In this document: piece after piece, positions 1 through 64,000 of the stretch
Layout of the letters: every line of letters begins with the position of its first letter
How positions within the stretch are numbered: position 1 is the first letter of the stretch
Source: Bacteroidota bacterium
GTDB lineage: Bacteria > Bacteroidota > Ignavibacteria > UBA10030
Direction: 5' to 3'
Length of the DNA: 64,000 nucleotides
NCBI GenBank assembly: GCA_041695085.1
Contig: JBGFRO010000020.1
Span: forward strand, 130,732-194,731
Made by a program: the position numbers and the translations under genes
The notes under the pieces: generated by a model
What the model saw: only the letters and a program-made list of their open reading frames with translations
Database searches by the model: none
Told to the model about the DNA's origin: nothing

Positions 1-2828
1 TCCCTATCATGTTCGTGAACGTCGGTGGGAATGTCGGTCTGGCACGCCTGAAAAAGATTGCGGAGGATTTGCAGGACCGAATCGAATCGGTTCCCGGCGT
101 CTTGCGGGCGGATCTGAGCGGCGGTCTGGAGCCCGAAGTGCAGGTCAATGTGGATGTCTACCGTATGAACGGCTATCAGATTGGATTTGACGACGTGGTG
201 ACGGCAATCCGAAATGAGAACCTCTCCGTTCCCGGCGGCACGATCGATACCAAAGAAAAGAACCTGTCGATCCGCGTCCCGGGCGAATTCAAAGACGTGC
301 GGCCATTGGAAGACATCGTCATCAAGATCCAAAACGGAAAGCCGATCTATTTGCGTGATGTGGCGACGGTGGAGTACTCCTTCGAAGACCGGCAGACCTA
401 TGCCCGGCTCGACGGTGTGGAGGTCGTTTCTTTGGCGGTCCGGAAACGGGCGGGGGAGAATCTGCTTCGCATTGCAGGCGAGGTGAAGAAGATCATCGAA
501 GAGACCCGGGCAACGCTCCCCAGCGGCATCGAGCTGTTGGTGTCCAACGACCAATCGGTGCAGATTCAACGCTCCGTCAATGAGCTCGAGAACAGTATCT
601 TCACGGGTATGTTTCTGGTGGTCCTGTCCCTCTTTATGTTCTTCGGATTCAAGAACTCGTTGCTTGTCTCCGCAGCGATCCCTCTTTCGATGTTCATCGG
701 ATTTATCTTGCTGAGCGCCTTCGGCGTAACGTTGAACTTCGTGGTTCTCTTCGCGCTCGTGTTGGTCCTCGGCATTTTGGTGGATGATGCCATTGTGGTT
801 ATCGAGAACATCTATCGGCATCAACAGGAGTATCACAAGAGTCCGATCCAGGCCGCCAAAGATGGCACGGCGGAGGTTGCGATCCCCGTGCTTGCATCCA
901 CGATTACCACCATCTCCCCCTTCATCCCGCTCCTGTTCTGGCCGGGAGTGGTGGGCGACTTTATGTGGTTCCTGCCGACGACGTTGATCGCAACACTGGG
1001 AGCCTCGCTCTTCGTCGCGTTTGTCATCAGCCCTGTGCAAGCAGCGCAGTGGATCAACTACAAGCGCGAGATTCTGAAGGCGAAGAAAAACCTCGAGCAC
1101 CCGAAATGGTGGAAGAAATATAATCCCATCACGGTGCTTTACCACAAAATGGACGACGTGGTCTTTCCATGGATGCAGAAGAAGTATGTGTCCACGCTGC
1201 GTTGGACACTCCAGCGGAAAGGAATCACCATTGCAGGGTCCATCGTCCTGTTGGTGCTCGTGGTTGTTCTCTTCGGCCTCTTCAATACAGGCGTGGAGTT
1301 CTTTCCGAACGTCGAGCCGAACCAGGTGACGGCCCGCATCGAAGCGCCTCCGGGGACGTCACTCGACATTACCAACAGCATTGCCGCTTCGTTGGAACAG
1401 CGGTTGTCGGAGGTGTACGGCAGGAATAATATCGAATTCATCGTAACCAGCATCGGCACGTCGGACGATCCGTTCGATTTTGGCGGACAGGGAACGACGA
1501 ACAAAGGTTCAATTGCAATCAATTTCTATGAGAAATCGAAGCGTGATGCAAACACGTTCGACATACTCGAGAGCATCCGTTCGAAGTTCACAGGCATTGC
1601 AGGTGCCGATGTGCGCGTCGCGAAGCAGGAGATGGGGCCCCCCGTCGGTGCCGCTGTCAGCATTGAGATTTCGGGTGAGGATTACACCCAATTGGCCGAA
1701 ATCAGCAAGCGCATCCAAGACGAAATCAGATCGGTGCCGAACCTCGTCGACCTGAAGGACGACTATAACATCGGACGGCCGGAGGTGGAGATCATCGTGG
1801 ATCGGGAAAAAGCGGGTATGTTGTGGACAAGCACGGGTCAGATCGCAGGAACGGTCCGTTCCGCTATCAGCGGCGCCGAGGCCTCAAAATACCGTGTGGG
1901 TGAAGATGAGTACAAGATTCGTGTCAGGTTGAAGGAAGATCAACGAACGTCTATTGAAGATCTCGAGAAGCTCAACATCACATTTATGAACAGACGAGGT
2001 CAGCTGCTCTCCATCCCGCTGACATCCGTAGCAACGATCGGAATGACTTCCGGTTTGACCGATATTCGGCGAAAAGACCTGAAGCGGGTCATGACCGTGA
2101 CAGGGAACGTGGAGGGACGCGTCGCGTCGGAGGTGCTGGACGACGTCAAAGAGCGCCTCGCCGGTATCGAGCTTCCTCCGGGATACATGGTGAAGTTCAC
2201 GGGGAAGGATGAGGAGCAAGCGAAGGCGCAGGCATTTCTCCAGCGCGCCTTCAACATCACCTTGCTGTTGGTGTTCCTGATTCTTGTCACGGAGTTCAAT
2301 TCGGTGAAGGTGCCGTTCGTCGTCATGCTCTCGGTTATTCTCTCGTTGATCGGAGTGATGCTCGGCATCCTTGTCACGCGAACACCGTTCATCATCATTA
2401 TGACCGGTGTGGGAATCATCGCCTTAGCGGGGATTGTAGTGAAGAATGCCATCGTCTTGCTCGACTTTGCCAAACGCAAGCGAGACGAAGGGATGCCGCT
2501 GGATGAGGCGTTGATCGAAGCTGGCCGGACGCGCCTCCGCCCAATTCTCTTGACGGCTGCCACGACGGTGCTCGGTATCCTTCCATTAGCTACCGGCTTC
2601 GACTTTGATTGGCGAGAACTGCACTTCGTTGTGGGCGCAGAAAGTGCCGGATTCTGGGGTCCCTTGGGTGTGGCGGTCATTTCCGGCTTGACGGTCTCGA
2701 GCTTCCTCACACTTGTCATCGTACCTACGTTCTACTCCTTGCTTGAGTCGTGGACCGAGAAGTTCAAAGTCCTGATCGGTCGCTTCATCAAAATGATGCC
2801 CGAGAACGAGCCGGTCATGGGCAAGTGA
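1..2828 (+). CDS. RND-family efflux transporter permease (AcrB/HAE1-CzcA superfamily), 5'-truncated by window edge
   Basis: ORF runs from the window edge in frame (939 aa). Multiple TM-rich blocks alternate with large periplasmic loops, and the C-terminal motifs are typical of RND pumps (..GPLGVAVISGLTVSSFLTLVIVPTFY..). Confidence 0.85.
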   Translation, partial: PIMFVNVGGNVGLARLKKIAEDLQDRIESVPGVLRADLSGGLEPEVQVNVDVYRMNGYQIGFDDVVTAIRNENLSVPGGTIDTKEKNLSIRVPGEFKDVRPLEDIVIKIQNGKPIYLRDVATVEYSFEDRQTYARLDGVEVVSLAVRKRAGENLLRIAGEVKKIIEETRATLPSGIELLVSNDQSVQIQRSVNELENSIFTGMFLVVLSLFMFFGFKNSLLVSAAIPLSMFIGFILLSAFGVTLNFVVLFALVLVLGILVDDAIVVIENIYRHQQEYHKSPIQAAKDGTAEVAIPVLASTITTISPFIPLLFWPGVVGDFMWFLPTTLIATLGASLFVAFVISPVQAAQWINYKREILKAKKNLEHPKWWKKYNPITVLYHKMDDVVFPWMQKKYVSTLRWTLQRKGITIAGSIVLLVLVVVLFGLFNTGVEFFPNVEPNQVTARIEAPPGTSLDITNSIAASLEQRLSEVYGRNNIEFIVTSIGTSDDPFDFGGQGTTNKGSIAINFYEKSKRDANTFDILESIRSKFTGIAGADVRVAKQEMGPPVGAAVSIEISGEDYTQLAEISKRIQDEIRSVPNLVDLKDDYNIGRPEVEIIVDREKAGMLWTSTGQIAGTVRSAISGAEASKYRVGEDEYKIRVRLKEDQRTSIEDLEKLNITFMNRRGQLLSIPLTSVATIGMTSGLTDIRRKDLKRVMTVTGNVEGRVASEVLDDVKERLAGIELPPGYMVKFTGKDEEQAKAQAFLQRAFNITLLLVFLILVTEFNSVKVPFVVMLSVILSLIGVMLGILVTRTPFIIIMTGVGIIALAGIVVKNAIVLLDFAKRKRDEGMPLDEALIEAGRTRLRPILLTAATTVLGILPLATGFDFDWRELHFVVGAESAGFWGPLGVAVISGLTVSSFLTLVIVPTFYSLLESWTEKFKVLIGRFIKMMPENEPVMGK

Positions 2829-2866
2829 CTTCAATTTTTCACCGACAAGCGAAAGAGGCTGTGCAA

Positions 2867-2920
2867 CATGTAGGACGAGAAGCCTTCTCGCCCACATTGG
2901 TGTTGCGAAAAAATGTCTGA
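2867..2920 (+). repeat. ATGTAGG + GC-rich hairpin + TTGCGAAAAA motif, copy 1 (40 nt downstream of RND stop)
   Basis: Imperfect hairpin gtaggacgagaag/cttctcgcccac, then ttgcgaaaaaa and cttgaactcgcacatcac. The same architecture recurs at 3238 and 5855. Confidence 0.4.
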
Positions 2921-3237
2921 ATTCCTCACATCTTGAACTCGCACATCACGTCGATCGAACTTTTCGCACAGCCTCTTTTGACTTTTATGCATGGTTGTCG
3001 CGTTCATAATTGGTGATGAGCTGTCGTGACGCGACAATCAAAGCCCTCTGTAAACCCACCGATGTTAGATCTGAATTGATGAGTCTGGATATCACTCCAG
3101 TCTCCCGCGACGCGTTCTTGCTTTTGCGAGAGGTCTGAGATCATCTTCAGGCAATGTTCCTTGTTATTCAATCTTCGCTTTGCTATCATTCAACGTCTTA
3201 AAAACCGTCTTCCAACGCGATCACGACGGCCGTACAA

Positions 3238-3290
3238 GATGTAGGGTGGGAGGCCCCTCCCGCCCACAAACTGAATTGCGAGAAACTTGA
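3238..3290 (+). repeat. ATGTAGG + GC-rich hairpin + TTGCGAGAAA motif, copy 2 (upstream of GHL10 gene)
   Basis: Hairpin gtagggtgggagg cc cctcccgcccac, followed by ttgcgagaaacttgaaccggcacaacacg. Confidence 0.4.
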
Positions 3291-3362
3291 ACCGGCACAA
3301 CACGATACGAGACCTTTTTGTACGGCCGCATTCATCCGTCGTTTTGATCGAAGGAAACCTTC

Positions 3363-4934
3363 ATGAAACTCATTCCCATGAATCGCTCCATCCATCGTGT
3401 TCTCATCCTGATCTTTGTCGGTTGTGGCGTCATTCCTCCCAGCACACGGGTTTCTGAGCTGCGACGCGTCCCGTCGGCGGAACGAGAATTCCGCGCAGTG
3501 TGGGTGGCCACTGTGAGCAACATCGATTGGCCGAGCAAGCCGGGTCTTTCTCCGGAGGATCAGCAACGGGAGGCGCGCGCAATCCTTGATTCTGTGGCCA
3601 ACCTCCGGATGAACGCCGTCATTTTTCAGGTGCGTCCCCACTGTGATGCGATGTATTATAGCGAGTTGGAGCCGTGGTCGTATTATCTGACAGGCCAGCA
3701 GGGGAAGGCGCCCGAACCGTTCTACGATCCGCTTCAATTCTGGGTGAAGGAGGCGCACGATCGGGGACTGGAACTGCACGTCTGGTTCAATCCCTATCGC
3801 GCGCATTTGCCGCGAGGGGGCGAGCCGACGGAGCATTCGATTGTTAAGAAGCGTCCCGATCTCGCAAAGAAGACCAGTGAAGGAACCTACTGGCTCGATC
3901 CGGGGAAACGGGAGGTGCAGGACATTTCGTTCAATGTCGTGATGGACGTGGTAAGAAGGTACGACATCGACGGCGTCCACTTCGATGATTATTTCTATCC
4001 GTATGGCGATGGGGATTTTCCGGATGACGACAGCTGGGGGGAGTATGTGAAATCGGGCGGCTCGCTCTCGCGCAACGATTGGCGACGCGAGAACGTGAAC
4101 ACGTTCATTCAGCGGGTGTATACCGGCATCAAGAAGGAAAAACGGCATGTGAAGTTTGGCATCAGTCCCTTCGGCATCTGGAGGCCCGGCCATCCTCCGT
4201 CTATTCAAGGGTTCGATCAGTACGACCGGCTTTTTGCAGATGCTAAGTTGTGGTTCAACAAGGGTTGGGTCGATTATTGGTCGCCGCAGTTGTACTGGCC
4301 GATCAAGCAGGTTCCACAGAGTTTTCCGGTTCTGTTAGGATGGTGGACGCGCGAGAACACGCGAGGCCGGAATCTCTGGCCCGGCATGTTCACGGGCAGG
4401 ATGGTGAGGGATAGCAGCGCGGATGAGATCCTCAATCAGATCATGATCGCTCGCGGATTTGTGCCGGAGGGGCCGGGGCACATACACTTCAGCATGAGGT
4501 CGTTCTTGCGTGACACTACCGTGCTCAGGGATGAACTGCGCCGTGGTCCCTATCATCAGCCAGCGCTTGTTCCTCCCTCCCCGTGGTTGGATGATGAGGC
4601 GCCGCTCGCGCCGATTGTGGAGTGCAGCGTTGTGAACGATACTGTCAGCGTGAACTGGTCGCACCGCCAGCCCGCGGATGTCTTCCGCTGGGTTGTCTAT
4701 TTCCAATACAACAATAGTTGGGAATATACGATACGCAACAAGAGTGACCGGACGTGGATGTTGCCTGTCTCCCGCGTGGTGGAGGATCCACCGAGGATGC
4801 GACCCGGAGATACAACGGTGCCGACAAGAACCGAGCGGTTGATGCGTATAGCCGTAAGCGCTGTCGATCGAACTGGAAATGAGAGCGAGCTCGTCCAGCG
4901 AGAGCTTCAGTCGACATCAAGCACGAACCAATAA
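3363..4934 (+). CDS. glycoside hydrolase-like family 10 (GHL10/YddW-YngK-like) lipoprotein
   Basis: 523 aa with signal peptide/lipobox (..LILIFVGCG..). Conserved REFRAVWVAT, NAVIFQVRP and HVWFNPYRA blocks are typical of the GHL10 'family 10 glycosylhydrolase-like' lipoproteins. RBS lies upstream of the ATG. Confidence 0.6.
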   Translation: MKLIPMNRSIHRVLILIFVGCGVIPPSTRVSELRRVPSAEREFRAVWVATVSNIDWPSKPGLSPEDQQREARAILDSVANLRMNAVIFQVRPHCDAMYYSELEPWSYYLTGQQGKAPEPFYDPLQFWVKEAHDRGLELHVWFNPYRAHLPRGGEPTEHSIVKKRPDLAKKTSEGTYWLDPGKREVQDISFNVVMDVVRRYDIDGVHFDDYFYPYGDGDFPDDDSWGEYVKSGGSLSRNDWRRENVNTFIQRVYTGIKKEKRHVKFGISPFGIWRPGHPPSIQGFDQYDRLFADAKLWFNKGWVDYWSPQLYWPIKQVPQSFPVLLGWWTRENTRGRNLWPGMFTGRMVRDSSADEILNQIMIARGFVPEGPGHIHFSMRSFLRDTTVLRDELRRGPYHQPALVPPSPWLDDEAPLAPIVECSVVNDTVSVNWSHRQPADVFRWVVYFQYNNSWEYTIRNKSDRTWMLPVSRVVEDPPRMRPGDTTVPTRTERLMRIAVSAVDRTGNESELVQRELQSTSSTNQ

Positions 4935-5129
4935 ATGAGAAGGCAAACGCTTGCGATCAGAAAGGGGCGTATTCTTGCGATGCTGTTCGGCATGCTTTTG
5001 GTTGCATGGTACGAGCGTTTGATTGCACAGGAATCAAAGTTCTCCGTGGGCATATCTGCTGGATTGTCGCATTTTCCACTATCGGATATGAAGGGCGCTT
5101 CAAAGCCAATCTTTCCGCGTACACCTTAA
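4935..5129 (+). pseudogene. possible N-terminal fragment of a secreted/outer-membrane protein (64 codons)
   Basis: Signal-peptide-like stretch MLFGMLLVAWYERLIAQE, then a beta-strand-like start (SKFSVGISAGLSHFP), then a stop. No domain completed. Confidence 0.2.
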
Positions 5130-5506
5130 ACGCAGGAGTTCAACTCGTCCTATAGGGATGGACAGAACAACGTAGACTGTAAACTCACGCATCTTCAACG
5201 ACACTCTGCGCAGCTCCGTCGTTTGCAGCTGCTTGCTTTATGTGTGCCGTGCAGTATCATCTGCGCCAAAAGCACAAGAGTGTCTGGCTCAAATGAGGGG
5301 GAGGTTCACACGATTTTCCTGCCACTGAATTTCCACCAAAACTTTTCCAACTTCTGCGAACTTTCTGCCCATCTCATCCCCAAATCCTTCTCCTTCTGTG
5401 ATGTTTCCAATGGTACGTAACTTGCGTAGCTTTCTCATTGGTGGAGTGTCATCTGCTCTTCCCAAAGCTGAGAGTGGCCATTGTCTTTCACTGAAGAGGC
5501 CTAACA

Positions 5507-5638
5507 ATGGAGAGAGACGAAATTCGGAAGAGAGTCGAGAAAGTCACTGCAGCCGTCCTGAAAGTGGATCCGAAGGAGATCACACCAACAGCCAACTTCG
5601 CATCCGATCTTGGGGCTTGGAAGCGCTTTGAACCATGA
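5507..5638 (+). pseudogene. acyl carrier protein 5' fragment (first ~37 codons, then frame break)
   Basis: Translation MERDEIRKRVEKVTAAVLKVDPKEITPTANFASDLGA.. aligns with the intact ACP at 8151 (MTREEVATRVINVTAREFGMKPSEIKESDQFTTDLGADSL). It loses the DSL phosphopantetheine site and terminates. Confidence 0.5.
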
Positions 5639-5645
5639 GGCGACG

Positions 5646-5723
5646 ATGGAGTTAAAGGTAGAGACCGTCAGTTACTTCAAGGACATTGAGCGAGATCATC
5701 TTGGCCTGCCGGAACTTTCTTGA
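5646..5723 (+). pseudogene. NagB-like 3' fragment (last ~24 codons)
   Basis: Translation MELKVETVSYFKDIERDHLGLPELS matches the C-terminus of the intact NagB at 9812 ([26 protein letters not shown]). The 20-nt string gttacttcaaggacattgag is shared. Confidence 0.5.
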
Positions 5724-5854
5724 ACATCGCCGGTTGCTCCCCCCCATTTTCTGCTCTCAAAATTCCCTTGATGTTCGTAAACGTATTTGGTAGAATCGGA
5801 TGTGGCTGTTCTCTTGCGAAGAGAGCCGATCTTGATAGATACTGAGGCCTTACA

Positions 5855-5910
5855 AAATGTAGGGCGGGACGATGTCCCGCCAGCCAAGGTTTTGCGAAAA
5901 AAAAGTTGAA
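5855..5910 (+). repeat. ATGTAGG + GC-rich hairpin + TTGCGAAAAA motif, copy 3 (upstream of DUF4954-like gene)
   Basis: Hairpin gtagggcgggac ga tgtcccgcc, then agccaaggttttgcgaaaaaaaagttgaaatac. Confidence 0.4.
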
Positions 5911-5978
5911 ATACAACAATCTTGCATTCTCCAAATCTATTTAACACAACACTGACATTCGATGGTACATCCCGACGT

Positions 5979-7970
5979 ATGACCTCTCCCCATCTTACCG
6001 AACAGCAAGTTCAACAACTCCTCCACCAGGGATGCACGGCCACCGATTGGCGAGCAGTCAACATTTCGCCTTCGACGGATCTTCAACGCATTCAACGTGT
6101 CCATTTCTTCGGCTCGGTCGTCGTTGGTGATCTCAGCGGTTCACACATCGTCGATGAAGTAGAAATGCGTTGCGGGATCTATCACGCTTCGATCTCCAAC
6201 TGCGTCATAGGAAACCAGGTTCGCGTTGCGCACATCGGATCGGCCATCGCGAACTACGTTGTGGAAGATGGTGTCGTCATCCAAAATGTTGCGGCCCTCA
6301 CGGCGACGCCGGGTGCCTCGTTCGGCAACGGCGTGGAGGTGGAGACGATCAACGAGGGGGGAGGTCGCACCGTTACGCTGGTCAACGATCTCACCGCGCA
6401 GGTTGCCTTTGCCCAGGCGATGATGAGACATAACGACGAATTCAATAGAAGATTGAGCGGGCTTCTGCGGAAGCATGCTCAGCGCAGTGTGAGCGACCGG
6501 GGCAAGGTAGGAACCGGCGCGCGGCTCCTCCATTGCGGTCCGATTCGCAATGTGAACATCGGTCCCTATGCGTACCTGCACGGCGCCCGATCGCTCGACA
6601 ACGGAACGATCAACAGCAGCAAAGAACATACGTCGGAAGTGGGCGCGGATGTTCAGGCGAAATCGTTCGTGATCGCCGAAGGCGCGAGGATCGAAAGCGG
6701 TGCGATTCTCGACAAGGTCTTTGTCGGTCAGGGGGTGAAAATGGGGAAACAGTTCTCAGCGGAGAACTCACTCTTCTTCGCCAACTGCGAAGCGTTTCAT
6801 GGTGAGGCGGTGGCGGTTTTTGCCGGACCCTACACCGTAACGCATCACAAATCGACGCTGTTGATCGCCGGTGTCTTTTCTTTTTATAATGCGGGCAGCG
6901 GCAGCAATCAGAGCAATCATATGTACAAACTAGGGCCGGTGCACCAGGGCATTCTTGAGCGAGGGTGCAAAACCGGTTCCTTTTCTTACTTGCTTCATGA
7001 AAATCACATCGGCGCGTTCAGTGTCGTGATCGGGAAACATTACACGAACATGAACGTCCCACATCTCCCCTTTTCGTACATTCACGAAGAAGAAGGTGTT
7101 TCGAAGATCATACCGGGTATGAATCTGTTCTCCGTTGGCATGGTGCGCGACGGTGAAAAGTGGCCGAAGCGGGATCACCGCAAAGCTACGGACAAGCGCG
7201 ATCTCATTGTCTTCGACATCTTTTCACCTTATACGGTTGAGAAGATGCGGCGAGGTCGCGACGAGCTGCTCAAACTGAGTGAGATCGTACCCAAAGAAAA
7301 ATCGTTTGTCCAATACGGCGGACTTCAGCTCAGCCGGTTGCTGCTCAAAAAGGGGGCAAAGTATTATTCCCTTGCCATCGACCGTTATCTGCACGGAAAG
7401 GTGCTCGATGCGCTGATGCGATACAGGAAGTCCAGCAAACAATGGGATGAGCTGCTCCGCAGTCTCACGCCTACATCGGATCTGCGCGCACCTGGTGAAT
7501 GGACGGACATATCGGGACTGCTCACTCCACGCGAGCGAATGGCAGCGCTGGAATCGGACGTCGCCTCCGGTTCGATCACAGGTTATGAGGAGGTACGAAA
7601 GAAATTTCAAGAAATGTTCGGTCGCTATGCGGAAGATGAATGGAAGTATGTCTGCGAGACGTACGCTTCCGAATACGGCGTGAAGCCGAACGAGATGACG
7701 AAAGAACAAGCGGCGCATGCAGTTCAGGAATGGGAGAAGGCTGCTACGTCGTTGCACGGAATGATTCTCGAGGACTCGAAGAAGGAATTTGGAGCATTCG
7801 CGCATATCGGTTACGGCGTGGACCAATCTGATGAGCATGCTCGGAAAGATTTCGAAGCTGTGCGCGGTACCATCGACACAAACCCCGTGGTGCAGAAGCT
7901 GTTGGCAGAGGGGGTCGCGATCGCGAATCGGCGAGATGAAGTTTTACGGCTGATAGAGAACGCCTCGTAA
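5979..7970 (+). CDS. DUF4954-like left-handed beta-helix (hexapeptide-repeat-like) protein
   Basis: ATG at 5979; the ORF track begins at a TTG at 5922. About 660-aa protein with repetitive [LIV]-G-x-x motifs (NCVIGNQVRVAHIGSAIANYVVEDGVVIQNV..). No catalytic family recognised. Confidence 0.55.
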   Translation: MTSPHLTEQQVQQLLHQGCTATDWRAVNISPSTDLQRIQRVHFFGSVVVGDLSGSHIVDEVEMRCGIYHASISNCVIGNQVRVAHIGSAIANYVVEDGVVIQNVAALTATPGASFGNGVEVETINEGGGRTVTLVNDLTAQVAFAQAMMRHNDEFNRRLSGLLRKHAQRSVSDRGKVGTGARLLHCGPIRNVNIGPYAYLHGARSLDNGTINSSKEHTSEVGADVQAKSFVIAEGARIESGAILDKVFVGQGVKMGKQFSAENSLFFANCEAFHGEAVAVFAGPYTVTHHKSTLLIAGVFSFYNAGSGSNQSNHMYKLGPVHQGILERGCKTGSFSYLLHENHIGAFSVVIGKHYTNMNVPHLPFSYIHEEEGVSKIIPGMNLFSVGMVRDGEKWPKRDHRKATDKRDLIVFDIFSPYTVEKMRRGRDELLKLSEIVPKEKSFVQYGGLQLSRLLLKKGAKYYSLAIDRYLHGKVLDALMRYRKSSKQWDELLRSLTPTSDLRAPGEWTDISGLLTPRERMAALESDVASGSITGYEEVRKKFQEMFGRYAEDEWKYVCETYASEYGVKPNEMTKEQAAHAVQEWEKAATSLHGMILEDSKKEFGAFAHIGYGVDQSDEHARKDFEAVRGTIDTNPVVQKLLAEGVAIANRRDEVLRLIENAS

Positions 7971-8150
7971 CGGGGGTAGGAGTCCGCCCAACGAGAGTCG
8001 GATATCAAGAGGGATTTCGATGCGGACCGCGGCTTCACCAAAGGGTTCGCGAAACGAACCGCTTCGATTGCATCGCGGTAACAGGAGTGTTTCCCATCGT
8101 CATCGTTATTTGATTTTTTTTCGGGCGTATCCATCACAAAGGAGGATAGT

Positions 8151-8393
8151 ATGACACGAGAAGAAGTAGCTACACGCGTCATCAACGTTACGGCACGGGA
8201 GTTTGGGATGAAGCCGTCGGAGATCAAGGAGTCCGACCAGTTCACCACCGATCTGGGAGCGGACTCGCTGAAATCGATTGAGCTCGTTGCGGCGTATGAA
8301 GAAGAATTCGGCATCTCCGTAAAAGAAGAAGAAGCCTTGAAAGTGCAGACCGTTGGTGGGGCCATCGACTTCTTTCTCAATCTTTCGAAATAA
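8151..8393 (+). CDS. acpP-like: acyl carrier protein
   Basis: 80 aa with DLGADSL phosphopantetheine-attachment motif. RBS aaaggagg lies upstream. Confidence 0.85.
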   Translation: MTREEVATRVINVTAREFGMKPSEIKESDQFTTDLGADSLKSIELVAAYEEEFGISVKEEEALKVQTVGGAIDFFLNLSK

Positions 8394-8410
8394 CAGAAGG
8401 AGAGTTAGCC

Positions 8411-9793
8411 ATGCGTACCTACGAGCTGCAGGACGTGCCAACGCCGAACCTGATTGAAGAGATCTTTCCCTATTCGCTCCCACCGCTGATCAAGTTTGAG
8501 GGGAAAATTCATGAATTGATCGATGGCAAGATCGTTGAGTTTGATCCAAACGAAGTCAAAACGCGCGATATTCACATTACCGACACGACCTTCCGCGACG
8601 GGCAGCAGGCGCGTCCTCCATACAAGAAAGAGCACATGGTGAAGTTGTATGAGATGCTCTCGAAATTGGGGGGACCCAACGGCGTGATTCGGCAGTCGGA
8701 ATTCTTCCTCTACACGAAAAACGACCGGGAGACAATCGATGCGTGTCGTGCGCTCAATCTCCGCTATCCCGAGATTACCGGCTGGATTCGAGCGAACAAA
8801 GGCGATTTTCGCCTTGTGAAGGAGATGGGACTAAAGGAAACGGGGATGCTCACCTCTTCATCCGACTATCACATTTTTTACAAGCAGAACCAAACGCGGA
8901 AGGAGGCGATGCAACAGTATCTCGAAGTGGTGGAGGCGGCATTTGAAGCGGGGGTGCGGCCGCGATGTCACCTCGAAGATGTCACCCGCGCCGATCTGGC
9001 CGGATTCGTCTTTCCGTTCGTTCAGCAATTGGAGCGACTGAGCGAACAGGTGCCGGAGAACATGAAAGTGAAAATCCGGCTGTGTGATACTATGGGATTC
9101 GGGCTTGCCTATCCGAATGTTGCCGAGCCGCGCTCCATCCCGAAACTCATCTGGCGACTGCGGCACGAATGCGGTCTTCCGCCGGAGCGGCTCGAATGGC
9201 ATGGCCACAACGATTTTCACAAGGTGCACATCAACGCCGCAAGTTCGTGGATCTACGGCCTCAACGCGCTCAACGGCACCCTCTTCGGATTCGGCGAGCG
9301 CACCGGCAATCCACCGATCGAAGGAGCCATCATCGAATACGTTTCGCTCAAAGGCAACCTGAATGGCGTCCATCTCGCGATGATGACGGAGATGGCGGAG
9401 TATTATGAAAAAGTCATCGGCACGCAATTGCCTGCCAACTATCCGTTTGTTGGCAGGGACTTCAATACGACGCGGGCCGGTATTCACGCGGGCGGATTGC
9501 GTAAGTTCGAACAAATTTACAACATCTTCGATACAGCGAAGTTGCTCAACCGTCCGCCGCGCGTCGCCATCACGGACAAGTCGGGCACCGACGGCGTGGC
9601 GCTCTGGGTGAACGAGTTCTTAGGTTTGAAGGGAGACGACCGTCTCTCGGTGATGAAGGTGGCGAAGATTCAGCGCTGGGTGATGGATCAGTATGAAAAG
9701 GAAGGACGGATGTCCTCGATTACCGATCAAGAGTTGGAAGAACAAGTAAAGATTCATCTGCCGGAGTACTACAACAAATACAGAAAGAATTAA
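8411..9793 (+). CDS. HMGL-like DRE-TIM metallolyase of the 2-isopropylmalate/homocitrate/Re-citrate synthase family
   Basis: DTTFRDGQQ motif near the N-terminus and a HGHNDFH metal-binding motif. 460 aa, too short to carry a LeuA regulatory domain. RBS aaggagag present; gene is tightly linked to the ACP. Confidence 0.75.
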   Translation: MRTYELQDVPTPNLIEEIFPYSLPPLIKFEGKIHELIDGKIVEFDPNEVKTRDIHITDTTFRDGQQARPPYKKEHMVKLYEMLSKLGGPNGVIRQSEFFLYTKNDRETIDACRALNLRYPEITGWIRANKGDFRLVKEMGLKETGMLTSSSDYHIFYKQNQTRKEAMQQYLEVVEAAFEAGVRPRCHLEDVTRADLAGFVFPFVQQLERLSEQVPENMKVKIRLCDTMGFGLAYPNVAEPRSIPKLIWRLRHECGLPPERLEWHGHNDFHKVHINAASSWIYGLNALNGTLFGFGERTGNPPIEGAIIEYVSLKGNLNGVHLAMMTEMAEYYEKVIGTQLPANYPFVGRDFNTTRAGIHAGGLRKFEQIYNIFDTAKLLNRPPRVAITDKSGTDGVALWVNEFLGLKGDDRLSVMKVAKIQRWVMDQYEKEGRMSSITDQELEEQVKIHLPEYYNKYRKN

Positions 9794-9811
9794 CCCCGAA
9801 AAGGAGTATGT

Positions 9812-10624
9812 ATGCGCGTCATCATCCAGCCGACCTACGAATCGGTGAGCAAGTGGACGGCGAATTACGTTGCAAAAAAGATTCGTGACTACAATCCCAC
9901 TCCCAAGAAGCCGTTTGTCTTGGGGCTGCCAACCGGTTCCTCGCCGCTCGGCACCTACAAAGAGCTTATTCAAATGTGTAAGAAAGGAATCGTGTCGTTC
10001 AAGAACGTGATCACCTTCAACATGGACGAATATGTCGGACTGCCGGAGGATCATCCGGAGAGCTACCATTCGTTTATGTGGAACAACTTCTTCAAGCATG
10101 TGGACATCAAAAAAGAGAACGTGAACATCCTCAATGGCAACGCAAAGGATCTGCAGAAGGAATGTGACGAGTATGAAAAGAAGATCAAACGTGTCGGGGG
10201 GATCCACCTCTTTCTCGGGGGCATCGGTCCGGATGGCCACATCGCGTTCAACGAGCCGGGCTCATCGCTCTCCTCGCGCACGCGCATCAAGACGCTCACG
10301 TACGACACGATTCTCGCGAATGCTCGTTTCTTCGATAACGATGTGACCAAAGTTCCGAAGACAGCTCTCACAGTGGGCGTGGCAACGGTGCTTGATGCGG
10401 AGGAGGTGTTGATTATTATTAGCGGCTATAACAAGGCGCGTGCCTTGGCGATGTGCGTAGAAGGAGGGGTGAATCATATGTGGACGGTGAGTGCGCTCCA
10501 GCTCCACCCGCACGGGATCATCGTCTGTGACGACGAATCGACGGCTGAATTGAAAGTGGGGACGGTCCGTTACTTCAAGGACATTGAGTCACCTCACCTT
10601 GATCCGGCAACGTTGCTGAAGTAA
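9812..10624 (+). CDS. nagB: glucosamine-6-phosphate deaminase/isomerase family protein
   Basis: 270 aa with NMDEYVGL and [16 protein letters not shown] motifs. RBS aaaaggag present. Confidence 0.85.
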
Positions 10625-10653
10625 GATGAGACGAGATCCAAACAACAGGAGTT

Positions 10654-10758
10654 TCAGTTCCTCCACAAATACTGCAGCTTCACAAAGAACTGTCGCTCGG
10701 TTTGTTGGATGCCGTACGGGTCGTCGAAGTTGTGCAGGTTATGCGTCGAGCCGGCGTA
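10654..10758. repeat. 105-bp direct repeat, copy A (duplicate of the 3' end of the DUF5916 gene)
   Basis: tcagttcctccacaaatactgcagcttcacaaagaactgtcgctcggt(t/c)tgttggatgccgtacgggtcgtcgaagttgtgcaggttatgcgtcgagccggcgta is identical to 12619-12723 except one base. Confidence 0.8.
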
Positions 10759-11006
10759 AAAAATGGTAAGGAGAAGCGCTTAAAGGCTCTAAAGACCTTC
10801 CACATCGAGCGGTCGCTGCGGTTCGAAACAACTTCGAGTTTCTTCTCAGCCAGGGTTTTGGAAATGCGAGACTGTTCACGAGGAAAGAAATAGAAGAATT
10901 TGTAAATGTTCTTACAGACTTACAACGAGAGATTGATAGTAAAAAGACGAACAGTCGAGCTCAAGGCAAGCAATGGCGCGCCGCATCGGCACAAGTTGCC
11001 AGTTGG

Positions 11007-11354
11007 GTGAGAGCATTGCAAAGAGCGGAAGGCAAAACACTAAAAGAGCTTATCGAAGGCTCGTCGTCAACTCCTGAGAATCAACACGTCATTTCAGAAA
11101 TTCGCCTGCAAAGTTACCCCAATCCGTTCAATCCAAGCACCACAATCCGGTACTCTCTGCGAACCGATGGATTTGTTACGCTGAAAGTTTATGATCTCTC
11201 TGGTAGAGTGGTTCGAACTCTGGTAAACAGAAATGAGGTTGCCGGGGATTACTCGGTCACACTTGATGGCACAAACCTCTCAAGCGGAGTTTATTTCGTG
11301 CGATTAGAAGTAGGAGAGCTTGTTCAGATGATCAAGATTTCGCTGCTTAAATGA
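11007..11354 (+). CDS. orphan T9SS C-terminal sorting domain (Por_Secre_tail) peptide, probably a gene remnant
   Basis: GTG-start 115-aa ORF. C-terminal ~80 aa is a typical T9SS type-A CTD (..QSYPNPFNPSTTIRYSL..VTLKVYDLSGRVVRTLVN..GVYFVRLEVGE..). No cargo domain is present. Confidence 0.45.
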   Translation: MRALQRAEGKTLKELIEGSSSTPENQHVISEIRLQSYPNPFNPSTTIRYSLRTDGFVTLKVYDLSGRVVRTLVNRNEVAGDYSVTLDGTNLSSGVYFVRLEVGELVQMIKISLLK

Positions 11355-12526
11355 GAGACGGTACTCAACAGCGCAATAGACTATTGGCGCAAGCGGCGCT
11401 TATTGTTTTGAGTGCCGCTTTGCTATATTCGTGTTCACTGCAGCAAGAAGAGAAGGTGAGAACAGACCCTTTTAGACTCGTAAAGGCAGTATCATCTCCG
11501 GGGAGGTACGCTTACCATGCATTTTACACCGGTGCGTTTGGAAATACCATTGAGGTTTTTGATCTGGAATCCAAAGAATCAATAGGCACAATCGTTCCAG
11601 ATGAACAAAAGAAGATAGGTGCTATTGCAATTTCTCCATCTGAGCCTCGCGGTATTTTGACTCTTTTTGAAGTTCCAGGGAACGTCTATAAGTTTGATTT
11701 ACGTAACCACTCCTGGGAAAGAACAACTCTTCTTGAAAGAGTTATGCTGGGCGTAAGCGTCTATGCCCCTCGTGAGGACATCGCTTGGATTAGCGTCGTG
11801 GGACACCCAGAGATCTTGGAATTGAATACGAGTTCTAATAGTGTTGTCGCAACCATAAATCTTGCAGCTCATTTTAAAAAGCCTCTTCCTCACGTCGCAT
11901 TGTCACCTGCCGGAGAATATCTGGCCGTTCTTGGCACTAGCCCGAGCGATACTAACTATTACGACAATGTTTCACTTGTTATTTTGGATACTCGAAGTCG
12001 GTCTCTTCAATCAGTTGTTTCACTTGACGCTGCCCCAGGTAACCCGGTGTTTACACCAGACGGTTCTCGATTGTGCATCCAAGATTTTTCAATGGAGGAC
12101 GTTTTGCTCATAGACATTCAAAACCGGAATTTAACTCGTATGCCGCTTGTGAGGAATTCTGTGATTACGAATAAACTTGTTATTCCTAGTTCTGCAGTAG
12201 ATCCAGTCCGAGGCATCCTGGTTGCGTCTCTGGCCGATCCTACTATAGAGTCATACGGCCCGTTAAACACACTTGCCGTATTTGATCTGAGCGAGAAAAA
12301 AATGAAGGCTGTGCATAGCATTGGCGTCAAAGTTTCACAACTTCAGTATCAAGCTGATGGCAAGGTTCTCTATGCGGTAACGCCTGATGGAATAGCCGCC
12401 TTGGACGGGGATACTTTTGCGATGTTGTACGAGATCAAAAGTAGTTTATTGAATAGCTCTCAGGGCGATAGGAGAGATCCGAGGAATTATATGCCCGGCA
12501 AGCTTGTAATACAAGAACTAAAATGA
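11351..12526 (+). CDS. beta-propeller (YVTN/PQQ-like repeat) lipoprotein, hypothetical
   Basis: 391 aa with lipoprotein signal (..ALLYSCS). Repeated blade-like segments (..LYAVTPDGIAALDG.., ..SPAGEYLAVLG..). Lower GC than flanks; overlaps the upstream ORF by 4 nt. Confidence 0.5.
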   Translation: MRDGTQQRNRLLAQAALIVLSAALLYSCSLQQEEKVRTDPFRLVKAVSSPGRYAYHAFYTGAFGNTIEVFDLESKESIGTIVPDEQKKIGAIAISPSEPRGILTLFEVPGNVYKFDLRNHSWERTTLLERVMLGVSVYAPREDIAWISVVGHPEILELNTSSNSVVATINLAAHFKKPLPHVALSPAGEYLAVLGTSPSDTNYYDNVSLVILDTRSRSLQSVVSLDAAPGNPVFTPDGSRLCIQDFSMEDVLLIDIQNRNLTRMPLVRNSVITNKLVIPSSAVDPVRGILVASLADPTIESYGPLNTLAVFDLSEKKMKAVHSIGVKVSQLQYQADGKVLYAVTPDGIAALDGDTFAMLYEIKSSLLNSSQGDRRDPRNYMPGKLVIQELK

Positions 12527-12618
12527 ACGTGGAGCAAATCCTTGCGGGTATTTTCTTGGTCACTTTTGGAGTTGTCCTCCTGCTTTGTCTTCAAAATGGA
12601 GAAGTCGGACTTCTCATC

Positions 12619-12723
12619 TCAGTTCCTCCACAAATACTGCAGCTTCACAAAGAACTGTCGCTCGGTCTGTTGGATGCCGTACGGGTCGTCGAAGTTGTGC
12701 AGGTTATGCGTCGAGCCGGCGTA
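12619..12723. repeat. 105-bp direct repeat, copy B (native 3' end of DUF5916 gene)
   Basis: Identical to 10654-10758 except one base. Starts exactly at the stop codon of the minus-strand gene 12619..14847. Confidence 0.8.
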
Positions 12724-14847
12724 GAAGATAGTAAAGGGATTCAGCTTGTAGCTGATGAGGGGATAGAGCTGGAACGATTTGCTGAACTTGTTGTATTCCG
12801 AAATCAGCCGGACAAAAAACTCAGGCGAGAACTGGTAGATACCGACCGCACGCGCGATGTAGCCGTCGAAGAACAACTCGCCCGTCTGAACACTGTGGAG
12901 TTGGGAGCGGCGGTAGGAGAGATCCACTTGTAGCTTGTCTGTCGGCCGAAGCGTCGTTGTCAGGCGCAGATTGTGCCCCTTCCCTGCACGCGGTGTCCCG
13001 CTGCGAAATATGTACCGCCCAATATCTCCATTCACAAACACCGAGACCTCGCCAATCGGTCGTGTGTTGAAATTAAAAAACATGTTGGGCAGGTTGGTGA
13101 ACTCCACGCCTCGGAACCGCTCGTTGTTCAACAAGAACCCCACGTTCACAGAGGTTTGCGCCTTCATGTTCAACCCGCTGCCGAGTAGAATCCAGCGCCT
13201 CTTTCGAATCCCCGAGTAGTTAAACCGGAGCCCTGCGTCGAAAAACACAAAGCCCACATCAACCACTTTGCCGTTCGGGTACCAGTTGTATGTCTGATTG
13301 AACGACACCTTGCGCGCATCGTTGCCCGTCACAAAACCGTTGTGCGCTTGGAACGTGGGGGAGAAATCCGCGTATTCAAGCGAAGCGTTATACTCCCGGC
13401 TGCGATAGGATATGTCCGCTTCCACAGCAGTGCCGGTATAGGTTTCTCCGTTGAAAGCCGCGTTGAAGGATGTGTTGCGAAACGGTCGACTACCAGAGAA
13501 GAGCGAAAGATTGTTCAGTTCCCGAGTGCGCGATGCCAGCAATTGACCGCGGAAGTAGTAATTTCCGGAGAAGAGATAATTCCAATCAACGCCGCCAACG
13601 TAGTTGTGTCCACCCGAGAGATTGCGGGTTGTAACGAGGCCGCCGAGGAACGACTCATTCCCAGCATCGTACCGCACGCGCGTGATGTTGGAAAACGAAC
13701 GGAGGTCGGAGTTGACGAACGAACTGCTCTCCTCACCCGGGACGATGAACGATGTGTTTCGGTCGGAGGCAGCGAGATACGCTGCAGACCACGAGCCTGA
13801 CTTGTGGATCAGTTTCGCCGCGCCGAGTGGATTGTTGATCATGCGGGAATAGAAGCCGTCGATGCGCGTGTCGAATAGGTCGGCCCCTTCTTGGAAAAAC
13901 GGCCGCCGCTCGGGGTAAAACAGCGCGAAGGTCGTGTTCACGTCGATCTGCGTTGCGTCGCTTTCGACCTGACTGAAATCGGGGTTCACAACTCCTTCGA
14001 TGGTCAGGTCCGATGACGGGGCGACTTTGAAGCCCGCTCCCACCCGACCACGGATATCGCCGTTTGTGAATCCGGCGGCGGGATTGTTCCGATTGTTCAG
14101 CGCACCGCTCTGCAGTCCAACAATGTACGGCAAAACCTCAACGGCTGTGGATGTTCGAATACCGCGCAGTCCTTCCAGCATGCCGCCCTGGCACAGGAAG
14201 CACGGATTGTTGCGGTCGAACGGCGTCCACGAAAAAATTATCCTGCTCGAACGAGGATAATTCCGTCCGATGAACATCACCCACGACTGCTCCTCCTGTT
14301 CAGGAAACCGTAAGCTCCGAAATGGAATGGCCATCTCCGCACTCCAGAGCGAATCGCCAATGAACGCCGCGGACTCCCAGATCGCATCCCAGCGGCTATC
14401 CTCGTTGTTGCCCGACCGAAGCAAATCGGCCTGGATGCCGTGCGGGTTGACGAAGAAGTTGAACGCACGCTGGTTCTCGGCGTACGTATCGAACATCACG
14501 ATGACAAAGTCATCGTCGAAAATCCTGTCGCGGTCGGTCACACGAGCACGCAGTTGCTTGATGTCGGTGTCATAACAAAGAAAGCCGACATAGATGTAGT
14601 CATCGTTGTAAAGGATCTTGGCAATCGTTCGCTGCCGTGCGGGGATGTTCTCGCCGGGTGTAACCTCGTACGCAATATCGATGGGAGGTGCAAGGTTCCA
14701 CCTCGGGTCGCTCAGGCGTCCGGTCAATTCAATCGGCCCGTCAATGCGCGTTGCCCGAACGCGGAAGTTCTGTTGATTAGGAGGAAGCTGGGCGAAAAGG
14801 ATACCACCGAGAACCGTCAAACACGTCGTCGTAGCAACAAGCCGCAT
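12619..14847 (-). CDS. DUF5916/CBM9-like domain outer-membrane protein, paralog 1
   Basis: 742 aa with signal peptide and an N-terminal CBM9-like region (..RIDGPIELTGRLSDPRW..YNDDYIYVGFLCYD..). Conserved FYPERRPFFQEG block is shared with ORFs 32319 and 42660. Long beta-rich C-terminal part. Confidence 0.7.
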   Translation of the reverse strand: MRLVATTTCLTVLGGILFAQLPPNQQNFRVRATRIDGPIELTGRLSDPRWNLAPPIDIAYEVTPGENIPARQRTIAKILYNDDYIYVGFLCYDTDIKQLRARVTDRDRIFDDDFVIVMFDTYAENQRAFNFFVNPHGIQADLLRSGNNEDSRWDAIWESAAFIGDSLWSAEMAIPFRSLRFPEQEEQSWVMFIGRNYPRSSRIIFSWTPFDRNNPCFLCQGGMLEGLRGIRTSTAVEVLPYIVGLQSGALNNRNNPAAGFTNGDIRGRVGAGFKVAPSSDLTIEGVVNPDFSQVESDATQIDVNTTFALFYPERRPFFQEGADLFDTRIDGFYSRMINNPLGAAKLIHKSGSWSAAYLAASDRNTSFIVPGEESSSFVNSDLRSFSNITRVRYDAGNESFLGGLVTTRNLSGGHNYVGGVDWNYLFSGNYYFRGQLLASRTRELNNLSLFSGSRPFRNTSFNAAFNGETYTGTAVEADISYRSREYNASLEYADFSPTFQAHNGFVTGNDARKVSFNQTYNWYPNGKVVDVGFVFFDAGLRFNYSGIRKRRWILLGSGLNMKAQTSVNVGFLLNNERFRGVEFTNLPNMFFNFNTRPIGEVSVFVNGDIGRYIFRSGTPRAGKGHNLRLTTTLRPTDKLQVDLSYRRSQLHSVQTGELFFDGYIARAVGIYQFSPEFFVRLISEYNKFSKSFQLYPLISYKLNPFTIFYAGSTHNLHNFDDPYGIQQTERQFFVKLQYLWRN

Positions 14848-14985
14848 GAAGTCACTCCTTTCGAGGGAACATCACACGGGGGTTATACTCGCGCTGTGGC
14901 AAAAAGGTTTCACTGTTGTGAGCTTGCTTTTGTGTACATGAGGGTAGATATTGATAAAAAAGTGAATCTACGAAAGGAGGTACCG

Positions 14986-17097
14986 ATGAAAGTCTGGAGA
15001 ATTCTTAGTGCTTGGTGCGTCACGGTGTGGCTATCCTTTGCGTTGCACGGCCAGTCGTTCACTCTCGAACAGATTATGAGCTCGCCGTTTCCCAGCGGTT
15101 TGTCCGCCGCGCCAATGGGCGGGAAGGTTGCGTGGGTACACAATGCTCAGGGTGTGCGCAACATCTGGGTGGCTGAATCGCCGGAGTACCGCGGCCGTCA
15201 ACTCACACAATACACTATTGATGATGGGCAGGACTTGAGTAGTCTTGAATGGTTGCCCGATGCAACAACCATCGTCTATGTGCGTGGTGGAGGTCCCAAC
15301 CGGCAGGGTGAGTTTCCCAACCCCACCAGCAATCCCGCAGGAGCCGAGCAGGCGATCTGGAGAATCTCCGTTGAAGGCGGCCCACCGATAAAGATCGGAC
15401 AGGGAAACAGTCCGGCAATTTCTCCGAAAGGCGATGCTGTCGCGTTTCTCCGGCGCGGTCAAATCTACTGGGCGCGTCTGGATACGGTGAAAGAACCGAC
15501 GCAATTAGTGCAGGCGCGTGGAAGCTCTGGCTCCCTTCGCTGGTCGCCCGACGGCTCGAAGCTCGCGTTCGTCAGCAGCAGAGGTGAGCACAGCTTCATC
15601 GGTGTTTATGACGTGGCTGCGAAGACCGTGCAGTTCTTTGAGCCGTCGGTTGATCGGGACAGCAATCCCGTCTGGTCGCCGGATGGCAGACGTGTGGCCT
15701 TCATCCGCACTCCATCAACGACGAGGGTAGGATTGTTTGGTCCTCAACGCAGCGGCACACCGTGGTCGATTCTTGTCGCCGATGTCGCGACCGGTCGAGG
15801 ACGAGTCGTCTGGCGCGCGCAGGAAGGCGCGGGAAGTGTCTTCCGCGGTGTCGTCGCCTCGAACCAGCTTCTCTGGTGTGCCGGGGATCTGCTTGTCTTT
15901 CCCTGGGAACGCAATGGCTGGACGCACCTCTACGCCGTCTCTGCACAGGGCAGCGAAGCGAAGTTATTGACGCCCGGTGAGTTCGAGGTGGAATATGTAA
16001 CACTCACGCCCGATAGGCGCGAGGTGGTTTTTAATTCTAACCAGGATGATATTGACCGGAGACACCTCTGGCGCGTGAACGTTGCTGGAGGACGCCCCGT
16101 ACAGGTGACGAAAGGCAAAGGCATTGAGTGGGATCCGGTGGTTACAAGCGACGGCAAAGCGATCGCCTTCTTCCGGTCGGACGCGCGCAAACCGGCGCAC
16201 GCGGCTATTCTCATTGGGTCTGGAGAACCGCGCGAGCTTGCGCCGGGGACGATTCCCCAAAATTTTCCATCGAATGCTCTCGTGGAACCTGAGCAAGTCA
16301 TCTACACCGCCGCCGACGGGATGAAGATTCCCGCACAGCTCTTCCTACCCCCGAGGGCGAGTCGAGGCGAAAAGCATCCCGCGGTCATTTTCATTCACGG
16401 TGGCTCCCGAAGGCAAATGCTGCTCGGCTGGCATTACCTCAGCTATTACCACAATACCTATGCGCTGAATCAGTATCTTGCAAGCCAGGGATACGTTGTA
16501 CTCTCGATTAACTTCCGCAGTGGTACAGGCTACGGGATGGAATTTCGCGAGGCGCTCAGGTATGGCGCGACGGGGGCAAGCGAATTTAACGATGTGCTCG
16601 GCGCGGGGCTTTACCTCAAGAATAGACCTGATGTCGATCCGGCGAAGATCGGCTTGTGGGGCGGCTCATACGGCGGCTATCTGACGGCGCTTGGTCTTGC
16701 GCGTGCGTCAGAGTTGTTCGCGGCGGGCGTGGACATCCACGGCGTGCACGATTGGAACGTCGGTATCCGTACATTCGTGCCGAGCTACAATCCACTCGAA
16801 GATCCGGAACGCGCGCGCATAGCCTTTGAGTCCTCCCCGATGGCCTCCGTCGATAGCTGGCGCTCGCCGGTGCTCGTCATTCACGGCGACGACGACCGTA
16901 ACGTTTCGTTCACCGAAACCGTTGCCTTAGTTGAGAAGCTCCGCCAGCGGGGCGTCGAGGTTGAACAGCTCGTGTTTCCCGATGAGGTGCATAGCTTCTT
17001 GCTGCACTCGAACTGGCTGAAGGCGTTTCACGCGACAGCAGATTTCTTGGAACGGAAGCTGAAGGGAAAACGGATGAGAGCGGGAGGTGAACAGTGA
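14986..17097 (+). CDS. S9 family peptidase (prolyl oligopeptidase/dipeptidyl-peptidase type) with N-terminal beta-propeller
   Basis: ATG at 14986 with RBS aaggagg. Signal peptide, TolB-like WD/propeller repeats, and a C-terminal alpha/beta hydrolase domain with GGSYGG nucleophile motif and HGDDD. Confidence 0.85.
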   Translation: MKVWRILSAWCVTVWLSFALHGQSFTLEQIMSSPFPSGLSAAPMGGKVAWVHNAQGVRNIWVAESPEYRGRQLTQYTIDDGQDLSSLEWLPDATTIVYVRGGGPNRQGEFPNPTSNPAGAEQAIWRISVEGGPPIKIGQGNSPAISPKGDAVAFLRRGQIYWARLDTVKEPTQLVQARGSSGSLRWSPDGSKLAFVSSRGEHSFIGVYDVAAKTVQFFEPSVDRDSNPVWSPDGRRVAFIRTPSTTRVGLFGPQRSGTPWSILVADVATGRGRVVWRAQEGAGSVFRGVVASNQLLWCAGDLLVFPWERNGWTHLYAVSAQGSEAKLLTPGEFEVEYVTLTPDRREVVFNSNQDDIDRRHLWRVNVAGGRPVQVTKGKGIEWDPVVTSDGKAIAFFRSDARKPAHAAILIGSGEPRELAPGTIPQNFPSNALVEPEQVIYTAADGMKIPAQLFLPPRASRGEKHPAVIFIHGGSRRQMLLGWHYLSYYHNTYALNQYLASQGYVVLSINFRSGTGYGMEFREALRYGATGASEFNDVLGAGLYLKNRPDVDPAKIGLWGGSYGGYLTALGLARASELFAAGVDIHGVHDWNVGIRTFVPSYNPLEDPERARIAFESSPMASVDSWRSPVLVIHGDDDRNVSFTETVALVEKLRQRGVEVEQLVFPDEVHSFLLHSNWLKAFHATADFLERKLKGKRMRAGGEQ

Positions 17098-17265
17098 AGG
17101 GGGAATGCATCTTTTTTTGGATACTCAATTTCCTGACCTATTCTTGATGACAGGTAACTGCCAATGAACTTGTCTACCGGAGAACGCTTTCCAACATAGG
17201 AATCGGTTCATTCGAAAGATAGATCAAACCGCAGGTTTGATAAAATTCTACTCAGTGAAAGGATG

Positions 17266-17284
17266 AACCACAGATTCACGGATT
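17266..17284. repeat. 19-bp inverted-repeat arm 1 in EPS operon leader
   Basis: aaccacagattcacggatt. Its reverse complement recurs at 17412-17430 (aatctgtgaatctgtggtt) with 1 mismatch. Confidence 0.6.
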
Positions 17285-17411
17285 AACATTCCTCAAAGGA
17301 TGACCCCTTTCCATGTTAATGATGATTCTCCAAGGTTCACCAGCAATCCCACCCTGCAGCCAGAGATTCTCAGGTATAGGGAAATTCCTTTTTATCCAAA
17401 TCTTCTTCTCC

Positions 17412-17430
17412 AATCTGTGAATCTGTGGTT
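17412..17430. repeat. 19-bp inverted-repeat arm 2 in EPS operon leader
   Basis: Partner of 17266-17284; separated by 127 bp and located about 50 bp upstream of ORF 17479. Confidence 0.6.
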
Positions 17431-17478
17431 AAACACTTATTGTAACTTGGTCTTGCGTTTGCTCGCTGAGTAATTACG

Positions 17479-18990
17479 ATGACAGTAACCAACTACCTTT
17501 TTCCAGATACCCGCTGTGCAATGGTGGCTGGCTTACTCGCCTGCCTGCTTCTTCCGATTTTCCATTCTTTTGCTCAAACCGATTTTCCCTCCCGCGCTGA
17601 AGAAATGATGAACAGGGGAGAGTTCCAGCCCGCGCGGCAGATTCTCGAGCAGCATCTCCAACGCTTCCCCAACGATGCGTCTGCTCATCGACTCTTGGGA
17701 AGGCTCCTCTATTGGCTGCACGATTTCGAGCGCTCTCGTTTTCACTACACTCGCGCGCTCGGTCTTGAAGCAGAAAATACTTCACTTCGGCTTGAGTACG
17801 GAAGGATGTTAGTAGAAACCAGAAATTGGAGCCTTGCGCGGGACATTCTGCAACCGCTCCGCACAAACGCTGACCACGCAGCGGAGGCCGAATATCTTCT
17901 CGGCCTGATCGAGTACTGGGACGGCGACTGGACGAGTGCTGTCGAGCATTTCGAAGCGACGCGTCGCGTTAGTCCCCAGCATGCCGACGCGCGTCGGCAT
18001 CTTCGGGATATCCGCATCACAGCGGCGCCTTCCATCTCCTTTTCCTCCGAGGTCCAATCCGACACACAGCCGCTCGACCGATTGGTACTAACCGGACGGG
18101 CCGTCTGGAACCGTACGCCATTGCAAGCCTTTACCGTGCATGCCGAGAGGCAGAATGTGCGAATCTCCACATCGACATCAAACATCTCCACGGTCATGAT
18201 TGGTTACTCCCAATATCACGCGTCGCTCAGGGTTGACACCGAGGCTGGAGCCGGCCTCCTTCAGCGGTCGTTCACTTCGAAGTCTACAGGAGTCTGGCGC
18301 GCGGCAGTGGGGCTTCGGCCTTCTGCATCATTGAAGCTTAGATTTCGCGGTGAACGCAACGGCTATGATTGGACGACTGCGAGTGTCGAGACGCCCGTGC
18401 ATACGACATCCTTTGGTGCGTTCGTTGACTGGAATTCACCCGGCGGATGGACGGGGCAGGCGGCGTACGAGTCGGTCAGGTTTTTTGACAAGAACACGAT
18501 GCAGCGGAGTTATCTCTGGCTTCTCGCGCCGGTATTGCGCGATGGAGAGACGCACTTGAGCATAGGCTATGGTTTTAGCCAGAGCGATACGAAGGAAAAT
18601 CGCTTCACATTAAAGCAGCAGAATGATCTCCGCTCAGGCGTCTATTCCCCGTATTACACACCGGAAGAACAATCCATCCACGATATTCTTGGATTCTTCA
18701 CAACGAAGCTCTCGTCGTCACTCAGCGTTCGGATCAATTTCTCCTACGCGCTCTATGCCGTTGAGCAAGCGCCGTATTTTTTTTATGGTAGAAGCGTGGA
18801 GGGGCCACCACCTGTTTTTAGGAGCTTCTCTCAACGTACATTTCGACCATGGAAAGCTAACGTTGCTTTGGCAGGATCGTTCAGCTCGTACGTCATATGG
18901 TCTCTTGAAGGAGCGTACTGGGCAACAGCATACTACGATTCGCGTCAACTGACGCTCAACATCTCCTACCGATTCATCCCTTCGGAGTAA
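17479..18990 (+). CDS. TPR-repeat plus C-terminal beta-barrel outer-membrane protein (PgaA/BcsC-like exopolysaccharide export porin candidate)
   Basis: Signal peptide and an N-terminal TPR-like helical region (..RLLGRLLYWLHDFERSRFHYTRALGLEAEN..). The C-terminal half has alternating-hydrophobic beta strands and ends ..ISYRFIPSE. First gene of an operon with a GT2 and a GH. Confidence 0.5.
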   Translation: MTVTNYLFPDTRCAMVAGLLACLLLPIFHSFAQTDFPSRAEEMMNRGEFQPARQILEQHLQRFPNDASAHRLLGRLLYWLHDFERSRFHYTRALGLEAENTSLRLEYGRMLVETRNWSLARDILQPLRTNADHAAEAEYLLGLIEYWDGDWTSAVEHFEATRRVSPQHADARRHLRDIRITAAPSISFSSEVQSDTQPLDRLVLTGRAVWNRTPLQAFTVHAERQNVRISTSTSNISTVMIGYSQYHASLRVDTEAGAGLLQRSFTSKSTGVWRAAVGLRPSASLKLRFRGERNGYDWTTASVETPVHTTSFGAFVDWNSPGGWTGQAAYESVRFFDKNTMQRSYLWLLAPVLRDGETHLSIGYGFSQSDTKENRFTLKQQNDLRSGVYSPYYTPEEQSIHDILGFFTTKLSSSLSVRINFSYALYAVEQAPYFFYGRSVEGPPPVFRSFSQRTFRPWKANVALAGSFSSYVIWSLEGAYWATAYYDSRQLTLNISYRFIPSE

Positions 18991-18994
18991 CCTC

Positions 18995-20623
18995 TTGGTG
19001 GGTGCTCACTCGACTTCGTTCCATCCGCCGGACCGTGAAGCATTACGCTCCCTCTGGGTTCATCGCCGAGTTCCGGCGGTGCGAGCTCGAGACCGCCTGA
19101 TGCTTAGCGCGCTCATCACAGCGGGTCTCGCGGCAGTCCTGCTGTTGTTCGATTGGTGGTTCCGTCCCGCGCATGTTGCCGAGCCGGTGCTCTTTATTCT
19201 GCTCTCCGTTGCGTTTTGGTACGGCATGAGTCGCATTCTCGTTGGTTGGTTCAACTACATCGCCGTGGCAAGTCCGGAGGAATGGCCCGCGCCGGCGGGG
19301 AAGGGTGTGGCCATCTTCACGACGAGCTCGCCGGGTGAGCCGCTTTCAATGTTCGAGACGACGCTCGCCGCCTGTGCGCGCATCACGTATCCGCATACTA
19401 CTTACCTGTTAGACGACACACAGGACCCGCGCTTTCGCGAGGTTGCACAGAAGCATGGCGCTCTCTGGTTAGAGCTGGTGGGATTACCGGGTGCAAAGGC
19501 GGGCAAGATCAATCGGGCATTGGAGCTGACGGACGAAGAATTCATCCTCGTCCTTGACCCCGACCATATTCCGTTCCCGAATTTTCTCGACCGAGTGTTG
19601 GGGTACTTTGAAGATGCACAGGTGGGATTCGTGCAGGTGAGCCAGGCGTACTACAATCAGTTTCGTTCGTTTGTTGCGCGCGGTGCCGCAGAGCAGACGT
19701 ATGTCTTTTATGGCCCGGTGATGATGGGGATGTTCGGCCACGGCGTCAGTTTGGCGATCGGCGCGAACTGCACGTTTCGCCGCTCAGCGCTTCAATCCAT
19801 CGGCGGCCACGGCATCGGGTTGGCGGAGGATCTTGTTACGTCCATTCGCCTCCATGCGGCGGGGTGGAAGTCGGTCTACGTGCCGGAGATTGTGAGTCGC
19901 GGCCTGGTGCCGGAAGACCTCGGTTCATTCCTGAAGCAGCAGCTCAAATGGGCGCGCGGGGTGTTCGAAATTCTCTTTGCCGAGCTTCCTCGTCTTGCCC
20001 CCAAGCTCACCTGGCGGCAGCGTCTTTCCTATTTGATGATCGGCACCTATTATCTCTGCGGCACGACCACGCTCATCTACATCGTCATTCCGTTTCTCTA
20101 TTTGTGGTTCGGATTCCTTCCTGCTGCCATGCGCTTCGAAGAGTTCTTGATTTCCATCCTGCCGGTCAGTATGTTGGGCGTTGTCATCTATCTATTCGTT
20201 CAGCGCTGGATGTGCCATCCTGAAACTGAACGCGGCGTACACTGGCGTGGATTGATGCTCAAAATTGGATGCTGGCCCGTGTATCTCTACGGTACGATCC
20301 TCGCCATTTTGGACCGGACAGTTCCGTACATCCCCACTTCCAAGGAGGCACGGCGTGGAGCGTTCGGTCGCCTCGCTACACCGCATCTCGTCGTGATGAC
20401 TCTGTATCTTGTCACCATTGCACAGGTTGTATGGGCGCGACTGACTCAACTATCCGAGGCTCAGCTTATGTTAACGAGTGAAGCGGTGTGGGGGATGATT
20501 GGCTTTGAAACGCTCTCCATGCTCATGCTCGGCGGCATGCTCTATGCTGCATGGGAAGCGACGCGGCCGCCGGCAGGAAACGCCTGGGACGCCGTCGACC
20601 TTACAAAGGAACCAGGGCAATGA
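18995..20623 (+). CDS. processive family-2 glycosyltransferase (cellulose-synthase-like/PgaC-like polysaccharide synthase)
   Basis: D, DxD (LDPDH) and QxxRW (QQLKWARG) motifs. Multiple C-terminal TM helices. Confidence 0.8.
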   Translation: MVGAHSTSFHPPDREALRSLWVHRRVPAVRARDRLMLSALITAGLAAVLLLFDWWFRPAHVAEPVLFILLSVAFWYGMSRILVGWFNYIAVASPEEWPAPAGKGVAIFTTSSPGEPLSMFETTLAACARITYPHTTYLLDDTQDPRFREVAQKHGALWLELVGLPGAKAGKINRALELTDEEFILVLDPDHIPFPNFLDRVLGYFEDAQVGFVQVSQAYYNQFRSFVARGAAEQTYVFYGPVMMGMFGHGVSLAIGANCTFRRSALQSIGGHGIGLAEDLVTSIRLHAAGWKSVYVPEIVSRGLVPEDLGSFLKQQLKWARGVFEILFAELPRLAPKLTWRQRLSYLMIGTYYLCGTTTLIYIVIPFLYLWFGFLPAAMRFEEFLISILPVSMLGVVIYLFVQRWMCHPETERGVHWRGLMLKIGCWPVYLYGTILAILDRTVPYIPTSKEARRGAFGRLATPHLVVMTLYLVTIAQVVWARLTQLSEAQLMLTSEAVWGMIGFETLSMLMLGGMLYAAWEATRPPAGNAWDAVDLTKEPGQ

Positions 20624-21780
20624 AAGCTTCGCATCGGATTCTGGTTACTGGTGCGCTTCTTCTTGTTCTTGTCGTTGCGTTCTGGGGATTGTCCTATGTG
20701 GGAACCCGAACGGAGGGCCCGCTCGGCCGTCTGCTTTCGGCGACCGGTGTTGTTGTGAGTGAGGTAGAAAATTGGTTCACGCGTGCCCTTCGCGGTAAAG
20801 GGCGTGAAGCGCAGCTGGAGTGGTTCAGCGCGTACCGGAACGACCTCTCGCGTCTACAACAACCGGACCGGATATTGCTTGGCGCGTACGACAATGGGCT
20901 TCCACATTCCATGGAAACGGTGCTACGGCTTGAGCAAGCGTTGGGGACGACCTTCCCGCTTGTTCACTTCTACACAGCGTGGGGAGATAAGCCCGAGCAG
21001 CAGTTTCCGCAGAAACTCGTTACCACCATCTGGAATCTCGGCTCCGTTCCCGTCATCACCTGGGAGCCGTGGTTGGTGGATTTCGAGAACACGAAGCATC
21101 CGCATCTGCCCTTGCGCGAGCAGCGAGATAAGGACGGATTGGAGGCGATCGCACGTGGCGAGTACGATTTTTACATCGATCAATGGGCAAAGGATGCGGC
21201 GGCGTTTGGGAAAGCGATTTTCGTCCGGCCGTTCCATGAAATGAACGACCCGTATCGCTACCCGTGGGGTCCGCAGAACAACTCCGCTGCCGATTTCATC
21301 GCCGCGTGGAGGCACGTGGCGAATCGCTTCCGCGTTGCCGGAGCCACAAACGTGATCTGGGTCTGGTCGCCTCACCTCGCGTATGAGTTCTACACCTACT
21401 ATCCCGGCGATGCGTATGTGGATTGGGTCGCCACGTTAGCGCTGAACTACGGGACTGTTGCCAACTGGTCGAAATGGTGGACGTTCGAGGAGATTGTTGG
21501 GACGAAGTATGTCTACCTTGAGGCCCTGAACAAGCCAATCATGCTTGCTGAAGTTGGCTCGTTGGCCGTCGGTGGCGATCGGGAGGAATGGTATCGTGCC
21601 GCGTTGACGAATCTGCCGGAGCGCTACCCCGCCGTAAAGGCGCTGCTCTTCTTCCACAATTCGAGCGATGCCACCGTCACCTACCAGCGCCTCGACTGGT
21701 CGTTCGTGAACGACTCGACGATGGTGGCAGTCGTTCGAGAGGCGATCCGTCCACTGCAAGAGAGTATCAGAGACTTCTGA
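20620..21780 (+). CDS. glycoside hydrolase family 26-like (beta-mannanase/endoglucanase-type) secreted protein
   Basis: ATG at 20620 overlaps the GT2 stop (ATGA). Signal anchor present. RPFHEMNDPY..W motif and WVWSPH are typical of GH26. Confidence 0.6.
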   Translation: MKASHRILVTGALLLVLVVAFWGLSYVGTRTEGPLGRLLSATGVVVSEVENWFTRALRGKGREAQLEWFSAYRNDLSRLQQPDRILLGAYDNGLPHSMETVLRLEQALGTTFPLVHFYTAWGDKPEQQFPQKLVTTIWNLGSVPVITWEPWLVDFENTKHPHLPLREQRDKDGLEAIARGEYDFYIDQWAKDAAAFGKAIFVRPFHEMNDPYRYPWGPQNNSAADFIAAWRHVANRFRVAGATNVIWVWSPHLAYEFYTYYPGDAYVDWVATLALNYGTVANWSKWWTFEEIVGTKYVYLEALNKPIMLAEVGSLAVGGDREEWYRAALTNLPERYPAVKALLFFHNSSDATVTYQRLDWSFVNDSTMVAVVREAIRPLQESIRDF

Positions 21781-21803
21781 AAAATTCAAAAACTAAGTCT
21801 CTC

Positions 21804-21958
21804 TTACGGAGATACGAACGCCGTGAGATTGTTGATGCGGACAATGTTGAACAGCGCTGCTATGAACACATACATCCAACCGACTCGATCCTTGCCGCGA
21901 TGACGTGTCTTGCGCATCAATCCAACCGTCTTCATCCAGCCAAGTTGACACACTCCTC
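21804..21958 (-). pseudogene. IS4/IS5-type DDE transposase C-terminal remnant
   Basis: Minus-strand translation ..GVCQLGWMKTVGLMRKTRHRGKDRVGWMYVFIAALFNIVRINNLTAFVSP* matches the conserved C-terminal tail of IS5/IS1182-family transposases. Only about 50 codons remain. Confidence 0.5.
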
Positions 21959-21967
21959 GTTCCCTCC

Positions 21968-22651
21968 TCATGCAATCGTCTTAATTACCTTTATCACCCG
22001 CCACATAAAGGCCACGTCTTTTTTCCGGACCACCATCGGTTCGTATTCGGGATTGAGCGGAACGAGGTGGAGGAACTGATCGTCGATCTTAATTCGCTTC
22101 ACCGTGTCTTCGTCATTCACCCGCACCACGCAGATGTCGCCGCTGCGCGCCTCCAATTTTGGACTGACGACGATGATATCGCCGTCTTCGATTCGTGGCG
22201 CCATGCTGTTTCCCTTCACCTCGAGCGCAAAGGCGCTCGGATCGCGCACGTCGTCCACCGTGATGTATTTCTCAACATAGTCGGGATGGAAGATCATGCT
22301 TGGCGCCCCGCCCGGAACGGAAGAGAGGAGCGGAAGCTGGATTAAATCGACTTTTCGGTATCTCCCCGTTGCCAATGGAAAGACATTCGCCTCATTGCGC
22401 GTTGGGTACATTTCCCCCTTGCCGGTCAACAGCCACTGGGGCGAGGCACCGGTGATCTTCGCCAAACGCATGAGGTAATTGCTGTCGGGCACCTGTTCCC
22501 CCTTCTCCCAGCGCTGGATCGTACGGCTCGCGACGTCGAGTCTCGCCGCAAGCGTCACTTGATCGATTCCTCTCCCCCTTCGCGCCTCGCGAATGCGTTG
22601 TGCAAGCGTCTGCTTCATGGGTATGATCTCCTCGTCGGACGGGATAGACAT
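21968..22651 (-). CDS. XRE-family HTH + S24 (LexA/CI-like) peptidase-domain repressor
   Basis: N-terminal HTH (LAQRIREARRGRGIDQVTLAARLDVASRTIQRWEKG) and a C-terminal S24 fold (GNSMAPRIEDGDIIVV). Confidence 0.75.
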   Translation of the reverse strand: MSIPSDEEIIPMKQTLAQRIREARRGRGIDQVTLAARLDVASRTIQRWEKGEQVPDSNYLMRLAKITGASPQWLLTGKGEMYPTRNEANVFPLATGRYRKVDLIQLPLLSSVPGGAPSMIFHPDYVEKYITVDDVRDPSAFALEVKGNSMAPRIEDGDIIVVSPKLEARSGDICVVRVNDEDTVKRIKIDDQFLHLVPLNPEYEPMVVRKKDVAFMWRVIKVIKTIA

Positions 22652-22843
22652 TTATGTCATTGCAAATGAATCATAAACGACAGAAATGTCGCACATCAAG
22701 GTAGGTATTTTTCGACTTGGTGTCAAGCCGCCATCGTGGGCGGTTTGGTTAACGTTCCTACCGCCACGCGATGGTTACCATCCTTGTTTTTTCATCCAAG
22801 GCTGGGTATTTTGGCCGCACGTAGGACGAAAGGAAAAACCCTT

Positions 22844-23146
22844 ATGGTGACAGCACTTGTGCTTTTAAACGTTGCACGCGAGCGAACGAACACCGTTGCC
22901 GAGCAACTGACGGCCATCAAAGGCGTTACGGAGGTCTACTCCGTTGCCGGCAGGTACGACCTTGCTGCGATCATCCGCGTCAAAGAAAACGAGGAACTTG
23001 CTGCAGTGGTGACGGAGAAGATTCGCGCGATTGACGGCATCGAGCGCTCCGAAACGCTTATTGCCTTTCGCGTCTTCTCGAAATATGATCTGGAGATGGC
23101 GTTTTCCATCGGTTTGGAAGAAACGGAGAGATCGAGACAGAGATGA
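22844..23146 (+). CDS. stand-alone Lrp/AsnC C-terminal (RAM) ligand-binding domain protein
   Basis: ATG at 22844. The ~100-aa sequence matches the AsnC_trans_reg domain (..[25 protein letters not shown]..) and lacks an N-terminal HTH. Stop overlaps the rsgA start. Confidence 0.55.
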
Positions 23147-24213
23147 CGCTTAAGCAGCTGGGTTGGAGCGACTTCTTCGAAGCGTACTTCGCACCGTTCC
23201 GCGAGGAGGGAAAAGAAGTCGGTCGTGTTGCCATTCCCCACCGTGGTCGGTACGTGCTCTATACAACGCATGGAGAATTGTGGGGAGAAGTCTCCGGCAA
23301 GTTTCGCTTCGAGACGAAAGATTCCGGAGGCTATCCCGCGGTCGGTGATTGGGTGGTGATCGACGCGCGACCGAAAGAGGGGACGGCGACCATTCATCAT
23401 GTGTTGCAGCGCCGGACGAAATTCTCGCGCAAGGTGGCTGGTCAGAAAACAGAAGAACAAGTCGTTGCTGCCAATGTCGATGTCGTGTTCCTCGTGAGCG
23501 GGTTGGATCACGACTTCAATCTGCGGCGCATTGAGCGCTATCTCACGGTCGCTTGGGAGAGCGGTGCTTCACCGGTCATCGTTTTGAACAAGACCGATCT
23601 CTGCAGCGATGTTCCGGAACGCGTGGCAGAGGTAGAGGCCATCGCTCAAGGCGTGCCGGTCTTGGCGATGAGTGCCGTCAAGGATGAAGGAGTTCGCGCG
23701 CTGCTCGAGTTCTTACCTGAAGGCAAAACCGGAGCGTTGCTGGGCTCATCCGGAGTTGGAAAATCGACTATTGTGAACCATCTTCTCGGTTACGACGCAC
23801 AGGAGACGCAAGGAGTGCGTGAGAGCGACAGTCGGGGCCGCCACACCACGAGCCGACGCGAACTCCTTCTCTTGCCATCCGGGGGAATGTTGATCGACAC
23901 GCCCGGCATGCGCGAACTGCAATTGTGGAGTGGTGAGGGATTGCATCACAGCTTTGAGGATATTGAGGAGCTGGCAGCGCAGTGCCGGTTTCGCGATTGC
24001 CGGCATGAACAAGAACCTGATTGCGCGGTGCAGAAGGCGTTGGATGAGGGCTCCCTCGATCCGGAGCGATTTGAAAGTTACCTGAAACTCCAGCGTGAGC
24101 TCAACTATCTCGAGCGTCGTCAGAACCAACGCGCGGCATTCATCGAGAAGCAACGCTGGAAGAAAACCGGGCGCCTGGCGAAGGATATTCAGAAGCGAAA
24201 GGGGAAAATTTGA
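23143..24213 (+). CDS. rsgA: ribosome small-subunit-dependent GTPase A
   Basis: Circularly permuted GTPase motifs ([18 protein letters not shown]) and a C-terminal zinc knuckle ([14 protein letters not shown]). Confidence 0.85.
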
Positions 24214-24380
24214 AGTGCAGCGCAGCGGAGAATACAGCACTCTTTGTCACTCAAGTTGATCGCTTTTCCAAAGTAGGAGGCTGAAAACGCCGATAAAATG
24301 GATTCTCGCGGATCAACTATTTCAAACTGATGTTACGCAAACAGCCATTTTCGATGTCTCCGGGGTTCCTTTTGGATGTT

Positions 24381-24404
24381 ACTTTCTTTGATGCCAAAGA
24401 AAGT
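24381..24404. repeat. perfect 10-bp-arm hairpin preceding hairpin-unit locus A
   Basis: actttctttg atgc caaagaaagt. Confidence 0.5.
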
Positions 24405-24420
24405 AACCAAAGAAAGCTTT

Positions 24421-24580
24421 CCGAAATCGTAACGCACGCGAACGAGCAGCCTCCCCACAGCCCGTTGATTTCGGCCTCGGAGAGCATTGCAACTGATTGT
24501 CAGGAGTGTACGTGGCCGAAATCAAAACGCACGGGAGAGGGCTGCCCGCGCACAGCGCCAACGATTTCGGAGGCCTCTGC
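24421..24580. repeat. tandem pair of CCGAAATC..(~40 nt)..GATTTCGG hairpin units, locus A
   Basis: Unit 1 is CCGAAATCGtAACGCACG...GATTTCGG (24421-24474). Unit 2 is CCGAAATCAaAACGCACG...GATTTCGG (24516-24570). Homologous to 47699-47844. Confidence 0.6.
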
Positions 24581-24677
24581 GCAAAAGATTCTTTAGCCGG
24601 TTTGCCGACGCGAACTCACGGTCATTCAAAGGACAGACCTGCGAGAAGGGGGAAATCGAGATTCTGCGTAATATCAG

Positions 24678-25022
24678 TTACTTATTCCATCCCAACTGTT
24701 GTCGGGCTGCGTCGGACATCCGGCTCGGCGTCCACTCCGGTTGCCAGACGATGCGCACGTCCGCATCACCTACACCGGGAATCTTCTTCACACGATCCTT
24801 CACTTGCTGAGAGATCATGGAACTGGCCGGACAGCCGGGAGAGGTGAGAGTCATCTTCACCCCGACCCAATCGTCAACAATCGTAACGCCGTAGACCAGG
24901 CCGAGGTCAACAATGTTGACGGGAATCTCCGGGTCGTAACACTCCTTCAACGCCTCGTAGATAGCTTCTTGTGTGATCGGTTGTTTGTTGAGATTTTCCA
25001 TCATTTGTACCTTTATGCACAA
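24678..25022 (-). CDS. DUF59/MIP18-family Fe-S cluster assembly factor (SufT-like)
   Basis: 114 aa with motifs DPEIPVNIVDLGLVY and TSPGCP. Confidence 0.8.
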   Translation of the reverse strand: MCIKVQMMENLNKQPITQEAIYEALKECYDPEIPVNIVDLGLVYGVTIVDDWVGVKMTLTSPGCPASSMISQQVKDRVKKIPGVGDADVRIVWQPEWTPSRMSDAARQQLGWNK

Positions 25023-25083
25023 GGAAGATACGATTCGCTCTGACCAAACTCAATCCAATATCCCAACGTTAACCAAAATCCCC

Positions 25084-26508
25084 TCACACTACTATATACT
25101 TCCGAAACAATCGAATCCCTGCGAGCAAGAACACCGTGAGCGGGAATCCAAGCAACACCGCGCCGCTGATCACCCGACCGGTAACGACTGACAACGGCTC
25201 TTCCTCATACAAAAACTCCGGCAGCTTCTCATACTCACGAAACTGCGCCTTCTGAAGGATTTTTGGCATGAAAAAGTCTTTCCATTCCTCGTGATATTCC
25301 TCCACTTGTGCCAGGAAATGCTTGTAGCGGTCAACACCACTTCCGGCAATGTCATTCACAATGTCCTGTGCAACGATGGCGGGTGAGAGAAACCGCAGCG
25401 CGCGGATGACCAACTGCTGCCGCTCCAACTGACTCCGATAGCGTTCTAAAACTGGCGCGATCATTCGCTCGACCTCCTCATTCACAACCGCACGCATCGC
25501 GGCGAAATTACGCGTGTCAATGCTATCGCCGCGCGCAAGCTCGGGATGATCCTCAAAGTATTTCGCCAACAGTATGCTTCCTTGCTCGGATGCTTCTTTC
25601 GACGCCCGCCGCATCGCATCAATCAGCTCTACGCGTGAAGGAACGGGATACAACGTCTTCGCCGCGAGATTAAAGACCGTCGGTAAGACGATAACGACCG
25701 CTAACCAAACAACGGCGAGTACCGTGGCATTCGCTGCCGATGAGCGACCGAACGAGACAACAAACAGCGCAATGCTGAACCACAGAGCGCCATACACGAC
25801 AAGAAACAGCAGGAGCAAAGCAAGTTTCGTTATGGATTCTCCCGTAAATGAAACCGTCCCGCTGAAAAGAACGCCAAGAACCGCAATCGCCGCTACACCG
25901 GTGGTCAGCACAACAAACCGTAGCAGAAAACGGACGGCGACGAGTCGTTTCAGAGAAACGGGATTGGAGAGAAGAAGACCTAATGTGCCCGATTCTTTAT
26001 CCGATGCGGGAATGTTGTAGGCGAGCGCGAGAATGAGAAGCGGATATAAAAAGATAAGAACAAATGCTAAATCGAATTTGCCGGTGAGAAGTCGAAGAGG
26101 ATTTTCAATCTCCTGTGCGGTGAGAATGGCTTCTCTGGAATCTGTTGAGATCTTGAGATAGAACGGATACAGATCGCTTTGTCCCACCGACACGACGGCT
26201 AAAGGTCCCGGAGGTAACACGGCGTACCTATTTGCAATCCGTCTTCCTGCTGCTCCGGGGTCGCGCGGATCCAAGAAGGCCGGTATGGTCAGGTCACCAC
26301 GGTCGAGTGCAGGGATCAGCGATTTCATCGAATCAATGCGCGCAGATTCTTCTGCGAGCGCACCGGCTATCGCGTCATTCTGAAACTTCACCCACTCCGC
26401 ACCGTTCCAGATGGCAAACACTGCGCAGAGTGTAAAGATGAGAAGCAGCAATCCAACTGCCCAATCGGAAGTTAAGAGTTTCCATTCATACGTGAAAAGT
26501 TTCTTCAT
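25084..26508 (-). CDS. ABC-2-type transporter permease, DUF3526 family
   Basis: 474 aa with an N-terminal TM, a large extracytoplasmic loop and a C-terminal TM bundle. Paralogous to 26788..28206. Confidence 0.6.
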   Translation of the reverse strand: MKKLFTYEWKLLTSDWAVGLLLLIFTLCAVFAIWNGAEWVKFQNDAIAGALAEESARIDSMKSLIPALDRGDLTIPAFLDPRDPGAAGRRIANRYAVLPPGPLAVVSVGQSDLYPFYLKISTDSREAILTAQEIENPLRLLTGKFDLAFVLIFLYPLLILALAYNIPASDKESGTLGLLLSNPVSLKRLVAVRFLLRFVVLTTGVAAIAVLGVLFSGTVSFTGESITKLALLLLFLVVYGALWFSIALFVVSFGRSSAANATVLAVVWLAVVIVLPTVFNLAAKTLYPVPSRVELIDAMRRASKEASEQGSILLAKYFEDHPELARGDSIDTRNFAAMRAVVNEEVERMIAPVLERYRSQLERQQLVIRALRFLSPAIVAQDIVNDIAGSGVDRYKHFLAQVEEYHEEWKDFFMPKILQKAQFREYEKLPEFLYEEEPLSVVTGRVISGAVLLGFPLTVFLLAGIRLFRKYIVV

Positions 26509-26787
26509 AGGACATTCTCCTGAACGATCTGTTTTGGGCTAAGTAATTTCCATTCGTCTTCTGCTTGTTCCCACGCCTGCCCGATGCCTACTTCCCGGTG
26601 GGCACGGCAGTCAAGCTCTGCGTGGGAACAGACTCACTGGCGCTCAGCGTCAGTTATCGAACGGGGAAGTGTTGCATCTCCGCAACGCTCGTGCCACTTT
26701 TCTGCTATGAAAATATCCCTGAATAGACAACCGACAGTTCATTTTCATCAGGGGTGGTGAACCCCCGATTCATGACCGCTTTTCCAT

Positions 26788-28206
26788 TCAGACAATGTGC
26801 ATTTTTCGTATTGCAAGAATCACACCGGCAAACGCAATCCCACACCACACAGTTAGGATGAAGATGCTCAGCACGTACTCCTTCAGCACCCATCCAACCG
26901 TAGGGCCTTCGTACACAAAGTCCGGAACCTTTTGCCACAACTCCGGTCCGGCAAGATACTGGCCGCTCTCCGTCTTTCCTCGCTGGAAGATGTCGTCATT
27001 CATAATTTTCTGAATGACACGCCGATAGTCTTCCCCGGCGCGAACGAAATGACGGTGATGATGCCAGTCTGTCCCCGCCAATCCCATCGAAAGCGATTGC
27101 ACCGGCAGAAGCGGCGCAACCAGACCGCAGACTTGGTAAACTGTCATCTGCCTCTCAAAGAGATCGAAGAGTCTGCCGTAATGACGATCGTACACCCTGT
27201 AGCCGTGTTCTTCCCCCGCCTGCAGCGCGAAGCCGCTGAGGTTCACTGGTAAAGCCTGAAGGGAATCAACGCCGTAGCGCCGAAACAGCTCCTGCTTCTT
27301 GGCTTCGATCAACGCTTGTAGCTCAGTCTGATCATCCAGATCCTTTTTCATCGCCGTTTTGAATTCGATGCTCGAAGGAAGGGGATGGATGACTCTGGAG
27401 AGATCCGAAGCGAGACGCGGTGCAATCAGCGAGTTGGCGATCCAGAATGAGAGCAGCACAACGAGCGCAACGCGTGACCCGCCTTCGGGGGGCACTGCAG
27501 CCGACACCGTAAGGGCAACACCGACAATGACACCGAGGTAGAGCACATACACAACGACGAGCAGAACATAGCGAACGAATCCCTCCAATCCTTCCGCACC
27601 GCCTGCATACAACATCACCGCTGCAGCCCCAAGGATTACGGCGGGGATGAGAATAACGGCAAGTCCGCTCGTTACGCCTATGGCTTTGCCGAGTGCAAGC
27701 ACGCGTCGGTCAACGCCGAGACTCAAGAGCTGTCGCAACGTCCCTTGCTCACGTTCACCGGCAAATGCGCCAAATGTCAGAAGAATAATCAGAAGCGGAA
27801 GAAGCAGTTGCATCACGGCGGCAGCGGTCATTTCGCCGAAGCGCTGCACAGCCGTTGCATCCTGTGCAGGACGATAGAGAAAATCATTCTGATAATGCGC
27901 TTCGAGCCAAACCGTGACGCCGACGTACGGATCGAGTCCGGCATCGAGAACGGAAAGGACGTTCTTTGGCTTGAACGCATAGACGCCGTAGTGCGCGGCG
28001 GAGTGGGGATTCTTCTGGCCTTGATCGAGCCATCGCTCGCGCTCCGCTGCGCGTGCCGCCTCGTGTTGCGCACTGATGTCGGCATAATGGATCAGTCCGA
28101 TGATGAGCGAAAGCGTAAGTAAGCCCAGCACTGCTGCCGCCGACCATCGAAAGCGGCCGTCGCGCAGCATTTCGGTGAATTCTTTCTTTGCGATTCGAGT
28201 CAGCAT
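26788..28206 (-). CDS. ABC-2-type transporter permease, DUF3526 family (paralog)
   Basis: 472 aa with the same architecture. RBS aaggaga lies 8 nt upstream of the ATG. Confidence 0.6.
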   Translation of the reverse strand: MLTRIAKKEFTEMLRDGRFRWSAAAVLGLLTLSLIIGLIHYADISAQHEAARAAERERWLDQGQKNPHSAAHYGVYAFKPKNVLSVLDAGLDPYVGVTVWLEAHYQNDFLYRPAQDATAVQRFGEMTAAAVMQLLLPLLIILLTFGAFAGEREQGTLRQLLSLGVDRRVLALGKAIGVTSGLAVILIPAVILGAAAVMLYAGGAEGLEGFVRYVLLVVVYVLYLGVIVGVALTVSAAVPPEGGSRVALVVLLSFWIANSLIAPRLASDLSRVIHPLPSSIEFKTAMKKDLDDQTELQALIEAKKQELFRRYGVDSLQALPVNLSGFALQAGEEHGYRVYDRHYGRLFDLFERQMTVYQVCGLVAPLLPVQSLSMGLAGTDWHHHRHFVRAGEDYRRVIQKIMNDDIFQRGKTESGQYLAGPELWQKVPDFVYEGPTVGWVLKEYVLSIFILTVWCGIAFAGVILAIRKMHIV

Positions 28207-28226
28207 TGATGTTCTCCTTAAATTGT

Positions 28227-28253
28227 GTAGGTCGGATTGTCAATCCGACCTAC
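28227..28253. repeat. perfect 13+1+13 palindrome GTAGGTCGGATTG T CAATCCGACCTAC (intercistronic, 2 nt after TonB-receptor stop)
   Basis: Exact inverted repeat. An identical copy lies at 31099-31125 and a related one at 42626-42651. Confidence 0.8.
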
Positions 28254-28255
28254 CT

Positions 28256-30604
28256 TTACATTACGTACTTCAGTGAAAACCCTCCGTAGAAACTCCGCGC
28301 TGGCGCGGGATGATAGTACCGTCCGCCGAAAGCGTTAATAGCGAGGAACGAGACATATTTCGTACTCAGCGCGTTTTCGACTCCCGCAAAGGCGTCCAGC
28401 TCAAATGCGCTCAACACCCGCGTTCTCCAGCCGGCTTTTCCGCTGAGCAGGCGGTACGCCGAGATGTCCACATCGTTCGCGTTGGTGATGTACCGTTTAT
28501 CGTAATAGCTGAATGTCCAGTGCGTGTATGCGCCGAAGTTCGTCGTGGCATCGAGACCCACAACGAGCACGAGGGGAGAAATGCCGGGAATCTTCTTGCC
28601 CGAGAAATCTTGGGTTTGAGCAGGATTCGCATCGTTTCGCCTGATAAACGTGCCGAAGCGGAAGTTATGGTATGTGTAACTGACAAACGGCTTCACCAGT
28701 GAGACGGTCGCCTGCGGATCGTTGATCGCAAAGTACAAAATCGCCGCCTCGACGCCTTTCTGATTTGCGGAGCCGGAGTTTTCGTAGGTCAGTTTTCCAC
28801 CCGCAAGCGTTCTGCTGATGATGATGTTGTCGAGCAGAAATTGGAACGCCGAGAGATAGAAGTTCAGCCGGTTGTTTAATGCAGTTCCCCGCATGCCAAT
28901 CTCGTAATTCGTTCCCGTCTCAGGAGTCAGGTTGGCGTTGATCTGTCCGGTTACGGCTGTGCTGATTTCGCTGTTGGTCGGTGGCCCAAATCCCTGACTG
29001 ATGCTGGCGTGAAGGGCAAGTGTTGAACTCATCTTGTACACAAGGGCAACGCGCGGAACAAGTTTGGGCGAAAATGAGACCGAAGCGGATTGATCGGGAT
29101 CGCCGGGTGGGTTGAAGAGGTCGAGAACGTCGTAGTGGAGCTTATTGTAACTCATGCCGAGCGTCAGGAGCAGCTCCTGGGTCAGCTCAAGTTCCGCCTG
29201 GGCAAAGAGAATGTACTGGACGGTGGTAACATCCGTATCAACCATCATATTTCCCGGCTTGCCGTTCACATTGGCGTACTCCTTCTCTGTGGTAACGTCG
29301 CGTTGATACTCGCCGCCTGCGGTGATGCGGCTTTTAAAAGAGAACAGCTCAGGTTTCCACACAAAGCGCGTTCTTCCTCCGTAGCTGCTGTAAGTCGAGC
29401 GGAAGTATCCACTGTTGAATTGTGATGTGCCGTACGGATGGTCAACATCTGCAAATAAGCTGTACGCGGAGGTAATGTTGGAAACGGCTTCCGAGATGTC
29501 GTACTGGTGGGAGATTCCGACGCTTGTGGATTTTCGCGTAACGCGCGGATCGAGTGTCGGAACAGCAGGAAGCACTTGGCGTGGATTCGCATCGTACTCC
29601 GCCTTTGTGAGCGCGCCCGGAGACTGGAACTCGGCATCGGCGTGCAGCAAGAGCGCGGAGACAGTCCGATTTTCCGACGGGAAAAAGATCGCGTTCGCGC
29701 TGAGAAGCTTGCGATACGTACTGCTCTGCTTTTCCCTATACCCGCGGTAGTACTGATCCGCATACGACAGTGAGAGATTTGCGTCCTGCAGTCCGGAGTT
29801 GAGTGAGACACCACTTCGTCGCAGTCCAAAGGAGCCGGACTGTACCCCTAGTCCGACGCTTCGGTCGCCGTATGACGCACGGGCCGCGCTCAAGATCATC
29901 ACACCGCCCGTTCCTGCGCCGTAGATGCTTCCAGCAGGACCTTTAAGGACTTCAATATTGCCGATCACCGACGGCTCAAACAGATCGTAGTTGGTGTTTC
30001 CGCCCGCTCCCGTCATCGGAATGTCGTTCCAGTACGCCTTAATGCCGCGTACGCCAAAGGGGGAGCGCAGCAGACTGCCGCGGATGGAGAGCCGACTGCT
30101 TCCTCCCGGCATCTGCGATTCCATCCGAACGCCGGGAATGGTGTTCAAGGCGGGAAGGATTGAACTGTTGTCATATCGGCGGATCTGTTCGGCGGTCAGC
30201 ATACTGATTGAGCCTGCCGTCTCAATGAGTTTCCGGTTTGTTTCATAACCAACCACAGTAACTTCACTCAGCAAGACTTGTGTGGCTTCCAGAAGGATGT
30301 TTAAACGGCTTGTCTTCTCGTCAACCGGAACGGTCACTGTGCGATAGCCAACGTAGGAGATGCGGAGTTGTTCGATCCGTGTGCCGGTGCTGAGCGAGAA
30401 TTCCCCTTTCTCATCGGTCGTTGTTCCGATTGTGGTGTTCGGCACAACGACGTTCGCGCCGATGAGTGGCTGTTTCGTATAGTTGTCGATCACCCGACCG
30501 GTGATCGTGGTTTGCGCGAACGCGGCAACCTGAATGATTGCCGCAACAAATGATAGAAGAATGAGTCTCATAGTCATTCCTTTTTTAAGAGTGTTTGTTC
30601 TCAC
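28256..30604 (-). CDS. TonB-dependent outer-membrane receptor with N-terminal carboxypeptidase-regulatory-like domain
   Basis: Signal peptide, a CarbopepD_reg-like domain (ITGRVID..PLIGANVVVPNT..GEFS), a plug domain and a 22-strand barrel. Ends ..LKYVM, lacking the aromatic C-terminal residue typical of these receptors. Confidence 0.85.
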   Translation of the reverse strand: MRTNTLKKGMTMRLILLSFVAAIIQVAAFAQTTITGRVIDNYTKQPLIGANVVVPNTTIGTTTDEKGEFSLSTGTRIEQLRISYVGYRTVTVPVDEKTSRLNILLEATQVLLSEVTVVGYETNRKLIETAGSISMLTAEQIRRYDNSSILPALNTIPGVRMESQMPGGSSRLSIRGSLLRSPFGVRGIKAYWNDIPMTGAGGNTNYDLFEPSVIGNIEVLKGPAGSIYGAGTGGVMILSAARASYGDRSVGLGVQSGSFGLRRSGVSLNSGLQDANLSLSYADQYYRGYREKQSSTYRKLLSANAIFFPSENRTVSALLLHADAEFQSPGALTKAEYDANPRQVLPAVPTLDPRVTRKSTSVGISHQYDISEAVSNITSAYSLFADVDHPYGTSQFNSGYFRSTYSSYGGRTRFVWKPELFSFKSRITAGGEYQRDVTTEKEYANVNGKPGNMMVDTDVTTVQYILFAQAELELTQELLLTLGMSYNKLHYDVLDLFNPPGDPDQSASVSFSPKLVPRVALVYKMSSTLALHASISQGFGPPTNSEISTAVTGQINANLTPETGTNYEIGMRGTALNNRLNFYLSAFQFLLDNIIISRTLAGGKLTYENSGSANQKGVEAAILYFAINDPQATVSLVKPFVSYTYHNFRFGTFIRRNDANPAQTQDFSGKKIPGISPLVLVVGLDATTNFGAYTHWTFSYYDKRYITNANDVDISAYRLLSGKAGWRTRVLSAFELDAFAGVENALSTKYVSFLAINAFGGRYYHPAPARSFYGGFSLKYVM

Positions 30605-31098
30605 TATTGGTGATGCAAGTTGAACATCGCTTACCTGAGGAGCAGGCAGTTTCGATTTACGGGGGGACCGCGGTCAAAAAGTTGATCACATTCCGAGAGT
30701 TGACAAACGTTGTTATCGTTACGAACGGGAAAACACGATTCAGGTTGGGCAATCTCGTTATTATTCTGCAGCGGTTGGTCTAATGCACGGTGCATCAGTG
30801 CCGTGCAAAGGGGGCATTGGAAGCCTGAAGCGGTGGCGTTCTTGTCCGATGACTCGAACAACAGCGTAGCTCCTCCTTCTTTGTGCAGAGAGATTGGATG
30901 CCGGTGGAACACGGCGAGAAACGTCTGCTCCAACGACAGAAGGAGACTGAAAACACTAACGAGGTGGATAATCGTTGAGTGTGAAAACATCATCACAAAG
31001 ATGTTCGAACATCAAATCACAAGATAGGCGGCCGGACTCGACGAGTGGAATTTCCAGCGTGAGCCAGCTGCCTTTTCTCCTGAAGGAGGAGAAGTGCT

Positions 31099-31125
31099 GT
31101 AGGTCGGATTGTCAATCCGACCTAC
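31099..31125. repeat. second identical copy of GTAGGTCGGATTGTCAATCCGACCTAC palindrome (27 nt after MerC-like stop)
   Basis: Exact match to 28227-28253. Confidence 0.8.
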
Positions 31126-31151
31126 GGTATGATCGGGGAAGACATCCCGAT

Positions 31152-31604
31152 CTACTTACATCTCACACACTCCTTACACAAACGCCAGTTTTGAATGTGC
31201 GAGAGGGCAATCATCATTGCTCCGGCAGGGAGCAGAAGCCGTTCAGACTCCACAAGCAGAAATTTCGCGCCGACGATGATTACCGCTCCCGCAAAAAAAT
31301 ACCACAACGCACTCCATTTGCGGTGATGCAACCGAAAGCCGCGCGTGAGGGCGAACATCCCGATCGCCAGCGATAAGCCAATCATTACCCACTCGAAGGT
31401 TTCTTCCGCAAGGAATCCTCTTGCTAACCAGGGGGCCGCCGTCAGCAAAAGCGGCAACAAGCCGCAGTGCAGAACACACAGCGTGGATGCCGAGACGCCA
31501 AGCAGGTCATACACTCCGCCGATGCTGATGCGTCGGCCTGAAGTCCCTGCAGAGGCTTTTGGCTGGAACATTTCGAATTCCATCACCTTGTGACTCCTTT
31601 TCAT
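31152..31604 (-). CDS. MerC-like small membrane protein
   Basis: 150 aa with four predicted TM helices and a Cys-containing first helix (GVSASTLCVLHCGLLPLL). Start overlaps the upstream ABC ATPase stop (ATGA). Confidence 0.45.
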   Translation of the reverse strand: MKRSHKVMEFEMFQPKASAGTSGRRISIGGVYDLLGVSASTLCVLHCGLLPLLLTAAPWLARGFLAEETFEWVMIGLSLAIGMFALTRGFRLHHRKWSALWYFFAGAVIIVGAKFLLVESERLLLPAGAMMIALSHIQNWRLCKECVRCK

Positions 31605-32329
31605 TCGAGCATATGTCTGAGATAAATGTTTTCCAAATCCGCGTGACCTATGTCGGCTGTGTCGAGAACTTCCACTAACTTTCCGTGCCTCATAATGCCT
31701 ACGCGTGTGCCTGTCTCCTTTGCGCGGAAAAGATCGTGCGTGGCCATCAACACGGCAACGCCCTGATTGCTCAGGTGCTTGAGCAGCTTTGAGAATTCAT
31801 TGCTTGCTTTCGGATCGAGTCCCGATGTCGGCTCATCCAACAGTAATGCTTCGGCCTTCTTCGCAAGAGCAATGGCGATTCCGACCTTTTGCCGCATCCC
31901 CTTGGAGTATGTGGCGATGCGCTGATCGGCAACGGCGGGGTCGAGTCCGACTTGCTCGAAGAACTTCAGATAATCTGTTCGCGTGTAATGATCGTGACCG
32001 GCCAGTGCGGTGAAGTATTCGAGATTCTCCAAACCGCTGAGATTGCGATAGAGTATCACCTGCTCCGGGATATAGGCGACGTATTTCTTTGTCTCAAGCG
32101 GATATCGTGTAACGTCGAGATTCTTGATCTTCGCTGTACCGGCGGTCGGCGCGATGAAATTGAGAAACAGGTTGATCGTTGTTGTTTTGCCCGCGCCGTT
32201 GGCGCCAAGGAGACAGAAAATCTCTCCCGGCTGAATGCGCAGATTCAAATCGGACAATGCCGGTGTACCGTTGTACGACTTCGAGAGATTGACGGCTTCA
32301 AGCATACAGATTCTCCTTTCACATTTCAA
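31601..32329 (-). CDS. ABC transporter ATP-binding protein
   Basis: Walker A GANGAGKTT, signature SKGMRQK, and Walker B LLLDEPTSGLD. Confidence 0.85.
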   Translation of the reverse strand: MKCERRICMLEAVNLSKSYNGTPALSDLNLRIQPGEIFCLLGANGAGKTTTINLFLNFIAPTAGTAKIKNLDVTRYPLETKKYVAYIPEQVILYRNLSGLENLEYFTALAGHDHYTRTDYLKFFEQVGLDPAVADQRIATYSKGMRQKVGIAIALAKKAEALLLDEPTSGLDPKASNEFSKLLKHLSNQGVAVLMATHDLFRAKETGTRVGIMRHGKLVEVLDTADIGHADLENIYLRHMLE

Positions 32330-34580
32330 ACGTGTAGAGATACTTCAACAATATCGCCCGCGCATTGGTCAATGGCAGCCGCGGCGAGCTGGGCATAAGT
32401 CTGTCTCTGTCTGTATTGATGCCTTCATTATACACCAACCACAGATCGTGTCCCTCGTTGAAGTTGTACCGCAGGCGGACATTGCTGATAACGATGGATG
32501 CGGCGCTGTTGTACTGCAGAAAGAGAGCAGCAGAGGCTCTCGTGTTGAGCGCTGTCTGAATGCGCAACTGAAGCAGGTGCGAATCGTATCGCTGTTGCCG
32601 CCTCTCGAAGCGAATCACGTTCAGCTCGTACTGCGGACGCAGCTCCAAATGACGGGAGAGATTCCAAATTGCGCTGAGCTTCAGTGTAGTTTTCTTCCCG
32701 TCGTAGAATGTCCCGTAGAAGAGATCGAGACTCGGCCTGAAGAACCACCGATCCGGCGGTGTTGCGGCAAGCCACACATCGTGGTACCAATAGCTTCCCG
32801 CCGGAACCGAAGCGCTGCTCGATAGCGAAAAGGCCTGCGGCACGTTTTCGTAGTAATGATCCGTGGAGATGAGCACTGTTGCCGCGTTTTGCCACTCAAG
32901 CTGCACAAAGGGATGAAGCCAAACATAATCGGCACGGTGATCGGGATTCCGCACATAGGCGAATCCCCAATGGCCAATCCATATTCGCCGCAACGTCTCG
33001 TGATCTTTGAGAAACCATTGGTAGTCGAGATTATTCCGGACAAACGAAAAATCACGCCGTGGGTCGAATCCAAGGCCCGGCTCAAACTCGGCGTCCGACC
33101 AGGTGATTTTGGTGAGGTAGCTGAACCCTTCGAACACGCGACGCTGCCATTCGAGGGCAATTCGTCCGGCAGTGAATGGTTTCTGGAACGATGGCTTCAG
33201 GCGCGCCCGGTCCACTGTTTGAGCCCAGGTAAATGTGACAAACTCGTCTCCAACGATATTGAGAATGCCATCGAGCGCGTAGGCGTAGTTCCATCCGCCG
33301 TCAGCGTTGATGCGCGAGGTCATCATCCCACCGACATACGATTGCGCGTTGATCACCTGCCTGCGTACCCGGAGGACGCCGAAGTTTTCCGGTGAAAGCC
33401 CTTTCTCGCGTGCGGTTTGCATCGTCAGCGCTCCAAGGTCCCAGTTTCCCAGTCGCCCGATCACGCGCGCGCCGCCAAGGACGCGAATCGGCTCGCCGCG
33501 ATCGTTTAAACCGATCCGCCGACTGTGAAAGAGCATGCTGCGGGCCGTTCCCATATTCAGATTGAAAATCCCCGCCCGTTCCAGAAAGAACTGCCGCTTC
33601 TCCGGAAAGAAGAGCGGAAAGCGCGTGAGATTGATCTGCTGATCATCCGCTTCAGCCTGAGCAAAATCGGTGTTCAGTGTCAGGTCGAGCGTCAGGTTGC
33701 TAACAATCGGATACTTCAGATCGATGCCGATCTCGCGACTCAGCGAGCTGATATGGCGATATGTCGTTCGGGTTGGATCAAGTTCGGCGCGTCTATCGAA
33801 TCCACCGACCGCGTATGGAGTAACATAGATCGGCGTTTTCTGCTGAATGCCCCGGAAGACAACAGGGTAGCCGCGGGACGGTCGCTCGATGGAAGACGTC
33901 GGCGGGACGTCGGGGAAGGTCTGCCGTTCGTTGGATACGGCAATCCAGCGATAGACCGTCATTCCCATCGTTACCTCTCCGTTTATCGAACGGAACCGGA
34001 GACTCGAAAACGGAATGCGCATCTCGACAAACCATCCCGAATCGGTCACCGTTGTGGCAACATCCCAAAACGTGTTCCAGCTATTGTCGCGTGAGGCGCT
34101 GCCCCCTTCTCCGTCGTTCGAGATCGTCTGATCAATGCGGATTCCACCGGGCGTCGTAATAAAGCGGACGGCATTCTCCCTGTCATAAAACGTATCTAAC
34201 ATAAATCCGAACGTATCATCGCCGCTCCAGCGGTCACGGTACAGCGAGTTCAAACGGATGGTCGAAGGATCGCGTGTGTAGCATCTGCCTGAGACATAAA
34301 CGAAATTGTCGTCGTAGGCAACGCGGATCTCCGTACGCTCGCTCGCCTCAGCACGATACACCGGCTGCGTAACCGTGAGCGGCAGGGGAGGTATGGTTTG
34401 CCACGCCGGTTCGTCGGGAAGACCGTCGAGCACGATTGGAGCGGACACACGCAAAAGAACGAGCGGGTCTTGGGCGGGCACAGCGATGTCGGTCGCCAGC
34501 AGGATGGATAGCAGACCCAGTGGCTGGAGTAAAGGGTACTTTATTATCCACCGACGAGCTGAATCAGTTTGACAGCTCAT
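32319..34580 (-). CDS. DUF5916/CBM9-like domain outer-membrane protein, paralog 2
   Basis: Probable start ATG at 34580 ([29 protein letters not shown].. signal), overlapping the WD40 stop as ATGA. The longer ORF to 34715 would overlap WD40 by 139 nt. Contains the FFPEKRQFFLERAGIF block. Confidence 0.7.
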   Translation of the reverse strand: MSCQTDSARRWIIKYPLLQPLGLLSILLATDIAVPAQDPLVLLRVSAPIVLDGLPDEPAWQTIPPLPLTVTQPVYRAEASERTEIRVAYDDNFVYVSGRCYTRDPSTIRLNSLYRDRWSGDDTFGFMLDTFYDRENAVRFITTPGGIRIDQTISNDGEGGSASRDNSWNTFWDVATTVTDSGWFVEMRIPFSSLRFRSINGEVTMGMTVYRWIAVSNERQTFPDVPPTSSIERPSRGYPVVFRGIQQKTPIYVTPYAVGGFDRRAELDPTRTTYRHISSLSREIGIDLKYPIVSNLTLDLTLNTDFAQAEADDQQINLTRFPLFFPEKRQFFLERAGIFNLNMGTARSMLFHSRRIGLNDRGEPIRVLGGARVIGRLGNWDLGALTMQTAREKGLSPENFGVLRVRRQVINAQSYVGGMMTSRINADGGWNYAYALDGILNIVGDEFVTFTWAQTVDRARLKPSFQKPFTAGRIALEWQRRVFEGFSYLTKITWSDAEFEPGLGFDPRRDFSFVRNNLDYQWFLKDHETLRRIWIGHWGFAYVRNPDHRADYVWLHPFVQLEWQNAATVLISTDHYYENVPQAFSLSSSASVPAGSYWYHDVWLAATPPDRWFFRPSLDLFYGTFYDGKKTTLKLSAIWNLSRHLELRPQYELNVIRFERRQQRYDSHLLQLRIQTALNTRASAALFLQYNSAASIVISNVRLRYNFNEGHDLWLVYNEGINTDRDRLMPSSPRLPLTNARAILLKYLYTFEM

Positions 34581-35599
34581 CGCACGTACACCTCCACGTG
34601 TCCTGATTCTGTCCCGGTTGCCAGTAGGCGATCGTCCGGCGACCACGCAAGCAGGCTCACCCCGCTGTCGGCGCGCGCGTAAGCTATTGGTTGTTGATTC
34701 TTCTCTGGACGCCACAGCAACACGAGACCATCTTGATCCGCGGAAGCAAGATGTGCGCCGTGGTGTTGGTAGGCCAGCGCGCTGATAAAATTCTCATGCC
34801 CCCTCAGAGAGATCGGTCTCGTTCCCGCCGGGCCTTTGCCCGAGCAGTCCCAGATTATAACTTCGGGGCTGCCGCCGGTGGCGAGGTAGCGGCCGGAACA
34901 ATCCCATGCCAGCTCGCGCACTTTGGTGGGATAGCCCCACATCTGCAAATCCTGCCTCGTGGCGATGATCCAAAAATGCACCGTGGAATCCTGATCGCCG
35001 GTCGCGAGAAATCTTCCATCCGGACTCCACGCTAACACCAGACTCGAACCTTTCCATTCAAGACGTTCAGCGCGCCCCGGTTGATGCGGGAGGCACAACG
35101 TGACGCCGTTGTACGCGCACGCAGCGAGCACCTTGTCTTGGGGATGCCATGCGATATCCGCTATCGTGCTGGGATGATCGCCAAACGAGCTGAGCAGTTG
35201 GCCAGTCCGATCCCAAAACCGAACTTCTTTGCCCGCAGCGGAAGCAAGCACCTCGCCCGCCGGGCTCCACGCGACGTGTTCAACCCATGCCGCGCCGCCT
35301 TCACACGCCAGCAACTCCTCACCGCGTAGCGTGTCCCACCAGCGCACTTTGCCGTCTTGGCCTGCACTCGTGAGTACGGTGCCGTCAGCATTCCATGACA
35401 ACGAACTGGTGCCGAATCTGTGGCCGGCGAAGTGGTGCACGATACGGCCGGTCTCACGCTCGAAGATTGTGATTGGACCGCTCACCGCAGCGGCAGCGAG
35501 AGAGCGGCCGTCGCGTGACCATATAAGATCGATGACGTGGTCTTCGATTTCTCTGTGCCAGCTTGCCGTGAGCGGCTTCACGTTTTTTATGCGAGGCAT
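34577..35599 (-). CDS. WD40-repeat beta-propeller protein
   Basis: 340 aa with repeated ..H...[15 protein letters not shown] motifs. Start overlaps the COG0523 gene by 13 nt. Confidence 0.75.
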
Positions 35600-36936
35600 G
35601 ACCGGAACCCCTCGTTCAGCTTGGCGCGATCCAATTTGCGACCGATAAAGATCAGCGAATTTCGGCGCTCCTCATTGCCCCATGGCCGATCGGGGCGGCC
35701 GTCGAACAACATGTGCACGCCTTGAAACACGAAACGCTCTTCTTGATTCTTAATGCTGAGCACGCCTTTCATGCGAAAGATATCCGTGCCCTTCGTGGTC
35801 AATAACTCTCGCAGCCATTCGTTGAGCTTTTTCTCGTCTAAATCGCCGGGTGTGGTGATGCCGACGGAACTCACTTCCTCGTCGTGCTCGTGATCGGGCT
35901 TGTACTCGCGCGTCAGCAGCGGAGCGAGCGGGCCGTGCACGCTCTGCAATTTCGCGGAAAATTCGTCGGGATGATGTTGCGTGAACAGCGCGTAGTTGCC
36001 GGGTTCGTCGATGTGAATGTTGAAACGGGTCTCACCCTCGGCAAGCCTCAGCTCACGTAATTTCTTTTCCGGCCGCAAAACATCATTCGCCGCCGTGGCG
36101 TGTTCCTTCTCGGAAAACAGCAAGACGGCCTCCATCTGCAATGCTTCTAATTCTGTGGCCGAAGCTTCCGGCAACGGCAGCAGGGCCACGTTCATTGTAG
36201 GATCGGGGCCGGGATGCATGATCCATTCATACTCGCCGCGCTGGAGCAGGTACACCCCCGCCCATTCAAACGGATATTCCGGCTCCATGAATTTCGGATC
36301 GACTTCGAGAGCGCGCGCGACGTTGAACCCGCCTACGTTGAGGATTTTGTCCATCTCGATTCGCGCGTCGCGCGTGCGATAAATCTTCGTCGCGGCGTTC
36401 ATGCCGCGGATGCGCGCTTCGAGCTTGTCTAACTCCTCAGGAGTGACGAGATCAATCTTGTTCAACAAAATCACGTCGGCAAACGCGATCTGCTCCTTTG
36501 CTTCGTTGCTGTCATCGAGGTGCTGCCAAATGTGTTTTGCATCAACCACCGTTACGATGGCATCGAGCGCCAGCTTGCTTCGCATTTCATCATCGACGAA
36601 AAACGTTTGCGCCACCGGGCCGGGATCGGCAAGACCCGTGGTTTCGATTAAGATGTAATCGAATTTGTCCTTGCGCTTCATCAAGTTGCCAAGGATGCGA
36701 ATGAGATCGCCGCGCACGGTGCAGCAGATGCAGCCGTTATTCATCTCGAAAATCTCCTCTTCTGCGCCGATGACCAAATCCTGATCGACGCCAACTTCGC
36801 CAAACTCGTTTTCGATCACGGCGATGCGCTTGCCATGGTTCTCGGTGAGAATGCGATTGAGCAGTGTGGTTTTGCCTGCGCCGAGAAAGCCAGTGAGCAC
36901 CGTCACCGGGACGCGGCCTGAATTATGTGTGGTCAT
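35587..36936 (-). CDS. COG0523-family G3E GTPase (CobW/ZigA-like zinc metallochaperone)
   Basis: Walker [19 protein letters not shown] metal-binding CxCC motif, and a His/acidic-rich linker (..PDHEHDEE..). Confidence 0.85.
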
Positions 36937-36944
36937 GAGTATCT

Positions 36945-37075
36945 CCTCCTATGTTTGTGAATAATTGTACCTGTCCGCTCACGCAACCGCGCGCATAATG
37001 TCCTCGCGATGCACGTCATCGAGTGGTTTCTGAATTTTGAACTGCCGGGTCTTACCTGGCCCGGCAAAGACCGCA
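36945..37075. repeat. ~130-bp direct repeat, copy 1 (remnant 3' end of small ORF plus RBS, upstream of the COG0523 start)
   Basis: About 88% identical to 37563-37690. Minus-strand translation ..GPGKTRQFKIQKPLDDVHREDIMRAVA* parallels the C-terminus of ORF 37593..37853, followed by a conserved ggagat RBS region. Confidence 0.65.
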
Positions 37076-37143
37076 GCATATCAAGCATGGACTATCGGCA
37101 AGTGATCATCGCGATCGCAATCCCGACAGCGATTTCGGCGCCC

Positions 37144-37596
37144 CTACAACGTGATGACCTGATCCGGCGGGTTTCCCGCCAGGGCGGCGTAGAGGTCTGG
37201 GAAGCAGCCGACCGACACACCCTCCACAGTGCCCTTGGGCTGGCAATCCGCGGGCGCCTTCAGGCCAAGACCCATGGTCGGATCGCACCATCTGGGTGCC
37301 CCCTGGGCCAGTCCTCGTTCCAGCACGCACATGTCGCACATCATCAGCAGAATGCCCTTGTCCCGGGCAACGCTGGCCAGCCGCTCGCCGAGCGGGTCGC
37401 CGCGCCTCAACATGAACACGTTGTCGTCGAAGAAGAACATGCCCACCACATCGACGCCGTGCGTGCCCGCTTCGAGTTGCGGCAAGATCATCTGGCCGAC
37501 TTTGTAGCTGGCTGACCTCGGCGTCGCTAACACATAAGCTACTTTCATGGAAGTATCTCCTCGTGTGTTTGTGAACAATTGTACCTGTCCGCTCAC
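37144..37596 (-). CDS. DsrE/DsrF-like family protein
   Basis: 150 aa; the N-terminal half fits the DsrE fold pattern (MKVAYVLATP..HGVDVVGMFFFDDNVFML.). The overlapping plus-strand ORF 37009..37515 has no recognisable features. Confidence 0.5.
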   Translation of the reverse strand: MSGQVQLFTNTRGDTSMKVAYVLATPRSASYKVGQMILPQLEAGTHGVDVVGMFFFDDNVFMLRRGDPLGERLASVARDKGILLMMCDMCVLERGLAQGAPRWCDPTMGLGLKAPADCQPKGTVEGVSVGCFPDLYAALAGNPPDQVITL

Positions 37597-37690
37597 GCGA
37601 CCGCGCGCATAATGTCTTCACGACGCACGTCCTCGAGCGGTTTGTGAATTTTAAGCTGCCGGTTCTTACCAGGCCCGGTAAAGACCGCAA
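37563..37690. repeat. ~130-bp direct repeat, copy 2 (3' end of ORF 37593..37853 plus intergenic/RBS region)
   Basis: See copy 1. Confidence 0.65.
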
Positions 37691-37853
37691 TGACGGTCTC
37701 CAATGGCGGACAGCCTGGTTCGCTGCATTGCAACTGCGTTACCATAATCGTCGCCTCCTCGGGAAGCGACAGACATTCCGACACCATTCGTTTCAACTCC
37801 AACACTTTGGTGTTGTCATCATAACGCCGGGTTACCATCGGGTTTATGTTCAT
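37593..37853 (-). CDS. hypothetical 86-aa protein (Cys-containing), first gene of the small-ORF/DsrE-like pair
   Basis: ORF with a CSEPGCPP motif. Its conserved C-terminal 27 codons are duplicated as a remnant upstream of the COG0523 gene. Confidence 0.4.
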   Translation of the reverse strand: MNINPMVTRRYDDNTKVLELKRMVSECLSLPEEATIMVTQLQCSEPGCPPLETVIAVFTGPGKNRQLKIHKPLEDVRREDIMRAVA

Positions 37854-37869
37854 GTGATCCTCCGGTTTT

Positions 37870-38631
37870 TCATTGTAACATACCTTCTAGGACGCCGACG
37901 AGCAGCATCAGCCCCGCGCCTAAGCCGATGACCACACCTTGTCCATATTGAGCGCTCAGCGCGGATTTATTGTGCAGCGTCGGAATCAAGTCCGAAGCTG
38001 CGATGTAAATAAAACTGCCGGCGGCAATCGGCAGCAGATAGATCATCGGCGCTTGGAGCCACGTGCCGAAGAGCAGCGTGGCCGTAACACCGAACACGCA
38101 CGTGAGTGAGCAGAGAAAATTCAGCCATACCGCACGCCGCGGGGAATAGCCGCCATAGACCAGCACGCCCAGGTCGCCAATCTCCTGCGGAATCTCGTGC
38201 GCAATGATCGCCGCGGTCGTGGTCCAACCCAACGTCGGGCTGACCAGAAAGCCGCCCGCGATCAACGTTCCGTCGATAAAGTTGTGCGCCGCGTCGCCGA
38301 TGAGATTCATCGGCGCCATGGGCAACACCTTGCCACCCGGCGGAGGCGCTTCATGATAATGCTGCCAGCGCACCACTTTTTCGAGAAAGAAAAATAGCAG
38401 GATGCCCACGATGACGAACAACGACACCGTGCGGATTGAGCCGGTCTCCTGCACGGCGTGGGGAATTAAATGAATGAACGCTTCGCCAAGCAACATGCCG
38501 ACGGCCAGACCGACGAGAAACTGCAAGAGCTTTCGCAACGCCCGGGGCCGCAGGAGCAAACTGAAGGCGCCGACGAATGACACCACGCTGACTAGTGCGC
38601 CGGCTGCCAGCGCGGACAACCAAATGGACAT
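37870..38631 (-). CDS. zupT-like: ZIP-family metal (zinc) transporter
   Basis: 253 aa with 8 TM helices and a HEIPQEIGD motif. Confidence 0.85.
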   Translation of the reverse strand: MSIWLSALAAGALVSVVSFVGAFSLLLRPRALRKLLQFLVGLAVGMLLGEAFIHLIPHAVQETGSIRTVSLFVIVGILLFFFLEKVVRWQHYHEAPPPGGKVLPMAPMNLIGDAAHNFIDGTLIAGGFLVSPTLGWTTTAAIIAHEIPQEIGDLGVLVYGGYSPRRAVWLNFLCSLTCVFGVTATLLFGTWLQAPMIYLLPIAAGSFIYIAASDLIPTLHNKSALSAQYGQGVVIGLGAGLMLLVGVLEGMLQ

Positions 38632-38647
38632 GAGAAATTGTGCTCCG

Positions 38648-39169
38648 TCAAGATTTCGGATAACTGTTCTGAGCTTGCGTTACCGCATCACGCTCAAACC
38701 GCTGAAAATGGCAACCAGCCAGCAAGCCTTGGGGGGGAGCATACGCGCCGGTCAGCAATACCTCTTCGAGGTAATCGTAAATTGCGGTTACGTGTGCTGA
38801 GGTATTGATCGAGTGCAGCCAGATCGTATGCCCGTCGAACAAAATCAGCACGACGTTCGCCAGCTGGCACGGGCCGAGACAGCCGCTCACGGTCAAGTGA
38901 ACGCGAGAGCGCAGCTTGCGTTTGCGCCATTGCGCTTTGAACTCCTCCAGCGGCACGGGAGGGTTGCCCTTCTCAGTATTGCCGCAGCAGCAACCTTTGC
39001 AAACGAATAACTGTCCGTCGAGGAGACGGATGTTTTTCGTTGTGCCGTCGCTGTGTGTAACGTGTGTGAAACGGTCACACCGCGCTTGATCCAGAGCATC
39101 GTTGTAATTGTAGAACGTTCTGGAAAGAAAAGATTGATACGTCTCTCCACCTTTTGTTTTCTTGGTCAT
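38648..39169 (-). CDS. Cys-rich putative metal-binding protein (thioredoxin-like [2Fe-2S]/DUF1636-like)
   Basis: 173 aa with CKGCCCG and SGCLGPC clusters. Sits in the Zn cluster. Confidence 0.45.
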   Translation of the reverse strand: MTKKTKGGETYQSFLSRTFYNYNDALDQARCDRFTHVTHSDGTTKNIRLLDGQLFVCKGCCCGNTEKGNPPVPLEEFKAQWRKRKLRSRVHLTVSGCLGPCQLANVVLILFDGHTIWLHSINTSAHVTAIYDYLEEVLLTGAYAPPQGLLAGCHFQRFERDAVTQAQNSYPKS

Positions 39170-39229
39170 AAAAACACGAGCTGTTCCCGGTGTACTTGGA
39201 TTTTGGTCGTTCAGACAACAATCGCATAC

Positions 39230-41458
39230 CTATCGATGAAGAACCGAAAACGGTATGGTCATTTTCAGCGCAATGTTTCGTCCGGGATTGAGAGCATACT
39301 CCTTGTAGCGATTGAGATGGTCACGGTACGCTACATTGAAGAAGTTGTCGATGGTAAAATCGATCTGAGCTCTGCTTGATCCGAGTGCGATCTCACCACC
39401 GATGCCGACATCCACCAGCGTGTAGCCGTCGGTCGGAGTTTCAAATTCTTCCACACGATCCTGCGCAGCGACGGTTTTCAGATGCAGCGAGAGATAGGGG
39501 TTGAGAAGAGTGCCCAGTTCGCTGCCAACAACCTTGGCTCCCACTCTGAGCCGATTTGCTGGTATCATTGGTAGCGGCCTTTGCGTTTGGTCGTTCGTCC
39601 CTCGTACGACATCAAAGCCGCCGTTGAGAACGAGCCAACTCGTGACCTGTGCCTGAAGAGACAATTCGGTTCCGAGAAGGGTTGCATCGGCTTGTTTAAG
39701 CACGTACTTCTTGAAACCGGAAACATTGTCCACTTCGCCTGTCGGGCTCGCAAAGATGTATCCAGCAATTGCATTCCGGTAAAAGTTCAACTCAGCCTGC
39801 ACAATGTTCGTTACGTAGCGGGTTGCGATGTCGACGTTGAAGGAGCGTTCGTTGGCAAGATTTCTGTCACCGGTGACGTATTGGACAGTCCCTTCGTGTA
39901 CCCCATCGACGAAGAGTTCAAACGGAGTCGGCGCACGCCATGCCCTTCCCACGTTTACGGAGAAAGCGACGGGATCGGAAACTCGGTACACGAGACCGAT
40001 TGTACCCGTCAGAGCCGCATAGTTGCGGGTATGGGCTTCAACAGCAAGTTCTTCCGTCTCTTCCAGTTCCACACTACGGGTATCGAAGCGGAGGCCTCCC
40101 GAGAGGACCACGTTTCCGAAGCGGGCTTCTTCATAGAGATAGCCTGCAAAATTTAGCAGGCTGAAACCGGGAATGAGCTTCTCCTCAGCCAACGATTGAT
40201 TGGTCTGCGACATTAAAGAGATCCCCAGCGTTCCGAAGAGCGAGCCAATGGGAGCGTGATGGCCTTTGAGATCGAGTGAAGAGGTCTGCAGGCGGAGGTA
40301 GATGGCGGGAATCCGGGCCCCTTTCTCTTCAAATTCGCGACGCAGATTTCGCTGCCAACTCCCGTCTGCTTCGAGACGCACTCCCTCGAGTGGGAAGTCA
40401 GCGTGGAACTGAATCTTATCATGCTCGATTTTCTGATACGGGGTCGCCGTAGGGTCCTCTGCTGGATCTTCGTGTATCTGGAGCTCCTGATTGAAGCGTG
40501 CGTAACCGACGAACGCAGAGCCCCAGGTTCCCGCAAAGCCCGCTAAGGCACCTCCGTTCATTTCGTTGAAACCGCTGTTGAACAACTTTCCTTCGGGCGT
40601 TGAAATGTCGCCTGCGTTCCGCACGCTCAGGTTGCCGCGGTATCCGAAAGCACCGCTTGCACCACGCAAGGAAATGGCTCCGGCTGCGTGACGATTGTTG
40701 CTGAAGCCGTTCAGTGTAATCTCGCCGCCAAGAAGAGGTGAACCCTCAGCGACGGAGGGAAGGCCATGTCGGATAACGTGCACAACACCTCCCAAAGCAT
40801 CAGAGCCATACAGTACGCTGCTGGGACCTCGCAGCACTTCAATCCGATCAACATCGAAAGCATCGATCTCGGGAGCGTGTTCATCCCCCCATTGTTGGCC
40901 CTCCTGTCGCGTGCCATCGGCAACGACAAGAACCCGTTGAGAGGTAAGTCCTCGAATGACCGGTTTGTAGATTCCCATACCAGTCGTATACATCCAGACA
41001 CCGGCAGTATGCTCTAACGCCTGGACGACATTTTGGCCGCGCAAGCGCTTGAGTTCCCTTCCTTCCGTTACACTAATCGGTTGCGATGATGAAAGCGCGT
41101 CGGCTGGTCGGGGTTTCCCCGTTACTACAATGCCGGGAAGTTCGAGCACGGTTGGGCGCATCGTAACCTCAATTCGAACATCATCCGTCCCGACGACGAC
41201 GGTTCGGGTTTCTGTTTTGTATCCGACAATGGAAAACTGAAGGGTATAGACCCCCGCCGGAAGCGGGGAAATACTAAAGTGCCCTTGCTCATTGGTGACG
41301 GTTCCCCGGTGGAGGGCAGGAAGCGAAACATTCACAAGCCGAAGCGGCTGTTTGTTTTCATCGATGACAATACCAGAAAGACTTTGTGCAGAGGCTTGCT
41401 GAAGCACTCCGGATGCAGCAAAAACGATCAGCAAGAGGAAAATGATGAGCGTTCTCAT
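39230..41458 (-). CDS. TonB-dependent outer-membrane receptor with carboxypeptidase-regulatory-like N-domain
   Basis: Signal peptide, a CarbopepD_reg domain (GIVIDENKQPLRLVNV..GHFS), a plug domain (..DALGGVVHV..) and a barrel. Ends ..SVLHR, lacking the aromatic C-terminal residue typical of these receptors. Confidence 0.85.
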   Translation of the reverse strand: MRTLIIFLLLIVFAASGVLQQASAQSLSGIVIDENKQPLRLVNVSLPALHRGTVTNEQGHFSISPLPAGVYTLQFSIVGYKTETRTVVVGTDDVRIEVTMRPTVLELPGIVVTGKPRPADALSSSQPISVTEGRELKRLRGQNVVQALEHTAGVWMYTTGMGIYKPVIRGLTSQRVLVVADGTRQEGQQWGDEHAPEIDAFDVDRIEVLRGPSSVLYGSDALGGVVHVIRHGLPSVAEGSPLLGGEITLNGFSNNRHAAGAISLRGASGAFGYRGNLSVRNAGDISTPEGKLFNSGFNEMNGGALAGFAGTWGSAFVGYARFNQELQIHEDPAEDPTATPYQKIEHDKIQFHADFPLEGVRLEADGSWQRNLRREFEEKGARIPAIYLRLQTSSLDLKGHHAPIGSLFGTLGISLMSQTNQSLAEEKLIPGFSLLNFAGYLYEEARFGNVVLSGGLRFDTRSVELEETEELAVEAHTRNYAALTGTIGLVYRVSDPVAFSVNVGRAWRAPTPFELFVDGVHEGTVQYVTGDRNLANERSFNVDIATRYVTNIVQAELNFYRNAIAGYIFASPTGEVDNVSGFKKYVLKQADATLLGTELSLQAQVTSWLVLNGGFDVVRGTNDQTQRPLPMIPANRLRVGAKVVGSELGTLLNPYLSLHLKTVAAQDRVEEFETPTDGYTLVDVGIGGEIALGSSRAQIDFTIDNFFNVAYRDHLNRYKEYALNPGRNIALKMTIPFSVLHR

Positions 41459-41955
41459 TTCGGCAATCTCCTTTTATGGATAACAGGCGATGAGTCTAAC
41501 GCGCAGATCTGCAACGACCAAGCGCGTTGTATTAAAAATGCAGAGAGTACGAGATGAGAACAGGAGGTCCGCGTTTAAAGTGGAGCCGCTCGCGCTTGTG
41601 TGGAGGGTAGACGGTCGTATGAAGAATGTCCAACGGCTCACACTGGTGTTCACCCGAAACAAAGAGGGAAGGTAGCACGGAAACAAATTGGTAGAGCCGC
41701 TGGCAGAGAAAACAGTACGGCGACGCGGCAAGAGGTTTGTGTTGCTCCCCCGTATCAGTACCGGAAACGCGCGTTGTATTGACCGAGCCAGCGTGAAGAC
41801 AATTCAGATGGCCCCTCTCAAGAAGAGGAACCGTGCACACCTGCAGGATCGCTACAAGCAAGGCGATGATATCTTTTTTTCGTCGTATCATTGAGTGCTC
41901 ATCAATCGAAATCACAGCATGCTAGGCACCGAACACCCGTCCGTGCCGTCATCCA

Positions 41956-42588
41956 TCAGGAAGCACCCTGCGCGTTCTCGCTCCATTCGTGTTTACAAGC
42001 CGCTTCATCAGGCCAAATGAGAGCATCTCGAGATGAAACGACCTCCCGCAGCGTCGAGACGATCAGCCATACAGCGACAATTGCCGCCAATATGGGATCG
42101 AAGATGGGATTTCCCACCGCGACCACCAAGAGACCCGAGAGGATCGGCGTAAGCGACATAAAGACATCCCCGACATTATGGAGATAGGCGAGACGAATGG
42201 CGGCGTTCTGCTCTCGAACTTTCCAGAGGAACCGTGCTACGGCGGCGTTTGCCAGAGCCGCGAGCATACCGACAACAATGACGAGAATCTCCGAAATCGG
42301 AACAGGGTTTATGATGCGTTGAATTGCTCTGTAGAGAAAAAAGAGACTGAGTGAGACCAAGCCTGCCGAATTCAGTACATTCGCTGTGCGCTGCAGGTTC
42401 TTCGACATCCTGAGGGGCAGAACATACACGAGATAAAGACAAACAAGCGCCATCTCATCCGAGAAGTTATGGACGGCATCCATCAAGAGCGCAAGACTTT
42501 CCGCCTGAAAGCCGGCAATTCCCTCACCAACAAAAATGAGCGTGTTGATGCCGGCGGCCAATGCCAAGGGTTTTCTCACGTGTGCCAT
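41956..42588 (-). CDS. cation diffusion facilitator family transporter, short form (TM domain only)
   Basis: 210 aa with CDF TM-domain motifs (HNFSDEMALV, HNVGDVFMSL). Confidence 0.75.
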   Translation of the reverse strand: MAHVRKPLALAAGINTLIFVGEGIAGFQAESLALLMDAVHNFSDEMALVCLYLVYVLPLRMSKNLQRTANVLNSAGLVSLSLFFLYRAIQRIINPVPISEILVIVVGMLAALANAAVARFLWKVREQNAAIRLAYLHNVGDVFMSLTPILSGLLVVAVGNPIFDPILAAIVAVWLIVSTLREVVSSRDALIWPDEAACKHEWSENAQGAS

Positions 42589-42625
42589 TGAATTGTCAGA
42601 ATAGGATTTGTTTCCGGAGCATCTT

Positions 42626-42651
42626 GTAGGTCGAGCTTAAGCTCGACCTAC
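42626..42651. repeat. perfect palindrome GTAGGTCGAGCTT AAGCTCGACCTAC (8 nt after DUF5916 stop)
   Basis: 13+13 exact inverted repeat sharing the GTAGGTCG head with 28227 and 31099. Confidence 0.8.
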
Positions 42652-42659
42652 GTTTCGTT

Positions 42660-44915
42660 TTACATCTGCATCAGATAACTCACCTTCAGAATAACCTGCT
42701 GCTGATCCACGAACGACGAAACCGGCGTTCGCTTTGCAAGCCGCGAATCATTAATCACAAGATAGACGAACGAAAGAGGGGCAAACTCATACGACAATCG
42801 CGCGTTCAAAGCAGCGATCTTCGAAACCGTATTGTATTGCGCAAGCGTATGGAACTGGAGCTGCGGGTTCAGGGCAAATCGCACCGAAGCCCCGACCAGA
42901 TGCGTTTCCGTATTCGCATTGTTGATGCCGAGTCCGCTGTATTGTTGGCCGGTATAGTCCAAGGTGAGGTTCCAGTGCGGACCGGGAATCGGACTTGCGC
43001 GGAAGACGATGTAGGCATTCCGTGCGTTGTAGAACTTTCCAACGCCAAGCGTTACGAACGCCCAGTATGGTTTCGAGACATCGGGTTCGTATGTCACTGC
43101 ATATCGTTCGAACCGATAATACCCTCGCGCCAGCCGAATACCCGGCAGTACTTCAAACTCCGATCGCAGGTTTTGCCAGTCCGGTCGGATCGTAAATGTG
43201 AGAGCCGATCCGTTTTCGAAATCGATGTTGACGGGGCGGATGGTGACCCATCCTTCTTGAAACTCCGAAAAGTCCGCGCTGTGGTACAGAAACACCGTGA
43301 AGCCGGGCCGAAATGCCCGCACGCCCCTCGGCTTCCACGCCGGACGCCAATCGAGTGTAATAGCGGGACTGGTAATCATCAAGTTTTTTCTCGACACAAA
43401 TCCTGTGGCGGGATGGTAATTCTTCGAAATGAACACCTGATAATGGCCGAAGTATCCAGCGTTGGAGGTGTGCCACGGATAGAACAGTGCGGCAACACCA
43501 TCGCCTGCGGCACCGCGCGTCGTTGAGCCGGAAACCATCGTCCGGAGATGTGTCGTCTGCCCGAAGCGGAGATAGCTGTCGACAACACCGACATGATTGA
43601 CAACATCCGTACCATCATCAACTCTGCTGACGAGCATCGCGCCGATCCGGTCGTTTGCGCCGAAGTGATGAACATATCTCCCCACACCAAATGTGCTTGA
43701 GCCAGCGGGGGTGCGCTGACGCATCAACAGTCCCCCGAAATGATGTTGATCCACCCGACCGGTCAATCGTACGCCGCCATCAATCGGAATCGGTTGTCCC
43801 GCTGCGTCCAAGCCGATGCGCCGGCTGAAGAACGGCTCAATTTGCCCGCTGATGCCGGTAGAAAACAGACCTGCATTCTCCAGAAAAAAGGGCCTGCGCT
43901 CCGGGAAGAATACCGAGAAGCGCGTTACGTTGATCACCTGACGGTCAACCTCCGCCTGCGCAAAGTCGGTATTGAGCGTCGCATCGAAGACCATGCTCGG
44001 CGTAACCGCCCACTTTGCGTCGAGTCCCGCCTGCGTTGTTACCACCGAGGCATTTCCTAATCGATTGCGCTTGGTAACAAGAAACGGCTGTGCGCGAAGA
44101 TTCAACGCTGCTGCCGGCGGCTGGATGCCGTGCAGATATCCCATATACTCGGTGCGGTACGGAGTGAAGGCACGAGGCCACGGAGACCAGCCGGTCATTT
44201 CGTTCAAACGCCGTATGCGGCGGTGGAAGTTGATCCGCCACGGGTCTGACCCTGTTGAGGCAATTTGTCCGGAGTGAGCAAGCAGGCGTTGATCGTTCGG
44301 GTAGCGGAGGGTCGTCCAGGGAATTCGGATTTCCGCTGTCCAGCCGGAATCGCTCAGTGCCGTTCGGACTTCCCATACTCCATCCCATTCTACATCCAGG
44401 AACTGTCCGTTGAAGACGAGCTGGTCTCGCTGTGTACCGTACGGCGATGTTTGAAAAGCAAAAGCCACTTTCCCATCGCCGAAGGGATCGAGAACAACGC
44501 CGAAAAGGTCTGTGTTGTTGAAATCGAAATCGCGCATCATTGTCGGTACCCGAATTCCCGCCGGCCCGAGTGAATCCCGACACAGGGCCGCGATATAGAT
44601 AGAGCTCTCATCGAACAGAATTTTGACCTCGGTGTCGAAGGATGCGGGCGTGCCTTCGTCCGGATCAATGCGGATAAAGTCGCGGAAAACCCGACCATCG
44701 CTCCAGTCATACTCGTCTAACTTTCCGTCAAGAACGACCGGCGCGGAGATGAACCGAGCTTCAGCGGCGGGGGGATCCGCTTTGAGCGAAAAACTTGATA
44801 CTATGAAAAGTCCGAGACAAACCAAACGCAAGACATACCGACCGTGTGGTAGAAACCAAACCATCGGTGCAATCCTCCTCTCGCAAACAACACGAACCGA
44901 GCGATGCAGGAGCAT
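42660..44915 (-). CDS. DUF5916/CBM9-like domain outer-membrane protein, paralog 3
   Basis: 751 aa with signal peptide, a CBM9-like N-domain, the FSVFFPERRPFFLENAGLF block and a beta-rich C-terminus. Confidence 0.7.
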   Translation of the reverse strand: MLLHRSVRVVCERRIAPMVWFLPHGRYVLRLVCLGLFIVSSFSLKADPPAAEARFISAPVVLDGKLDEYDWSDGRVFRDFIRIDPDEGTPASFDTEVKILFDESSIYIAALCRDSLGPAGIRVPTMMRDFDFNNTDLFGVVLDPFGDGKVAFAFQTSPYGTQRDQLVFNGQFLDVEWDGVWEVRTALSDSGWTAEIRIPWTTLRYPNDQRLLAHSGQIASTGSDPWRINFHRRIRRLNEMTGWSPWPRAFTPYRTEYMGYLHGIQPPAAALNLRAQPFLVTKRNRLGNASVVTTQAGLDAKWAVTPSMVFDATLNTDFAQAEVDRQVINVTRFSVFFPERRPFFLENAGLFSTGISGQIEPFFSRRIGLDAAGQPIPIDGGVRLTGRVDQHHFGGLLMRQRTPAGSSTFGVGRYVHHFGANDRIGAMLVSRVDDGTDVVNHVGVVDSYLRFGQTTHLRTMVSGSTTRGAAGDGVAALFYPWHTSNAGYFGHYQVFISKNYHPATGFVSRKNLMITSPAITLDWRPAWKPRGVRAFRPGFTVFLYHSADFSEFQEGWVTIRPVNIDFENGSALTFTIRPDWQNLRSEFEVLPGIRLARGYYRFERYAVTYEPDVSKPYWAFVTLGVGKFYNARNAYIVFRASPIPGPHWNLTLDYTGQQYSGLGINNANTETHLVGASVRFALNPQLQFHTLAQYNTVSKIAALNARLSYEFAPLSFVYLVINDSRLAKRTPVSSFVDQQQVILKVSYLMQM

Positions 44916-45475
44916 CGCATAAGGCTTGTGCTTTAGTCACAATTGGAAATAGCTACGCGCTCCCGATGAACAGGATGGCGCAAAATTCAACAAGAGCGAG
45001 AAGATTTATGCAGCGGGTGGAGCGCGGGGAACAGCAACAGAAAAGGGATACGGCTTGAGAGCAAAAACTTGTGGCTCAACGTGGGTAAACGCGACACTTG
45101 TAAAAGGTGTAGGAGTTGACGGAGCGAACCAATGCGCCGTAAGGAAATTACATGCATGGCAGAGGTCGGAGTGATGAAGGCGGGGTGAGCTATCATCCTG
45201 AGAGGATGCAAAAGCAACGCACGTGATGGGATGGTAATCTCCCTCGCTATGCAGCCATCCTACCGCTACAACGACAGGCAGGTAGTACAGCAGCAAGGTC
45301 AGCGCAACGATATGATGAAATCGCTTGTTCAAGGTAGAAGAAGAATAATGAAATCGGAGGTCAGATGCAACCAACAGATAAGGGACGTTGAAGAGTTCCC
45401 AGATTTGTAAGCAGACTCTCGCGTGACCATACTTTCCAGTTGATCTAACATCTCGTATATTGGTGACGAATCGCG

Positions 45476-45928
45476 ATGCTTTCTACGCTGACCATACCGT
45501 GGACTCTTCTCCGTGTGAGCGTTCTCGCTTCCTATTTCATCGGCATGTTCTTTGGGAGCGGCTTACACGTCCATTCTGCATTGAGCCACGAGCACAACGC
45601 TGAAGGTTTCCACAGGCACTCACTGGTAGTCCACGTTCACATCACGGCACTGATGCGATCTGCGGATTCCCACAGCGAGAATATATTTTCGTCAGATAGT
45701 GAACATGGACATCAGGTTCCTCAAGTTCAGTTGATTGCGATTCGTGCACCACATTCGAAACTCTCCAAGTCGGTTCAGCAGAACACTTTTTCCTCTTTTG
45801 ATATACCATCCGCTCCATCCTTCAGTCTCCCACGTATTCTTCTCTTTGTATTTGCACAGGAGACTTCGCCACCGCTTCATTCACTGACAGTACTTGCACG
45901 CTTCGGTCGTTCCCCGCCCGTGGTCTGA
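45476..45928 (+). CDS. hypothetical His-rich small membrane protein upstream of czc operon
   Basis: 150 aa with an N-terminal TM and His-rich segments (HVHSALSHEHNAEGFHRHSLVVHVH). No family assignment. Confidence 0.3.
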   Translation: MLSTLTIPWTLLRVSVLASYFIGMFFGSGLHVHSALSHEHNAEGFHRHSLVVHVHITALMRSADSHSENIFSSDSEHGHQVPQVQLIAIRAPHSKLSKSVQQNTFSSFDIPSAPSFSLPRILLFVFAQETSPPLHSLTVLARFGRSPPVV

Positions 45929-46037
45929 AGCCTTTCGGTGGGCATACGCCCGCCTTGCACATACCCATCTCTCTACCTTCACTCCTCATTCTCTGAAGCT
46001 GGGGTGATCTATCATCTTTGTTCTTTACGCAAAGAAG

Positions 46038-47588
46038 TTGTTCCAACAGAATAGGAATTGTCCTATGGAAAGATTTCTTCACCTAATTGCTTTCATCACC
46101 GCACTCCTCATTAGCTGCGGTCCAGGAGGCGATGAAAATCAAGCCGAACTTCCGGGTGGATCAGTGACGCTGTGGACGTCAACGTCGGAACTTTTTATGG
46201 AATATCCCGCTCTCGTCGTCGGACAAGAAGCACGCTTCGCCATCCACCTTACTTGGCTTTCGGACTTCAAGCCCGTTACGGAGGGGCGGCTGGATTTGGA
46301 GTTTACGTCGAGCGATGGGACCCGGAAGAAGACCTCAGCAGACAAACCGACATCGCCCGGCATCTTTCGGCCGACCATTACCTTCGACAAGGCCGGGACA
46401 TACCGGATGACCTTAACCATAGACGGAAGATCGCGCGACATCCTCCACGTTGACGGAATACGCGTGTTTGCGTCTGCCGGCGAGATACCACCCGAAACGG
46501 AAAGCCCACAGGCAGAACAGCTGATCACATTTCTCAAAGAACAACAGTGGAAGATTGATTTCCGAACTGAACCCGCCGTCCGAAGACGAATAAGCGGTAC
46601 TGTTCGAGCCTCCTGTGAGCTCATCCCCAAGCTTTCTACCGAAGCAATCGTCTCTGCGCCGTTCTCCGGAGTGATTCCAGCCGAAGAGAATGCAGTTCTT
46701 CCCGTCATTGGGCAATCGGTGAGCAAGGGTTCACAACTTGCGCTGATGGTTCCTTCTGCTGAAACACCGAGCGGTCTCGAAAACTTCGCCTCCCGATTCA
46801 TCCAGGCAGAAACCGAACGTGCACTTGCCGCGAAGGAATTTGAGCGAGCAAAGCAGCTTCGCGCTATCGACGGCATTTCGGAGAAAGAATATCACGAGGC
46901 TGAGATCGGTTTCAAACAGGCGGACGCCACCTACCGGCTGTTGAGCAAGTTCATCCAATCCAAGGAGAGCGGTGAATCTCCGGACGCATTTATCCTCACG
47001 GCGCCCATTTCGGGAACGATCATCGAAACGAATGTTGTCCCAGGCAGGCAAGTCAATGCCGGCGAGCCGCTCTACCGGATCATTGATGCACGGTCGGTGT
47101 GGGTCCGTGCAAACGTCGCGGCGGAAAACATTGGCACGTTGACCCGGCCCCGCCGCGCATGGCTTCAGTTAGCTGGGTTGACAAATACCGTTGAGGTCAA
47201 TGAGCGCAACGGCAAGCTCGTCTCGATTGCAAAGGCGATTGATCCACGAACACGGTCCTTCCCCGTCATCTTTGAGACACAGAACCCAAGCGGAAGCCTT
47301 CGAATCGGCATGTACGGAGAAATCCTCATAGCGACGGGAGAAGAAAAGGAAGCGCTTGTCATTCCCGAATCCGCTCTGATCGAAGAGGAGGGCCGTTACA
47401 GTGTCTATGTTCATATCGAAGGTGAGGCCTTTGTGAAGCGGGACGTGACGCTGGGTGAGCGCAACGGAGACTTGGTCGAGATCCGAAGCGGTATCTCCGA
47501 AGGCGAGCGGGTTGTCACCGTCGGTGCATATCAGGTGCGACTCGCGTCACGATCGTCGCAGGTGCCTGCTCACGGACACGAGCACTAG
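46038..47588 (+). CDS. czcB-like: efflux RND periplasmic adaptor (membrane fusion protein, CzcB/CusB-like) with extra N-terminal domain
   Basis: Lipoprotein signal (..LISCGPG). About 130-aa N-terminal Ig-like extra domain, then HlyD/MFP barrel-sandwich and beta-barrel motifs. Ends His-rich (PAHGHEH). Confidence 0.8.
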   Translation: MFQQNRNCPMERFLHLIAFITALLISCGPGGDENQAELPGGSVTLWTSTSELFMEYPALVVGQEARFAIHLTWLSDFKPVTEGRLDLEFTSSDGTRKKTSADKPTSPGIFRPTITFDKAGTYRMTLTIDGRSRDILHVDGIRVFASAGEIPPETESPQAEQLITFLKEQQWKIDFRTEPAVRRRISGTVRASCELIPKLSTEAIVSAPFSGVIPAEENAVLPVIGQSVSKGSQLALMVPSAETPSGLENFASRFIQAETERALAAKEFERAKQLRAIDGISEKEYHEAEIGFKQADATYRLLSKFIQSKESGESPDAFILTAPISGTIIETNVVPGRQVNAGEPLYRIIDARSVWVRANVAAENIGTLTRPRRAWLQLAGLTNTVEVNERNGKLVSIAKAIDPRTRSFPVIFETQNPSGSLRIGMYGEILIATGEEKEALVIPESALIEEEGRYSVYVHIEGEAFVKRDVTLGERNGDLVEIRSGISEGERVVTVGAYQVRLASRSSQVPAHGHEH

Positions 47589-47643
47589 CAAAGCTTCGCC
47601 TTAAACCGACGAGCGAAGATTGCTTGAGTACCAAGAGCTATAT

Positions 47644-47681
47644 GCCCCTTTTCTTTTTGCTCGTCCAAAAAGAAAAGGGGC
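47644..47681 (+). terminator. strong perfect hairpin (16-bp stem, 6-nt loop) 55 nt after the MFP stop, inside the czcB-czcA gap
   Basis: gccccttttctttttg ctcgtc caaaaagaaaaggggc. Confidence 0.5.
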
Positions 47682-47698
47682 GAAAAAGTAAAAGGACG

Positions 47699-47844
47699 CC
47701 GAAATCGCAACGCACGGGATAGCCACCAACGCACCTGCCATAATTTCGGTGCCTCAGGAGTTGTCGCTTCGACATCGAGTATGCACCTGCACCGAAATTA
47801 AACGCACGAAAAATGTCGCCTCCGCACACCGCCAGCGATTTCGG
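47699..47844. repeat. tandem pair of CCGAAAT..ATTTCGG hairpin units, locus B (between czcB and czcA)
   Basis: Unit 1 is CCGAAATCGcAACGCACGggatag...aATTTCGG. Unit 2 is CCGAAATTAaACGCACG...GATTTCGG. Homologous to 24421-24570. Confidence 0.6.
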
Positions 47845-48002
47845 TTGCCTACGCACTACCTGAGGTGAAGCACAATCATGTATTCGAACGGTGACTAAAA
47901 CCATCGCTATTCTCTCACAACTACTTACGGGAAAAACTTGTCATCCCACCATGAGGGGATCGTCATTTTACCTGATGGAGTTTTCCTTGAGGAGAAATTG
48001 AA

Positions 48003-51000
48003 ATGCTCGATCGAATGATAAGTTGGTCTCTGCAAAACAGGCTCCTTGTTGTGCTTGCCTCGATCCTTATTCTCGGTATCGGAGTCTTCACTGTCACAAG
48101 AATTCCGGTCGATGTCTTTCCCGACCTCACAGCCCCAACGGTGGTCATCCTTGCCGAAGCGCACGGAATGGCCACGGAAGAAGTCGAGACGATGGTCACG
48201 TTTCCCATCGAAACCGCCATGAATGGAGCCACGGGCGTTCGGCGGGTGCGCTCATCTTCTGCCATGGGTATCGGCATCATCTGGGTAGAGTTTGACTGGG
48301 GCACCGATATTTTCATTGCGCGTCAGATCGTCAACGAAAAACTCCAACTTGTCAGTTCGCAGTTGCCACGCGACATTCGCCCGCCCGTGCTTGCCCCTAT
48401 CTCCTCCATTATGGGTGAAATTATGCTTGTGAGCATTTCCAGCGACCAGCATAGCGAGCTCGATGTGCGGACAGTCGCCGATTGGACGATTCGCCGCAGG
48501 CTCCTTGCCGTTCCCGGTGTTTCTCAGGTTATTCCGATCGGAGGAGGAAGAAAACAGTATCAGGTGCTCGTTGACCCCGACAAACTTCGGGCACACGATA
48601 TTTCGCTTCAGGAGCTTCTCCGCGCTGTTGAAAGCTCTAACCAGAATGCCTCCGGCGGCGTGTTTATGGAAAAAGGGCAGGAGTATCTCATCCGCGGCCT
48701 CGGTCGCGTCCATTCATTGGAGGACATTGGGCGGTCCGTTGTTGCCGTTCGTGAAGGCGTTCCCATCCTTGTGAAGGATGTTGCAGATCTCAAGATTGAC
48801 GCTGCCGTGAAGATCGGGGACGCCTCAGTGAATGCAAAGCCCGCTGTCGTCATCTCGATTCAGAAGCAACCCGGAGCCAATACGCTCGAACTCACGCGAA
48901 AGATCGAACGCACCCTGGAGGATATTCAGAAAACCCTTCCACAGGGGATGGCCATCAATTCTCATATTTTCCGTCAAGCGGATTTCATTCAGGTTGCCAT
49001 TGATAACGTCGCTGCGGTGCTGAGAGACGGCGCCATACTCGTGGTTCTTGTGCTGGTGTTGTTTCTCGCCAATCTCCGGACAACGTTCATCTCCCTGACA
49101 GCAATACCGCTTTCGTTGATCTTTGCCGTCTTCGTGATGAAGTTTTTCGATATCACCATCAACACCATGACGCTTGGCGGAATGGCGATTGCCGTTGGCG
49201 CCATCGTTGATGACGCCATCATTGATGTAGAGAATGTCTTTCGGCGATTGAAAGAGAATAAGCACGCCGAGAACCCGCGTCCAACTCTCGACGTCATCCT
49301 TCACGCGTCTCGCGAGATCCGGTCTTCGATTGTCAATGCAACGCTGATCATCATTGTCGTTTTCCTTCCGCTTTTCTTTTTGAGTGGGGTCGAAGGGAGA
49401 CTGTTGCGTCCCCTGGGAATTGCCTACATCGCTTCCATTGGGGCGTCGCTTCTCGTTGCCCTCAGCGTGACACCGGCATTATGTGCGTACCTTCTCCCCC
49501 GAGCTCGATTCTTGGAGAAAAAAGAAGACCCGTTCGTGCTTCGTCGACTCAAAGAAGTATATTCGCGAACGCTCGATATCGTTATGCGCAGGCCTCAGCA
49601 GGTGCTGGCTGGAGCGGTCGGTGCACTTGCCGTGGCGTTGACGATACTCCCATTTCTTGGCCGTGCCTTCCTCCCCGAATTCAACGAGGGCTCACTTACG
49701 CTCAGTGTCGTTACGGTCCCGGGCACATCGCTTGAAGAATCCAACAAGATTGGGAATCTTGTAGAAGAAATTCTACTAAGCCATCCAGTCATTAAGTCCA
49801 CGGCGCGCCGGACCGGGAGAGCCGAGCTTGATGAGCATGCGCAAGGAGTCAACTCCGCCGAGCTCGACGCCCGTTTCGAGCTCAATGGCATGTCGAAACA
49901 GGAGATGCTCGACGATCTTCGAAGGATGCTTTCCGTTGTTCCCGGCACGAATATCACGATTGGACAACCGCTCGGACACCGCATCGACCACATGCTTTCA
50001 GGCACACGAGCGAATATTGCCGTGAAAATCTTTGGGAGCGATCTCTACCGGTTACGAGCCATTGCCGAACAGGCTCGGAACCAGATCCAGCAGGTCGAGG
50101 GTGTAGTGGATCTGGCGGTCGAGCAACAAATGAACGTCCCCCAGATCCGCATCAAGGCAAACAGGTTACAGATGGCACGATATGGTATGACGATCGCTGA
50201 TTTCTCAGAAGCAATCGACGTGGCCTTTAACGGGGAGGTCGTCTCTCAGGTCTTAGAGGGGCAACAGCACTTCGACTTGCTGGTACGCTTTAACGATGAC
50301 CATCGCGGTAACATTGCAAAAATCAAGCAGGCTCTCTTTGACACGCCGACGGGGATAAAAGTGCCGATTTCCGAGCTTGCCACGATTGTTTCGGAGAAAG
50401 GGATCAATACCATCAGCCGGGAGAATGCGCAGAGGAAAATCGTGGTGCAGGCAAACGTCTCGGGACGCGACCTTCACAGCGTTATTACGGATATTCAACA
50501 GCGGATGGAGCGCAATGTGTTGCTTCCGGAAGGATATTATGTAGAATACGGTGGGCAATTCGAAAGCGAGCAGGAGGCAACCCGCATCATATCGCTCTTG
50601 AGTATCGCCGCAGTTCTCATCATATTTCTCATCCTATATTTTGAACTGAAGTCCATTCGTGTTGCTTTGCTTGTCATGGTGAATCTTCCTCTGGCACTAA
50701 TTGGCGGAATTGTCGCTGTGCTTCTTTCCGACGGCGTGCTAAGCGTCGCCTCGCTCGTCGGCTTTATCACCCTCTTTGGTATTGCAACGCGAAACGGCAT
50801 TCTTTTAGTCTCTCACTACCAGACTCTGCTGGCCGAAGGAAAGTCACTTGACCAAGCAGTAAAGCAAGGCTCCATGGAACGACTCAGTCCTGTGCTGATG
50901 ACCGCTCTTTCGACTGGCTTAGCGCTGATACCACTTGCGCTTGCAGGTGGCGATCCGGGAAGCGAGATTCAATCTCCTATGGCAATTGTTATCCTTGGCG

Positions 51001-51083
51001 GATTGGTCAGTTCGACAGCCTTAAACTTGGTCGTGATTCCTGCGTTGTTTTTGAAATTTGCAGGCAAAAAAGGAACCAAGTAA
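48003..51083 (+). CDS. czcA-like: CusA/CzcA-family heavy-metal efflux RND transporter
   Basis: 1026 aa with the characteristic 12-TM/two large periplasmic loop layout and conserved blocks (..AIVDDAIIDVENVFRRLKEN.., ..GGMAIAVGAIVDD..). Confidence 0.9.
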   Translation: MLDRMISWSLQNRLLVVLASILILGIGVFTVTRIPVDVFPDLTAPTVVILAEAHGMATEEVETMVTFPIETAMNGATGVRRVRSSSAMGIGIIWVEFDWGTDIFIARQIVNEKLQLVSSQLPRDIRPPVLAPISSIMGEIMLVSISSDQHSELDVRTVADWTIRRRLLAVPGVSQVIPIGGGRKQYQVLVDPDKLRAHDISLQELLRAVESSNQNASGGVFMEKGQEYLIRGLGRVHSLEDIGRSVVAVREGVPILVKDVADLKIDAAVKIGDASVNAKPAVVISIQKQPGANTLELTRKIERTLEDIQKTLPQGMAINSHIFRQADFIQVAIDNVAAVLRDGAILVVLVLVLFLANLRTTFISLTAIPLSLIFAVFVMKFFDITINTMTLGGMAIAVGAIVDDAIIDVENVFRRLKENKHAENPRPTLDVILHASREIRSSIVNATLIIIVVFLPLFFLSGVEGRLLRPLGIAYIASIGASLLVALSVTPALCAYLLPRARFLEKKEDPFVLRRLKEVYSRTLDIVMRRPQQVLAGAVGALAVALTILPFLGRAFLPEFNEGSLTLSVVTVPGTSLEESNKIGNLVEEILLSHPVIKSTARRTGRAELDEHAQGVNSAELDARFELNGMSKQEMLDDLRRMLSVVPGTNITIGQPLGHRIDHMLSGTRANIAVKIFGSDLYRLRAIAEQARNQIQQVEGVVDLAVEQQMNVPQIRIKANRLQMARYGMTIADFSEAIDVAFNGEVVSQVLEGQQHFDLLVRFNDDHRGNIAKIKQALFDTPTGIKVPISELATIVSEKGINTISRENAQRKIVVQANVSGRDLHSVITDIQQRMERNVLLPEGYYVEYGGQFESEQEATRIISLLSIAAVLIIFLILYFELKSIRVALLVMVNLPLALIGGIVAVLLSDGVLSVASLVGFITLFGIATRNGILLVSHYQTLLAEGKSLDQAVKQGSMERLSPVLMTALSTGLALIPLALAGGDPGSEIQSPMAIVILGGLVSSTALNLVVIPALFLKFAGKKGTK

Positions 51084-51153
51084 CTTCTCTATCGTAGAAT
51101 GGCTCGACAGCGAGACGGAGAATGCCAAAAACGTAAAGAAGGAGACGAAGCGT

Positions 51154-52110
51154 ATGTCGCACTTATTGGATGAAGCTGTTTTGCCATGCCGTCATCAGCA
51201 TAGGCCATTGCTCATTCACACTGATCATTCAGCCGACCATCAGCACGCGCACGGGCTTGATGTGCATCGCCCTCAGCAGAGAAAGGCGTTGATGATCTCC
51301 GTTGCATTGACGACGGGGATGATGATTGTGGAATTCATCGCCGGGCTGCTCACGGGCAGTCTTATGCTCATCAGCGACGCAATCCACATGCTTTCACACG
51401 CGACGGCGTTGGGAATAAGTCTGCTGGCTGTTGTGCTTGCACAGAAAAAGGTCGGTGAGCATTTTCCGTTCGGACTCTATAGGGTCGAGATTCTTGCGGC
51501 ACTGTTCAACGGAATCGGCCTTGCGGGCTTCAGTGTGTGGATCATTTATGAAGGCATTGTGCGCATGATCGATCCTGTTGCCATCCTTGGACCTGAGCTT
51601 ACCGCTGTGGCCATCGTAGGGCTTGCCGTAAACCTCACAACAGCAGTCATCTTGCGCCGGGCCGGATTAGAAGACCTGAATACGAAAAGTGCGTTTCTCC
51701 ATATGCTTGCCGATACGTTCTCATCGGCCGCAATTGTTGTCGGCGGCATCATCATTGTGCTTACCGACTGGTTTATTGTCGACCCGATTCTCAGTATGGT
51801 CGTGGCCCTTCTCGTTGCTCGATGGTCCTGGGGCTTACTGAGAGACTCGGTACTTATCCTTCTTGAGCGCAAGCCCGATACGATTGATTCAGCAAAACTC
51901 CAACGCGGGCTCAAACAAGAGTTTCCCGAGGTAAGGGATGTGCACGACGTGCACATCTGGGAAATTACCTCGGCGTTTGTCTGTTTGACGATGCACGTTG
52001 TCCTTGATGATATGAAGCTGAAAGAAGCGAACAAGGTGCGGTCGAGAATGACTGAGTATCTTCAACAACAGTTTGGGGTAGGGCACTCTGTGATTCAGAT
52101 TGAATGCTAA
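51154..52110 (+). CDS. czcD-like: cation diffusion facilitator transporter (CzcD-like) with His-rich N-terminus
   Basis: ATG at 51154 with RBS aaggagacg. N-terminal HQHRPLLIHTDHSADHQHAHGLDVH, six TM helices with the HMLSHA motif, and a C-terminal cytoplasmic domain. Confidence 0.85.
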   Translation: MSHLLDEAVLPCRHQHRPLLIHTDHSADHQHAHGLDVHRPQQRKALMISVALTTGMMIVEFIAGLLTGSLMLISDAIHMLSHATALGISLLAVVLAQKKVGEHFPFGLYRVEILAALFNGIGLAGFSVWIIYEGIVRMIDPVAILGPELTAVAIVGLAVNLTTAVILRRAGLEDLNTKSAFLHMLADTFSSAAIVVGGIIIVLTDWFIVDPILSMVVALLVARWSWGLLRDSVLILLERKPDTIDSAKLQRGLKQEFPEVRDVHDVHIWEITSAFVCLTMHVVLDDMKLKEANKVRSRMTEYLQQQFGVGHSVIQIEC

Positions 52111-52222
52111 ACACTTGGTGGATGCCGGGCCAACGTTGGCCGTTGGGCGGACAAAGGGCATGCGGGGCGTTCTCGATTACAGCGGAAGTTCCGCATGGAC
52201 AGCACCGGTTTTGGAGGTATAT

Positions 52223-52972
52223 ATGCAAAGGATTCGTCTCATAGTAGCGCCACTGACGTTCAGCTTCATCTTCGGGGCCCTTGCGGGCTGTGAGAAGAGC
52301 ACGGCTCCACAGGGTAGTAGCAAGTCTAACGTCACGTTCCGGGCGGCACGGGTTGGGATCGTGAATAAATCCGTCAACCCGAAGAGCATCATTGTCGTAC
52401 ATCGTACCGACACCCTCGTGATCGAAAAGGTCTCGCTCACCTTGCAGGACATCGACATGGAGCGCACGACGCAATCTGTGGAATGCAAAGACGGCGTCAA
52501 CAGCGGGAACGCAGATTGCTCTGACTGGGTGGATGGCCCGATCCGCGTGAACCTCAACCTTACGGACGCGACCAAAGGCCATACACTGAGTATCCCGCTC
52601 CAGAAAGGCACCTACGACGTCATCAGCTTCGATATCAGCGTACCGGATGGAGGCGACCCGGCGGAACAGGCGTACATCGCCGCGAATCCGGACATGGCAA
52701 ATGCGAGTGTGTTAGTGATCGGCACGTTCAACAGGCAACCGTTTACCTTCAAGACAGATGTGAGAGGTGATCGGGAGGTGGTGTTGAACCCGCCGCTCGT
52801 AGTCTCTGAGGATAAGGAGGTAAGCTTTCACTTCGCCGTCGAGTTCGACGCCGCTATGTGGTTCCGGCGGGCTGACCTCACGCTGATCGATCCCCGCACC
52901 ACGAACGACGCCGATATAGAGAAGATCAAGCAGAACATTCGCGACCGGATCGAGTCCGAATCCATTCCGTAG
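52223..52972 (+). CDS. hypothetical lipoprotein
   Basis: ATG at 52223 with RBS ggaggt. Lipoprotein signal (..IFGALAGCEKS) and a beta-rich body. No family recognised. Confidence 0.5.
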   Translation: MQRIRLIVAPLTFSFIFGALAGCEKSTAPQGSSKSNVTFRAARVGIVNKSVNPKSIIVVHRTDTLVIEKVSLTLQDIDMERTTQSVECKDGVNSGNADCSDWVDGPIRVNLNLTDATKGHTLSIPLQKGTYDVISFDISVPDGGDPAEQAYIAANPDMANASVLVIGTFNRQPFTFKTDVRGDREVVLNPPLVVSEDKEVSFHFAVEFDAAMWFRRADLTLIDPRTTNDADIEKIKQNIRDRIESESIP

Positions 52973-53003
52973 CCTTCGGGCCAAGTCGCCCTCATGAGCA
53001 GAA

Positions 53004-53031
53004 GGCCGAGCGCAAGGAAGTTGCGCTCGGC
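53004..53031. terminator. hairpin between convergent genes (lipoprotein + / phosphatase -)
   Basis: ggccgagcgca aggaagt tgcgctcggc. No strong U-tract. Confidence 0.3.
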
Positions 53032-53085
53032 TCCCCTCGGACCTTGCGGCGCCGCGCTGCTCAAGCTAACACAACCTCCTCTGCT

Positions 53086-54414
53086 CTAATTCGAACCGGT
53101 CACCCTTCTTCTTGTATTTCCTTGAGGTGCTCTTTCAACCAACAGATTAACTCCCGACGGCTGTTTGATCAACTCGAATGCATCATATAACTCGCCTGTT
53201 ACCGTTTTCGCTTCATACCGCAGGGTATCAAGCGATACATAGATGATTTGATAAAGCTGTGTATCTTCTGCCATACGAGCTATCAGCGGAGAATCGCTTG
53301 CCGCATACATCTTCGGTCCGGAAACAGAAACAACGTAAACCGTTCCGCTCTGGTCATTTCTCACACTCACGCCGCTTCGGACGTTCTTGGTTCTGCCGTA
53401 GGTGTGATCGTGTCCCTGGAGTACGAGATCGACTCTGTGCTTGTCAAACACCGGCATCCAGGTTTCCCGGAGTTCCTTGTTATCTCTCCCCTTCGCAGTT
53501 GAGAAGACCGGATGATGAAATGTGATACACGTCCATCGGGAGGGGTTGTCCTTTAACATCTGATCCAGCCACACCGCCTGCTCGGCAATCCGTTCGTTGG
53601 AGTTCAAACTGACAATTCTTACACCTTGGTAATCAAGGAAGTACGCGGTCTCCTCGAGTCCTGCTGGACCGTTTTCGGGTAGCGTGAACTGAGGACGCCA
53701 GTTGATGGAAAGCTGTTTGCCCAACCCCAACAGTGTAGATTCATACTCGTGGTTGCCGGGCGACGGGATGCTGGGCACCATAGCGTTCAGCCAACTTCCC
53801 GCGTTAAACCACTCCCCCCACTCTCCGTCGCTATTTGCATGGTCGATAAGATCGCCGGCATGGATAATGAATCGCGCCTTCGGTGCATCGCTATACGCTG
53901 CTCGAATTGCCCTCGACCACAAGGAACGGATCTCGTTCTGCGCATCTCCTAAATAAATAAAGGAAAAGGGTTCTGCTCTATCGCTTGCGGTCTTGAACTG
54001 AAACCATTCGCTCCAGTTCTTTCCGTCCCCGACCCGGTAAGCATAAAGAGTCGATGGTTGTAAATCGGTCATGTTGAGCGAGTGGTGGAACACTGGATAC
54101 TGCGGCGTTCGAAGAAGAACGGTTTCGGCGGTCAGCGTTCTTGCGTTCTTTTCGAGATTAGGACCGGGCGTTGCAACAGTAATCTGAACAACAGGGTTGG
54201 TTACTGTCGTATCGGTTCTCCACGTAATCGCTTGACTCGCTGACGGGTCACCGGCAAAAGTAAGAATAATACGATCCGGCATGACAGAAGGTGGATTACC
54301 TCCGTTCTCCGCGAACGCTGTTGAGGCAAGAGTGGTCGGCGGTCCGGATGAAAGGCCGATTGAAACGGCAAGGAACGCAATGAGTTGAATGGATAAAGAT
54401 TGAAACGATACCAT
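53086..54414 (-). CDS. purple-acid-phosphatase-like metallophosphoesterase with N-terminal FN3-like domain
   Basis: Start at MVSFQ.. (signal peptide). Motifs GDAQN, GDLIDHAN, GNHEY and GHDHTY belong to the calcineurin-like phosphoesterase fold. Confidence 0.75.
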   Translation of the reverse strand: MVSFQSLSIQLIAFLAVSIGLSSGPPTTLASTAFAENGGNPPSVMPDRIILTFAGDPSASQAITWRTDTTVTNPVVQITVATPGPNLEKNARTLTAETVLLRTPQYPVFHHSLNMTDLQPSTLYAYRVGDGKNWSEWFQFKTASDRAEPFSFIYLGDAQNEIRSLWSRAIRAAYSDAPKARFIIHAGDLIDHANSDGEWGEWFNAGSWLNAMVPSIPSPGNHEYESTLLGLGKQLSINWRPQFTLPENGPAGLEETAYFLDYQGVRIVSLNSNERIAEQAVWLDQMLKDNPSRWTCITFHHPVFSTAKGRDNKELRETWMPVFDKHRVDLVLQGHDHTYGRTKNVRSGVSVRNDQSGTVYVVSVSGPKMYAASDSPLIARMAEDTQLYQIIYVSLDTLRYEAKTVTGELYDAFELIKQPSGVNLLVERAPQGNTRRRVTGSN

Positions 54415-55014
54415 GGTCTTTCTCTCCTTACGACAATGAGTCTTCTTCAATAATGCCCTGTTCGAGATCCGCATTCGGCACGGTCGTCTCACCCCCTCGT
54501 ACTGTGACAGCGCGGACGCTCTCTACATAACGAAAGCGAAAAACTACAAGTTGATGCTCGTCGGCGGGGACGCGCACAAGCGTGTACGAGCCTTTCAGGT
54601 CTGCCGCTGCACCGATTCGAAGGGAAGCAATGCAAATGTTTGCCGACGGCAGCGCGAATCCATCCTTGTTCGTTACTCTGCCGTCATAGTTCCGGTTTGA
54701 GTATGCGCTATCGTTGTTGAAAATAACAAGACCGCTGCTATCAAGTGATATATAATCTCATGGAAAAATCCTCCTTATGTTGATTCCATAAGTTAGCAAT
54801 CTTGTGTTATATTTGTTTTGTCTATTCTTTATTGAACAATAAAGATAAAGATCTTCCAATGTAATGAAAATTTCCATAGTGATTGTCACTCTGGCAGATT
54901 GCTCAGTTCCACGGAGCTCTATTTGGCCGCCCTTCCTACGTTGTTTCTGAGATTTGCGGATAAGAAAGCGGAAGTATAACTTGGAGGAGAATGACCTGTT
55001 TCTGAGTCTGTTGA

Positions 55015-56235
55015 ATGAATCGTGATTTTAAGATTATTCTTGGGACCTCTTTCATTCGGTCCTTCGCTATCAGTGCTCTGAGTGTTTTCTATGGATTGTA
55101 CCTCGCTGCGCTTGGGTTGGATGAAGTGAAGATCGGATTTCTCATTGCCTCTGGTTTGCTTGGAATGGCGGTTGGGACTCTCCTCGTGACAAGAATAGCG
55201 GACCGAACGGGACGAAGAAAGAGTCTTACGTTTCTTACCGCGGTTATGACGTTGGGGGGAATTTTGTTGGCGTTTTCGTCGCAGCCCGGCTTCCTCATCG
55301 GGGCGTCGTTCATCGGGATGGTAAACGGGATGGGACGGGATAGGGGCGCGCTCCAGGCACTCGATCAAGCAGTAATTGCTCAGTGCGTGTCGCCTGAGGA
55401 ACGAACCCGTATGTTTGCACGCTATACGTTTATCATGGATATCGGCGGTGCGTTCGGTGCCTTGGTTGCAGGCATCCCACAGTCGCTCAATGAATACCGA
55501 ACAGCGATCCTCGTCTATGCAATGACGCTCGGTTGTCTCGTCCCGGTGTATTACTTACTCAGCAACAACGTCGAGGCGTTACCGCTGAAGGAATCAAAAC
55601 GAGCATTCTCTCCAGAAACACGTAAACGCATCTTTACCTTTGCCGCTCTTTCAACACTCGACAGCCTTGGGGGTGGATTCATTACGCGTTCCTTGCTTAC
55701 ATATTGGTTTGTCCTGCGATTTGATGTAGAGCCAATCTGGATCGGGCCTCTCTTTGCTTCAGCGGCGCTTGTCAATGCCGCCGCCTATTTCGTTGCCGCT
55801 GCGTTGGCAAGGAGATTCGGACTCGTCAATACCATGGTCTTCACGCACCTACCATCGCATCTCCTCTTGATACTTGTTCCTTTAGCTCCGACATTCTCAA
55901 TCGCTGTGGTCTTGTTCATCCTCCGGGAGTTTTTCGCGCCGATGGATGTGCCGACACGCCAATCGTACTTGGCGGCTATTGTCAGCGAGCACGAACGCTC
56001 CAGTGCGGCCGGTCTTGTGAATATGGCCCGAAATGCTTCATGGGTTGTGGGGCCGACGTTGGCCGGTTGGGCAATGACCTTTTCACTCTCTGCGCCGTTG
56101 TATTTTGCCGGAGTGCTAAAAATCATTTACGATGTTTCCCTCTGGAAGGCGTTCAATGACATTCGACCGCCGGAGGAAAACGAACAAAGAACCGATATGA
56201 CTGCGATCGCTGACCCAAAAGCGACTCGGAAGTAG
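55015..56235 (+). CDS. MFS transporter
   Basis: 406 aa with 12 predicted TM helices and an MFS loop motif (..RIADRTGRRKSL..). Confidence 0.8.
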   Translation: MNRDFKIILGTSFIRSFAISALSVFYGLYLAALGLDEVKIGFLIASGLLGMAVGTLLVTRIADRTGRRKSLTFLTAVMTLGGILLAFSSQPGFLIGASFIGMVNGMGRDRGALQALDQAVIAQCVSPEERTRMFARYTFIMDIGGAFGALVAGIPQSLNEYRTAILVYAMTLGCLVPVYYLLSNNVEALPLKESKRAFSPETRKRIFTFAALSTLDSLGGGFITRSLLTYWFVLRFDVEPIWIGPLFASAALVNAAAYFVAAALARRFGLVNTMVFTHLPSHLLLILVPLAPTFSIAVVLFILREFFAPMDVPTRQSYLAAIVSEHERSSAAGLVNMARNASWVVGPTLAGWAMTFSLSAPLYFAGVLKIIYDVSLWKAFNDIRPPEENEQRTDMTAIADPKATRK

Positions 56236-56257
56236 TAATGCACAATCGCTTTCACAG

Positions 56258-57583
56258 ATGGAGACTCCTATGTCTTTCATAACCTTTGAAATCGCCTTCA
56301 TAATTCTTCTGACCATATTGAACGGCATATTTGCGATGACGGAAATCGCCGTCGTCTCAGCCCGCAAGGCTCGACTCCAACAATGGGCCGAAAGCGGCAA
56401 CAAGAATGCGCGGCTTGCGCTTGAGGTTTCAAATGCGCCGGAAGAATTCTTATCAACTGTTCAGATCGGCATTACGCTGGTGGGTGTACTGGCAGGGGCG
56501 TTCGGCGGTGCAACAATCGCTCAAAACCTTGCCACGACTTTTGCAACGTATCCCATTCTTGCTCCCTATGCCGAAACGATTGCTATTGGTCTTGTGGTCA
56601 TTAGCATAACCTATTTGTCGCTCATTCTCGGCGAGCTTGTACCAAAACGCATCGCGCTGAACAATCCTGAACGCATTGCAGCGTTTATGGCAAGGCCTAT
56701 GCGTTTGCTTTCGCGGGCGACTGCCCCCGTTGTCTGGTTACTGAGCGCCTCAACCAGCACCCTTCTTTGGCTTTTCCGTTTACGACAAACTTCCGAACCC
56801 CCCATTACTGAAGAGGAGATAAAGATCCTCCTCCGACAGGGGGCTGAAGTAGGTGCGATCGAACGGGATGAGCGGGACATCATCGAACGAGTGTTTCGCC
56901 TTGGTGCACGACGGGCCAGTACTCTCATGACCCCGCGAAAAGAGCTTGTGGTTCTGTATGTCTCTGACTCCCTGGATCAGGTCCGGCAGAAGATAGTTCA
57001 GAGTGGTCACTCGGTTTTTCCACTCTGCGAACAAACACTCGATAACGTTCTCGGTGTGGTGCGCATCCAAGAGATATTTGGGCAAATTGTTGAAGGCAAA
57101 CCGATCAATCTCAAGGCCATTGTTCGCGAAGCTCTCTTTCTTCCAGAGTCGGTGCAAAGCCTGAAGCTTTTAAAAGAGTTCAAGAAAACCGGTAAGGATA
57201 TTGCACTTCTTCTGGATGAGTATGGCGGACTGCAGGGTCTCATTACGGCCACCGATATCTTGAAGGCTGTCGTCGGAGAGGTATCTTACCTTGCCCTCCC
57301 TAAGGCTGTGCGTCGGCCCGATGGATCCTGGCTCGTCGATGGGATGCTTCCCCTCGACGAGTTCAAGGAAGTACTCAAATTGAGCCAGTTGCCCGAAGAG
57401 AGTCACTCGTACGAGACTGCAGGCGGATTTGTTATGGCCCTTTTAGGTCGTATCCCGTCAGAAGGAGACTCCATTCAATGGGGTAGGTATCGGTTTGAGA
57501 TTGTTGACATGGATGGGCTTAGGGTCGATAAAATACTTGTGACCGCCTTGGCTAAAGGGGTCGATCAAAGAGGAATCCGCTGA
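56258..57583 (+). CDS. CNNM/HlyC-family (DUF21-CBS pair-CorC_HlyC) transporter-associated protein
   Basis: N-terminal DUF21 TM domain with the MTEIAVVSARKARL motif, two CBS domains and a C-terminal CorC_HlyC domain. Confidence 0.8.
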   Translation: METPMSFITFEIAFIILLTILNGIFAMTEIAVVSARKARLQQWAESGNKNARLALEVSNAPEEFLSTVQIGITLVGVLAGAFGGATIAQNLATTFATYPILAPYAETIAIGLVVISITYLSLILGELVPKRIALNNPERIAAFMARPMRLLSRATAPVVWLLSASTSTLLWLFRLRQTSEPPITEEEIKILLRQGAEVGAIERDERDIIERVFRLGARRASTLMTPRKELVVLYVSDSLDQVRQKIVQSGHSVFPLCEQTLDNVLGVVRIQEIFGQIVEGKPINLKAIVREALFLPESVQSLKLLKEFKKTGKDIALLLDEYGGLQGLITATDILKAVVGEVSYLALPKAVRRPDGSWLVDGMLPLDEFKEVLKLSQLPEESHSYETAGGFVMALLGRIPSEGDSIQWGRYRFEIVDMDGLRVDKILVTALAKGVDQRGIR

Positions 57584-57608
57584 AAGTCTAGCGCTGTTTT
57601 TTTTTCAC

Positions 57609-58337
57609 ATGAATACTTCAGGCCGTATTGTCCGTTCCTATGAGCCGACAAACAGGCAGCGACGCTTGGTAGTGTTTCTTGTACAAGTGCTCGTGCCGGT
57701 TCTGTTTGGAATTACCTGCACGCAAGTTACTGCACCCGTGACAGAGCTTCCGAAGGAACTTATGCCGCTGACCGTGGGAAACAAATGGAGGTACTTATCG
57801 GGTCTTTTCAATCCGCCCGACACAACGATATTCGAAATCACGAGGAAGATGCCGGTAACGATTGACAGTGTGACATACGATGCTTCGGCATATATCTACT
57901 ACCGACAGGGAGGAACTAAGCCGGAGTTTGAATGGCTCCACTGGAACGGTGCCGACGGCCTCTATTGGCTGGGTGGAGTTTCTGGAAGAGACTCGCTCTT
58001 CATCAAAAAACTTGGTTTCAAATATCCTGCCGAGGTTGGTGAATCATGGTTAGTTCCGATCCTCGCCTATTCTCGTTCTGATGAACGGTTTTACATACGT
58101 GATACGCTTACCTTCCACGTGATTGCCACGGATGAAGAGATTGAGACCCCCGCAGGAAAGTTCAAGTGTTATGTTTACAAGTACAGAAGAAGACCAGCCC
58201 CAGACGTTTTTGCTTACTGGAACTATCTTCTGTATTACTCACCTGGTATAGGATCGGTTGCAGAAATTATCAAGAGCGAAACTAGGGGGGATCTTAAGGA
58301 CAAGATAATTCTCTATGATTTTCAGGTCAAACCTTAA
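57609..58337 (+). CDS. hypothetical membrane-anchored protein, tandem paralog A
   Basis: 242 aa with an N-terminal signal anchor. First ~190 codons are ~98% nt-identical to paralog B; the last ~50 codons diverge. Confidence 0.6.
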   Translation: MNTSGRIVRSYEPTNRQRRLVVFLVQVLVPVLFGITCTQVTAPVTELPKELMPLTVGNKWRYLSGLFNPPDTTIFEITRKMPVTIDSVTYDASAYIYYRQGGTKPEFEWLHWNGADGLYWLGGVSGRDSLFIKKLGFKYPAEVGESWLVPILAYSRSDERFYIRDTLTFHVIATDEEIETPAGKFKCYVYKYRRRPAPDVFAYWNYLLYYSPGIGSVAEIIKSETRGDLKDKIILYDFQVKP

Positions 58338-58438
58338 CTACCTCTGAGTTTCTTCTAACTTCTGTACGAAAGTTTTTCACTGCAATTTATATGGAAGGAG
58401 GAGGAATCCGCTGAAAGTCTAGCGCTGTTTTTTTTCAC

Positions 58439-59167
58439 ATGAATACTTCAGGCCGTATTGTCCGTTCTTATGAGCCGACAAACAGGCAACGACGCTTGGT
58501 GGTGTTTCTTGTACAAGTGCTCGTGCCGGTTCTGTTTGGAATTACCTGCACGCAAGTTACTGCACCCGTGACAGAGCTTCCGAAGGAACTTATGCCGCTG
58601 ACCGTGGGAAACAAATGGAGGTACTTATCGGGTCTTTTCAATCCGCCCGACACAACGATATTCGAAATCACGAGGAAGATGCCGGTAACGATTGACAGTG
58701 TGACATACGATGCTTCGGCATATATCTACTATCGACAGGGAGGAACAAAACCCGAGTTTGAATGGCTCCACTGGAACGGTGCCGACGGCCTCTATTGGCT
58801 GGGTGGAGTTTCTGGAAGAGACTCACTCTTCATCAAAAAGCTTGGTTTCAAATATCCCGCCGAGGTTGGTGAATCATGGTTAGTTCCGATCCTCGCCTAT
58901 TCTCGTTCTGATGAGCGGTTTTACATACGTGATACGCTTACCTTCCACGTGATTGCCACGGATGAAGAGATTGAGACCCCCGCAGGAAAGTTTAAGTGCT
59001 ACGTTTACAAGTACAGCAGGAAGCCCGCGGATGATGTCTTAGAACGTTGGGATTACTATGAGTATTATTTTCCTGGTCTCGGTCCCGTCGCGTTTATTAG
59101 CAGAGGGCAATCAGACCAACGACTGATAGACAGGGCTGTATTATATGATTATCAGATGAGGAAATGA
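58439..59167 (+). CDS. hypothetical membrane-anchored protein, tandem paralog B
   Basis: See paralog A. The duplicated unit (about 831 bp) begins inside the last codons of the CNNM gene (gaggaatccgctgaaagtctagcgctg). Confidence 0.6.
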   Translation: MNTSGRIVRSYEPTNRQRRLVVFLVQVLVPVLFGITCTQVTAPVTELPKELMPLTVGNKWRYLSGLFNPPDTTIFEITRKMPVTIDSVTYDASAYIYYRQGGTKPEFEWLHWNGADGLYWLGGVSGRDSLFIKKLGFKYPAEVGESWLVPILAYSRSDERFYIRDTLTFHVIATDEEIETPAGKFKCYVYKYSRKPADDVLERWDYYEYYFPGLGPVAFISRGQSDQRLIDRAVLYDYQMRK

Positions 59168-59222
59168 TTTTTAACCGTTCGTTCTTATCTTCTTGCCACT
59201 TCTACGAAGGGAGGTTACTTTC

Positions 59223-59300
59223 ATGAAGAATTCCTGCATTCGCGTTGTGATGTTCCTTTGGTGGGCCTTCAACAGCCTCGTCTTCTCTCAAGAGAAGTGA
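59223..59300 (+). pseudogene. 25-codon remnant of a secreted-protein gene start (signal peptide only)
   Basis: RBS gaagggagg, then MKNSCIRVVMFLWWAFNSLVFSQEK, then a stop. Lies immediately before repeat copy 1. Confidence 0.35.
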
Positions 59301-59316
59301 GATCTATCTGGTTCGA

Positions 59317-59674
59317 GAGGAATCTCATTGAAGCTCTTGAAGTCAGAAAGGTTGGATCGAATCCTCAGACAATTCTTGAGCGTTTGCAAGAGTTAGAAAG
59401 AGAGAACAATGAAAATGAAGGCAAGCTGACTGTGTTGAAGGCCGAGAGAAGTGTTGATTCACGTTGCAACGAAACCTCACATTTGGTAGCAAACTTCATC
59501 CTAAACTTTGAAGAAGAGTTCGAGAGGTCGGACCCTTACCGCAAAAAAGCCCTCCTCAAGCAATGCATCTCTGACATCTTGGTCGACCGGGAGAGAAAGG
59601 TTGTCCGCTTTTCTGTCCGCAGAATCCCGGTTATGACTGCAGAGATAGAATCCCTGCTAAAAGAACATCAAAAG
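59317..59674 (+). repeat. 357-bp direct repeat copy 1 encoding a large-serine-recombinase C-terminal tail (gene fragment)
   Basis: Translation ..LERLQELERENNENEGKLTVLKAERS..FEEEFERSDPYRKKALLKQCISDILVDRERKVVRFSVRRIP.. resembles the coiled-coil/terminal region of large serine recombinases. About 98.6% identical to 63552-63908. No catalytic N-domain. Confidence 0.5.
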
Positions 59675-60075
59675 TTGGGGCAGATATTATGCCTATCTGC
59701 CACATATACGTGATGAGACGTAAAAAACGTTTGATTGTAATATTCCAACAGTGATGATATTTTCGGCACATTCACGGTCAACGTGCCATTGATATAAGCA
59801 TCTCCGGCCATCTATCTTTACCTCTCCGAATCCACTTACCGTTCACTCTGTTATCTCGTTCCTTTGTTCGAGATTTTCGAGTAACCAGCAAATGATCATT
59901 CTGGGCCCTTCCACATCATGGGTGCACAGTGCACCTGCCATTCCGGTATCCACTGTCCTATGAGGCACCGCTCTCAGTTACAATAGCGTTGGAACCGACC
60001 GCATGACTCTTTTTTTCTGTATCTTTACATTAACTCCAGAAAATTCGATTCACCCCATAAGTGGTGTTCAATCCT

Positions 60076-60645
60076 ATGGAAGCCATTATCAAATACCTCC
60101 GGGATCACAAGGGTTATGGCCGTATGAAAGACATGAAAGCGAGCGGTTTCCAAACCCGTGATATCCGAAAACTCGTTGAGGACGGCCAGCTGGTTAAGGT
60201 CAAGGCGGGACTCTACCGGCTTGCCGACATTCGCCCGGGAGAAACAACCGGACTCGTCGAGATCTGCCTCGCCATGCCCAAGGCTGTCATTTGTCTCACT
60301 TCGGCCCTGGCTTTTCACGGACTCACGACGTTTGTTCCAACGGCGATCTCTTTTGCTATTCCAGCGTCGGATAAACCGATCGATCTCTCGTATCCGCCAA
60401 GCCAGCCGTATTTCTTTTCCGAAAACCAGTACAAAGCCGGCATCGAGCATCACGAAACAAAGGAAGGACATATCCGAGTCTATGGTCCCGAGAAGACCCT
60501 CTGTGATCTCTTTCGTTTCAGGAACAAACTCGGTGAGGATATCGCTCTTGAGGGACTCAAGGAATACCTCAAACGACGCAGTCGAGACCTGAACAAACTG
60601 ATGAAGTTCGCGCAGGTGTGCCGGGTGAAAGGAACCGTCTCATAA
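60076..60645 (+). CDS. AbiEi-like antitoxin N-terminal-domain protein (orphan, no adjacent cognate toxin)
   Basis: ATG at 60076. N-terminal wHTH of AbiEi_4 type (IIKYLRDHKGYGRMKDMKASGFQTRDIRKLVEDGQLVKVKAGLYRL). Confidence 0.55.
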   Translation: MEAIIKYLRDHKGYGRMKDMKASGFQTRDIRKLVEDGQLVKVKAGLYRLADIRPGETTGLVEICLAMPKAVICLTSALAFHGLTTFVPTAISFAIPASDKPIDLSYPPSQPYFFSENQYKAGIEHHETKEGHIRVYGPEKTLCDLFRFRNKLGEDIALEGLKEYLKRRSRDLNKLMKFAQVCRVKGTVS

Positions 60646-60808
60646 TATGTAAAGGCCATCGTTGGATGAAGAAGAAACCGGTCAAATCGCCTTTAGTTTC
60701 CTATCCCCCTCCGAGTTGCATTTCATTCCAAAAAAAAGTATCTATCAGTCGCAAAAGGGGACAGAAAATGTCCACTTCTGCTACTGATAGAACCAAACAC
60801 GGACTCAT

Positions 60809-61603
60809 ATGGAACCGAAAGATTTACCCGATTTCGTCGACCACCTTCAAAGCGCGGGCAGATATTGCTTCACAAAAGAAGAAGCCAAGAGTCAGACGGG
60901 CCTGGATAACGGCGCCCTGAAAAAGGCACTGTGGAGAATGGAAGACAAGAATCGAATCAGAATGATCAAGCGCGGCTTCTACGTCATCGTACCGTTGGAA
61001 TACTTGCGCTCGGGTATCATTCCGCCAGAGTGGTTCATAGCTGACTTGATGAAGTTCATGGGCCAGCCTTACTATGTCGGGCTCCTCTCTGCAGCAGCAA
61101 TGCATGGCGCTGCACACCAGCAGCCTCAGGAGTTTCACGTTGTGGTACCAACTCCACAAAGAGATATTCGGGTTGACGGACTTCAAATAAAATTCTTCAA
61201 GAAAGCAGGGATGCGAAATTCTCCGGTCGATCAGGTGAAAACGTCGACGGGCTATATGCGCATTTCGAATCCCGCTGTCACAGCAATTGATCTTGTCGCG
61301 TACTCAGGACGTGTGGGGGGATTAGATCGAGTGTTGACGGTTCTTCAAGAGCTGAGCGAGAAGATCACACCCGATATGTTAGTTGAGGCGGCCAACAAAG
61401 AAAAGCAAATGTCGTTTGTCCAACGTTTGGGTTGGTTGTTAGAGAAAGCCGGAAAAGGAGATCTCGTCAGCAAGCTGGCGAACTGGATTTCAAAGAAGAA
61501 ACCCAGGCGAACACCACTTGACCCCGCCCTTTCAAGAAAGGGCTTTCCAAGGAACTCACGCTGGAATGTCGTTATCAACACCGAAGTGGAGGGTGAACTC
61601 TGA
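60809..61603 (+). CDS. abiEi: type IV toxin-antitoxin/abortive-infection AbiEi-family antitoxin (transcriptional regulator)
   Basis: 264 aa with N-terminal wHTH (..ALKKALWRMEDKNRIRMIKRGFYVIVP..) and a C-terminal AbiEi domain. Immediately followed by the AbiEii-type gene. Confidence 0.65.
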   Translation: MEPKDLPDFVDHLQSAGRYCFTKEEAKSQTGLDNGALKKALWRMEDKNRIRMIKRGFYVIVPLEYLRSGIIPPEWFIADLMKFMGQPYYVGLLSAAAMHGAAHQQPQEFHVVVPTPQRDIRVDGLQIKFFKKAGMRNSPVDQVKTSTGYMRISNPAVTAIDLVAYSGRVGGLDRVLTVLQELSEKITPDMLVEAANKEKQMSFVQRLGWLLEKAGKGDLVSKLANWISKKKPRRTPLDPALSRKGFPRNSRWNVVINTEVEGEL

Positions 61604-61620
61604 TCCCGCGTGCCTACATC

Positions 61621-62388
61621 GTGGAGTGGCGTTCATTCGCTCCATGGATTTCCGATGCCCAGCTCGAGCAGGATCTCATCATTTGTCGAGCGCTGATTTC
61701 TCTGTTCTCGAACAAGCTCATAGCAGAAAATCTTGCGTTCCGGGGCGGCACTGCTCTCCACAAGCTTTTCTTAAAACCGCCGTCGAGATACTCAGAGGAC
61801 ATCGATCTTGTTCAAATGAAAGCTGGTGCCATCGGTCCTATGATAGATGCGGTACGCGAGGCACTTGACACTATACTGGGTGAGCCGCGACGCCAGCGGG
61901 GAGAGGACTCGGTAACCTTGGCGTACCGAGTGGAATCGGAAATTCCGCCTGTGGTACCTTTGAAGCTCAAGGTTGAAATCAACACTCGCGAGCACTTCAG
62001 TGTGCTTGGATACAAGGAATATCCATTTTCTATCGAGTCGAGATGGTATTCCGGTGCCTGCGTGCTGAGAACTTATGGGTTGGATGAGTTGCTCGGTACG
62101 AAACTCCGCGCGTTGTATCAGCGACGGAAAGGAAGAGACCTCTTCGATCTCTGGTTAGGCTTAACTGATGGAAAAGCAAATCCTAAAAACGTCGTTCAAA
62201 TATTCCGGAAATATATGAAGGAAGAAGGCCTCAAGGTTTCCCAAAGAGAATATCGTGACAACCTTGCAAAGAAGATGAAAACAAAAGCGTTCTTAGCCGA
62301 TACGGACAATCTCTTGAGACCGGGCATCGAGTACGATCCCCATAAGGCCTATCAATTTGTTGACCAGAATGTTCTTGGACTGCTTTAA
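61621..62388 (+). CDS. abiEii: AbiEii/AbiGii-family nucleotidyltransferase toxin (DUF1814)
   Basis: GTG start. FRGGTALHKLF..SEDIDL nucleotidyltransferase motif is typical of AbiEii. Confidence 0.7.
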   Translation: MEWRSFAPWISDAQLEQDLIICRALISLFSNKLIAENLAFRGGTALHKLFLKPPSRYSEDIDLVQMKAGAIGPMIDAVREALDTILGEPRRQRGEDSVTLAYRVESEIPPVVPLKLKVEINTREHFSVLGYKEYPFSIESRWYSGACVLRTYGLDELLGTKLRALYQRRKGRDLFDLWLGLTDGKANPKNVVQIFRKYMKEEGLKVSQREYRDNLAKKMKTKAFLADTDNLLRPGIEYDPHKAYQFVDQNVLGLL

Positions 62389-62390
62389 GG

Positions 62391-62858
62391 TTGATTGTAG
62401 AAATACGAAAAATCCACCTTCAGATTGCCCTTATTATCGTTTTCTTCCTCGGCTTCGCGAGGATTGGTAATGCCCAACAAGCATCCCCCTGGGACGTCTA
62501 CTTCTCTCCCCGGGGCGGAGCCACGTTTGCAATCCGGCCAGCACACGACAACGCAAAATCATCCGTCCTTGTCCAGGCCTATTCCTTCACCTCGGCACCC
62601 ATCGCCGAGGCTTTGGTCAACGCATATAGGCGGGGTGTCAAAGTCCAAGTGCTGCTGGATAAAAGCCAGCGGACAGGGAAATACTCCTCCTCCGACTTTC
62701 TGGTCAACGCCGGCATCTCAGTCAAAATCGATGCTGCACACGCCATTGCTCACAACAAGGTGATGATCATTGATAAGGAAACGGCGAGAGAATCAATTCC
62801 ACTTCTCCCCGCCGCACCAACTCCATCACTTGATCAGCCGATCCACCGGGAACAATGA
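62391..62858 (+). CDS. secreted phospholipase-D-like (Nuc-type) nuclease domain protein, possibly C-terminally truncated
   Basis: Signal peptide, then a PLD HxK motif (AHNKVMIID). The sequence after the motif does not continue like canonical Nuc (expected GSxNFT..). Confidence 0.5.
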   Translation: MIVEIRKIHLQIALIIVFFLGFARIGNAQQASPWDVYFSPRGGATFAIRPAHDNAKSSVLVQAYSFTSAPIAEALVNAYRRGVKVQVLLDKSQRTGKYSSSDFLVNAGISVKIDAAHAIAHNKVMIIDKETARESIPLLPAAPTPSLDQPIHREQ

Positions 62859-62939
62859 AAGACGAGATGATGACATTGGTATCGAGCGTGATTCGCATTC
62901 ACTTTGCACCGTTACAAAGTTCGCTGATTCAAACGGGGA

Positions 62940-63176
62940 CTATTTGCGGACTTCATCCACAAGACGCTCGATCTTGTCTTCCGTCTCCACCTTCAGCGCA
63001 GCAGCACGCTCCCGCACGGCACGTCGAAATCCCTTGTCGCTTTGGAGGTCCAAATACAGCCGAAGCGCGTCACGCACCACCTCGCTTTTTGTTCGGTGCT
63101 CCTTCTTTGCCATTTTCTCGGCTTCACGCAAAAGACGCGGCGGAATTGAAACCGTTACAACCTTACTTTGTCTCAT
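62940..63176 (-). CDS. ribbon-helix-helix (CopG/ParD-like) DNA-binding protein
   Basis: Start at MRQSKVVTVSIPPRLLREAEKMAKKEH.. (ATG 63176; the longer ORF runs to 63230). Classic RHH beta-strand plus two helices. Confidence 0.7.
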   Translation of the reverse strand: MRQSKVVTVSIPPRLLREAEKMAKKEHRTKSEVVRDALRLYLDLQSDKGFRRAVRERAAALKVETEDKIERLVDEVRK

Positions 63177-63193
63177 AGCTCTAAATTCCCTAT

Positions 63194-63210
63194 GTATTAC
63201 ACTGTAATAC
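63194..63210. promoter_or_regulatory. 17-bp perfect palindrome GTATTACA C TGTAATAC, candidate RHH operator in divergent promoter region
   Basis: Located 18 nt upstream of the RHH start and 42 nt upstream of the ATPase ATG. Confidence 0.5.
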
Positions 63211-63251
63211 AAATATAGTATTCGACACAACGATTGTCAAACATACCGACA

Positions 63252-63566
63252 ATGGATGCAGACTTAAGAAATGACACAACGTTTTTCGGCAGAACAGACG
63301 AGCTTTACCAACTGGTCAAGAACCTCCAGCGAGGAAGGCACACCCTTGTTCTCGGTCCCAAAGGCATCGGCAAAAGCAGACTGATGATGGAAGCAAAGGC
63401 AATCCTTGAAGGCAGGACAAAACGCATAGAATTCTCGGCCAATGTCATCGCACAACTGACCAGTCAACTTGGTGTTCGCATTCGTCCCGATCAATATAAA
63501 ATGCTCTACGTGGAGCATTCCGCGCCATTAAGTGATTGCCTCAATGAAGCGGAGGAATCTCATTGA
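63252..63566 (+). pseudogene. P-loop ATPase N-terminal fragment truncated by repeat copy 2
   Basis: Walker A GPKGIGKS. The ORF runs 14 nt into the 357-bp repeat and stops (about 105 codons). Confidence 0.45.
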
Positions 63567-63908
63567 AGCTCTTGAAGTCAGAAAGGTTGGATCGAATCCT
63601 CAGACAATTCTTGAGCGTTTGGAAGAGTTAGAAAGAGAGAACAATGAAAATGAAGGCAAGCTGACTGTGTTGAAGGACGAGAGAAGTGTTGATTCACGTT
63701 GCAACGAAACCTCACATTTGGTAGCAAACTTCATCCTAAACTTTGAAGAAGAGTTCGAGAGGTCGGACCCTCACCGCAAAAAAGCCCTCCTCAAGCAATG
63801 CATCTCTGACATCTTGGTCGACCGGGAGAGAAAAGTTGTCCGCTTTTCTGTCCGCAGAATCCCGGTTATGACTGCAGAGATAGAGTCCCTGCTAAAAGAA
63901 CATCAAAA
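63552..63908 (+). repeat. 357-bp direct repeat copy 2 (serine-recombinase C-terminal fragment), continuing to the window end
   Basis: See copy 1. Past the repeat the ORF continues ..KEHQKNKAVTEVMTAVSSGG.. to the window edge. Confidence 0.5.
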
Positions 63909-64000
63909 AAATAAGGCAGTCACAGAGGTTATGACTGCCGTTAGTAGCGGGGGCACACCCTTTACTCCAGACACAACCCCTTTTTATCGGATCTTTGAAA

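What the first reader, a model, noticed from the sequence alone, without database searches (positions are those of the whole stretch)
59223..63999. Defense islet bracketed by 357-bp direct repeats that encode only a serine-recombinase C-terminal tail
Two 98.6%-identical repeats (59317-59674, 63552-63908) each translate to the terminal coiled-coil/tail of a large serine recombinase but lack any catalytic domain. Copy 1 follows a 25-codon signal-peptide stub, and copy 2 truncates a P-loop ATPase gene. Between them lie an orphan AbiEi-like gene, a complete AbiEi/AbiEii abortive-infection pair, a secreted PLD/Nuc-like nuclease gene and a divergent RHH repressor with its operator. The segment is lower in GC. 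The architecture suggests a cargo cassette mobilised or captured by recombination between recombinase-gene 3' ends (a cassette-shuffling site), or the scar of two nested integrative elements. The PLD nuclease + RHH + truncated ATPase combination may be remnants of an uncharacterised defense system.
Basis: partly seen in the sequence, partly recalled or inferred. Interest (0 to 1): 0.7.

Follow-up and report, generated by a model that had tools for sequence, protein, structure and literature searches.

The report
Duplicated integrase-gene scraps beside tRNA-Met
Two near-identical 357-bp repeats are dead tail-end fragments of a serine-integrase gene, lying in a patchwork of decayed mobile elements that piled up next to a tRNA-Met gene in an Ignavibacterium-like bacterium; they are real, but an ordinary by-product of repeated integration and deletion, not a new cassette-shuffling device.

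Summary
The repeat is real: 59317-59673 and 63552-63908, 357 bp, 5 mismatches, sharp edges. Each copy was assembled independently with its own flanks in other samples. It encodes residues ~446/448-566 of a ~581-aa large serine recombinase (LSR). That is the end of helix 1, the tip and helix 2 of the coiled coil, plus a small C-terminal module; no catalytic domain exists anywhere in 74 kb. Intact relatives (L013, L014, L039) end 20-42 nt inside a convergent tRNA-Met gene, and in L013 and L039 follow an AAA_16 ATPase. Copy 2 is therefore an in-place remnant. A deletion of roughly 2.3-2.6 kb fused ATPase codon ~105 to LSR codon ~446. To its right lie the tRNA terminator hairpin and a 12-nt tRNA 3'-end fragment. 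The intact tRNA-Met lies 4.6 kb beyond the window, past a later integrase-less insertion. The segment between the copies is a patchwork, not a cassette: an orphan AbiEi, an intact AbiEi/AbiEii pair, a 3'-truncated PLD, an RHH gene with a 43-codon PIN stub, and the ATPase stub. The closest known parallels are tRNA/tmRNA islands built by accretion and decay. Still unexplained: the two truncation points lie only 2 codons apart.

The parts
59223..59300 (+). 25-codon hydrophobic stub ORF (MKNSCIRVVMFLWWAFNSLVFSQEK*) forming the unrelated left flank of copy 1
   Evidence: Translation. No similarity to recombinase, to the ATPase or to any fetched locus. 'Signal peptide' is inferred from the hydrophobic stretch only and was not tested.
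59317..59673 (+). Repeat copy 1: remnant of a large-serine-recombinase gene (about residues 448-566 of the 581-aa L013 protein) with no native flanks
   Evidence: coordinates, 5 mismatches. (tblastn aligns L013 residues 448-564 to 59315-59665). (phrog_95 integrase, E=1.9e-5). (independent contig L007).
59258..59713 (+). Open reading frame containing copy 1 (P0002, 150/151 aa); its first ~19 and last ~13 codons come from unrelated flanking DNA
60061..60645 (+). Orphan AbiEi-type gene (no cognate AbiEii next to it)
   Evidence: PADLOC AbiEi E=8e-61 over the full profile. Pfam AbiEi_4 is weak.
60809..61603 (+). AbiEi antitoxin/regulator of an intact AbiE pair
   Evidence: Pfam AbiEi_1 E=1e-36. 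PADLOC AbiEi E=1.7e-92.
61621..62388 (+). AbiEii nucleotidyltransferase toxin of the intact AbiE pair
   Evidence: Pfam AbiEii E=1.5e-35. PADLOC AbiEii E=4e-104.
62391..62858 (+). PLD/Nuc-like gene, 3'-truncated; true homology ends at ~62774 just after the H-x-K motif and the rest of the ORF is out-of-context sequence
   Evidence: Pfam PLDc_2 covers only profile positions 6-93 of 132. The 76% nt match to the L020 gene stops at 62774. The L020 ORF continues past that point with ...IIDGGIVITGSFNFTKAAEERNAENLL....
62767..62898 (-). 43-codon stub of a PIN-domain toxin gene, cut at the same junction as the PLD gene
   Evidence: Pfam PIN_3 positions 1-40 of 115, E=1.3e-4, below the gathering score because it is so short. 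ORF listed.
62940..63230 (-). RHH (CopG-type) antitoxin gene, upstream partner of the PIN stub
   Evidence: Pfam RHH_1 E=3.5e-8. Promoter-like site 63240-63212 on the minus strand, 11 of 12 matches (a consensus match only).
63234..63566 (+). First ~105 codons of the AAA_16 ATPase that precedes the integrase in intact elements; the frame then runs into recombinase-derived DNA and stops
   Evidence: Pfam AAA_16/nSTAND1, weak. 69% identity to residues 1-106 of the 339-aa L039 ATPase. Alignment to the L013 upstream ORF ends at ...DCLNE, window 63548.
63544..63548 (.). Deletion junction ATPase'|'recombinase; the overlapping ATGAA/TGAA could come from either parent (microhomology)
   Evidence: ATPase homology ends at 63548 and recombinase homology starts at 63544..
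63552..63908 (+). Repeat copy 2: in-place remnant of the recombinase gene; recombinase homology extends 8 nt further left and ~46 nt further right than the repeat
   Evidence: L013 residues 446-579 align to 63544-63954; independent contigs L002, L003.
63544..64000 (+). Open reading frame containing copy 2 (P0001, 156 aa; ATG at the deletion junction; ends 14 nt past the window)
63905..63939 (-). Orphaned intrinsic terminator of the tRNA-Met gene (10-bp stem GGCAGTCATA/TGTGACTGCC followed by TTATTTTTTT), embedded in the last codons of the recombinase gene
   Evidence: Terminator scan. Fold z=-3.1. Equivalent hairpins directly abut the tRNA in L004, L013 and L014, whereas the empty site L017 has a different terminator.
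63944..63955 (+). 12-nt fragment of the tRNA-Met 3' end (GTAGCGGGGGCA): direct repeat of the 3' end of the intact tRNA-Met 4.57 kb further on (outside the window)
   Evidence: (only occurrence in the window). The intact tRNA-Met is at L001 14980-15053.

Best explanation
The two 357-bp repeats are non-functional 3'-terminal remnants of a large-serine-recombinase (integrase) gene. The gene belongs to a clade whose members lie at the very end of their element, converge on a tRNA-Met gene, and stop 20-42 nt inside it. The last 5 kb of the window is the inner part of a composite island of at least 9 kb. That island grew by repeated integration at one tRNA-Met gene of an Ignavibacterium-like genome and then decayed by deletion.

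Shown: copy 2 is in its native place. To its right are the element-borne tRNA terminator hairpin and a 12-nt tRNA 3'-end fragment. To its left are the first ~105 codons of the AAA_16 ATPase that precedes the integrase in intact elements. One internal deletion of roughly 2.3-2.6 kb therefore removed the rest of the ATPase gene, a small ORF, and the catalytic, recombinase and zinc-ribbon domains.

Shown: a 4.57-kb integrase-less segment (a second AbiEi/AbiEii pair plus a PrimPol-helicase gene) lies between that tRNA fragment and the intact tRNA-Met and is flanked by the 12-nt direct repeat. This is the signature of a later integration at the tRNA that pushed the older remnant inwards.

Inferred: copy 1 is a clean secondary copy of the same already-truncated remnant. 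It is 1.4% diverged, has unrelated DNA on both sides and has no tRNA fragment. It was probably made by a non-site-specific event such as local duplication, template switching or ectopic recombination. Descent from a sister element is the main alternative.

The DNA between the copies is a patchwork: an orphan AbiEi, one intact AbiEi/AbiEii pair, a truncated PLD nuclease gene, a broken RHH-PIN pair and the ATPase stub. No recombinase is left, so nothing here can catalyse site-specific movement. The repeats can act only as passive homology for RecA-dependent loss or re-gain of the 4.2-kb segment.
For: Repeat and its independence from assembly. Recombinase identity: phrog_95 'integrase' matches P0003, P0001 and P0002 at profile positions ~419-569 of 651 (E=5e-12, 3e-7, 2e-5). 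Exhaustive phmmer gives 163 hits, and the 581-600-aa hits align over their last ~180 residues. Those proteins carry Resolvase + Recombinase + Zn_ribbon_recom. tblastn maps the copies to residues 446-579 and 448-564 of the L013 protein and finds no other piece in 74 kb. Annotated phage large serine recombinases match at 21-27% identity. The AF2 model of the longest fragment (pLDDT 88.6) shows a helical hairpin plus a small terminal module. tRNA linkage: full-length genes overlap tRNA-Met(-) in L013, L014 and L039. The L004 remnant runs into a partial tRNA-Met. A terminator hairpin inside the coding sequence abuts the tRNA in all recombinase loci but not in the empty site. In-place deletion at copy 2. 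Later insertion with a 12-nt direct repeat. Hotspot nature of this tRNA: conserved tRNA-Met/helicase synteny, with host-type genes (a histidine kinase; a Ser/Thr kinase) next to the tRNA in L017 and L018, and a tyrosine-integrase island with a 15-nt direct repeat in L020. Patchwork interior. Lower GC. Precedent: tandem accretion at ssrA by CcrB-type serine recombinase islands, with integrase-less members (PMC3146451); successive integrations, fragmented integrases and partial tRNAs in tRNA-linked islands (10.1101/2020.12.28.424599).
Against: The two truncation points are only 2 codons (6-8 nt) apart, at residue 446 versus 448. Under any neutral model this is roughly a 1% coincidence (my estimate), and the explanation does not account for it. 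The origin of copy 1 is not resolved. It has no tRNA fragment or native flank, and the hairpin after it is weak (z=-2.2) and not significantly similar to copy 2's. Both remnants are still open reading frames. Copy 2 versus the 80%-identical L004 remnant gives dN/dS 0.21. That fits past selection on intact genes but does not exclude present function. The outer (left) border of the island was not found: there is no further tRNA fragment, and no relative with the upstream genes was available. The recombinase's crossover point is inferred from comparison only.
Confidence: 0.75

Rival explanations
1. Origin-of-copy-1 variant: the two copies are the scars of two closely related recombinase elements that integrated one after the other at tRNA-Met (tandem accretion). 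Each left its integrase tail behind, and copy 1 belongs to the older element pushed inwards.
For: Accretion with inward displacement is the documented behaviour at such sites and demonstrably happened here once (12-nt direct repeat). In intact elements the integrase tail is the tRNA-proximal end. Copy 1 is followed by a hairpin at the same offset as copy 2's.
Against: There is no tRNA 3'-end fragment after copy 1. Flank similarity, including the hairpin, is not above chance. It needs independent truncations within 2 codons of each other plus a second deletion at the right edge. Serine integrases are not expected to use a hybrid att site for a second integration (established knowledge, not tested here).
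Confidence: 0.25
2. One reading: the 357-bp blocks are homology handles. A circular DNA carrying one block plus cargo (AbiE, PLD, RHH, ATPase stub) recombined with a resident block (Campbell-type insertion), so integrase 3' ends serve as a recurrent cassette-capture site.
For: The topology fits exactly. Copy 1 has a resident left flank and a 'cargo' right flank. Copy 2 has a cargo left flank and a native right flank. The longest perfect blocks of 94, 70 and 61 nt are, from general knowledge of RecA, ample for homologous recombination. Module similarities in the family are discordant: the ATPase is 69% identical to L039's, while that element's recombinase matches the tail fragment at only 29%. 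That suggests exchange within the integration module.
Against: No second locus with the same blocks and other cargo, and no deleted or circular recombinant, is on record among ~15 billion proteins or in the collections scanned. It still needs two independently truncated tails cut 2 codons apart. The cargo is itself a set of broken genes, and part of it (ATPase stub plus copy 2) is the native integration module, so it does not look like an incoming cassette.
Confidence: 0.12
3. The tail-only ORFs (P0001, P0002) are functional small proteins. For example, they could be coiled-coil decoys that interfere with incoming recombinases of the same clade or stabilise the island, which would explain why both truncations stop at almost the same codon.
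For: Both ORFs are intact, and P0001 has an ATG exactly at the deletion junction. The truncation points are 2 codons apart. Many database relatives are 100-200-aa tail-only proteins, and 84 of 104 start with M. dN/dS against L004 is 0.21.
Against: The fragments keep only ~10 residues of coiled-coil helix 1. The five differences between the copies are 3 non-synonymous to 2 synonymous, so there is no sign of constraint. At least one short database hit (P0005) is just a mis-started fragment at a contig edge, so the excess of short hits is unreliable. The L004 remnant is cut elsewhere, at residue 376. No expression data are available.
Confidence: 0.06
4. PLD nuclease + RHH + truncated ATPase are remnants of one uncharacterised defence system.
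For: The genes are adjacent. There are weak PADLOC hits of the PLD fragment to DrmC (E=5e-7) and of the ATPase stub to mad8 (E=1.5e-4).
Against: Each part has a different, better partner. The ATPase is the integrase's upstream neighbour in L013 and L039. The RHH gene is followed by a PIN stub. The PLD homologue sits in L020 beside a two-gene pair that resembles HigB/HigA by sequence pattern (not run through a family search) and a tyrosine integrase. PLD and RHH-PIN are separated by a deletion junction.
Confidence: 0.03
5. The repeat is a segmental assembly artefact or a chimera of strains.
For: The source is a metagenome contig. Short-read graphs do break at the repeat.
Against: Independent assemblies from other samples span each whole copy with both of its unique flanks at 100% identity, each with its own five variants.
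Confidence: 0.01

Closest known systems
Dehalococcoides ssrA-specific genomic islands (DsiB, a CcrB-family large serine recombinase; PMC3146451)
   Same: The serine-recombinase integrase gene is the element gene nearest the att site at the 3' end of a tRNA-like gene. A short direct repeat of that 3' end marks island borders. Islands accumulate in tandem, some lack an integration module, and GC is low (here).
   Different: The target here is tRNA-Met, not tmRNA. The phylum is different (Ignavibacteriota-like). The integration module is an AAA_16 ATPase + small ORF + recombinase, not DsiB/DsiA/RecF/ParB. The recombinase here is reduced to two tail fragments. Homology to DsiB itself was not tested.
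tRNA-linked islands built by successive integrations, e.g. tycheposon-bearing islands of Prochlorococcus (10.1101/2020.12.28.424599)
   Same: New elements integrate at the tRNA and push older ones inwards. Fragmented integrases and partial tRNAs are scattered in the island. A minority of elements use large serine recombinases. Primase/helicase replication genes and defence or adaptive cargo are present (here).
   Different: No membership in that element family is claimed or tested. Two near-identical 357-bp integrase fragments as direct repeats are not a described hallmark.
Accretion and cis-mobilizable elements (CIMEs) of the ICESt1/ICESt3 type (Pavlovic et al. 2004, cited through; reviews listed but not read)
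   Same: An att-flanked, integrase-less segment lies next to other element remnants at one integration site. Here that is the 4.57-kb segment flanked by the 12-nt repeat.
   Different: Those elements use tyrosine integrases at a protein-gene 3' end. Mobilisation in cis was not tested here and no helper integrase is present.
AbiE (AbiEi/AbiEii) type IV toxin-antitoxin / abortive-infection system
   Same: An adjacent AbiEi (264 aa) and AbiEii (255 aa) have full-length, very strong profile matches. A second pair lies just beyond the window.
   Different: An extra orphan AbiEi gene precedes the pair. Function was not tested.
Phage large serine integrases (e.g. the Faecalibacterium phage FP_Epona integrase; TP901-1 and TnpX catalytic domains in the PDB)
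   Same: The intact relatives of the fragment share the Resolvase-Recombinase-zinc ribbon-coiled coil architecture. In L014 the gene sits beside a phage terminase large subunit.
   Different: Identity is only 21-27%. The well-known serine integrases I recall (phiC31, Bxb1, A118) target protein-coding genes, not tRNA genes (recalled, not tested). The window itself has only the tail.

Membership tests
Large serine recombinase (functional integrase) | N-terminal catalytic Resolvase domain with the active-site serine | tested here: not met
   No Pfam hit in either ORF. tblastn with two full-length relatives finds nothing upstream of residue 446 in 74 kb.
Large serine recombinase (functional integrase) | Recombinase domain and zinc beta-ribbon DNA-binding domains | tested here: not met
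   Absent from the window. Present in intact relatives at residues ~204-324 and ~344-402.
Large serine recombinase (functional integrase) | Coiled-coil motif and C-terminal tail homologous to family members | tested here: met
   phrog_95 and phmmer alignments to the last ~135-180 residues of 581-600-aa recombinases. The AF2 helical hairpin shows that only ~10 residues of helix 1 remain in the window copies. Foldseek gave no specific structural match.
tRNA-linked genomic island formed by site-specific integration | An intact tRNA gene at one border | tested here: met
   tRNA-Met(-) lies 4.6 kb beyond the window (L001 14980-15053). The same tRNA/helicase synteny is seen in relatives.
tRNA-linked genomic island formed by site-specific integration | Direct repeat of the tRNA 3' end at an inner or outer border | tested here: met
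   The 12-nt GTAGCGGGGGCA at 63944-63955 repeats the tRNA 3' end. This is met for the tRNA-proximal segment only. No repeat was found at the outer border or next to copy 1.
tRNA-linked genomic island formed by site-specific integration | Site empty or differently occupied in relatives | tested here: met
   L017 and L018 have host-type genes (a histidine kinase; a Ser/Thr kinase) next to the tRNA, though L018 also carries a 106-nt remnant flanked by an 11-nt repeat. L020 has a tyrosine-integrase island. L013, L014 and L039 have intact serine-recombinase elements.
tRNA-linked genomic island formed by site-specific integration | A functional integrase gene in the island | tested here: not met
   Only two tail fragments are present. 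No tyrosine integrase is listed among the called genes between the upstream host genes and the tRNA.
AbiE toxin-antitoxin / abortive infection | Adjacent AbiEi (wHTH + C-terminal domain) and AbiEii (nucleotidyltransferase) genes | tested here: met
   60809-61603 and 61621-62388. Pfam E=1e-36 and 1.5e-35; PADLOC E=1.7e-92 and 4e-104.
RHH-PIN (VapBC-like) toxin-antitoxin | Full-length PIN toxin downstream of the RHH antitoxin | tested here: not met
   Only 43 codons remain, matching PIN_3 positions 1-40 of 115 and scoring below Pfam's threshold.
PLD/Nuc HKD endonuclease | Complete PLD-like domain | tested here: not met
   The profile is covered only over positions 6-93 of 132. Homology to the full-length L020 gene ends at 62774.
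Site-specific cassette-shuffling system (integron-like or shufflon-like) | A resident recombinase plus its recombination sites at the cassette borders | tested here: not met
   There is no recombinase catalytic domain in 74 kb. The borders are 357-bp homologous blocks, not short sites. No inverted repeats of 30 nt or more are present.

The most novel reading that the evidence does not exclude
The near-coincident truncation (residues 446 and 448) is not chance. On this reading, catalytically dead integrase tails (coiled-coil tip, helix 2 and the C-terminal module) are retained as small proteins that bind incoming recombinases of the same tRNA-Met-targeting clade. They would block further integration or excision at the hotspot, as an integrase-derived 'immunity' analogous to N-terminally truncated transposase inhibitors.
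Probability: 0.06. Interest if true: 0.65.

Novelty: new member of a known kind. Interest (0 to 1): 0.25.

Why it matters
As it stands the result is mainly a clarification. An apparent 'cassette bracketed by recombinase tails' resolves into the ordinary accretion and decay of mobile elements at a tRNA hotspot. Its only intact functional content is AbiE-type toxin-antitoxin modules. Two by-products may be useful. First, it documents a clade of large serine integrases, in phage and island contexts of Ignavibacteriota/Bacteroidota-like genomes, whose genes end inside a tRNA-Met gene and carry that tRNA's replacement terminator in their last codons. tRNA targeting is uncommon for serine integrases, and it predicts their attB. 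Second, it gives a worked example of how comparison with intact relatives can assign each broken gene in a defence islet to its original module. That guards against inventing 'new systems' from neighbouring fragments.

Tried and rejected
- Pfam and PADLOC on the repeat-encoded peptides gave no hit.
- The word-index protein search with the tail and with P0003 found only four short relatives and no full-length recombinase. The exhaustive HMMER search was needed.
- A genome-contig scan with the tail alignment found no relative. The metagenome scan gave one locus, L013.
- Rfam over the whole window gave no match, so there is no evidence for an RNA element in the repeat.
- Foldseek of the AF2 model against the PDB returned only generic coiled coils, none significant. 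A sequence search of the PDB hit only catalytic domains.
- BLAST of copy 1's stub and spacer, and of other islet junction pieces, against all fetched loci gave nothing for copy 1's flanks.
- I tested whether the flanks of the two copies are diverged homologues, i.e. old paralogues homogenised by gene conversion. My by-eye match of the two hairpins did not survive a shuffle test, so I rejected that idea.
- I looked for deletion or circular recombinants between the copies among cluster members. P0154 is only P0002 with M for its GTG start.
- A search for further tRNA-fragment repeats that would mark the outer island border found none near the islet.
- The excess of short M-initiated 'tail-only' database proteins is not usable as evidence for a stand-alone family, because P0005 proved to be a contig-edge fragment with an internal start.
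- L003 carries the copy-1 allele at one diagnostic site of copy 2. That could be ancestral polymorphism or a short conversion patch, and it is not decisive.

Full report
OBSERVATION. The repeat exists as described. At a fixed offset of 4,235 nt, window 59317-59673 equals 63552-63908. That is 357 nt with five mismatches (59387, 59442, 59537, 59599, 59650), i.e. 98.6% identity, and identity drops to background immediately outside both edges. A self-comparison of 57-69 kb finds only this pair and an unrelated tandem pair upstream. The DNA just outside the block is not more alike between the copies than shuffled sequence. The repeat is not an assembly artefact. L007, assembled from a different sample, equals window 58963-63289 at 100%, so it spans the upstream gene, all of copy 1 with its five private variants, and the islet. 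L002 equals 63420-67031 of the source contig at 100%, spanning the ATPase stub, copy 2 and the DNA beyond. Several shorter contigs begin exactly at 59620, 30 nt before the last distinguishing SNP, which is where a k=31 graph should break at a genuine repeat (the k value is my inference). The islet's GC is 0.484, against 0.538 +/- 0.016 (minimum 0.497) for same-sized windows upstream.

WHAT THE REPEAT ENCODES. Pfam and PADLOC do not recognise the peptide, and a word-index search of 5.8 billion clusters found only four short relatives. More sensitive methods settle the question. The PHROG family phrog_95 ('integrase', 651 positions) matches the longest relative, P0003, and both window ORFs at profile positions ~419-569 (E = 5e-12, 3e-7, 2e-5). 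An exhaustive phmmer search gave 163 hits, among them proteins of 581-600 aa that align over their last ~180 residues. Those proteins have the Resolvase, Recombinase and Zn_ribbon_recom domains. A 581-aa example on metagenome contig L013 is 62% identical to P0003 in the tail. tblastn maps copy 2 to its residues 446-579 and copy 1 to residues 448-564, and finds no other piece of such a gene in the 74 kb available. Deposited phage genomes hold only distant relatives (21-27% identity), annotated as large serine recombinase or integrase. An AlphaFold model of P0003 (pLDDT 88.6) shows a long antiparallel helical hairpin (helices 23-71 and 79-132, tip 72-78) followed by a helix, a beta-hairpin and a helix. 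The window copies start at about residue 60-62 of that fragment. They therefore retain only the last ~10 residues of helix 1, the tip, helix 2 and the terminal module. Foldseek found nothing specific.

THE MISSING CONTEXT: A tRNA-Met HOTSPOT. The source contig (JGI 3300045452, 559 kb) continues beyond the window. In the 80%-identical relative L004, the tail ORF runs through an A-run and a hairpin straight into the reverse complement of a tRNA-Met 3' half. The full-length genes in L013, L014 and L039 all stop 20-42 nt inside a convergent tRNA-Met gene. On the tRNA strand, the hairpin plus U-run is an intrinsic terminator. It lies inside the recombinase's last codons in every recombinase-bearing locus, whereas the unoccupied site in L017 has a different terminator. 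So the element reaches the tRNA and supplies that tRNA's terminator. In the window, copy 2 is followed by the same hairpin (63915-63939, with the T-run at 63905-63914 on the minus strand) and then by GTAGCGGGGGCA (63944-63955), the last 12 nt of the tRNA, after which similarity ends. The intact tRNA-Met lies 4.57 kb further on (L001 14980-15053) and begins with the same 12 nt. Between them are an AbiEi (DUF6577)/AbiEii pair and a PrimPol-SF2 helicase gene, and no integrase. This is the usual signature of a later integration at the tRNA that displaced the older element inwards. The host is an Ignavibacterium relative. The tRNA-Met/helicase synteny is conserved. L017 and L018 have host-type genes next to the tRNA, with a 106-nt remnant in L018. 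L020 has a tyrosine-integrase island flanked by a 15-nt repeat of the tRNA end.

COPY 2 IS AN IN-PLACE DELETION REMNANT. In L013 the ORF upstream of the recombinase reads ...NVITQLKGHLGIRLRSDQYKVIWIDRASPLGDCLNE|LCYKLH..., and the window's ATPase stub reads ...NVIAQLTSQLGVRIRPDQYKMLYVEHSAPLSDCLNE|AEESH*. ATPase homology ends at 63548 and recombinase homology begins at 63544, and the overlapping ATGAA is compatible with either parent. In L039 the same module is complete: an AAA_16 ATPase of 339 aa, a 63-aa ORF, then the recombinase overlapping tRNA-Met. The window stub is 69% identical to ATPase residues 1-106. One deletion of roughly 2.3-2.6 kb therefore removed the ATPase 3' part, the small ORF and recombinase codons 1-445 (size estimated from the L013 and L039 gene lengths). 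The ATPase stub is thus part of the integration module and not a defence-gene remnant.

THE INTERIOR IS A PATCHWORK. Three genes are intact: an orphan AbiEi (60061-60645), and AbiEi (60809-61603) with AbiEii (61621-62388). The rest is broken. The PLD/Nuc-like gene matches only profile positions 6-93 of 132, and its 76% nucleotide match to the full-length L020 gene stops at 62774. From the other side, a 43-codon PIN stub (62898-62767, minus strand) follows the RHH antitoxin gene (63230-62940) and ends at the same point. So the islet contains at least two more deletion junctions and parts of at least two or three former elements.

COPY 1. Copy 1 has no native flank. To its left is an unrelated 25-codon hydrophobic stub ORF. 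To its right is a spacer with no match to anything fetched. It has no tRNA fragment, and its downstream hairpin is weak (z = -2.2) and not significantly similar to copy 2's. The copies differ at 3 non-synonymous and 2 synonymous sites. No full-length parent exists in the databases above ~62% identity. I therefore regard copy 1 as a clean secondary copy of the already-truncated remnant, made by a non-site-specific event. The main alternatives are descent from a sister element (accretion) or Campbell-type insertion of a circle by homologous recombination. No recombinant (deleted or circular) form is on record. One sample carries the copy-1 allele at a single diagnostic site of copy 2, which is either ancestral polymorphism or a short conversion patch.

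WHAT REMAINS UNEXPLAINED. The two remnants begin 2 codons apart (residues 446 and 448). Every neutral scenario I could construct needs this as a coincidence of about 1% (my estimate). Possible causes are a breakpoint hotspot or selection for an ORF starting there. For the hotspot, both junctions lie just 5' of a TTGAAG-CTC-TTGAAG direct repeat (read directly from the sequence). For selection, both copies are open reading frames, and P0001 has an ATG exactly at the junction. Several observations argue against selection. The fragments lack most of coiled-coil helix 1. The copies show no constraint relative to each other. The L004 remnant is cut at residue 376 instead. The many short database relatives are unreliable, since at least one is a contig-edge fragment. 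The dN/dS of 0.21 between copy 2 and L004 is what descent from once-functional genes would give.

COMPARISON WITH KNOWN SYSTEMS. The closest documented parallels are the Dehalococcoides ssrA islands and the tRNA-linked islands described with tycheposons. In the ssrA islands, a CcrB-type large serine recombinase gene lies next to the att site, 20-bp repeats of the ssrA 3' end mark the borders, the islands form tandem arrays, and integrase-less members are attributed to accretion (PMC3146451). [quoted passage not shown] The window shares the logic of both. It is not shown to belong to either family, and it fails the test for a functional recombinase and for any site-specific shuffling system.

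VERDICT. The structure is an ordinary product of accretion and decay at a tRNA hotspot, not a new mobilisation mechanism. Interest is low to moderate. The tRNA-Met-targeting serine-integrase clade and the coincident truncation points are the only points that might repay follow-up.

Noticed in passing
L013 1331-3130; L014 1641-3452; L039 879-3923; L004 9968-10634: A clade of ~580-600-aa large serine recombinases whose genes end 20-42 nt inside a convergent tRNA-Met gene and contain that tRNA's terminator hairpin in their last codons. In L013 and L039 the gene follows an AAA_16 ATPase, with a ~63-aa ORF in between in L039 (L038 has a similar 64-aa ORF). In L014 it sits beside a phage terminase large subunit. 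By eye, most of the 10 full-length HMMER hits end in peptides that look like translated reverse-complement tRNA (…SGGRT, …GLEPAAFGL, …GIRTHDL), which suggests a broader tRNA-targeting serine-integrase clade.
   Followed up: partly
window 57570-58189 and 58401-59019 (genes 57609-58337 and 58439-59167): A tandem repeat of 620 nt at 97.4% identity. It comprises two paralogous 242-aa genes (weak DUF3108-like match) that are near-identical over the first ~190 residues, with divergent C-termini, just upstream of copy 1. It is a second recent duplication or conversion in the same low-GC stretch, so the island may begin here.
   Followed up: partly
beyond the window: L001 10414-14979 (= 63956-68522 on the source contig), tRNA-Met at L001 14980-15053: A 4.57-kb integrase-less segment flanked by the 12-nt repeat GTAGCGGGGGCA. 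It carries a second AbiE pair (DUF6577-type AbiEi, 269 aa; AbiEii, 349 aa) and a 730-aa PrimPol (AEP-TOTE)-SF2 helicase. It looks like a CIME-like or satellite-like element that has lost its integrase or never had one.
   Followed up: partly
L020 475-3962: A tyrosine-integrase island at the same tRNA-Met in another Ignavibacteriales MAG. It is flanked by a 15-nt repeat of the tRNA 3' end and carries a full-length PLD/Nuc gene (76% nt identity to the window's truncated one) and a two-gene pair that resembles HigB/HigA by sequence pattern (not run through a family search). L018 has an 11-nt repeat enclosing only 106 nt, a minimal scar.
   Followed up: partly
window 63212-63240 (minus strand): An 11-of-12 sigma-70-like promoter match (TTGACA-17-TATATT) in front of the RHH gene, in the short divergent interval shared with the ATPase stub. 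This is only a consensus match, and Ignavibacteria may use other promoter motifs.
   Followed up: no
L003 (sample SRR35803271), position equivalent to window 63834: Copy 2 in this sample carries the copy-1 allele at one of the five diagnostic sites, with copy-2 alleles on both sides. This is either population polymorphism or a short gene-conversion patch between the repeats.
   Followed up: partly
window 59668-59811 (minus strand): A 47-codon ORF fragment (…GDAYINGTLTVNVPK…) in the spacer right of copy 1. It looks like a piece of a larger gene, and nothing in the fetched loci matches it.
   Followed up: no
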